Both the position numbers and the translations under genes were made by a program. From assembly GCA_051294375.1 (NCBI GenBank), contig CM119271.1, forward strand, positions 15,878,770-15,942,769: a stretch of DNA of 64,000 bases, read 5' to 3'. This document shows, in pieces, positions 1 to 64,000 of the stretch (position 1 is the stretch's first letter; each line of letters begins with the position of its first letter). Source of the DNA: Paraspadella gotoi. Lineage: Eukaryota; Animalia; Chaetognatha. The notes beneath the pieces were generated by a model. The model searched no databases. It was not told the origin of the DNA and saw nothing but the letters and a program-made list of their open reading frames with translations.

Positions 1-1429
1 GTCGTCCTCATCTTCCTCTTCGGCGCTTACATTCTCTCCAATGTCTTTTTTCATTATTACAAAGGTTAAGGTTAACAATAATGTTAATAATGATGTTATT
101 AATAAGCCTCAGCAAAGTCTTTCGATCTCATCAGCGATATTCACCGATCCGGGTTTCATAGCGAAATCAGATTGTCTCGTTTTGCGGGAAGTCGCGTCCG
201 TTTGCGCCAAATGCGACACGCCGAGACCACCGAGGACTCATCATTGCAGGTCGTTGGTTGCTGCCAATTTTCGCGTCGCCATTCATCGTTGTTCGCTAAA
301 GGGTCAAACTGGGGAATTATTTATTTCCAGTCTTTGCAAGAAATGCGTTTTGAAATTGGATCATCATTGTCCCTGGATTAACAACTGCATTGGATTTTAT
401 AATCACTACGACTTTTTGATGTTTTCGTTGTGGATTTGGGTCGGGGCTATTTTCGTTTCAGTCACGGGATACGGCCAGTTTAAAGAACATTACTTGGGGT
501 GAGCAAGAGAGTGGAAAAGGGAATGAAGGTCCTTGAAATTTCCTTCATTGCTTCGTCTATTCCACAGTTTCTACGATTTGTTCTCGATGTACTTCTGTGA
601 CTTAGAAGCTCAATCCTGGGTAGAGTCAGTAAGTTTGTAATAATGTTGTTATTAATAATTAATAATTATTAATATTCACCGATTAGGCAACGTATTAAAA
701 TTTCCTGGGAATATTCAGGGGAAAACGTCGGTGACTTGGCTTTACGCGTTGGAGAAAGACGAAGAGTTTCTTTTGCTTTTGTCGAATATAAGTTTATATT
801 TTGTTGGTTGCGGGATTTCGATCCTTCGTCCATTCGCCATCATCGACGAAGGAAAACTCTACGATCTTCTCGTCGACCTCGTCCTCCAAATAGTCAAACC
901 TTTCATCGCCATCGGAGAAATTTCCTTTCACAATTTGGTCATTTCCACTTACTTGGTGAATACACGTCAAAAACGGTTCACGCCTTTTTGAATATTTTTG
1001 TTTTTATTGTATTCTGATAGTAAATCACGTCGATACTTTGTGATCTGTTTCGACTTTCTTATCAGATTTCCGCGGGCTCTTCTCTCTTATTCATTTGGTT
1101 GATTGGAAGGCATTTGAGGATATTATCCAGAGGTAGTCGTCGTCGTCGTCTTTCGATGTTTACGAATCGGGAAGAAGTTAAATTCCTTTTCAGGTGAGAC
1201 GTCTGTCGAGGCGGTCATAAACAGAGAAAAGAAAAGAAAAGACCCCAACTTCGTCAACCCATACGATTTTGGTTTCCTGCAAAATTGGAGAATCATTTTC
1301 GGACTCGACGTTTCCGAGCGAAATATTTGGCACATTTTTTTCCCGCTTCATCACGAAGGAGAGGGAGACGGACTGACTTTTAAGACCAACTTGATGGCTG
1401 CCGCTTCTGTAGCCAAAAGGAGAGTTTAA
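1..1429 (+). CDS. DHHC palmitoyltransferase (ZDHHC16-like), 5'-truncated by window edge, multi-exon
   Basis: Exons encode DPG, CAKCDTPRPPRTHHC, LDHHCPWINNCIG, ETSVE, NPYDFGFLQNW and GDGLTF motifs; GT-AG introns; stop TAA 1427-1429. Confidence 0.85.
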
Positions 1430-2112
1430 CTTACCTTTCTTTATTCCTTTCTTCCGGACGTCATCTTCTCTTTTCTAATTTTTACTTATCTATTCGATCA
1501 AATCGACACGGACATTTTTCTCGACTACTGGCCGTATATTCTCAATGAATTTATCCCCCCAAAATTTTAAAATTAAATATTCAACGTAATATTTATATAT
1601 TTTTCTCCTAATTTAAAAATAACTTTTTACTTGTCGCAAGGATTTTCTCTAAATTTTGTTGTGGGGGGAAAAAGATTTTATCCTGAGGTGGAATTTCGGC
1701 GGACGATGGATGCAAGGGAAAGAGCAGCTGCCTGTAAAGAAAAGCCCTTGTCAAATTTGCTCATCGATGAGTGAAAAAAAAAGAGAGAGAGAGAGCGCTG
1801 TCATTCCCTCATCCGGAAAGTTCTCTTTCTCTTTCTTTCTATCTCTTTCTCTCTCTCTTCTGACTTTTTCTCTCTTTAACAGCTACATTTACCTGGTTTA
1901 TTATTTATCAATTTTCATTCCAGAGAAAGAAAACCAAAAATACGCAGTGCCAATGATTGGATTATGACAAAGAAAATAAACCAAAAATGTACTTGAGATA
2001 AAAATCCGTGAAATAACAATGAACAAGTTTCGCCAAACGAAGAAATTCGCCGCGCGAAAACTGAACTGAACCAAAAAAAAAAAAAGGAAATGAGTTTGAA
2101 CGCGATGCGAAA

Positions 2113-3480
2113 ATGAGTTCGAACGCGTTTTCGATCGACGACGCGTTCGCCTCCGACGAGGAGGAGACCATCCGCACCTACGGATCAACGGGGGAATCCA
2201 AACTCTCTCCCTTCAAGCACTCCTCTAGACCGGGAAGCGCCAGGCCACTCAACTCTCCTCTCCAACTCGCTGCCGAAAAAGGTCTCCCCTTGAAAATTAA
2301 TCTTAGTAATGTTCTGTTCTGTTGTATCTTTATTATAATTAATTGTCGTGACAGTTTTATTTGTACATTGTTTCGGATTGTCACGTTCTGAGTCAATCTA
2401 TGGCTTCGGCGGTATTTGACCATCTGGCTTCGAGGCTTGGGACCCTAATTGACCGTGCGTTGTAGATTGATAGTACAACATTGAGTTATTGGATCTCAAT
2501 AATAATAGATTGTGTCGTCAGTAAATTGTCTGAATTGTAACGCGAGTTAAAGATCCTTCCCTTATGTTTTTTTGTCCAGGTGGCTGCATTTCGGGTCCGA
2601 GCGACAAAATCGCCAGCGAGGCTTTGCTCGGAGACGATGAAGAGGAGGAGGCCGAAGAGCACGGCTCCGTAAACGGCTCAATCGGTTCGTAATTGTTTCG
2701 TCGATTCGCTGATTGATTCGATTGATTGGATGATTGATCGTCGAATGGATTCATGTCACTGATTTCTTTTCATTTCTTCAATGATCTCAGGAAGCGTTAG
2801 TCTAAGCAAATTGCGGGGCATCACCAACGTGATCAATATTCCTCAGTCTCAATACGCGGATTCGTTGGCCGACACCAACCTCTCTGTCAAGTCCTTCCCT
2901 CGCTCAAAATCATGGTGGAAACATCCCAAAGTAAAAATGAAAATGCAAATTTATTGGATAAGAGATAAATTCATTTGTGTATTAGCTTTTTTGATTGAAT
3001 GTTAAAAAGTATTATAACTCAAAATGAGTTAAATTAATTGACTGAGAATATAATAATTTCAATATTGCCTTGCAATAAGATATTGTAATAAAGTAACAAT
3101 GGAAATACTAATGAGATATTATTTAGTAATTGTAAACTATTATATGATTAAAATAGAGTGTATTAATATCGTCCAGGTGAAAGAGAATTGGAAATTAGTT
3201 TTGGCCTCCTTTCTTCTGGTCCTCGTGGGAATCGGCCTCATCTCGGCCGGCGTCTGCGTCAGCCTCGTTCCAATTCCTCACGTCGAACAAATCGTATTCT
3301 ACGTCGCCGGCGCCATTTGCTTTATTCCGGGTGAGTATTTAAGTAGTGTAATTCTTTTTTAATTTATTAAATCCCCCCCTTCGGCTGTTGTTCTCAGGTG
3401 CTTACCACGTCGTTTACATATACTTGGCGGTGCGTGGCCGGCAAGGATTTAATTTCTACAATCTTCCTCTTGTTAAATAA
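2113..3480 (+). CDS. TMEM134: Transmembrane protein 134, multi-exon
   Basis: N-terminal FSIDDAF motif; spliced SWWKHPKVKENWKLVLASFLL...ICFIPGAYHVVYIYLAVRGRQGFNFYNLP; stop 3478-3480. Confidence 0.85.
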
Positions 3481-5038
3481 TTGTTATTTAATGTTTTTTT
3501 AAAATTTTATTCGAAAAGCCATGATCTGTGCCTTATGTGTTTTCAGGATGGGAAAACAAATATATTACTAATTTACTTATTTAAAATTAAGCATTTATAT
3601 TTATATTGAAACTGGGGGGGGAAAACATAATTAGGGCGCTTTTGCTCGCAAAATAAGCTATTATGGTAAAAAAATTTAGGATGGTTATTTAAAATCGTGG
3701 CATTTTGTAGTTATATGTTGTTTGTACCTTACCATAGCCTTTTTTGGATATTCAAAACTTCCGTATGTTTTTCTGTTGCTAAAGATTACGAATAGCTAAA
3801 TGTTAAGGATTGTTATAAACAAATATCAATACAATTCATGTATAATTTAAGTTTCTCGTACTGAATGTTATGAAATTTTTATTTTATATGCTTTACTAAC
3901 CGTTAGCTCTCCCTTTTTTTTATTTCCCCGTTTTTAACTTGGTGTTTCCTCCAGATGTTTTTGCTTTGGAATGCTTTACATATTTTCTTTTATAAATCTT
4001 GTCTGACGACATGTGGATAATTTCATTATGTTATACTTCTTAGTCAGGTTTCACGACAAGACTTTAAAGCTAGCGATTTGATATAACATAAATTAAATGA
4101 GATAAAATAAAAAAGGGGGCTCTCCTCTTTAAAAAACTGAGCGACAAAGAAAATGCAGCATTAACTTTAACGTCCAAAGTCATTGACCAAGAAGTTTTCT
4201 GTACAATTCTATTATCTAGCTTAAATGTGGCCTTTTAAAATTAAAGGTAATTAGGATAATAGTGTCTTAGACAATATCGTGGACAATCTTTGTAGCTAGG
4301 AGATTGAGAAGAAAAGAAACAGAGCAAAATATAACTGCATTGAAGACAATATATACAAATGACTAAGATTTCAAGTTAATTTCGAGATTTTAATTAAAGG
4401 GGTAAGAACAGTTACAGACGGTTCCATCCTCTGAACTTAAATCATGAATAGGACGTGAAAAATCCCGTCTGATCTCGCGTGGCGCTTTTCAAAGAAAATC
4501 TTTGGCGGCCTCCAATCGCCTTCTGCTTTAATAATATTCGGGCCCCGATCGAGCGTAGCGACTTTCCGCTTGGGCCGCCTTCATCGCCGCCTTCGTGGGT
4601 AAGTCGGCCAGAGTTTGTTTTTATTCGGCGCGTGAAAGGAAGAAAATTAGAAATCTAAAGCCGAGCGGTTTTACACTTCAATACATCGATTTTGATCCGT
4701 GATTTATGATATTAATGTCTTATTTATATTTCTCGTTTTACCTTAGTTTTCTTTAATTATCGATTTACAGACTCATCTTTACTAAACAAGTTGTTAAAAT
4801 CCTGGTTCACGAAGAGTCGTTTAAAAACTTATTCCTTCAGGTTCTTGAACACGAGTTTTAAATCCCCAGATTCACGCCATAGTCTGGAATCCTTAAAAAC
4901 GTTTAGGACAAAAAAAACGTGTTTTTTTTTTATATCTACTCTTGGAAAGACAGATTCGGTCGATACTCTGCTATCAACCGGCATATCTACTACGAATCGA
5001 TAATAATACAAAAACCCAGAAAAAGGCGAAAATTAAAA

Positions 5039-7809
5039 ATGTGTGAAAACGTGAGCGAAGATTTTCGGCCGAGCATGACTCAGGACGAGTTCCTGGCGCA
5101 GTTGCGTTCGGCCGGATTCACTGAGAAGACGATCGCGGCGCTTGGTGACGAAGACATCAACAGCGACGCCGCGCTCAGGATTCTATCGGTGAGGACTTTA
5201 AAAACAGTTAAACTTAATTTGTAAACTTTCATTTGCACGTTGTAGAAAGTATAGTCGTGTTCGTTCTACAGCCTTTTGATAGAAAACTTGATGGGATTCG
5301 AATCGATTTTGAGAATGAATTAATGAATTCGGTCATCTGCTTTGGTTACTAATGGTAGGCGTTTTGCTTTAATTAGTTTTAAATAGTTTTAATTAGTTTT
5401 AAATAGTCTTAGAGCTACAGTTAGAAAAATCATCCCATCGAACGCCCTCTCCTCATGGGTCATCAGGTATCGGACATTGAGACTCTGGCCAAAGAGAAGC
5501 AACTCAGCATCGGACAGAAACGACTCCTCATCGAATTCGCAGCCAAACTAAATCCTAAGAAGAAGGAAGAGGAAGCCTTTCCCACGAGGTAAGGGCCAGG
5601 GTGAGGACTTGTTCGAAAGAGATTCTTTCTCTCACATTGAAAATGGAAAAGAAAATATATAATAGATAAAGAAAATCTACAATGAAGCGAAAGATGGAAC
5701 AAAGAGAAAAAGAAAAATGAATTGATAATTTGTAAATATGAAAATTAAAAAAAGGAACGGGAAAACAAACGCAAGAGAATTCGAATTTTAAAGAAACTTT
5801 TGACGAATTTGCAAAAAATTGCGGGAAGAAAGAAGTTCGCTGGAAGGAATGAAGAACTTACAAGGAATTGTTGCAACGAAAAAAATTGAAAGAAATTAAT
5901 CACTGAAAGAAAGAATTTGCTGAAAGAAGTTGGTTTAATTAGTAAATTACTGAAATTCTACCTTAATTTCTAAAAGAAGTTAATTGTTGAGATCAAAATA
6001 TTTGTAAAGAAAAATAAATTAATGAAACAAACAAAAAATACGGAACAAAAAAAAATCGGAGCGAAATTGAAATTGAAAAAGAAGTTGTTTTTCCCCGAAT
6101 GCAACAGAAAGAGAGAGAATAAAAACCAAATCCGAAAGAAATCGTGAAACCAAAGTAGGAGAAACTCAAGAAAAGAATCGCTGCCGAACAATTTTTTAAA
6201 AATCAAAACTAGAAAAAAATTTGAAACTGTTGGAATAAAAGAGAAAGGAAATTGAGAATGGAGAACGGAGAACGGCAATTTGCAATAAAAGAAAAAAAAT
6301 TAATAAAATTAATAAAAGAGAAACAAAATTGAGAATGGAGAACCACAATTTGCAATAAAAGAAAGAAAATTAATAAAAGAGAAACGAAATTGAAAATGGA
6401 GAACCGCAATTTGCAACAAAAGAAAGAAAATTAATAAAAGAGAAATGAAATTGAGAATGGAGAACCGCAATTTGCAATAAAAGAAAGAAAATTAAAAAGT
6501 AAAGACAAAGAAATTCGTGAATCCTGAAAGAAACCACTCTCAAGAATGTGTTTAACTGTGAATTAACGAATCGATGAACGATTGGACTTCTCTTCATAAA
6601 CAGCGTGACCGTCGCGTTCGACTTAGCATCACCTCAAACTCGGGTCGAGCTACTCCTCTCAGGTGGTCAGCTACAAAGCCTCACTTTTAATGCCTAAAGG
6701 TTCGCCCGCTTTAACTCTCAAACGCGAGTCGACGCTTACTCGCAACCAAAAATCGAACGTGAGTGATTATAGCGCGCCAAGACGCTTCGGAGATTCGATG
6801 ATACGTATTTACAAAAGTCTCGTAGTATTTACATTTTGTATTTGTATTTGTTTAAATACCTTGGTTTTTAATGATATAATTTCCAGGAGCGCTTACAGCA
6901 AAGGCGGAAACCGCTCCGCTCCTTTCCCGCCGTCGGCTACTCGTGGCGGCTACAATCGAAAAAGGATGCAAGGTGAAAATAAAGGATTTGTGCACAAATT
7001 GTGGTGGTATATTCACACCACCTCACGTCCACGATCGTTAAGCCAATACCATTGGCACAGAGGGGGAACACGCCATCCCAGGCGGAGTGTTCCATCCACA
7101 GTCCTAACAACTTCCCTCTGCGTTGGCAAAGCGTGACCGTCCTAGGTAAACCGCGCCAGTGACTGGAGGCGTCACTGAGGGTCGGAAGCCCCCAAGGTCA
7201 CAGACTGATGGTATGTGGACTGCAGAGATAACAATATATTTTGACTAAACCTCAACTGATGCCAGAAAAGAAATATAGTATTAATAGCAGTACAATGAAG
7301 AATGCAGTTCCGATTGAAGATTAAAATGATCTTACAGAGCGATTGAATCCCGCGGAGTCGAACTGCGTCTGCGTCTTTAATCTTTCGCCTTCGACACAAG
7401 AATTCACCATCTACGATTTTTTCAGTCGCCTCGGTTACGTCAAGGACGTCAAGATCGTTTACGACAGGTGGCGACGCTCGTTGCAGTTGCGATTGCGATG
7501 GGAGTCAATGTCAAACTATTCACGAGACATTCCTCTTTCAGGTCGACGGGTTGTTCCCGTGGATTCGCCTTTGTTCACTTCGCCGACGTCGCCACCGCCA
7601 AATACGCCAAGGAGACGGGACAAGGGATGTTGATCGACGGGCAGCAGGTCAGAAATTTTCTTGTAGAGGCTCATAATAATCTTTTCCAAGCATTGATCGA
7701 TCGATCGATCAATATTTGTCCTCATCTCCAGATTCGCATCGATTTCTCCTTAACGAAGCGCGGTTACTCGCCGACGGGACACCAAGGAAAATCCTCTGCC
7801 CCGTATTGA
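5039..7809 (+). CDS. Divergent Transformer-2-like RRM protein, possibly with an N-terminal SAM-like helical domain; middle exon linkage uncertain
   Basis: 3' exons give NPAESNCVCVFNLS...IVYDRSTGCSRGFAFVHF...IDGQQIRIDFSLTKRGYSPT, matching the Tra2 RRM and linker. 5' exons 5039-5188 and 5468-5588 give LRSAGFTEKTIAALGDEDINSDAALRILSVSDIETLAKEKQLSIGQKRLL. Confidence 0.6.
6230..6500. repeat. Intronic tandem repeat, ~60-bp unit
   Basis: Repeated aattgagaatggagaaccgcaatttgcaataaaagaaagaaaattaataaaagagaaa units. Confidence 0.8.
7000..7295 (+). mobile_element. Probable solo LTR of a tRNA/twister TRIM family in an intron of the Tra2-like gene (3' end approximate)
   Basis: Starts TGTGGTGG..CACCACC like the 46424 LTR; A/B-box-like tggcacagaggg / gtgttccatcc; shares gccagtgac..ggaggc(g)gtcactgagggtc with the 44061 LTR. 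Confidence 0.55.
7123..7195 (+). ncRNA. Twister ribozyme-like fold, type P5 permutation
   Basis: TTG..GCGT-GACCG-TCCTAGG-TAA-ACCGC-GC-[CAGTGAC/GTCACTG]-A-GGG-TCGGAAGC-CCC-CAA; pseudoknot CCG(7137-39)/CGG(7183-85); predicted cleavage T7147^A7148. Confidence 0.7.
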
Positions 7810-8260
7810 TTCATAGATTGTATTAACCAAATAACCGGGACCATCCCTTTCGATGGTTAAATTTAAAGACGTGAAACTCTTCCCTGTAAATTACTGGCCT
7901 AATTCGTAGATTGGTTTTAGTTTTTTAATTACATTACTTCATACTAAATGTATTTTTTAAGAAATGCAAATTCGGTTTGACCGTCCGTTCGAAGGGTCTA
8001 CTCTTGAGTTTACATTAGTTTACTGTATCCTCATTTTTATCGTCATAATTCGGTTATTATTTTTTAAGTTCGTACAATGTACGAAGGTGCAATTTCAAAC
8101 GGGGGTTCTGATAAGCTTATGTTCCATCTGAGATAGTTCTTCGATCGAGCGGTCGTATTATTCTTTTAAATTTGAATGCATTTTTTATTTATGTACTATT
8201 ACTATATCCAGTGACTATTGATCTCATTCGTTAATCGCGGGGATTCCTTGTGTCTTCATC

Positions 8261-11087
<2,827 letters not shown>

Positions 11088-12184
11088 CCGAGATTTTCTT
11101 TCCCGCTTTAATCAATTGATTTATGATAACAAAATGAACTCCAAACGGCTGTGCTCTTTTTTTACACGGAATCCTTCTGTTATACTAGTCGACATCTTGT
11201 TATTTTATTCAAATTCTATTCATGATTCTCATACTTTTCTTTTTTCCAGAACCCATGATACTCTTTTTTGTAGTCAGCTATCGATTAATGTCTTCTTCGT
11301 TGACGTCACAAGGGACACAAATAAACAAAAGTAGAAACTAGAAAATAAAACAATTGAATTTCACTTCAAAAAAGAGATCATCTCAAAAAACAAAGACATT
11401 CATTCTCCCTCACTCAACTCTTTTCATTTCTTTCTTTTCTCTCTCTCTCTCACTCTCTCGCGCGAACATCGTCCAATCGTTTTTCTTTCCTTTCTCTTTT
11501 TTGCGTTGTATTAATTATTTTTGTTATTCTTCGTCGTCGTCACGCCGGAGGATTTCTCACTACGTCGTCATCATCGTCTTCATCGTTTTTCGTCCAAATA
11601 TTTCTTCCCCCCTCCCTTCACGGAATCCGCGGCGCTTTTTTCGCTCGAAAACTAAGCGTGAGTAACTGAGTATTTAATTGATATAACCAAGTGATGAGAT
11701 ATATTTCTGATAATGACATATGACGGTGAGACGTACGCAGGAGTCTGAACAATGGTACTTAACTAGATATACACTAGGTATATTTATAACAAGGAAAGTG
11801 GATCATGAGCAAGGGTAAAATTTACAGTTCCATCAAGTTTGCAAGCTGATTGGTCGTAGCCGGTTTCATTTGCACCAATCAGCGTTCGCTGATTCCAATC
11901 TTGCGAGATTCGCTCGAGTCTCTGATCGTTTTTGTTCCGAGGCGATTATGATTCCTTCGATGATACTTGGTTATTAAGCGGGCAGCGGAGAATTGCGGCT
12001 CGAAGTGACGTTTTATTGTTTTAGTTGCAAATGGCTATATGATTATTAATGGCCTATAATAATAGCAGTTGATGAGGTTTGATTAATGGTTCAAAATGAA
12101 GCTTAATTTCAACTATTTTTCTATTTTCTATATATATATTTTTTTTTTAGGCTTTGTGGAATCGAAGGGGCAATTCCAGTCCAG

Positions 12185-14227
12185 ATGCCCGTTTCCACTC
12201 GACGCCGCACTTTGTTGATGGCCGCAGCGGAGGATCAGACTTCTTCCGCATCCGAAGCCACAGACATCTCCGAGGCCTTCGCCGAGATTCAGATCGAAGA
12301 CAAGTCGGTTTCCTCTCGCTGTGTTTCTTTAAAAAAACTTATTTAAATTATAATTAAATACTCTTCGTAAATAGTTTAATAGTTTAAAGAGAAAGGTTTA
12401 TTCATAAAAATAGGATTAAAGTCGAAGAGAAGAAAATGGCGTCTTCGGAGGAAGTAAAAAAGTCAAACGTTCAAGGTCAGCAATATAAAAAAAACTTGCA
12501 AGATGTAATAGATATGATTATTTAGCTGTGAACCTAAATAGTTTTTTTATGAATGGTTCCCAGATGAAACCGGAGATCCAACACAAGAGAACGAGGAAGA
12601 AGCGAACGTCGATACAATCGACGCCTCCACCGACGAACAGGTACAACAACAACAACAACAAATATAGCAACAACGACAAATGACGACGACCACCATAATA
12701 ACGACGAGGAACAATAACGACAACGATAACGACGACGACGACATAAAATTTCTGCTCCGTCAAGATTTAGGATTGGTGTTAAAACTATCTGAAATGCTTT
12801 TTGAAAAATATATTCTAATCTGCCAAACCGACCCCAAATATCGACAAACTGTACATACTATAGATATTCACTCGCTGTTTTCTTTTTCTCCTTCAGGACG
12901 ACCGTAAAATGTTCATCGGCGGATTGTCTTGGGAAACGACGGTGGACGAGCTCAAGGAGTATTTCACAAAATACGGGGAAGTCAAAGACGCGGGTAAGTT
13001 AAATTTTTGGTAAAAAATCTCAATTAAATACAGTGCCAGTTTACCTTAAGGCATTCCTTCTTTTCCCCTAAAAATAATTATTCTCTTTGTTTCTTTGTCC
13101 GCAGTGATCAAACTGGACCCCTACGGTCGGTCCCGCGGGTTCGGCTTCGTCCTCTTCGCCGAACCCGACGCCGTCGACAAAGTGTTGACCGAAGAGTCTC
13201 ACTCCTTGAAGAACAAAAAGATCGAACCCAAGCGCGCCGCCGCCAGAGAGCGCGTGCGCAAGATCTTCGTCGGCGGCGTCGCCACCGACCTCGCTGAGGA
13301 AGACATCAGGGAATACTTCAAGACGTTCGGGGACATCGAGGAGGTGGAGGTGAGACATTTAGACAGACGGACAGAGAGCCATAGAGAAACGGACAGAGAG
13401 ACTATGACTCCACGCCCCTTCCCAGCTTCCCTTTGACAAGACGAAGAACGAACGACGCGCGTTTTGCTTCGTCACGTTCAAAGACTCGACGGCTTGCGAC
13501 GCCGCCAGTGAGAAGAACAAGCAGGAGCTTGGCGGCCGGACGGGTAAGCGCATAACATAGCGGAATAACTTTTGATTCATTTGCGTCCCTAAATCTGTTT
13601 TGCATATTGTAGCAGTTTATATTATTTTTAATTTCTTTTTGTTCGGTTTGCTGAAAAGCTTTAGGTTATTATTTTATCAATACTCTTAATAGGGTTGAAT
13701 GATCATTTAGTTTTAAAAATAATATTTAAACAAATGAATTTTATATTTATAATAGCCAATCCGTCTCCGATTTTTGTTTTCAGTCGATGTTAAAAAGGCC
13801 GTACCCCAACACATCCATCAACGTTACATGCATTCCTGGGCGGGATTCTCCCGTGGTCGCGGGCGCGGTCGCAGCTACGGAGGCAAGCCCGGAGGATACG
13901 GATATGGATACGGTGGGTGACGGGAGATGGCGGAAGGTAGTGGTGGAAGGGAGGGTGGTGGAGGGAGGGTGGCGGAAGGAGGGTGGCGACTGGAGTGTGG
14001 CGGAAGTAGGGTGGTGGACGGGTGGGTGGCGGAAGGGAGGGTGGGTGGCGGAAAGGAGGTGGTGGAACGGGAAGGTGGCGGAAGGGAGTGTGGCGGAAGG
14101 CAGGGTGGCGGATTTAGATAAATCTCTTGTCGTTTCTTTCATAGGGCCGTATGGTTATTACGACTATGGCTATCCTCCCAACTACGCCGCTTACTACGGT
14201 TACCAAGACTACGGTTACGGCTATTGA
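12185..14227 (+). CDS. hnRNP A/B/D (squid-like) two-RRM RNA-binding protein, multi-exon; start codon uncertain
   Basis: [41 protein letters not shown], followed by a Gly/Tyr-rich tail (GGRGRGR...[11 protein letters not shown]). Confidence 0.9.
13915..14112 (+). repeat. G-rich intronic minisatellite (ggtggcggaagg variants)
   Basis: Directly visible in the last intron of the hnRNP gene. Confidence 0.75.
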
Positions 14228-17200
14228 TTTTCGACTACAGAGACGCGTTTTACAAAGTCTCTTGCGTTCGTCGCTTTTTTACGCGTTCAAATCTTTCTCC
14301 TTTTCTTTTTTTTTTTTTTTTTTTTGACGGGCCTGGGCCAAATTAAGCGAGTCGGCAAATTAATAGAAAATTATTTTTTTTTAAGTTTATTATTATAATT
14401 ATTGTAATCATAATCTTGTATTTCAATGAGAAGTTCGAGTTTCCGCGAGTTGGCAAAATTTATTTATTGTTTGAATTTTAGTTATTGCTCTTTGGTCCGG
14501 AATCGTAATTAGTTAATGTTATTTACATTTTGAGAAAAAAAAGCAGCATTAAAAGTAGATTTAATTTTCTCCAGTCTAAACAATTTTTTTTTCTTTTTTG
14601 TGAACAAAGTTTTTTTCCTTTTTGCTTCTTTCAAAAAAAAAACAAAACAAAACAAAAAAAAACCAAATTATAATTAAGATACCAAAACCTGGATTATTTT
14701 CTTCTCGACCAGAAATCTCTCTTTTCAACTTTCATCAAATCATTTCAACTTCAAAGTCTTGCGTTTTCTTACAATGTAAGTTACATGGTGACGATTTTAA
14801 ACCCGCCGCTAGAAAAACATTGTAATTTGCAAACCAGTATGTATTTCATTGATTTTAAAAATAAGTTGAATTTTTAAATTTAATTTGTTTTAATTTTAAA
14901 TATTTTTTAAAAGGGTATTAATTTAAATATTATCAATATTAATATTTTCTGAAAGCCTTTAAAAATGATATGTTTACGAAAGCGAGTTTATAATTGTCAC
15001 CATGTATTTCGGTCCCCGATTTTTTTTTTAACAATTTTTTTCTCAACAATTTTTTTCTCAAACAGTATTTTTTTTTTAACTTAAAAATATATTTTTGAAT
15101 AAAAAAGGATTGAAAGGCGAGATTGATCCTCTTTCTCTCCGACCTCATTCCTCAGTTTTCACTTTTTTCCCCCATCTCCCCTTTTTTTCTTCATCTGGTC
15201 GACGGGGCGCTTCGGTCGCGCCCCCCTCCTTATTCGCTCCTATTCTTTTTCGACTCCTTTACGTTCGGTCACTTCCTTTCTCTCGTGACTGTCTCTCTCG
15301 CATTTTGTCTGTCACACGTCTCTGTATCTCTCTCTCTCTCCCCGCTACACCTTTCGCCATTTCGTCTCCTATTTTCCACCACGGTTCCCTCCCATCTCCT
15401 TCCTCTCCCCCCATTTCCAATCTCCCCCCCCCCGCGTGTTTTACTCGAAGACGATATTTTATTTGGTACAAGTTGCGGAGGCACAAACATTGGTTCCCTG
15501 TTTTTTTTTTTTGCTCCGTCGTAGCCGCAACCAAAGGAAAGGAAAAATAAAGGGGAAGGAAATAAATAAAAAGAGAAAAAGGGAAAAAAAAAGATATGAA
15601 TTCCCGTATATCGAGCGCGGAGCGAATTTAGAGATGGTGCCTTCATGATGTGTGCAAAATATCAACTTCGCTTTTTCTTTATCTCCGAATGAATTTTGAT
15701 GTCACGAATCCCCCGAACCACAAATCTCTCTGCCACACGATTATTAAAGGAGGCTCGGCTAATTATTAAGGGGTGATCCCAAAAAAGTCGTCAGAAAATT
15801 GTCTTTGACTCTTCCCCCCCAAAAAAGTTTTTTTTTTAAATTGCGTTTAAAAAACAAAAAGCTTTTTTTCGACCACCTCTTACGCTTATTTTTAAAAAAA
15901 AACATCACTGTTTTTTGGGTTAAGGTTCGGATTAACCCGAGAAATTCCCGTTGTTGACCAAATTATTTAACTTGAGAGAGAGGAAATTACGATTGGGTTA
16001 CTTAAAAAAAGACGAAATTCTTACCTCTCCATAAATATCCCTATTACGGAGTTGGGATTTTTTCTCGTTTTTTCTCGTTTTTGACATCGACCCAAATTTT
16101 TAAAATTTTTCTCTCTCTTTCTCTCTTTTTTTGTTCTTTCCTTTTCGCCTCCCTGCCTCCTTTTACCGACAGAAACGAATGTGCCATGATGTTTCTCTCT
16201 CTCTCTCCTTATACCTTCCGTTGAAATTTTAATTCAATGAATTGATTTATTTTTCTTCTTTTTTTTACTGATATTTACTGTTGTTAAGGTTTGACAGTTA
16301 TACTTAGCTGCTTGTGCAAAGTTGGCCGATTAGCTTTCCAAGCTATGTGAGCTCAAAAGAAGTTTTCTCATAAGGAACTCGTATGATATTACTTAAACTG
16401 TATCGTTGATTTTTTTTACTTTGGTCGTGTAATCATTGAATAAAAAATAAGTATTTAAGAATAAAAAACTGTAATCTCTAGTAATATCAGTTAACCTTCT
16501 GAGATATTATCTCCCCCCAAAAAAAGAGAAACCAAAGTATAAAAAAACCCAGAAAAGTCGTCGACCTGTTTGAAGTTTTTTTTCAATGACCAATATTCGA
16601 TCCTTAGCGCTGCATTAGTTTTTCTTTTTCGCTTTACTGTACTTGTCTAAACCCGCCTGCCGAAATGTAGATTAAAAAAAAAAAACACGCAATTCTTTTC
16701 CTTTTTTGGCCCAAAAAAAAACTCCAGACAAAACAATTGAACGCGAGTGGTTTCTCCTACACCATTGTTTTTTTTTCCTCTTTTTTTCCAAGAGGAGTTG
16801 TTTTTTTCTTGAAGTCGATTACCTATTGATAGCGTTTCTCCTTTCAAGCTCTCTCGATTCCTGGAAGAGAAATCATTTTCCATTACTCGAATTGTCTAGT
16901 TGTCCTTAGGTTAAGTAAATCAATTTTTTTGAGGTTGAAAAAGTTTGAAAAAGGTTTAGGGCGACGCTTGAAGAGAGAAACGCCCTCATTATCCATGTCA
17001 GAATCATTGATGCCGATATGAAATTCCTTTAACCCCCCCCCCCCGACTTCTACACTTTTTTTTTCTGTTTATGGTTAGTTTTTTGTTTGTTTTTTTCTTT
17101 TAGAAATATTTACAGTGGAAAAACATTTTATCATGTTTTTTATTCAGCATTTATCGATGCTTTATCATCATCTCGTATCAATTTTTTTTTTCTTAAGTCA

Positions 17201-17724
17201 GTTGGATAATGGACCGTCGTATTCTTTTTTTTTTTTTTTTGCTATCAATAATTAAAAAGGTCGTAATGTTGTAAATAATTAACATATACTTAAATACTTC
17301 GTAGAGTGCAGTTTAAGTTTTTTTTCATATAATCCAAGTTTCTTTTTTTGGCAGACAAATTCACCAATTTCAAGCCAAATTATCTTTACCTTAATTAAAA
17401 CTCATCGCCGTAGATTTATAGCCAATCAAGTTCGTAGATTTTGTGTTTCCTTATTAGCGATTGGTGTTTTTGTATATATAAGGTCAGATAATCCGTTATC
17501 TTTTTCCTATCGCTAAATGCTGAAAAAATAATAAATATTACTCGGGTGATGCTCGTGACGAACATCACTCAAAAAAAAAATACCTTTAAGATAAATCCAC
17601 TAGCCCAAAAAAAAAAAGAAGTAATAATGATAATAATAATATGGTTTCTTAATTTTCAATTACCTAACTTCCCGCAGCAAATAAACTTTAAAAGAGAGAA
17701 ACAGAAACCCGCTTGATCTTCGCG

Positions 17725-19370
17725 ATGGCGGGAAACTTTTGGCACAGCTCCCACTACAACCAGTGGCTGCTGAATCGGCAAGACTTGTACCGCGAGCGAA
17801 AGGCAGATCTGGAGCTCTTGGGAGAAGAGGATTATCAAAAGATCACCGTCTTCTTCGCCAATCTCATTCAAGCTTTGGGCGAACAGCTCAAGGTCAGACA
17901 ACAGGTCATCGCTACCGCAACCGTCTTCTTCAAGAGATTCTACGCCAGGAATTCCCTGCAGAGCATCGATCCTCTTTTGATGGCACCCACAGCCGGTGAG
18001 TTCTCACCACAATCCCGCGTACAATAATCCTACCCTCCACCATCTCCTCGCCCACTTTCCAGTCTTTCTCGCCTCTAAAGTGGAAGAGTTCGGGGTGATC
18101 TCCAACTCGCGTCTCATCTCCACTTGTCAAACCGTCATCAAGAACAAATACTCGATGCCCTACAAAAACGCCGAGTTTCCCTTCAGAATCCAAAACGTGT
18201 TGGAGTGCGAGTTCCATCTCTTGGAGACGATGGACTGCTGCCTCATCTTGTACCATCCATACAGGCCTTTGTTGCAGGTGAACGGAGGAAACGGTTCCGG
18301 GTCTTGTAACCTTGATACCGTTGCCAATATTTTTCGATCCCATTTTGGGAGTTAATTCTTGGTCAGATAATCTTAATTGGCTTCAGCATTTTAGCCTATT
18401 TGCTTAATTATTAAAGAAATAAGGTCACAGCCGGGTTGCTTACGGATGCACACTTGGGTTGAGCATTTCATCCGATGGCGTTGAGGTCTTTGACTCTCAG
18501 TCTTTGACTCTCAGTCTTTGACTCTCGGTTGTGCTAGTCCCGTCTCGCTTTGTCAAATCACCTGGAAATTGTTACTGTGGACAAAATCAATGGGAACATA
18601 CCGCCTCAAAAATCATTATTATATTAGTATTATTATGAAAAATTGCAAGATTACTTGTTTTACTAAATTAGACTTTCAAATTTTATATTCAAATTTTATA
18701 ATAAATGTGTGAAATCCTTTGGGTTGTGTTGCGTAATGAGAAAGAGTTTGAAATAGTTCTACAACGATTTATTTTTAACAGTGAACATGTTTCGACTTTG
18801 ATTCAAGTCTTCATCAGCACTTTCTAAAATAAATGTCTATATTATAATTTATTATAGACTCTATAATTTTGATCGGTGAACCTTTTCCTTGTCAGTACGT
18901 TGCGGACGCGACTCACGAGGAAAAGACTGAAGACAACAACAAGATTCTCTCTCTGGCCTGGAAGGTGATCAACGACAGCCTTCGCACCGACGTCCCTCTC
19001 CTTTACCCTCCTTACCAAATCGCCCTCGCCGCCCTCCACGTCGCCCTCGTCTTTCAGGGTGATGATGATGATGATGATGATGATGATGACGAATAATGTT
19101 GCTGATGATTGATGATGATAATATCATTCTCTCCCTTCAGGCAAAGAGTCCCGCTGGTGCCAGTGGTTCTCTGAACTCAACGTGGACATGGAGAAAATCC
19201 TCGAGATCACGAAGCAGATGATGAATCTCTACGAGTTGCTCAAGACTTACGACGAGAAGAGCGACATGCCCGCCATCTTGGATCGAATGCCCAAGCCTAA
19301 GACTTCGCCCTCGCGCCCGCCCTCTCAAGGGCCCGAGGCGGACAGAGACTCCAAGAACGGAGCGCATTGA
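17725..19370 (+). CDS. CCNC: Cyclin C, multi-exon
   Basis: MAGNFWHSSHYNQW...LKVRQQVIATATVFFKRFYARNS...FLASKVEEFG...LECEFHLLETMDCCLILYHPYRPL...WFSELNVDMEKILEI. Confidence 0.97.
18780..18821 (-). ncRNA. Minimal type I hammerhead ribozyme (Penelope-like-element type) in a cyclin C intron
   Basis: Minus strand reads AGTG-CTGATGA-AGAC ttgaatcaaa GTC-GAAA-CATG-TT-CACT: intact core, stem I AGTG/CACT, palindromic ACATGT stem III. Confidence 0.7.
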
Positions 19371-19751
19371 TTCTTATTTGCTTTTTCTTTACCTTCTTTA
19401 CTTAATTGAGGGATTATTGAAGGAAGGAATTAACGTCGGCCTACTATTTATTGTCAACGCTACTCACAGTGAGCGCGGACTCGACGACGACCACCAATAA
19501 ATCGGTTGGGGGGGGGGAAGATCTCGATGTAGATTCGAATTTTCGCGCCAGTTAAATATTTGTTTTACTATGAATTACTATAGAGTCGCGTTTTCTTATT
19601 GTTTTTTTTATATATATATTCCAATTTTGTTTTTAATTGTTAAGAAAACTTTAAATTGATCGTTGGATTCATTATGATTCCATCGTCGACGACGACGACG
19701 ACGACGACGACGAAGATTAATTTTGAGGAAAGAAATTGAAAAAGAAAGAAA

Positions 19752-38160
<18,409 letters not shown>

Positions 38161-38361
38161 TTGTAAATCTTTGTTGGGAAATTCCGAATTTACTTTGTCT
38201 CATGACTCGAAACTAATTCATTTCATTGTTATTACGATCGACACTCGGCGGCCTTTTATTTAAAAGCATTTTTTTTTGTTGTTGACAGTTTATTTTTTGG
38301 TTAGTTTTCTATTTTGTATATTTAACTATCAAAGAAGTAGTTTTAAACTTTAAAGAAAAAC

Positions 38362-40812
38362 ATGGAAGCTGCCAAAGAAAATTCCATAAAGAAGGAAGAC
38401 GCGCCGGTTGAACCGAAAGAAAACGGCGCCGCCGCGGCCGCGGCGGGAGATTCCAACGCCGCAGCAGCTGAAGAAGATTCGGCGCCCAAGTCGGAGGCCG
38501 CCTCCCCCGACGCCGCTGAGCCGGAGGAATCTAAAGAGAAAGAAAAGGACGCAGCCGTCGTCAAGTCCGAAGATTCGCCTCCGACTGATTTAGAGAAAAA
38601 AATCATTCGTCAGATCGAATATTATTTCGGCGACTTTAATTTGGCGAAAGACAAATTTTTGAAGGAGGAGATTAAAAAGGACGAAGGATGGATCGAGCTC
38701 GAGCGTGAGTCTTTTCGAGGGGGATTACCCAAATACTAATTTTATTATTTAACATTGATATAATTAATGATGTATCCTTTCAGTGATGCTCAAGTTCAAC
38801 CGTTTGGCGATTTTGACGAAAGACACAAACGTGATCGTTGCCGCCGTCGACAAATCTTCTTCGGGTCTTCTCGAGGTGAGTTCATACTTTGTTGTTGGAG
38901 CAATTGCAATCTTGTTTGCGGTCTCATGGTAAAGTTGTCCGTCTTCAGGTCGATGAAGACAAGAAGAAAATTCGTCGGTGTCCCGAGAAGAAACTTCCGG
39001 AGATAAACTCGGAGTGGAAATCCGACGTTCAGAACAGGTCCTCGCCTCTTAGTATCTATAGTTTAAGACTTAATGATTTTTTGATACTAACTTGTATTTT
39101 ATTTGCCACAGAACCCTTTACATGAAGGGATTCCCGGCGGAAACGTTGCTGGACGACATCATCGCCTTCGTTGATCAAATTTGTCAGTCGGAAAATGTCG
39201 TCATGAGGAGATACAAAACTACTTTTAAGGTTGGGCTCTTGGGGGGGGGGGAATGCCCGACTTGGCCGATATTTTAATTCGTTTCTGCTTCTTTTGATCG
39301 TCGTCGTCGTCGTCGTCGCCACGCTGTTTTAACATTGAAAATAGCTTAAGTGTGTAACCATAGGAAGCTCCAAAAATTTAGATATAGTTTCTAATCAGCA
39401 AGATATTTTAAATTAACATGTTTCATATTCTTGCACTCATTTGTTTGTTTTATTTACAAAACAATTTTTATATATATAGACGAGTTCAGCTGTCCAGCTC
39501 TCTCTCTTTCTCTTTTAAATATATGTCGCTCTCTCCGTAATTATATTATTATAATCATCATCTCTCACTCATAATCATATACGTATTTGTTTGTTTTATT
39601 TACGATGAATGACTAATTGACTATCATCGCGTCAATGAATGACTATCATCGCGTCAATAAATCATAATAACGTCTGGGGAGATCACTATACTTTTAAGAT
39701 TTGTTTTGAGTGGGGCGGGATGCATGGGGCATATGCGTTTAGGATATTTTAGTTAGCTATGTTGTTAATCGAGGGGATGGGCAAAAATTAAAATGGGACT
39801 GAGAAAATAAGAATGAACAAAAATACAATTTACTTTTCCCATTGATTTTTTTTCTTCTTTTTTTCCTTTTTTCTTCTCTTTTCTTCTTTTATCTTTCGTT
39901 TATTTTCTTTCCTTTTTCTCTCTTTCCAGGGATCCATATTCGTGACCTACAGGTCAGTCGAAGACGCCAAAAAAGTTTCTCTTGAATTTTCGGACAAAAA
40001 ATTTCGCGACGAAGACGACGCTTCTCTCATCGTCAAGTTTCAAAAGGATTACTTCGTAAGAAAATTCTATATATATTTTCTCTTCCTTTATTTAACAATT
40101 GAAAGAAATAGCTTTTCCCTCCCCCGCTCTCGTCTCCAGGAGTTCAAGAAGGCGGAGAAGAAGAACGCCAAAGCGGGAAGGAGGGAAGAGGCGGAGAAGA
40201 AAGAGGCGGAGGCGAAGGAGTCGACGCACGAGAAAGGCGCCGTCTTGAAGATTGAGAATCTTGACGTGGATTCCTTCGACAGGGAAGACATCAAGAGCGC
40301 CTTTGAAGGTTCCTTTTTAAGATTGTTAGGTTTATTAATTACTAGTTTATTATTGATTGATATTTAATGAAAATTACATCCTCGAACAGGCGCGTCGACG
40401 ACGGTGGCATGGGTCTCATTCCAAAAGGGCGACAAGGTCGCCAAAGTTCGGTTCGACGGCGACGGATCTGCGGTCAAAACCATCGAAGAGTTTAAAGGGA
40501 AACTCAAGATCAAGGATAAGGTAAAGAAAAAAAAAAATTTAACAATAATAGAATTAGAAAGCATTAAATTATTGATTAATATTTTAATTAATTTATTCAT
40601 TTCGCCAGGAGAGTTTCGACCTTACACTCCTCGAGGGCGAAGAGGAAGAAAAATATTGGGAAGAATATCTGCAGGACAGACGCAGCAAGGCCAGCAGAGG
40701 GCGCGGCAGGGGACGCGGCCGAGGCGGCGGTGGGCGTGGCGGAAAGAGAAACTTCGGGAATCGCGGAGAAGCCGACGGCGACGAACCTCGCTCTAAAAAA
40801 GTCAAGAGCTGA
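38362..40812 (+). CDS. SSB: La autoantigen (La motif + RRM1 + RRM2), multi-exon
   Basis: [28 protein letters not shown]...MLKFNRL; RTLYMKGFP; FKGSIFVTY; C-terminal [12 protein letters not shown] and RGG/NLS. Confidence 0.93.
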
Positions 40813-41182
40813 GAAGCGAAAAGCGTCGACGCTTCCCTCAACTTTTTTCTCCTCTTCTCATTGAAAACAATTTTTTTGAAACTTTAGGACGCGATGCGAT
40901 TTTGGGCGTGGAGACAAATTTCTCTCTTCTTCCTTACGAAAGTTTAGTTTTGTAAACAGATGAACAATCAATTATATATATACATTCATTCGCTCTTTGT
41001 TTTCGAAAAAGTTGACGCCGAATAGTTTTCGTCGTTTCTCTCGATTTGTTTTGTTGTTTCGTTTTTCGAGTCGAAATCGTTTCACTTTCTTTTTCCAGTT
41101 TTTTTGAGGCGAAATAAAAATTCCGCTTCATGCGATAATAAGGAAGCAACAAACTTTGGTCTTTCTCTTTATTTTTATTTAA

Positions 41183-41617
<435 letters not shown>

Positions 41618-41699
41618 AGACTTCCGACGCCGAATGGAATTTTCTTTTTGGCCAAATTCGTGGTTGAAAGGGACTCTTTATCTCAATCGTCTCTTTGCG

Positions 41700-41762
<63 letters not shown>

Positions 41763-42106
41763 TCTGTGTTTTTTTTATTACTTTATTATTTAAAACTGGT
41801 ATCGATTTGACGTCGTTAACCAATTACTTTTTTATGTCTCCTAAGGATATTTTTAGATCTTAATTCGGACTATTAGTGATAAAGGAAGAGACTCGGATTC
41901 AAAGCTCTCGAATTTGGATGTTAAATGTTATTTCAAAGCTGAATTTCTCGATATATGACATTTTTCAGACAACGATATAAACGAGAAGAAATTTTTTTTT
42001 ATTTGTACAAACTGTTTTTTTGTTGTTTTTTTTTTAAATGTGGGTTTAATTATAATTTCATTTTCGAACACAATTTTTTTTTTATCTTCGCAGTCAGAAG
42101 ATTAAA

Positions 42107-43717
42107 ATGGTGAGGATGAACCCGGATGTAATTCCTTCTCTCGAAACGAACAATGGACTCGAAAACGATACTACCGTCGACTCCTCCGCCGACCCCACGG
42201 CTCCAATCGCTCGCTCCTCAATGGACAGACAGGTGAAGACGTCACGTTTTTTGTGACAGGTCGTGTCTCCTCTCTTACCCAGCACCCCAACCCCACCCCT
42301 CCCTTGTTCACCTCCAACTCTCCAGTCGAGCTGCCCCCAATCCCCTTCTCGCGACTTCGGCCCCAACGTGAAGATCCTCAAGTCGAACGGCAACATCCGG
42401 GATATGCAAACCGTCCTCAGGGACAGGTCCACCACCATGGGCGACTTTAAATTCTACGCCGACCGGCTCATCCGCCTCGTGGTCGAGGAAGGCCTCAATC
42501 AGCTACCCTACACCCCGTGCCAAGTCACCACCCCTACCGGCCACTCCTATGAGGGGCTGGAGTACAAACACGGCAACTGCGGGGTCAGCATCATGAGGTC
42601 CGGCGAGGCCATGGAACAGGTCGGGCCTCTTTTTTTTCTTCATTTTTTGGTTGGGTCAATTTTTTTTTTCAACCTTTTAATCTTTAACTTTTTTTTCTAT
42701 TTCTTAGTCTCTTATTATTTTTATTTATTTTTTTTCCTCTTTATTCTGTTTTATATAAAAGTTATCCATTCATTCAATAAAAAAGCTATCTTGCCCCTGA
42801 CTTTGGACATGATATGGTGGACCACAATTGGTTTAAGGATTTCATCACACTTAAGAGATAATAACATAGCCGGAGCCTTGTAAGCTTTCAATCAAGACTC
42901 TCACGGTCTCGTTTATTCACTACCAGAGTACCTGGCTTCCCCTTCATTTCTTTTTTCCCACTTTTCTATTCCACCTCAGGGTCTACGCGACGTTTGTCGT
43001 TCGATTCGCATCGGGAAAATCTTGATCCAAACTCAAGAAGAAACCGAAGAACCCAAAGTCTTTTACGCCAAATTCCCTCCCGACGTCGCTAAGCGACGGG
43101 TCCTTCTCATGTATCCCATCATGAGCACGGGTAAGTCAAATAGTTGACCCTTTTTACTTTTCTCTAAAGTTGACGAAAAGTCAAATCACGAGGGTAAGTT
43201 GACAATAATTTTATTAACGAAGGACAATGATGAAGGCGATGACAAAAGTAATGACGATACAATGACAAAGGTTTACGACAAAGGTGATGATAAATATTTC
43301 ATTATTCAATAATTATTTAAAGAAGGATTGTTTCTTGATGTTAGATCCCGTCGTACCCTTAGACTCACAATCGGTCTTTGGTCAGTCTAACGTCTTTGAA
43401 TCGTCGGCCTTCGGATGATTCGTAAAAGAGACTAGCGATGACATAACTAGGCCAACCATTTGTGGTCCATTCCGTTGATGCTACTTTTCTTTAAACTCGG
43501 CTCCTCCCTCCCTAAAGGTCAAACGGTGGCCAAGGCCGTCCGAGTTCTTCTCGATCACAAAATCCTCACGGAGAACATCATCCTCCTCAATCTTTTCGCA
43601 ACGCCTCACGGAGTCACGACGGTGACGAGAGAATTCCCCGATCTCAAGATCCTCACATCGGAAATTCATCCCGTGGCGCCGAATCACTTTGGCCAGAAAT
43701 ACTTTGGAACGGATTGA
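42107..43717 (+). CDS. UPRT: Uracil phosphoribosyltransferase homolog, multi-exon
   Basis: DFKFYADRLIRLVVEEGLNQLPY, GNCGVSIMRSGEAMEQGLR, VLLMYPIMSTG, HPVAPNHFGQKYFGTD*. Confidence 0.95.
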
Positions 43718-44184
43718 GTCATTTTTGTCAACGAGAATTCTTTATTTTCAAGATAAGATTTGATTCATTTGAAAAAAAAAATGGATCCATTCTTTTTCCT
43801 TTTTTTTTTTTCGTGCGTTGTGCCCATTGCCTTTAATCATTTGATTGTTTTGTAATGAACACTTTTTGAGTGGATTTGTTTATTTTGCTGAACTTAATAC
43901 AAGTTATATATGCGCAAGAATATATTTGGGTTTTTTGTTCGATCGCCCCGTCAACCATTTTTGAAAGTATTTGAAACGGTTGTGAATGATAATGTGATCT
44001 CTCGAATGTACGATCATTCGTTTTAGCGGAATTCACAATCTCAAAACTAATTTATAAGCGTGTGGCAGCAAGACTTAAAGCTGCCTCACTGCTGTCCGTC
44101 CTCAGCCTCGTCTCAATGGCTGAGCAGGCTAAATCATCTCATTCCATCCGTGCGTCCCGGGTTCAATCCCTGGGTATCCCGGTT

Positions 44185-44268
44185 CTGGCTTAAATGTGAC
44201 GGTGCGCGGTATATAAACATGCCAGTGACAGGAGGCGGTCACTGAGGGTCGCGCAGCCCCTACGCCAG
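44185..44268 (+). ncRNA. Twister ribozyme-like fold in LTR1
   Basis: Same architecture as the LTR2 copy, with small indels (L4 TCGCGCAGC); TAA at 44214-44216. Confidence 0.6.
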
Positions 44269-44666
44269 TTAGTGAGATACCCCGCGCCCCGGGTATCACA
44301 GGCTATCCCCCGTTGCCATAAGTGGTGAGCCCTACTATCGAACACGCAACCGCTGCGCACCGTGCGCCCACGCTTACGTCGCTTAGGGTATGCATATCAC
44401 GCCTATGCCCTACTTCTCTGGTAACGCTCCAGACTCGCTCGCTCGCTCGCCCGCTCGCTCTCACTATGGCAATGAGATCAAAACCTTCTCTCAGACATCT
44501 CCTCAGGATTGAGGCCCTGTGGAGAGGTCTGGTGGGGGATCCTGTGGCAGCAAGACTTAAAGCTGCCTCACTGCTGTCCGTCCTCAGCCTCGTCTCAATG
44601 GCTGAGCAGGCTAAATCATCTCATTCCATCCGTGCGTCCCGGGTTCAATCCCTGGTTATCCCGGTT

Positions 44667-44746
44667 CTGGCTTAAATGTGACGGTGCCGGTATAAACATG
44701 CCAGTGACAGGAGGCGGTCACTGAGGGTCCGCAGCCCCTACGCCAG
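44667..44746 (+). ncRNA. Twister ribozyme-like fold (type P5) in LTR2
   Basis: P5 CTGGC/GCCAG; P2 ATGT/ACAT; GA-CGG 44680-84; TAA 44693-95; GC; P3 CAGTGAC/GTCACTG; P4 AGGG/CCCT; L4 TCCGCAGC 44728-35. Confidence 0.78.
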
Positions 44747-45150
44747 TTAGTGAGATACCCCGCGCCCCGGGTATCACAGGCTATCCTCCCGTTGCCATAA
44801 GCGCCCCGTTTGGTGCGGTCCATTTTAGTAATTTGATATAGTTGATTCATGGATGCGTTAATACAGGGCGCACCCATTCCTTAAAAAAGAGTGGCACCGA
44901 TTGTTCGACCCCAATTTGTAAGCTGATCCCGGTGATCCCCAGTTCCCCGATCACCCTGTTCCCCGTCCCGAGCGGACTCCAGTTTTCTTTGCGTTTCTTT
45001 AATTTTTGTTTTAAATTCCGACATTTAGTAATTAGAGAGGAAAAAATGATAATTCACTCTCAACGGTTGCGCCTTTGAATCTGACCTCGTTTCTATCATC
45101 GATCCATCATACATAAGATATTGAAATATCATTTATCCATCATTATAACT

Positions 45151-48003
45151 ATGTTCGAGACGAACGAGAAGCGAAGCGACGGGCGAGTCTTCGTGGTGAC
45201 GGGAGCCAATCGCGGCCTCGGATTTGAAGCCACGCGCCGATTGGCTAAAATCGCCGACGACGACAACGACGTCGTCTATCTTTGCTCCCGATCGGTTTAC
45301 AGAGGAGAAGACGCCGTCGAGGCGTTGGAGGCGGAAGGATTGAAGGCGACATTTCATCAACTCGACGTTGAAGACGACGAAAGCGTGAGATGGTACGGAT
45401 ACTCTCTTTCTCTCTTACTCTTTCTCTCTCTCTCTTACTCTTTCTCTCTCTATCTCTCTCTCTCTCTCTCTCTCATTTTGAATCGTTTTTCTACAAGGTT
45501 GGCCTGGGATTTGCGGCATCGTCACGGCGGCGTCGACATCCTCGTTAATAACGCCGGCGTCGCGTACACTTCGCCCAATCATTTTGAGAACGAGTCTGTC
45601 GTCGAGGTAATTTCGTAAAGATGTATTTATTTAATTTATTACTTATGTCTTAACGTTTTAACTTTCCCTCTTCACCCCCCCTAGCAAGCCGAAAACACGT
45701 TGGCCGTAAATTTCTTCGGGACTCATCGAGTCTGCGAACACCTCTTTCCTTTGTTGCGAAAAAACGCAAGGTGAGTTTGAGAGAGACAGACAAACAGGGA
45801 GACAGAGACGGACAAGAAGACAGAGAGGGGGACAGACAGAGACAGAGATAGAAAAAAAAGATAATGTTAGGTGAGGTGGTGCCCGAGACCCTGACTACCC
45901 TACCCACCCCCTTTTTTTCAGAGTTGTGAACGTCTCCTCTCAAGCGGGTCACATGGCGTTGGCGCGAATGTCCAACGATCTTCGCTCGAAATTCCTCGAT
46001 CCTCGAATCAGCGAAGAAGTTTTGTTTCAACTCGTGGATGAATTTCTTCAAGTCGTTCGACGCCAAGACGGCGAGAGCAATGGTAAGGAATGGGGGCTTG
46101 ATGTTGCATGATGTGCTAAGGTGGGTGAGGTCGTTAAGAAATTGGTACAAGCAGTATAAAATTATCCATTCATTCAATAAATAAGCTATCTTGTCCCTTA
46201 CTTTGGACTGGCTATGATAGTTTAAGGTTTCATCACACTCTCTCAGTCTTGTTTAACCCTATAAATGTTAAAATTTCAAAATAGTTTTTTATCAGTTTTT
46301 TTTGTAGATTTCGATTTGTTATAAAAAGTTGATTAAAAGAAATTTAACTCTTTTTTAAAAATTCTTACATTAAGTTAGTCAAAAATTAGAAAAACTTATA
46401 TTTTAACTTAAATTTTTGTATATTATGGTGGACTAAAATCCACCAACCGTTCATCAGCGGCATTGGTGCGGAGGCAAGTCATTCGCCTCCCAACCAAAGG
46501 TCCGGGTTCAGCCCGGTGGTCGTCTGGCAGTTAAGAGGGACGGGCGCTTAACCCGCTGTAACTCGTGTTACAAGCCTGATCCGAAGCTCAGGGACTGCTT
46601 ATATTGAACGCTTCTGTCACTATCACATAACAATAATTACTGTCTCTTCATTGGTGAGCCCGACTTCCGAACGACAACACCAACAACACTTTCAGGCGAC
46701 ATGCTCAACTTCGATTGCACTTTCCGCCAAAACATCTAGAGACATGCCTCAACTGGTGACGAACTTTCACAAAACAACAATTCCTGAAGAGACGCAACAG
46801 ACTTCTCCACGGGAGGGGGGGATGTATGTGACTAAAATCCACCAACCGTTCATCAGGCCATTGGTGCCGGAGCAAGTCATTCCGCTCCCAACCCAAAGGT
46901 CCGGGGTCTAGCCGGTGGTCGTCTGGCAGTTAAGAGGGACGGGGCGCTTAACCCGCCTGTAACTCGGTGTTACAGCCTGATCCGAAGCTCAGGGACTGCT
47001 TATATTGAACGTTCTGTCACTATCACATAACAATAATTACTGTCTCTTCAATATTAAATATAGTTTTTTAAAATTTTTAACCTTCTTAATGAAATAATTT
47101 TTTTAAATGAGTTTTTTTTTTTTTTTACTTTTGACGAAGAATTCAAATCTGCCATCAAAATTAAGAAAAGTCCCTTTTGAAATTTTAGGATTTCTTATGG
47201 ATATATATATATAAATATAGCCTAATGCAAAAATTAAAAAATAAAAATTGATTTTTTTTTTTATAAATTAATATTCATTGGTGATACGTTGTTCATAATT
47301 GATAATTAAAACTTTCATTATGCTCTACCCTTGAATGCTTGGACCGATTTTCTTTTAACCTCCACTTATGGATTTCCCATTTCACAATCTATATTTATCA
47401 TTCATAATTTTTTATAATATGTGCGTAAAACGAGCGCAACCTAAGTTTGAAGAGTGTCCTCTTTTTTTTGTACAGGACTGTCAAATAAGTAAGTATATAA
47501 AATAAGCAGTCCCTTCAGTATTTGATGGAAAGCCTTTCGCCTTCTCGTTTTCTCCTCGTCAAATCCCTTTGTCCAGGTTGGCCCTGCACTTACTACGGTG
47601 TCTCCAAACTCGCCGTCACCGTCCTCTCTTCTTTGCAACAACGTCGTTTCGATGCGAGTCCTCAAAATGACGTTCTCGTCAACGCCGGTCAGTTAGAAAC
47701 CTGATATTCATAATGATAAATACTAATAATAATATTGACTCCTTCCCCCCTCCATTCCTAGTCTGTCCCGGTTTCTGCAACACCCGACTCTCCCAAAACC
47801 GCGGTCCCCGCCGTCCCGAAGAGGGCGCCGATGCCATCGTCGCAGCCGCCCTCCTCCTGCCCGAGCGCGCCGCCAACCCGCGCGGTTCCCTCCTCGTCGA
47901 CGGCGCCGTCCGAGTTCCTCTCAACGCCGCTTCGCTTCCGGTCATGGCGCAAACTCGCGCCGCTTCGCCGCCCAAAAGGAATTCAGAGTTTTTCGTCACT
48001 TAA
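45151..48003 (+). CDS. Carbonyl reductase 1-like short-chain dehydrogenase, multi-exon
   Basis: VVTGANRGLG, GGVDILVNNAGV, TLAVNFFGT, RVVNVSS, GWPCTYYGVSK (YxxxK), LVNAVCPGFCNT. Confidence 0.9.
46527..46598 (+). ncRNA. Twister ribozyme-like fold in LTR1
   Basis: GCAGT-TAA-GAGG-GACGG-GCGCT-TAA-CCC-GC-[TGTAAC/GTTACA]..CCTGA-TCCGAAGC-TCAGG-GACTGC. Confidence 0.65.
46926..46999 (+). ncRNA. Twister ribozyme-like fold (type P5) in LTR2
   Basis: P5 GCAGT/ACTGC; GA-CGG 46938-42; TAA 46949-51; GC; P3 CTGTAAC/GTTACAG; P4 CCTGA/TCAGG; L4 TCCGAAGC 46981-88. Confidence 0.72.
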
Positions 48004-48794
48004 ATTTTCTTCTGGGGGGCGAAGCGTCTGAACCTATAATTGGGATCCGTTATCTCGTCGGGCTCACCATTTATGGCGTCACAAAAGGAAGATATAATTT
48101 TAGTAGAAAAAAAAGTATTTGATATTTACTAGGAGTCCTCATTAATGAGGGAGGAGATAAAAAGGGTTGACGATTATCTTAGTCGCTTTAGCCGACAGTG
48201 GCCGTGCTGACCCCACGATCGATAGTCTTGAGTCGCCTAAAATCCAGGCGATGCCCAGAGGAGATCGTGCGCGACCCTCAACGGCCGCCATTGTCTCCTT
48301 TTCAATTCTTTATTCTTTAATCCTCCGCTTTCACTCTCCCTAAGATTTCCTCCTAGTCAACTGCCTTTGCCTCTCTTCTTGTTTTTGCGCTGGGCCTCTT
48401 AGTGCTGAAAATCCTGTTGAAATTCGCGCTGAACCTTATTTATTTATTATAATTTATTTATTATTTAGTCTTGATCGTTTTTTAGCTAGTTTTCTATTGC
48501 GATTTGTTTGTTTATTGCTGATTCTGTCGTTTTCGATCAGCAGAAATTTTTATTAACCTTCGAATTTGATGTGTTAATATTGATCGTTGATTGTAGGATT
48601 TCTTTTAGATAAATAAAATTATGTTTACCAAGAGCGTGACGCCGTGCAAAGCGAAGGTCCCCGCCAAAAAGGGATACTCTTTCGTGAGGTTTTACAAATG
48701 CCCCTACGACTTTCAGTACACGTGAGATAAATCTTGTTATTTTATACAAATATTCTAGTCTAAATATTAATAGATATTTATATTAACGCTCTAG

Positions 48795-49196
48795 GCTGGA
48801 CCACAACTGGGCCTGGTTGAGTCACATGGCGGATCGCAAGATGCAAATTGCCGAAGTTGACTGCAGCCAATACAGCGACATTTGCAGCAAATTCAATATC
48901 ACCGAGAATCCGCAGATACTTCTCTTCAAAGACGGGATTCCCTTTCGCGTCAGTATACCTCGTCATCTAGTGCGACGAGATATATTTTTAGTTTAATTAT
49001 AATGCGAAAAACATACATAATTACATAGGACCCTGAAAACTTTCAATCACGACTATTCAGTCTAGTTTATTACTTGACTTAGGAATTTCGCCGACTCGAT
49101 TACGGATGGAGCGTCTTGGCTTTCAAGAGGTTCCTCATGGAATACGTCGACATACGCCATAAAACCCTCATTAAGACCAACCCTATTCAATTGTAG
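48795..49196 (+). CDS. Thioredoxin/PDI-fold protein, last two exons; 5' exons (~48250-48660) unresolved
   Basis: LDHNWAWLSHMADRKMQIAEVDCSQYSDICSKFNITENPQILLFKDGIPFR / EFRRLDYGWSVLAFKRFLMEY...IQL*; matches the IAxVDC...IC.KF.I...P.ILLFKDG pattern. Confidence 0.6.
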
Positions 49197-50878
49197 ATTG
49201 TAAACGGTGAACTTAGGTAATATTTTGCCTGATCAACTGAGCAAAGTGTAACTCAAATTACCTCGGTGAAGAAAAGATTTTTCATAATTCAGATAGGCAA
49301 TTTTGAAAATTTTGTTTTTTTTATTTAAGATAGATTACAATATAGTAAAATAATATAATTTTTTTTTTGTTGTTAAATTTCCTTATTAACTCTACTTTTA
49401 TTTTGTTATTAGATTAGTAGATTGATAAATGATAAATTAAAATATTATAAAAAGACTAGTAATAATAATAATGTGGATGCATATATTTAAAGAGATCTGC
49501 AATGTACATATCCTGATATGCTTGAAAAGATGAAAAGAAGTAAAATTATATATAAATATATCAAAGACTCAATCACTCAAAACAAAAATTTGCATCTTAT
49601 CACCAAAGTCAAAGCTCATGAGAATTCTTTGCTTGCTCTCATACGATTTACTTGCCTCATAACATAGCTGATTAATGATCAGTGATTATGTAAGCAGATC
49701 CGTTTATATACTAATGGTTAACAAACAAAAAAAGTATAAGAAAATTCGGCATCCAGCTATTTTTTATCATTAACAGAAGTTTTAACTAAGTTAGAAATAA
49801 CATTCATTAACGTATTTAAAAACATCTTAATCATAATCATATATAATAATAATTAGAAATATCATTTATTAACATATTTAAAAACATTTAAATCATAATC
49901 AAAAAAATTTATGTGTTGGACTCCTAACCCTGTTACCAAACTATGTTAAAGCTAAGTAATAGTCTTTGTCTTAGTCTTAGTAAAACTAAGTCTAAGTAAG
50001 TATATCTTTTAGCTGCTATTTTTTTAAATATTCTAGAGCTTAAACTAATTTAATGTGAATGTTAAGCAAAGTTTTATATTTGAAAAAGATTTATAGTTTA
50101 AAAATTATACCCTAAAATAATCCATTTTATTAATTTAATAATTTATATTTAATTTATTATAATTTGTTTGAATTTATTTAAAATAATGTTTCTCTTCTTA
50201 ATTTTAGTAAATTAGATCATAATTTTGTAAGTTATATTTCTGCTTTAAAGCTACTTTCGTCAATTAAAAATTGCATACTTTTATTTAGTTAACTACTAGG
50301 TAAAGCCAAAAATTGTCTATTACCTACTTAAGAAAATATCTTTACCAAAGTTCACCCCTTAGTAAATTACCGTCTTCGTCGAATCCGTCATCTTGTGGCA
50401 AAAAAAAAACGGTTTTTTTTTTATGCTCGTCCTTTTGTTTGCAGAGACTGTAAGACAGAGAAGGAGATTTGATACAAACTAAGTCAATCGTCTTATTAAT
50501 TATGCTAATGGTTATTTAAATCGTGACAAAAATGGCCAGAAAGGGGGAATTTTCGTGTTCTGTCCCTTGTACATAATTATTTGTTCTAGTGCTCTTGGCG
50601 AAAAAGCGTGAAATTGAAAAGTCACCTTGATGGTGTTGTACCGTTTATTTCCCTCTTTACTTCCACGCCCACTTCTTGTCGTCGCCAAAACTGAGGTTCT
50701 CTCTTCTTTTTTTTTTTAGGGGGGAGGGGAGACGGAGGTAGGGGTTGTGTAGGAATGTGTGACCATTGACCATCGTTCATTGAATCCGTTTTGAGTATAA
50801 CTGATCTGATTGCAACTATATTTTGGGATCAGGGTGACATTCCCAATGTTATCAACTCTGAATGAAGGATAATAATTG

Positions 50879-51712
50879 ATGAGCTTTCGTCCAAAGCGTC
50901 TAAGTCCCAACATGATCGGCCTCCGCTCGCCGGCGGTCGCCTCGATCCGTCGACTCGCGCATTTCCGAGAAATCCCCTCCTTACATCGGAATTCCCATCA
51001 ACTATGTCTCGCGTCGGCGATTTCGCTCTCTCGCTCTCTATCAACTCGATTCTCTCTTTCTCCCACCTCTTCCCCCCGCGCCTTCTCCACCGGATCCCCA
51101 CTCCCAAACGAACCCACATTCGACACCGACGGAGAGAAACGAGTCTACCGAATTCTCACCGAGAAATTTCCCGGCGCCGCCAGCGTTAGAGTCAAAGACA
51201 TTTCCGGCGGATGTGGCTCCATGTACGAGGTCCACATCACTTCTGCGCAGGTGAGAGAGAGACAAAGAGAGATGTAAAATAATAAAAGTTTGTTCCTTTT
51301 ATTTTGAAGCTAATGCGGAGTACAATGTCGTTTCCTCCAATTTAATATGTATATTGTGTATAGTATGTAGTATGTATACTGTATAGTGTATAGTGTATAT
51401 TATGTATACGTGTGGTACTTTTATACAGAGAGTTTTGATTGAAAGCTGACATGGTCCTGCTATGTTGTACATCAAAGGGAGGCTTTAACCCACCATAGTA
51501 AAGATATTAGCTTGTTTAAATTAAGTTTAAGAATAATTTTTATATTGGTTTTACTTATTAATTATTCATAAATAATGAGTTTCCATTTTTAGTTCGAAGG
51601 GAAGCGGACAGTGGCGCGGCATCGAATGGTCAACGAGGCCTTGGCCGAGGAGATCAAAGGAATGCATGGACTCAGAATCTTCACCGCTTCGCCCGGAGAG
51701 ACGGAGGGATGA
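50879..51712 (+). CDS. BOLA3: BolA-like protein 3 (mitochondrial), 2 exons
   Basis: Presequence, then EKFPGAASVRVKDISGGCGSMYEVHITSAQ/FEGKRTVARHRMVNEALAEEIKGMHGLRIFT. Confidence 0.9.
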
Positions 51713-51979
51713 CGGACGGACCCAAGGACTGGCTGGATATTGGGGAATGTATTGTCATGCGTTACAAATTATCCTGGGTTAAATCTGGGTTGATTGAATA
51801 ATAAGTTTATTTCTAATAACAAGACTACGAGTACTATTAGAGAAAATATGCGTCGCTCTTTTGACTTTTATATCATTAGTCAATAGTCATATTTACATAA
51901 ACTTAATTTGAATCGTTTGTCGTTACTTGTTGTTTTTTTCCGATGACTCATCCCTGATCCAGATAAACATTTCTTAGAA

Positions 51980-54445
51980 ATGAATTCCGCGGCGATGAAA
52001 CCCAAAGCAAAGTCGAAAAGCGGCGATCAAACTAACAACAACAACAACGACCTAACCTCCGGCGGCGTCAAAGGGGGAAAAAAAAGAAAGAGCGACGACG
52101 CCGTCTCCAAATCTGATTCCAAAGGGAGCGCCCCTTCGAAAAAAGCAAGGCCTCGTTTAGCGGCGGCGCCGTCGTCGAAGCCGTCGGCGTTTCTCGAGCC
52201 TCGTCTAGGATGGGACGCCATATTTTTCTTCTTCTTTCTTACTCACGTCCTCATCACGATTCTCTGGCATTCTCAGATGATTCTTCCTCGCCGATTCTAC
52301 CCAAAGATCCTGCGCGACCTGACCGAGACTTACTCGCGGGATTGGCAAGACCCGCTCAACTTCTCCGAACGTACGCCAGTCTGGTACATCTCCATCATCT
52401 ATTGCGAGGTCTTTCTCCAGCTTCCCTTTCACTTCATGGCCATTTACGTCTTCGGCACCGGCTCGCACAAGCATCCTTGGTTCAGGTAGATTTTTTTGAA
52501 GAAAAAACTTTTTTTGTTCTTGAAATTTAATAGATTGATAATTTTTATATTAGTTGTCAGATAGAGGGATGAGTTAGATTTCACCAGATTCTCCATTTCT
52601 CTTCCCCATTCACGATCGCGACACCTTTTCTTCTTTCTCTTAGTCTTACGCCTCTTTTCCTCTTTTCCCGTTCCTCTTCATCGAGCGACGACAGAAGAAG
52701 AAGATAGATTTTAGTTCTGTCATGAGTTCTACTTAAGCACGAGAGCTCCCTCTCAGATAATATACTTTTTTGCATATTTTTGGGACTTTTCCTATGTCTT
52801 TACTCATAGAGAGATAGACTGTACCATCAGTTAGGTTGTACCAGTTTCATAATAGTCAGGTCTTTGTATTTTTATGCTAACACATAGTACATTATAGTAT
52901 TCCCTATCCTAATACTTGAGGGAGTGATCCTTTTATACAATAATAACATCGCGATGGATAAGAATCTGGGAGTTGTAGCGGTATTATTTCATACCCCGCT
53001 ACTTGTCCGAGAATCAGCTAATCCGATGATAAATCATGGTAATATTTTCTGACTTTCTATTTGTTATCTTAACAGATCATAACAAATTGTGACATAACAA
53101 ATCATAACAGATTTCTTAATAAATCTTTAAAAAAATCTATAAATCAATTTATCTATCAATCATTAGCAGTAGCTGCGCCAATACCAACTTGCATAATTTA
53201 GTCAACTTGCGTAATTTGGTAATTTTGCAAAATTTGGTCAACTGGCATAATTTGGTCAACTGGCATAATTTGGTCAACTGGCATAATTTTGTCAACTGGC
53301 ATAATTTGGTCAACTGGCATAATTTGGTCAACTGGCATAATTTGGTCAACTGACATAATTTGGTCAACCGGCATAATTTGGTCAATCAATCAATCAGAGA
53401 GAGATAGAGGGAAACTTTTAACAATTCAAATAAATGTGTATTTTGGTTTTCTAATTTAAACTCTTTTCCACTCCTACGATTCCATTAAAAATTTATATCC
53501 TGCTTAATCACATACTTTCCTACCCTCATACAAAATTTCAAGTCAATTGCCCCATCCACTCATGAGTAATTGGCATTCAAATAGTAAAATAAATTTTTCT
53601 GTTTTTTCCATGTTATAAGTTAATGACCGACAAGATTGGGGGGGTGGACAGACGGACCGACAAAGTGAATTATAGAGTCGGAATCTGCGATAAGCAGATT
53701 AGACTAAAAAAAGGACGCGGTTCGCGTTAAAATAAGTTTTCATGAATTTTCGTGCAACACATCGTTTCCTGAAATTTTTTTACTTTTATTTTCTTGAATA
53801 TATTCCGTCGATTTTTTTTTAATATAATTCCATTCTAATTTTATTTTCTCAAATGTTTCCACGTTTCATTTCTCAGAATTCCATCGATCATGTACTCGGT
53901 CCACGTAGCGACGACTTTCATGCCGATCTTCGCCTTCCTTACCTCCTTCGAATCCCTCACCCCCTGCAATCAGTCCAAAGGTCAGGCGAAGGCTAAACCT
54001 TTTCTCTTAATTCTTAATTTGTTTTTTAAATTTAAACGAATATGTAAAGTATAATGTTAAAAATCTGTAACGAACTTCGCCGGAGCCGAAACATAAAATT
54101 GGATTCAGTAAATGGAATTGGATACCGAAGTACAAACGATTGAAATTTTTTTCTCTCTTGTCAGGTCGGTCACACGCATGCGCGATGGAGCAGACGTTGC
54201 GCCTCAAACTCATCGCCGTCTATTACGCGCCCTTCTTCCTCATCCCACTTCGACTCTTGACCTTTTCCGTCTTTAGAACTTACGCTACGGAAGAGGCGGT
54301 GGCGGCGCCCACGAAGCGGACGGTTGTCGAGCGCGCCGAGGCTGCGGTGACGCCACGGGGCACGGAGGGCGGCGTCTATAGCGCCGGACTTGATGGGAAC
54401 GACCTGGATGGTCGATCGAGGAATCGCAGCAAAAAACAAGACTGA
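51980..54445 (+). CDS. TMEM97: TMEM97 / sigma-2 receptor-like EXPERA-domain protein, 3 exons
   Basis: DAIFFFFFLTHVLITI...YPKILRDL..YSRDWQDPL..PVWYISIIYCEVFLQLPF / RIPSIMYSVHVATT / RLKLIAVYYAPFFLIPLRLL. Confidence 0.8.
53180..53385. repeat. 18-bp minisatellite (ggcataatttggtcaact)n
   Basis: About 10 units directly visible in the intron. Confidence 0.9.
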
Positions 54446-57400
54446 CTAGTCACGTGACCAAATAAAAAAAAATGGCGGAAACAAAAAAATATAATTTGAT
54501 TTGATTTCTTTATTTAACGAAGACCCTGTCCAGTCGGTCAATCATACAATCATAGTATTGCGCGTTATTATTTATCTTTTTGGGTGATCTTGACTAATGT
54601 TATGTTATATAAACATGAAGTGATGAAAATTTCAATAAACCCCAGCGGCCTTTGTATCAAATATTTATTTATAAAATATATATTTTTATAATAATTTTCT
54701 TATTTTTATTTTTATTAATGTGAAACAGAAACAGCTCAAATTAATCATTTTTTGAATGCAGTTAAACACAAGAAAGCATCTAACTCGAGTTAATTAGGCT
54801 CAAAAGAACTTAATTCTAGACAAAATACGACGTAAAGAAAAATAAAAATAAAATTCATTTGCCCGAAAGCTATCCCTTCCTGACAGTTATGCTGGACAAA
54901 TACATGCAAAATATGATTCAGATAGAATTTTCTTTAGGTTTTATTTTGAAATTTAGGTATTGTACCAATAGGATAAATTGAGATACTCCCGCTTTGCAAA
55001 AATTTTTATCTAACGACAACGACGACAATGACGACGAATACAATGACGAAGACGACGACGAAGTCTTTGTACTTTGTGACCCGTAATACAGTAGTGGTCA
55101 ATAAGAATGACCTGTTCTTACCCGACCTTGTTATGGCTGATCTTTTTCTCAGCCAATGTAAATACTAGTTGTTGTTGTTATAATTTTTATCATTTTTGCT
55201 TTTTTACTGTTTTTAATAATACCAGTTTTTCTTTATCACAAAAAACACACCTCAAATTTTTCTATAAGTTCTTATTTTGAGTCACCGCAAACATTATTAA
55301 AAAAAATTAATTAATTAATTAAATAATTAATGATGGCGACCACGACAATGATAACACCAACAATGACAAATTACTTGATTGCTTAATTTTTTGATTGATT
55401 GATTGAATATTTGATTAATTGATTGAATAATTAACTGATCAGGTCTGGCATTGTTAGCTCAAACTTGTTTGTTCGTCTTTTCATTATGACAAAAGAAATG
55501 ACGACCATGATGATGATGATGATGACGAGGATAACACCGTCATGATTAATTGAATGATTGATTGATCAATTAAATGAAATTCATATCAGGCCAATTAGTT
55601 TTTAGGTCTTTTTGTCAGGTCACTGACAAAACGACGTTGGAGATGACGACAATTATAACACTTACATTGTTTGATTGATTAATTGATTGATTAGTTAATT
55701 AATTGATTAATTAATTGATTAATTGAATAATTAATGTAGTTTGTATTTACATTTAATAAAAAAGAAAAAAGCAAATAGGGAAACAGGTTTTTTGTTTTTT
55801 TCATTTAAACTCATTTCCATTCAAACGATTATTACATTCTTACAATTTTTCATAGTAAAAATTTCACTTGTTATTTGATAACAAAAAAGATTGTTTAAAA
55901 TTATTCTACCAATGAATTACATTTCTAAAGAGAATATTTTTATAAATAATAACAAATATAAAATTTCTAAAAGAAGGAAGCGATGTGCACTCGAAACCGA
56001 AAGCGATCCGGGCTAAAAAAGTAAGGATTGCACCCGAAAACGGGAGTGGGAGGGGTCTTGGGAAGCGCCGGATTGGCAGCGGCGAAAAATTGATCGCTTC
56101 CACATCTCTGGTTGATATGATAGGAATAGGGATTTGGATGATCTGCGACTCTGTTTTTCCCCGCACGTCTTTTGTTTCTCTTTTCTCTTCTCCTTCTGCT
56201 GGGAAGTTTCGCGGAAAGGGTTTTTTTCGCTCGCTCACTGATTCTTTCGTGCTTAAATAATCTATTCTTTCTTATGTTTCTTTCTTAACATTATAACATA
56301 ATTTCATATATTTCTGTTAAAGATTTTTTCTTTCTTCGAGATCTTTAATCGGGTAATATATTTTTAGATACTTTTTATTATAGGAATAATTCTTTTAACC
56401 AAAATGATATTTTTATGAATCTTATCTGTCGCGCGTCGCCCGCTCCTCTGACTTTTCCTCTTTCTCATCCCTTTTTTCTTCCTCTCTTTTTTCTCTTTTC
56501 CTCTTCCTCCTCCTACTCCTCTGCTTTTTCTTCCTCTTCGATTCTCTGTGTCGAGGACTCTCAGTGGTTACTCTCATCGAAGACAGAAAGAGACTACGTT
56601 AATGTTGTTCGTTAAGCTAAACTCAGTAATACTTATCATTAAATATTTAAGTCGTGTCATAGTCTTTGGTGAGGGAATACTATTCTATTCCGCACTAGCA
56701 TCAAAATACATTTTTTAAATATTTTGTAGTAAAATTAAAATTATCCATTTGTTCAATAAGCATAAAAATTTAACTTTAACATTCCCTTAACATGCACAGG
56801 TAAAATTATATAAGTTAATTAATTTCATATTAGAGTACAGTGCAACAGACAAAAAAATTATATTTTTGCCAAATATTTCGACCTAATTTTGTCATCTTCG
56901 GTGGCAAGAGAGAAAATAATTAAAATAATTAAAACAAAAATAAAGTAAAAAGACCAAAGAGTAAATGACCCTAAAGTCAGTTGAACTTAAACATAACTAT
57001 GAATAAAATTTAAAAAAAATTGGGCCTCTGAATTTGATTATTTTTTATTAAACTGATTTATATAATCAACATTTTAATTTTAACGGACTGTGTTTTCCTT
57101 TTCTTTCCCGCCCTTTCCTGTCTACATACAACTGCCGACCGAAGCTTGTCCTGTGCTTTTTCTACTCCGAAACCCTTTTTTTCTTTTCCTATTCTTTTCT
57201 CCTTTTCCCTTCCTCTCATATTTTCCCTCTCCTTTTATTCCCCCCCTCTGATTTAAGTGCCATGACTTTTTGAAATCTTGCTTCTAAACCATAGTAATTT
57301 GAGTTCACTCTCATCGCATCAATGATTGACTCTCATTAGTAATTGGCGTTCAAATAGTGAAATTTTTAGTCGGACCTGGAATTTTGTATGTGGGTAGGAA

Positions 57401-58129
57401 AGTGTGTGATTGAACAGGAAATCAAGTTTCGATGGAAACGTTTGAGTGGAAATGAGTTTAAATGGAAAAAAACAAAAAAAACCTATTTCACTAATTGATT
57501 ATGCTTCTTTTTCTTTTTATATTAAATGTATATGCAGGATGTAATAATAAATCAAATAATTAAGCAGTTAATTAATCAATTAGTAAATAAATTAATCAAT
57601 AATTAATTAGTCAATCAATCCGTCCATCCGTCCCACCTTAGCAAAAAGCTCCAATAACTTGTGATTGCTGGTTGGATTGGAATTAAATTTTGTGTGTGGG
57701 TAGGAAAGTGTGTGATAAAGCTGGATATAAAGTTTCGATGGAATCGTGTGAGTGGAAATTAGTTTAAATGGAAAAAACATAAGTCGAATTTACTAAAATC
57801 TTTTTACTTATTTTAACCAATAAATACTCTAATTAATCATAATTGGATGGATAGATTGAGTTGAAATTTTGTGTGGGTAGGAAAATGTGTGACGAAGCTT
57901 GATATAAAGTTTTGGTGGAAACGTACCAGTGGAAATGAGTTTAAATGAAAAAAAATATGAGTCACATTTACTTGAATCTTTTTATTTATTTTAACCCATG
58001 ATAGTTTGAGATGAAATTTGGTGAGCCGGTAGGAAAGTGAGTGAAGAAGCTAGATATAAAGTTTTGACGGAATGCAAGTTGAAAAAATTATGCAAGTTGA
58101 AAAAATGACGCAAGTTAAAAAAATTGCAT

Positions 58130-58167
<38 letters not shown>

Positions 58168-59135
58168 AGGAGACATAAAATAAAATAGAGGATATTTGTT
58201 TGTTTTGATAAAATGTAAACAAAACATTTAATAACTGTCCTGACTCAATTTTAAGGACATCGATGATGACAAGCTGAATATAAATTATAATTAATTATTA
58301 AAATTAATTAATCTATTAATTAATTAATTATCGTAGGCAGATCCGACATTGTTTGCTCAAACTTGTTTAGATATGACTGAATATAGAGTGAAAGATGATA
58401 AATTTCTTTAAAAAGTTATTTATTCATATTTATTCACAGAATTGTAATAGAAAAAAATTTAAAAAATTAATAGTACCAATAGTTAGTGTTATGTCTGAAA
58501 TAGATAGAAAAAAAACCTCATTTAAAAATTCGATCGGGAAGTAGGGTAACTAAGCCTTACCAATGGCATCCTCCACGCCGATTGTTCTCTCAAATAATTT
58601 TTTTATTTAATACATTTGAAAGGGAAAAAAAGAAAATTCGGAATGCAGGTTGCAGAAAGGGTACAGATAATCTGGACTTACTGACATGATAACCATGACC
58701 TTTTATATCTAGTAAAATGGGGGCAGTAAAGAAATCTAAAAAATTCGATCATTAAGTCAGTCAATGAATCCTTTCCAATGGGCTATTACGAGAAATATTT
58801 TTTCTTAATTAAAATGGATGATAAATAATAGAATTAAATTTCTTGCTATATTTAAAAGAAAATTATCAATACAATTTAACACAATGATGTCTTGCTTTGT
58901 CAAATATGTTGCCAGCTATATAATTTTTTAAAACTTTATTATGATAAACAATCAGTGTGTCAAGCTTTTTGTTTGCAGTTAAAAATAATGAAAAATGACG
59001 ATTTTTTTTCACAGAACAAGAAGGTAGACGTCCAGACTGCTTATATCAAGCTAAAAACATTTTTGTATTATTCATTTTTCATATTTGAAAAGACATTTTA
59101 TGAAGCTACAAAATAAATTTTTGCTTGTTATTTAC

Positions 59136-62100
59136 TACATTTCTGAAAATTGTCATAGAGTTACGGAAAAGGTGTCATTCTTTTCGTATTTTAGAGCTAT
59201 ACAAAATAAAAGCATTTTTAGTTACATTTTTTTTAAATATCTCGCCTTTCCCAGAAGCGTTTAAAGTGCTACGGTCATCAAAATAATTGATTTTTAGCGA
59301 TTTCTGAGGTTTTCAAAAAAAATTTTTCAGATAATTATAAATTAAGAATGAAATTGAATTATTTGTTATACTTAAAAGTTACCCGAAATATTTAATCATA
59401 ATTTAAACAACCTCAAACCGTTATTTAGGATTTTTTAATAATATATTAAAACCGAAAGTTAAGTATTGCTTGAACTTTTCCCTAAAAACGAAAAATTGGA
59501 GATCACAGATTCAAATACTTTATATTTTAATTGTTACAAGAAAAAAGGCAAAGACAAAATTTAAAATTAAAATAATAATTGATTTCATAACAAAAGTTTT
59601 ATTGGCGACAAAAAAAAATTCAGTTTTCAAGTTTAAAACTTCTTTGCTTTGGGGTGGTCGCGTCGATGCATATCAATTCCCTGCAAAAATCCTGGAATTT
59701 GCTCAGGATTATGAGTAATTGCAAAAGTTCATGTCACTTGCAAACTTAACCGAACGCTCAGCAGCGTCATTGAGTGGAGAAAAATCCGTTTAACAAGTGT
59801 GACGAAGGCTTGGAAATTTAAATCGTCTTTCCATTCACTCGACGGCTTTGAAAGAAAAAGTGGCTCAAATCGTGTAAGCTGTGAAAGAATTTTTGTTTTA
59901 TTAATTTTTCATTTCACCAAATAGTTAAAACAAATATTGGACCTGGAAGAACAACCAAGACTCTTCAGTTATAAACTCTTTCCAGACGACTATCATCGTA
60001 CACACGAGGCATTGCCGGTTTTCCCATTTCAATACGAGTGTTGCTGTTGAATGTTTTAAGAGCTGACACCATGGCCTCTTCGTTGCATTGCCAACTTTTT
60101 CAGAGGCGAGCGCGAGAATAACTGACCGCCCTGACAGATACTCTGTGTGAAGGTCTACTTTTCGCAGCCCAGCTCGTGCACCTTCAGGGTCTCGTGTACG
60201 CCATTGTCTCAGGTCTTCATGCAAGGACAGGATCAGGTAAGGAGCATCCGCCATAATTGGACAAGAAAACCAATGATAGAAATGTACATAAGACGATGTA
60301 GAATGACAGAGTTGCAACATCAACTTGTTGCTGGGGCTCAGAACAAAAACATCACAAGTGATAAGCATCTTTAGGATATAAATGCAAGAACCCATCCATC
60401 GTGCATGGGAGGTGTTGTTGAGGCGCTTTGTCATTTTCAAGATATTTTTTGTGCCCGGTAAGAAACTGCAAAAAATTAATTTTGTTGGTAAAAATATTTT
60501 AAAAACATATTATTAAACTATTTTTTATTGTATGTGCTACAATTGCTATATACTGAGCATTATTACATTAGTTCTATTTCTAATTCTACAATCTAATTAA
60601 ATAATAATAAAATTTTTAACCTTTTCTTGTATCGCACAATCTGTTTAAAAAAAGGGAGAAAAAAGTATTTTAATTTTTTTTGTTGCATGTCATCTTTTTT
60701 ATATTACCAACACAATTCTGACAAATTCTTTGAAATCTCCCCTCGAGTGGTTTGTCTTTTCAAGTTTTTCTAGAAGCTGAATTAGTCTGTGATACAGCCT
60801 TCTTGTGACATCATCTTCAGGTGAAAGTAGCTTTACCTTACAAATATTAATAAGATGATTTATTAATTATTACCAATAATAAATTTCCTAAAATTACTTT
60901 TTCGTTGGAGCAACGAATGATGTCAGGCATTTTCTCAAGTATGGAGGGCCATTCATTTTTATATCGCGTGTAGATCGTGTCTCGTGGTCCCCAGTCTTCC
61001 AACGAACTTGAATTACCGAGCCAACCACTAACTCCAATATATGGTGAAGACAGGGCCACCACATGAGCGCTTTCCCTATGGCCTCCTCAATTTTCACACA
61101 AGCTCCTACATTTTGAATAATTAAATTGTCTATCATCTAGAATTTAAAAGTTTTTGAATTTTTATTCATACCCCACTGCTGGCCAGTATTAACACTTGCA
61201 GTGTCGTAATTTAGGGCAAATACTTTGTCGATCTAAAACCCCATGAAAAGACAATCGACTTCACGGCGTCACCAACAAGGACTCCCGTGCCCTCCGCAAT
61301 TGCAGTGTCTCCAAGAAACTTTTCTTTTTCCATCCCAGGGCCACGAACGGCAACCGACACGCATTCACTTTTTGAGCCAGTTGTTGGGTCTTCCCGTCTT
61401 TTTCCATCAAAGAAAATTTGAAGAATTTCGGAAATTTAAAGATTTCCTGGAGATGAACATTATGATTAATAAACTTTTTTATTTTTTTAGTTTTTTAATT
61501 TTTTTAAAAATTTTACCTTTACAAGATTTAACTGGTCATATGAACTTCTCTACGTATCCTCGGCAATAAGCGAAGGCGAGAGAAAAACCGTTTTCATGTC
61601 AACTTTTCGCCGCGACAAGAATATCTCGTAAGAGAAAAAAAGATTGTCGGTAGATAAACGTGCCGATCAGCAGCGCAGATGGCTGACCGTATCACTCTCG
61701 CTGCTTTAATGTGACCGAAATAGTTTCCGGCATTTTTCGACGTTTAGCGTCCGGAATGACCCATTCTGAATCATCATCGTCATAATGTCGTGATGAAATC
61801 TCTGGATCTTTTAGGACATCTAAGGATACAGCACTGTTGTATTCCTGTTTAATTGTAAAAAAGTTTTTTTAAAAATTATTTCATAATACCATCACAGATT
61901 GATACTTTCAAATTTACTTTAAAATGAAATCCAGTCTCACGTTTTTCTCATCAAATCTTTTTTCTCGACGAGCCTCTTCTTCCTCGTTTCGAGCGCGAGT
62001 CCGGTCAAATCGTAATTGTTGATCCCAATCGCGCGCTCCGAATTTTACAAACTGATTGAGGCGAAGACGATGAACAAATTCTGCATCTTCGACCCGAGCA

Positions 62101-63081
62101 TCCTTTGTCTTTTTCGCATCTTTTGCGATGATTTCGAGCGCGTCCTCCGCAGTCACGTCAAAATAAGAGTCGCGCATTATGATAAATGAAGCCAACTACA
62201 TAAAGGAGTACTTACTTTATTTAAATAGTTACATCAAAAAGGCAATATGTACAATATATATTATGTATATTTTACAAACCTTTTTCTTGTAGGAATCTCG
62301 TTCAGCCTTGGACTTGTCGCAAAGAAATGAGAGATCTTCGCGTAAAGCAAGGATTCGCTTCTTGGACCAGTGGCAATGCATTGAAGAGGAATTGCGGGCA
62401 TCTCCAAGTTTCCATAATTCTGTCGCTCAAAAGCGACAGTATAAGCCGCACTTTTCCTTATTTTGATTGTTTGTCGATTGACTCAGAAATACATGAAAGA
62501 AGCGCTGAAGAATATCTCTGCCTTTTGGAGGTTCACACGGCGGAGTCTGAAAAATGATCCAGCCTCTTTGTAATATCAAACTCTGGATATAACGGCAGAC
62601 GGGTTTGCATTGTCTTATTTATAGGAAAAAAAACCTTAAAAAAGAATCAAATCATTGAATATATATATTTAAATTAACAAAATTGCAATATTATCTAGCT
62701 TTCTTTAGTTTTTTTTTGGCAAAACTTTTCCTAAGTTGAAATTTTTATCGAAATAAAACTGTTTTTTGAGAGTCACTTCCGGTCTGTAGAATTTTTTTCC
62801 GGATTAAAGATACTTTATAAATTTTTTTACTTGAATAAATTTAATAAATCATAAAATATCATTGAAAAATTATTTAAAATTGGCTATTATCACAAGAAAA
62901 TCAAGAAATTGTCAAAAATCGATAAATTTGACGCTCGTGGCACTTTGACGCCCCTGGGAGAGGCGAGATGTTTTGAAAAAGTCTTTGCAAGGTTTTTTTC
63001 TTAAAGAACGTGTAAATACGAACAGAATGACACCTTTTTTGGAGACTCTAGACACATTTTCTGCGGAAAAAAATGTGTCTA
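59136..63081 (-). mobile_element. Decayed hAT-type (hATm-like) DNA transposon
   Basis: 8-bp TSD TTATTTAC (59128-35 and 63082-89); imperfect TIRs ~59136-59320 and ~62900-63081 (aaaaggtgtcattc..cgtattt). Confidence 0.75.
59700..62610 (-). pseudogene. Fragmented, intron-containing transposase
   Basis: Minus-strand fragments: YDTASVNTG, GACVKIEEAIGKALMWWPCLHHILELVVG (CxxH), HARWMGSCIYILKM, LNDAAERSVK (catalytic E region); stops and frameshifts. Confidence 0.7.
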
Positions 63082-64000
63082 TTATTTACTTTAACTGAAA
63101 ATTATAAGCAATTTTATAGAATAAAAAAAATTTAATAGTAATCAATTAAAGCAAAAAACTGTGTAAAAATTTATGGATTTAATTTAATAAAACTCTTTTA
63201 AAAAGGTGTCCCATGATTAGGGCTTTAATATGATACCACAGCCACCTTGCTTCCTACCTCTTTTCTTTCAAAAGTTATTTAAAAAAATAACTTTTTTTAA
63301 ACTATGCAGTACAAATCTTTATTAAATAAAAATTTCGGCAAAGCGGGAGTATCTCACTTATTTCTATTGGTACAATACTTAAATTACAAAATAAAACTTG
63401 AAAAAAATTTTTTCGTCATTTAGAGACATCACTTACGGATGTACTCATCGTATAACAATTGATTTATTTATTTCCCCAAAAAAGCCTAATTAGAAAAGTT
63501 GAAATATTTTCAAATTGTTGAAAAAAAAGTTCGTCCGACCTATGCTCATTGAGAATAATGGTTTTGCATAGAAAATCAAAATATAAAAAAAATTTAAAAA
63601 TCAGCCTCTAGAAAAATTGAAAGGCTAGAGGCTGATTTTTTTAGAATTGCAAAATTGTTTTCCTAACTCAAAATCCATTATTCTCAAGTTTCAAAATATT
63701 TTTTTTCAAAATCATTCTATCAATTTTTTTTATTAATTTAAAATGTTTTTATGATATTGTTTTTGTTTGAAAGAATTGAAAAAAAGGGAAAAATATAGTA
63801 ATTATATAAGGTTTTTGAAAATACCTTTAAAATATTAGATAATTAGACACAAGGGGAGTAAGCAGGGAAAACTTCCCATTCATAAAAAAAAATGAAAATG
63901 AATTTGTCATATTGTTATTTAGATTAATTGACTAATTATAAGCTAATGATTTATATAAATTTAGGAAATGATGGGTAAAAAATATTCATTTTGGTCTCGG

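Follow-up and report, generated by a model that had tools for sequence, protein, structure and literature searches.

The window analysed here, a 64,000-nt stretch of the genome of the chaetognath Paraspadella gotoi, contains a Tra2-like gene with an intron at 6973-7337 in which a twister-like ribozyme core lies within a repeat. The two RRM exons flanking this intron have Tra2-beta as their best single-stretch PDB match and RRM_1 as their Pfam match, and a cyclin C exon near the gene matches cyclin C chains (E 4e-24). The intron is spliced out in one 4,486-nt contig of run X9, a run that we guess to be RNA and that may derive from a non-carrier of the 7000 insertion, and the same contig also omits the next two introns of the gene. 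The preliminary description had placed the core in sense orientation in a pre-mRNA intron of the Tra2-like gene, and this is correct: the core is on the + strand inside 6973-7337, and its predicted cut site is separated from the donor by 176 nt and from the acceptor by 189 nt. The features of the locus are as follows.

6973-7337, + strand: intron of the Tra2-like gene, GT..AG, 365 nt
7000-7195, + strand: very high-copy LTR-like repeat, 5' part (third family), with a sharp TG-starting 5' end at 6998-7000
7001-7021, + strand: 5'-terminal hairpin (from folding)
7053-7063, + strand: box A-like motif, 1 mismatch, at the same offset as in the 44-kb LTR
7131-7139, + strand: P2 3' strand (7131-7134), conserved G-A (7135-7136) and T1 strand CCG (7137-7139), from the structural descriptor
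7140-7147, + strand: P1 segment, a loop-less palindrome with 6/8 positions self-complementary in this copy
7148/7149, + strand: predicted scissile bond
7151-7156, + strand: P2 5' strand (7151-7154, 3 of 4 pairs) and T2 strand GC (7155-7156), from the structural descriptor
7157-7177, + strand: P3 hairpin, 7 bp, with a stem identical to that of the 44-kb family
7179-7192, + strand: P4, 3 bp, closing L4 (7182-7189), which holds T1 strand CGG (7183-7185) and T2 strand GC (7188-7189)
7196-7295, + strand: single-copy sequence, unshared with the family at 80% identity

The twister core and its T1 pseudoknot

The core at 7131-7192 (+) is laid out as P2'-GA-CCG-(8 nt)-N-AA-P2-GC-P3-P4-U-CGG-AAGC-P4', and when set against Table 1 of PMC8501958 (available in part) this order of elements is that of a type-P5 twister. 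The letters reported for it earlier are in place, with GA-CCG at 7135-7139 and T-CGG-AAGC at 7182-7189. All of the conserved L1 and L4 letters (N^AA, GA, U..AGC and GC) are in register; T1 has 3 Watson-Crick pairs, T2 has 2 pairs, P2 has 3 of 4 pairs and P4 has 3 bp, and a search of this copy for P5 in register gave no convincing one. For comparison, P2 has 4 of 4 pairs in the core at 44676, and the P2 strand of the 46-kb family is 3 nt long. By analogy with the role described in the available text of PMC5408937, G7135 is the predicted general base. The cut had been placed at 7147/7148, one position too early: the register N^AA-4 nt-GC (PMC8501958, Table 1, available in part) gives 7148/7149.

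A structural descriptor of this layout (P2 with at least 3 of 4 pairs, T1 with 3 Watson-Crick pairs, GC for T2 and P4 of at least 3 bp) matches the window only at 7131-7189 and 44676-44735, with 46539 and 46938 joining under relaxed settings. Of 60 simulated windows, a single one contained a match to the descriptor, or 0.017 per window. Rfam gives no twister in the window at the gathering score, nor in the two scanned regions when E is relaxed to 10, and the same scans give no hammerhead either. The minimum-energy folds of the three cores are not the twister scaffold, such folds being unable to model pseudoknots, and the folding z-score of the core is unremarkable at -0.63. The 7000 and 44.5-kb cores are homologous, with identical P3 and P4 stems and an alignment beaten by 0 of 500 shuffles, whereas outside the core the 7000 copy and the 44.5-kb LTR show no significant alignment (beaten by 179/500 shuffles in the 5' part and 134/500 in the 3' part). 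Between these two cores, one of the three T1 pairs and two of the four P2 pairs have changed on both sides (by eye). Since no variant is listed at 1% in four runs at 7135-7138 (G7135, A7136, C7137, C7138), the CCG strand of T1 appears to be family-wide; the same is seen at A7149 and A7150. Taken as sequence, 7131-7192 very probably forms a twister fold.

The preliminary description had rested its case on T1, reading GA-CGG / T-CCG in the other families and GAGGG / UCCCAAGC in canonical twisters. The first pairing is found at 44680, 46539 and 46938, and the second agrees with Table 1 of PMC8501958 (available in part). It had further argued that three base-paired versions of T1 point to a selected fold, and the fold argument holds, more strongly than stated, through conservation confined to the core and two-sided changes in both T1 and P2; three versions, however, are not special to this genome. 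Viral loci with CGG/CCG pass the strict filter in 29 of 120 cases among the matches listed, and GCG/CGC and GTG/CAC versions occur in metagenome loci. The CCG/CGG version of the 7000 core is found in one of 45 viral type-P1 matches, the phage twister L240 (P1 5 bp, P2 4 bp, P4 4 bp), and in none of the viral type-P5 layouts (0/40, strict), none of those with a short P1 (0/120, among the matches listed) and none of the type-P3 layouts (0/51). No viral contig combines CGG/CCG with a short P1 (0/120, among the matches listed), and the family-specific P3/P4 pattern has 0 matches in metagenome contigs. Prokaryote genomes yield four matches, of which three could be parsed, none of them with P4, and one could not. 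The CCG/CGG T1 thus appears rare, yet present in other natural twisters. In the rice twister most T1 pairs are exchangeable (PMC5113685), and double mutants for the two relevant single-pair swaps have relative activities of 0.86 and 0.74 (supplement of PMC5113685; columns counted by hand and swaps scored singly). The T1 swap is real but modest. It adds little by itself, given that published mutagenesis tolerates it and that other natural twisters have it too.

The 7000 repeat family and its two-LTR relatives

The repeat had been described as a solo LTR spanning 7000-7295. Its 5' part stands, as 7000-7195 belongs to a very high-copy LTR-like family, but 7196-7295 is single-copy and has no 4-6-bp target-site duplication at 7294/7295. 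In run X4 the summed contig depth is ~1e6 over 7078-7165 compared to 190-290 in the flanks, with a similar contrast in five other runs; as summed depth is not a copy number, we state copy number as thousands-fold only. Loose contig ends lie before the 5' boundary at 6998-7000, with low agreement. At the other side, family similarity ends at ~7195-7203 and 7210-7295 is at single-copy depth (289 in X4). LTR ends at 7264 and at 7294 were both rejected, no target-site duplication fitting either. Because similarity stops at ~7195-7203 and no duplication is present at 7294/7295, 7000-7195 is roughly the 5' two-thirds of an LTR-like unit. Just past the shared segment, 8 nt are duplicated in tandem at 7199-7210 in run X7, so that the alleles differ at the junction.

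The two relatives with complete LTR structure lie further along the window.

44061-44799, + strand: miniature LTR element of the second family, complete, with two ~259-nt LTRs identical at 254/259 positions
46424-47050, + strand: miniature LTR element of the first family, complete, with two ~227-nt LTRs

Each LTR of both elements carries a twister core, with the predicted cuts 479 nt apart in the 44-kb element and 400 nt apart in the 46-kb element. Both elements have a 4-bp duplication, a primer-site-like motif directly after the 5' LTR (at 44323 and 46652), which is one and the same TGG-starting 10-mer in the two, and a purine tract ahead of the 3' LTR (before 44543 in the 44-kb element). Each 44-kb LTR also has a box A (1 mismatch) and a box B (exact) 43 nt apart; loose pairs of this kind number 22 in the window, the pair is weak in the 46-kb LTR, and ARAGORN calls no tRNA. 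The two LTRs of an element differ in 7 (44061-44799) and 15 (46424-47050) gap columns compared to 1 and 5 mismatches, mostly as single-base indels, which suggests assembly error in the repeats, so that details of individual copies need care. In the 5' LTR copy at 44.2 kb, P1 and L4 contain insertions and P1 is longer and non-palindromic; this longer P1 may be such an error. The two-LTR elements would probably be processed to unit length by their own twisters.

Several decayed sequences accompany these elements. At 48057-48290 (-), an LTR-end-like sequence is followed by the same primer-site-like 10-mer and a P4-region remnant, likely a further decayed element, and 2411-2455 (-) is a decayed fragment like the 44-kb core (E 0.011); its loop reads T-CCC-AAGC, as in canonical twisters, and no other part of the core is recognisable. 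A decayed relative of the 7000 family lies antisense in the cyclin C gene region at 18400-18640 (-), where it aligns to 7080-7156 better than 1000/1000 shuffles, reads GA-CGG, keeps the palindrome centre of the 7000 family and has a short tandem repeat in place of P3/P4. A separate repeat of ~1.5 kb is present in two copies 10.7 kb apart (21530-23110, 31200-31330 and 32240-33750), its ends are inverted, and some stretches inside it are complementary to them; it gives no Pfam match in four frames. We take the layout of this repeat to resemble the DIRS type.

The palindromic P1 and the proposed mechanism

In all three families the P1 segment is a loop-less palindrome of 6-8 nt, self-complementary to its centre and forming no stable hairpin. 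Its self-duplex energies range from -8.3 to -10.9 kcal/mol in the three families; for the 7000 copy the self-duplex has -9.4 kcal/mol, compared to +2.7 and +5.8 kcal/mol for the hairpins. The palindrome centres differ among the three families, and the innermost pair, which cannot form within one strand, is Watson-Crick in all three and in the metagenome twister L354. Viral and metagenome type-P5 twisters (strict, among the matches listed) served as a control: of their 28 distinct P1 segments, 26 are hairpins of -8.3 to -19.6 kcal/mol, and the two short segments are a perfect palindrome in L354 and a non-palindromic one in L026. Within the 7000 family, variants at the palindrome centre look linked in X4 (depth 17,374 and 17,414) and unlinked in X1, X5 and X9; covariation at the centre was rejected as inconsistent across runs. 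This design of P1 suggests that two twisters complete each other's P1.

Two of the control twisters merit separate description. The type-P5 twister of L354 (625-670) combines a CGG/CCG T1 with its loop-less 6-nt palindromic P1 and has the A-to-C change in L4 that is seen in the 44-kb family; downstream of it follow a motif that starts with TGG and a glutamine-rich frame with no Pfam match. It is possibly the same design in the mobile element of another eukaryote. The 6-nt P1 of the phage type-P5 twister L026 is palindromic only if the base before the cut is included, and the same match length is found in L009 and L033.

We favour, at a probability of roughly 0.55, the reading that 7000-7195 is an isolated, diverged fragment of a repeat with very many copies. 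This repeat is likely the LTR of a TRIM, a short LTR retroelement with no coding capacity, and carries a type-P5 twister predicted to cut the RNA of the element, likely best through paired copies, the intronic copy being likely a weak passenger. Transcription through a two-LTR element would produce two twisters 400-480 nt apart, whose 6-8-nt P1 palindromes would pair with each other and so replace the usual P1 hairpin. Both sites would then be cut at N^A to release a unit-length RNA. As in the model put forward for plant retrozymes, this RNA might become a circle that an autonomous Gypsy-type element copies, with a host tRNA as primer. A broader proposal, which we make tentatively and which may well prove too broad, is that several animal miniature LTR families carry one twister per LTR with a P1 that forms only between two copies, a switch that would cut full elements to circularisable unit RNAs and spare introns with lone LTRs.

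The strongest competitor to paired copies holds that the twisters are ordinary monomers, with the short P1 a mere linker and the palindrome incidental or serving RNA dimerisation in packaging; the elements would still be twister-bearing miniature LTR retroelements. Pairing through P1 may be unnecessary, since twisters without P1 cut at almost wild-type rate (PMC5408937, available in part), P1 mutants are well tolerated (PMC5113685), and the phage twister L026 manages with a 6-nt non-palindromic P1. We would put the chance that P1 pairing matters for the cleavage rate slightly below even. Against a monomer, the innermost palindrome pairs, impossible in a hairpin, are Watson-Crick in three families and L354 around different centres, and we consider the monomeric alternative rather unlikely.

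Returning to the favoured reading, the fate of the intronic copy has to be considered by itself. The preliminary description proposed that it could cut the host transcript, and an active copy that removes a sizeable share of the Tra2-like pre-mRNA and lowers or regulates expression would agree with the sense orientation of the core, its distance from both splice sites and the intact catalytic-core letters, T1 and T2. At the cut the copy reads A^A, a three-A junction, compared to U^A in nearly all of the family depth. As three-A variants of twister are active in vitro (PMC8501958, available in part), the intronic copy may still cut, and the dispensability of P1 in published twisters (PMC5408937, available in part) likewise leaves room for cutting of the host; transcripts of the thousands of family copies could also supply a partner in trans. 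Against this, the copy departs at three core positions (7134, 7147 and 7148) from 98-99% of the family depth in X4 and from more than 99% in X7, X8 and X9, it has lost the terminal P1 pair that most family copies can form, and it stands alone. Moreover, the existence of the spliced X9 contig leaves host cutting unsupported, and the 3' junction of the insertion is found without or nearly without differences in runs X4, X7 and X8 (two studies), so that the insertion seems to be tolerated. Sizeable cutting of the host transcript is therefore improbable, and we expect with fair confidence that the intronic copy cuts little pre-mRNA. Since the twister likely works best as a pair of copies joined through the palindromic P1 and this copy is a lone one, it is likely a weak passenger with little effect on the host gene.

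A further alternative concerns the class of the repeat, in that the 7000 family could be SINE-like or Penelope-derived and have its ribozyme module in common with the 44-kb LTR. For this family neither a two-LTR copy nor a primer site or duplication was seen, the 7000 copy has no box B within 2 mismatches, and its 5' and 3' parts lack significant alignment to the 44-kb LTR. The layout nevertheless speaks for an LTR: a sharp TG-starting 5' end, an opening hairpin (as in the other two families, by eye), a box A-like motif and a ribozyme at the offsets of the 44-kb LTR, and identical P3 and P4 stems. From this shared layout the 7000 family is likely of LTR nature and quite probably has the same two-LTR form as its relatives, and a SINE-like or Penelope-derived origin appears unlikely. 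Chance resemblance with no ribozyme at all, to which the missing Rfam match and the unremarkable folding z-score might point, is highly improbable given the descriptor null of 0.017 per window, the recurrence of the layout in three families, two-sided changes included, and every conserved position in register.

The twister-bearing miniature LTR elements, which lie outside the coordinates flagged originally, are a stronger finding than the T1 swap. In an animal genome, they would mean that elements of this type can exchange one ribozyme class for another, and would give twisters a second concrete role, beside the processing of 5' ends of non-LTR elements. If it is true that P1 pairing between copies gates cleavage, this would explain how thousands of ribozyme copies can reside in introns without destruction of transcripts, and would amount to a compact RNA switch that responds to the proximity of copies. 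If the two-copy reading is true, the elements would be LTR retrozymes of an animal, and their twisters natural dimers.

Comparison with known systems

The type-P5 class of twisters is reportedly due to Roth et al. 2014. The literature covered here, which stops short of the twister alignments of Roth et al. (2014) and of Lunse et al. (2017), describes neither an LTR element with a twister nor a twister that acts as a dimer in nature. Type-P5 twisters as described in the available text of PMC5408937 and PMC8501958 agree with the cores of the window in element order, N^AA, the GA before T1, the L4 letters U-x-x-x-(A/C)-A-G-C, the T1 and T2 pseudoknots, and P2, P3 and P4. They differ in P1, which is a 6-8-nt loop-less palindrome in the window and a 6-9-bp hairpin in 26/28 of theirs, among the matches listed. 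The 7000 core differs further in its CCG/CGG T1 (elsewhere, among the matches listed, only in L240), its P2 of 3 pairs and its position outside the Rfam models.

Among animal elements, the Helenus TRIMs and TRIMp3 (PMC10886601, available in part) resemble the complete elements of the window in being <1 kb with two LTRs, a primer site and a purine tract; the 4-bp duplications are as in the animal Helenus TRIMs, and the 44-kb LTRs have a candidate box A and box B. In contrast, the 7000 copy has no recognisable box B, and the available text of PMC10886601 does not mention twisters; five L4 motifs looked for in its supplement matched 4 times, always in internal regions, in a text whose line breaks can hide motifs. 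The T-variant twisters of Schistosoma Perere-3 (PMC8501958, available in part) likewise place a twister in an animal retroelement and show extra-A variants at the cut. Theirs belong to type P1, stand at the 5' terminus of a non-LTR element and take their P1 from the insertion site, whereas the ribozyme of the window is internal to an LTR-like repeat.

The idea of two copies completing a helix has its precedent in the dimer-dependent hammerheads of amphibian retrozymes and Penelope-like elements (PMC7229834, PMC7761336, both available in part), in which a helix too short in one copy is completed between two, as is only predicted for the twisters of the window; for efficient cutting, the hammerheads of the amphibian retrozymes have to be dimers (PMC7229834, available in part). 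Both the ribozyme class and the element class differ in the window. LTR retrozymes are described mainly from plants, with hammerheads (bioRxiv 10.64898/2026.07.22.740005, available in part). The plant LTR retrozymes (PMC4918200, PMC7761336, both available in part) are like the 44-kb and 46-kb elements in being short and non-coding, with one ribozyme per LTR, a primer site, a purine tract and 4-bp duplications; they also form solo LTRs and a unit-length RNA between two cuts, the latter being predicted here for the 44-kb and 46-kb elements. The elements of the window differ in carrying a twister, in their animal host and in a predicted unit of 400-480 nt, compared to the type III hammerhead, the 600-1000 nt units and the RNA circles of the plant retrozymes.

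Follow-up and report, generated by a model that had tools for sequence, protein, structure and literature searches.

Type-P5 twister-like folds with a palindromic linker in place of P1 in short two-LTR elements, and a plausible dimer mechanism

The window, which is the whole 64-kb stretch of DNA analysed here, contains four type-P5 twister-like folds (at 7135, 44680, 46539 and 46938), recognised by a descriptor that combines T1/T2 complementarity with P2 and P4. These folds are considered to be a real feature, a twister variant in a new kind of host element, and the predicted dimer mechanism is plausible. We put at about one half the probability that a strand-swapped double twister would cut both LTRs of such an element and free a unit of 400-480 nt, which would then be circularised and copied by a Gypsy helper. 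What the folds and the elements are is much firmer than the dimer step. When 100 dinucleotide shuffles of the window were scanned with the descriptor, three single hits were obtained, a mean of 0.03 vs. the four found. A fifth twister copy, at 44198, carries insertions and fails the descriptor. The parts of the downstream fold of the first element, E44, are as follows.

44667..44746, + strand, type-P5 twister fold in the downstream LTR of E44, a descriptor hit
44667-44671 and 44742-44746, + strand, P5
44676-44679 and 44696-44699, + strand, P2
44680-44684, + strand, GA and T1
44685..44692, + strand, P1 reduced to the self-complementary linker TGCCGGTA, whose self-duplex has 6 Watson-Crick and 2 G-U pairs
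44693/44694, + strand, predicted cut
44702-44723, + strand, P3
44724-44727 and 44736-44739, + strand, P4
44728-44735, + strand, L4

The order in these folds is P5-P2'-GA-T1-P1-UAA-P2-GC-P3-P4-L4, with the cut predicted between U and A. The P2, P3, P4 and P5 pairs of the E44 downstream fold are standard throughout; in the second family, E46, the downstream P2 is weak (2 pairs and an A-C mismatch), and the third, E7, has lost the 3' strand of P5 and with it the stem. UAA at the cut, GA and the L4 pattern U-NNN-N-AGC, the conserved core of the type-P5 twister, are present in E44, E46 and E7. The core positions scored are those of the Rfam consensus for the type-P5 twister (RF02684, clan CL00120). 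The T1 pseudoknot is CGG/CCG in E44 and E46 and CCG/CGG in E7, where TCGG in L4 compensates for GACCG, and T2 is GC/GC in all three. Rfam gave no twister match in the window at the gathering score, nor at E up to 10; as a control, seven Twister-P5 matches were returned among 14 loci. The Rfam consensus P1 for Twister-P5 is an 8-bp hairpin with a loop. This usual hairpin is present in none of the four window folds, which have short linkers instead, and Rfam probably misses the folds because the P1 hairpin is absent.

The sequence-only reading had set the twisters in LTRs, and the anatomy of E44 bears this out, with LTRs, a primer site, a purine tract and a 4-bp duplication.

44061..44799, + strand, E44, a non-coding two-LTR mini-retrotransposon of 739 bp, seen as a direct repeat with 482-nt spacing
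44057..44060, + strand, left target-site duplication AGCG, from the sequence; right copy at 44800-44803
44061..44320, + strand, upstream LTR, with twister GACGG at 44198 and TAA at 44214-44216
44323..44332, + strand, primer-binding-site-like TGGTGAGCCC, likely tRNA-Trp by comparison with PMC10886601 Fig. S2
44521..44539, + strand, purine-rich tract preceding the downstream LTR, from the sequence
44543..44799, + strand, downstream LTR, opening with a 5' hairpin common to E46 and E7
44599..44652, + strand, promoter boxes of the RNA polymerase III type, A at 44599-44610 and B at 44642-44652, with the TRGCY and GGTTC words reported for Helenus

The upstream and downstream LTRs differ by 1 substitution and 5 gap columns. 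A duplication of 6 or 7 nt also fits the letters, and 4 bp best matches the TGTGGC..GCCATA ends. The primer site has 1 mismatch to the tRNA-Trp site given for Gypsy-32_NVi and Helenus-2_SyJa in Fig. S2 of PMC10886601. Copies of the A and B boxes lie at 44117 and 44160 in the upstream LTR, and ARAGORN found no tRNA at the boxes. Neither E44 nor E46 has an ORF of at least 120 aa, no hammerhead core word was found in either element, and the 18 window ORFs scanned contained no retroelement domain. A contig from run X10 matches 44565-44748 with 1 differing letter and 0 gaps. A contig from run X9 joins 44053 to 44797, skipping 743 nt (739 + 4) as expected of an empty site; this single weak witness, with a shorter side of 24 letters, points to recent movement of E44. 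Run X9 itself may be RNA. The summed contig depth of run X3 over the LTRs was 442,627 and 1,342,785 vs. approximately 104 in neighbouring unique sequence, and although depth is not copy number, by this measure the elements are high-copy.

The window genes are intron-rich, and the named best matches of a UPRT piece are animals at about 70% identity. Elsewhere in the window, at 21900-33400, a pair of long direct repeats is separated by 10.7 kb; several nested inverted repeats and, at 30538-30562, an N run also occur there, and the ORFs scanned in this region had no Pfam match.

The two further families are laid out as follows.

46424..47050, + strand, E46, second family, about 627 bp, with LTRs at about 46424-46650 and 46823-47050 and flanks ATAT
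46505, + strand, B-box-like word of E46, from the sequence
46652, + strand, primer site of E46, from the sequence
46811-46822, + strand, purine tract of E46, from the sequence
46539..46599, + strand, E46 upstream twister fold, with a 5-nt linker as written
46926..46999, + strand, E46 downstream twister fold, with linker GGCGCT at 46943-46948 and predicted cut at 46949/46950
7000..7225, + strand, E7, a decayed solo-LTR-like copy of the third family, with GACCG at 7135 and linker core CCTAGG at 7141-7146

Loose contig ends fall at the borders of E46 (46422-46424 and 47051). No target duplication was recognised around E7, which shares P3-P4 with E44 over 39 nt at 90% identity. The A and B boxes are clear in E44, represented by the B-box word in E46 and decayed in E7. 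Since all three share the 5' hairpin with compensatory changes, E44, E46 and E7 are homologous. Most contigs read 46964 as A, which makes P3 of the E46 twister one pair longer (window 46960-46975). Another repeat of very high copy number, sharply bounded on its left, occupies 46158-46415 immediately ahead of E46 within a short-chain dehydrogenase gene; E46 may lie within this repeat or next to it. The E46 primer site is matched exactly over 13 nt at 48057-48069 on the - strand; this match was considered as a fourth element and rejected, there being no repeat around it; it lies in an apparent dehydrogenase exon and is taken as a chance match.

If the folds were decayed or inactive remnants, the elements would rely on terminal redundancy and move like any Helenus-type TRIM. 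The lack of an Rfam match even at E up to 10, the weak P2 of E46, the decay of E7 and the damage to the upstream twister copies speak for this. Moreover, by the established mechanism a cut in the upstream LTR would delete the redundancy that ordinary LTR copying requires. However, the catalytic and pseudoknot positions are kept across three diverged families, with a compensatory T1 change in E7, and the empty-site contig points to recent movement. Furthermore, neither full element (E44, E46) contains the four consecutive T that would terminate transcription by polymerase III, so that the ribozyme could supply the end. The A and B boxes stand upstream of the twister fold. Decay of the folds is regarded as improbable.

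The claim that P1 had shrunk to a self-complementary linker is supported by the letters themselves. All three palindromic words named in the sequence-only reading are present, TGCCGGTA in E44 as well as CCTAGG in E7 and GGCGCT in E46, and each is preceded by GA+T1, which reads GACGG or GACCG, and followed by the TAA of its type-P5 fold. It was also correct that no stable hairpin lies between these two points: no linker folds by itself, a forced 2-bp hairpin of the linker at 44685 costs +5.0 kcal/mol, and the self-duplex energies are -10.9, -9.4 and -8.3 kcal/mol. The linker cores, one per family, are CCGG (E44), CTAG (E7) and GCGC (E46); they change between families yet stay palindromic, and the reduction of P1 is seen again in an independent case, the metagenome locus L130. 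A helix of 1-2 bp with a palindromic tetraloop is the format of E44, the E46 downstream copy and L130, and by inference of E7.

The E7 linker is 7 nt as written. A contig from run X10, at a loose end, carries CCTAGGG directly before TAA in the E7 family and suggests a linker of 8 nt centred between CT and AG. With E7 in this register, two linker pairs differ on both sides between the E44 and E7 families, including the central pair, and because a hairpin cannot form the central pair, its covariation counts for two-copy pairing. The upstream twister copies are altered. In that of E44 (44198-44260) the linker is 11 nt long and L4 carries an insertion, and the 5-nt linker of E46 occupies 46544-46548; the partner palindrome is therefore imperfect in the window as written. 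Run X3 depth was 815 at 44203 vs. approximately 440,000 over the downstream E44 twister bin, and only 114 at 46555-46563 in the E46 upstream twister. By this depth the upstream versions look private, through read error or mutation. Several contigs that are 83-87% alike span the downstream twister with 0-1 gaps, which suggests that linker length is kept among copies. Among the variants listed (40 of 257 substitutions and 12 of 135 indels, unphased), none falls at 44685-44692 or 46943-46948.

Metagenome contigs were scanned for short-linker folds. L130 was the sole locus of 72 in which P2 and P4 were fully paired, and its linker, GAGCTC, is a perfect palindrome with the core AGCT. The descriptor matches over the window and loci L001-L251 comprised 211 distinct sequences. 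Thirteen were fully paired: ten with hairpins of 14-30 nt and three with short linkers (E44, L130 and L011). The control set consisted of chance matches that were unpaired and had linkers of even length, 6-12 nt; a palindromic central tetramer was found in 2 of 70, and the background frequency of palindromic tetramers is 4-7%. Palindromic cores in 4 of 5 short-linker folds vs. 2 of 70 controls give p = 6e-5, and p = 0.007 when the window families are counted once (2 of 3), the sample being small. Two loci with a second GAGGG downstream, L084 and L088, were read as type-P1 twisters and excluded from the count of five. In a hairpin of 1-2 bp with a tetraloop the central four bases would be free; selection on the linker for pairing between two copies is therefore likely.

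The L130 fold (630-667) is a single type-P5 twister that follows a pyrimidine tract ending in CAG and precedes a Q-rich ORF by about 60 nt. The L130 ORFs had no Pfam match, and no second twister copy or LTR anatomy was seen within its 1196-nt contig. The remaining short-linker match, L011/L014, is fully paired but not palindromic about its centre. At approximately 560-660, counted in the orientation of the match, these phage contigs (L266 duplicates the L014 contig) contain two head-to-tail type-P1 twisters at 50-nt spacing, neither with an Rfam match; the second is without its own P1 5' strand, and AACGTT lies at the junction, across the base before the cut. Beyond this tandem, no short-linker twister was found in viral contigs, scanned for four variants of T1 and once with a looser pattern (16, 4, 47, 6 and at least 80 loci), in genome contigs (26 loci) or in scans for the type-P3 order (17 and 15 loci). 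Canonical type-P5 twisters present as two copies within a few hundred bases to 1 kb were observed at the phage or bacterial loci L010 (598-663 and 1097-1154), L013, L092 and L093.

Folding predictions were compared for monomer and dimer with programs that leave the two pseudoknots unscored. Unconstrained co-folding of two 85-nt copies of the E44 twister produced the swapped double twister, and the monomer misfolded. With the structures constrained, the dimer at 1 M was the more stable by 11.7-15.1 kcal/mol (E44, E46 and L130), and 3-5 kcal/mol of this advantage remained without the linker pairs. In a 121-nt E44 fragment, pair probabilities in the dimer were 0.73-0.81 for P2 and 0.95 for the linker duplex; in the monomer the probability of P2 was 0.0 and the linker paired with an upstream stretch.

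44659..44665, + strand, stretch predicted to pair with five linker bases in the monomer and so to block P2, at pair probabilities of 0.91-0.97

The linker duplex was not predicted in dimers of a 213-nt E44 LTR fragment or of a 201-nt E46 fragment. When the E44 linker was permuted, the swapped fold was obtained in 137 of 400 cases and was as favourable as the native one in 16 of 400. For L130 the corresponding figures were 5 of 179 and 117 of 179, and native E46 failed the swapped-fold criterion in this control. The sequence-only reading had supposed that the linkers of both LTRs pair on a single transcript, which was not reproduced: the expected number of pairs between the linkers was 0.0 and 0.0 in the native two-LTR transcripts of E44 and E46, as computed with damaged upstream copies and unscored pseudoknots. 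The predicted fold of the released unit is moderately stable (z -2.55, with 2 of 100 shuffles as good).

The strong predicted pairing of the E44 linker with 44659-44665 would also be expected if the twisters cleave as monomers and the linker is a minimal spacer or a conformational switch, its core being palindromic by chance or from pairing nearby. The palindromes come from just four to five lineages, with the three window families homologous, and plant retrozyme RNAs are described as keeping their ribozyme in a blocked form (PMC4918200). Yet four different palindromic tetramers stand against the low frequencies in the control and background sets, and the E46 linker has no equally strong upstream partner (best 0.28-0.42). 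A role as spacer or switch is considered unlikely.

Under the strand-swapped double twister, polymerase III would start in the upstream LTR and read through. The 5' half of one twister (P5, P2', GA+T1) would pair with the 3' half of the other (UAA onward), and both linkers together would form P1 as a shared duplex. Such a dimer must be strand-swapped because a linker duplex in the type-P5 order sets the GA+T1 of one molecule beside the cut site of the other. The nearest partner would be the second LTR of the same transcript, and a separate transcript could serve too. Double cleavage would release approximately 480 nt from E44 (44215-44693) or 400 nt from E46 (46550-46949), the ends of the unit would stay joined for a host ligase, and a Gypsy helper might copy the circle from a tRNA primer, as has been proposed for plant LTR retrozymes. 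Counting against the dimer are the dispensable P1 of other twisters, the lack of a predicted linker duplex in the longer fragments and native transcripts, the mixed permutation control, the alternative partner of the E44 linker in its own LTR, the single copy of L130, the solo look of E7, the non-palindromic L011/L014 and the damaged upstream copies. The further claim, that cleavage is confined to full-length LTR-to-LTR RNA, is more than the evidence supports. With repeats at high copy separate transcripts could pair, P1 is dispensable in other twisters and L130 is partnerless in its contig, all of which makes full-length-only cleavage less likely. More tentatively, and with the balance somewhat against it, these twisters may represent a natural obligate-dimer class, invisible to Rfam and recurring in unrelated mobile elements, that here would arm the first animal LTR retrozymes, driven by polymerase III and cutting only once both LTRs have been transcribed.

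The palindrome might instead be kept for RNA dimerisation, in packaging or template switching by the helper Gypsy, and the twister might cleave as a monomer with a P1 of 1-2 bp and a tetraloop. Retroviruses have palindromic dimer-initiation loops, and both the primer sites and the purine tracts of the elements are of the LTR type. Conservation of the palindromic core as a property is predicted here as well. In addition, P1, which the sequence-only reading had called partly dispensable, is dispensable in published twisters: twisters without P1 are reported to cleave at almost the wild-type rate (PMC5408937), and P1 imperfections were without effect on cleavage in a large screen of the type-P1 twister, the only type tested in it (PMC11662667). 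However, the published constructs with an absent or imperfect P1 have free ends, whereas the window twisters have a short tether. L130 is arranged likewise although its contig showed no LTR anatomy, P2 of the monomer is not predicted to form, and the palindrome lies exactly in P1, in the manner of dimeric hammerheads. Monomer cleavage with a palindrome kept for RNA dimerisation is on the whole doubtful.

In favour of the double twister there is a precedent among hammerheads, to which the sequence-only reading rightly appealed. Axolotl hammerheads with 1-2 bp and a palindromic tetraloop are described as weak as monomers and much better in dimeric constructs, including one with 1 bp, and RtcB closes the units (PMC7229834). 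The window folds resemble the minimal hammerheads that act as dimers in Penelope-like elements and amphibian retrozymes in their shrunken helix and palindromic tetraloop, and in both cases repeats put two copies on a transcript (PMC7229834, PMC6765202). They differ in ribozyme class, and their shrunken helix is P1, which other twisters can dispense with, so that the need for a dimer is less certain. They are like the type-P5 twister of RF02684 in the order of their parts and in both pseudoknots, and unlike it in their palindromic P1 of 6-8 nt and in the missing Rfam match. Intermolecular dimers in one twister crystal were seen as an artefact (PMC5408937). No natural dimeric twister and no twister in an LTR element was found in open-licence PubMed Central full texts and bioRxiv.

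As elements, E44 and E46 are like the Helenus TRIMs and TRIMp3 (PMC10886601), which are short, non-coding, two-LTR elements of animals whose LTRs contain tRNA-type A and B boxes and which have a primer site, a purine tract and a 4-bp duplication. The available text of PMC10886601 names no ribozyme in Helenus, and no twister was seen by eye in the consensus LTRs examined. In most of these LTRs the B box is closely followed by a T-rich stretch that E44 and E46 lack. By eye, two gall-wasp LTRs of that set, Helenus-2_SyJa-LTR and Helenus-2_SyUm-LTR, show hammerhead core words downstream of the B box together with a tRNA-Trp primer site, which the available text of PMC10886601 does not mention; they may be hammerhead counterparts of the present elements.

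The window elements also share with plant LTR retrozymes a ribozyme in each LTR, a 4-bp duplication, a primer site, a purine tract and the lack of an ORF (PMC4918200), the upstream ribozymes here being damaged as written. They are unlike them in having an animal host, a twister rather than a type III hammerhead, an internal polymerase III-type promoter, a tRNA-Trp-like primer site and a shorter unit. LTR retrozymes are still placed mainly in plants, with type III hammerheads, in a 2026 preprint (10.64898/2026.07.22.740005), and for animal ribozyme repeats a primer site and purine tract are given as not found in the available text of PMC4918200. A weak or absent P1 in an animal retroelement is also a trait of the Schistosoma Perere-3 twister variants (PMC8501958). 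In Perere-3 the ribozyme is at the 5' end of the element and the target duplication gives a P1 strand, unlike in the window elements, and the words 'dimer' and 'palindrom' are absent from the available main text of PMC8501958. RTE elements, which are non-LTR retrotransposons, are mentioned with twister variants in PMC7761336.

If the strand-swapped dimer is correct, a second ribozyme class would have reached the dimer solution of the hammerheads. Twisters with short linkers would be invisible to the current Rfam model, and many more may be unannotated. The elements would join Helenus TRIMs and LTR retrozymes, two kinds that were described separately. They would also provide a short construct for asking whether a ribozyme senses the completeness of its transcript. 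Finally, if the dimer is obligate, cleavage only after both LTRs have been transcribed would hand a pre-closed unit to the ligase.
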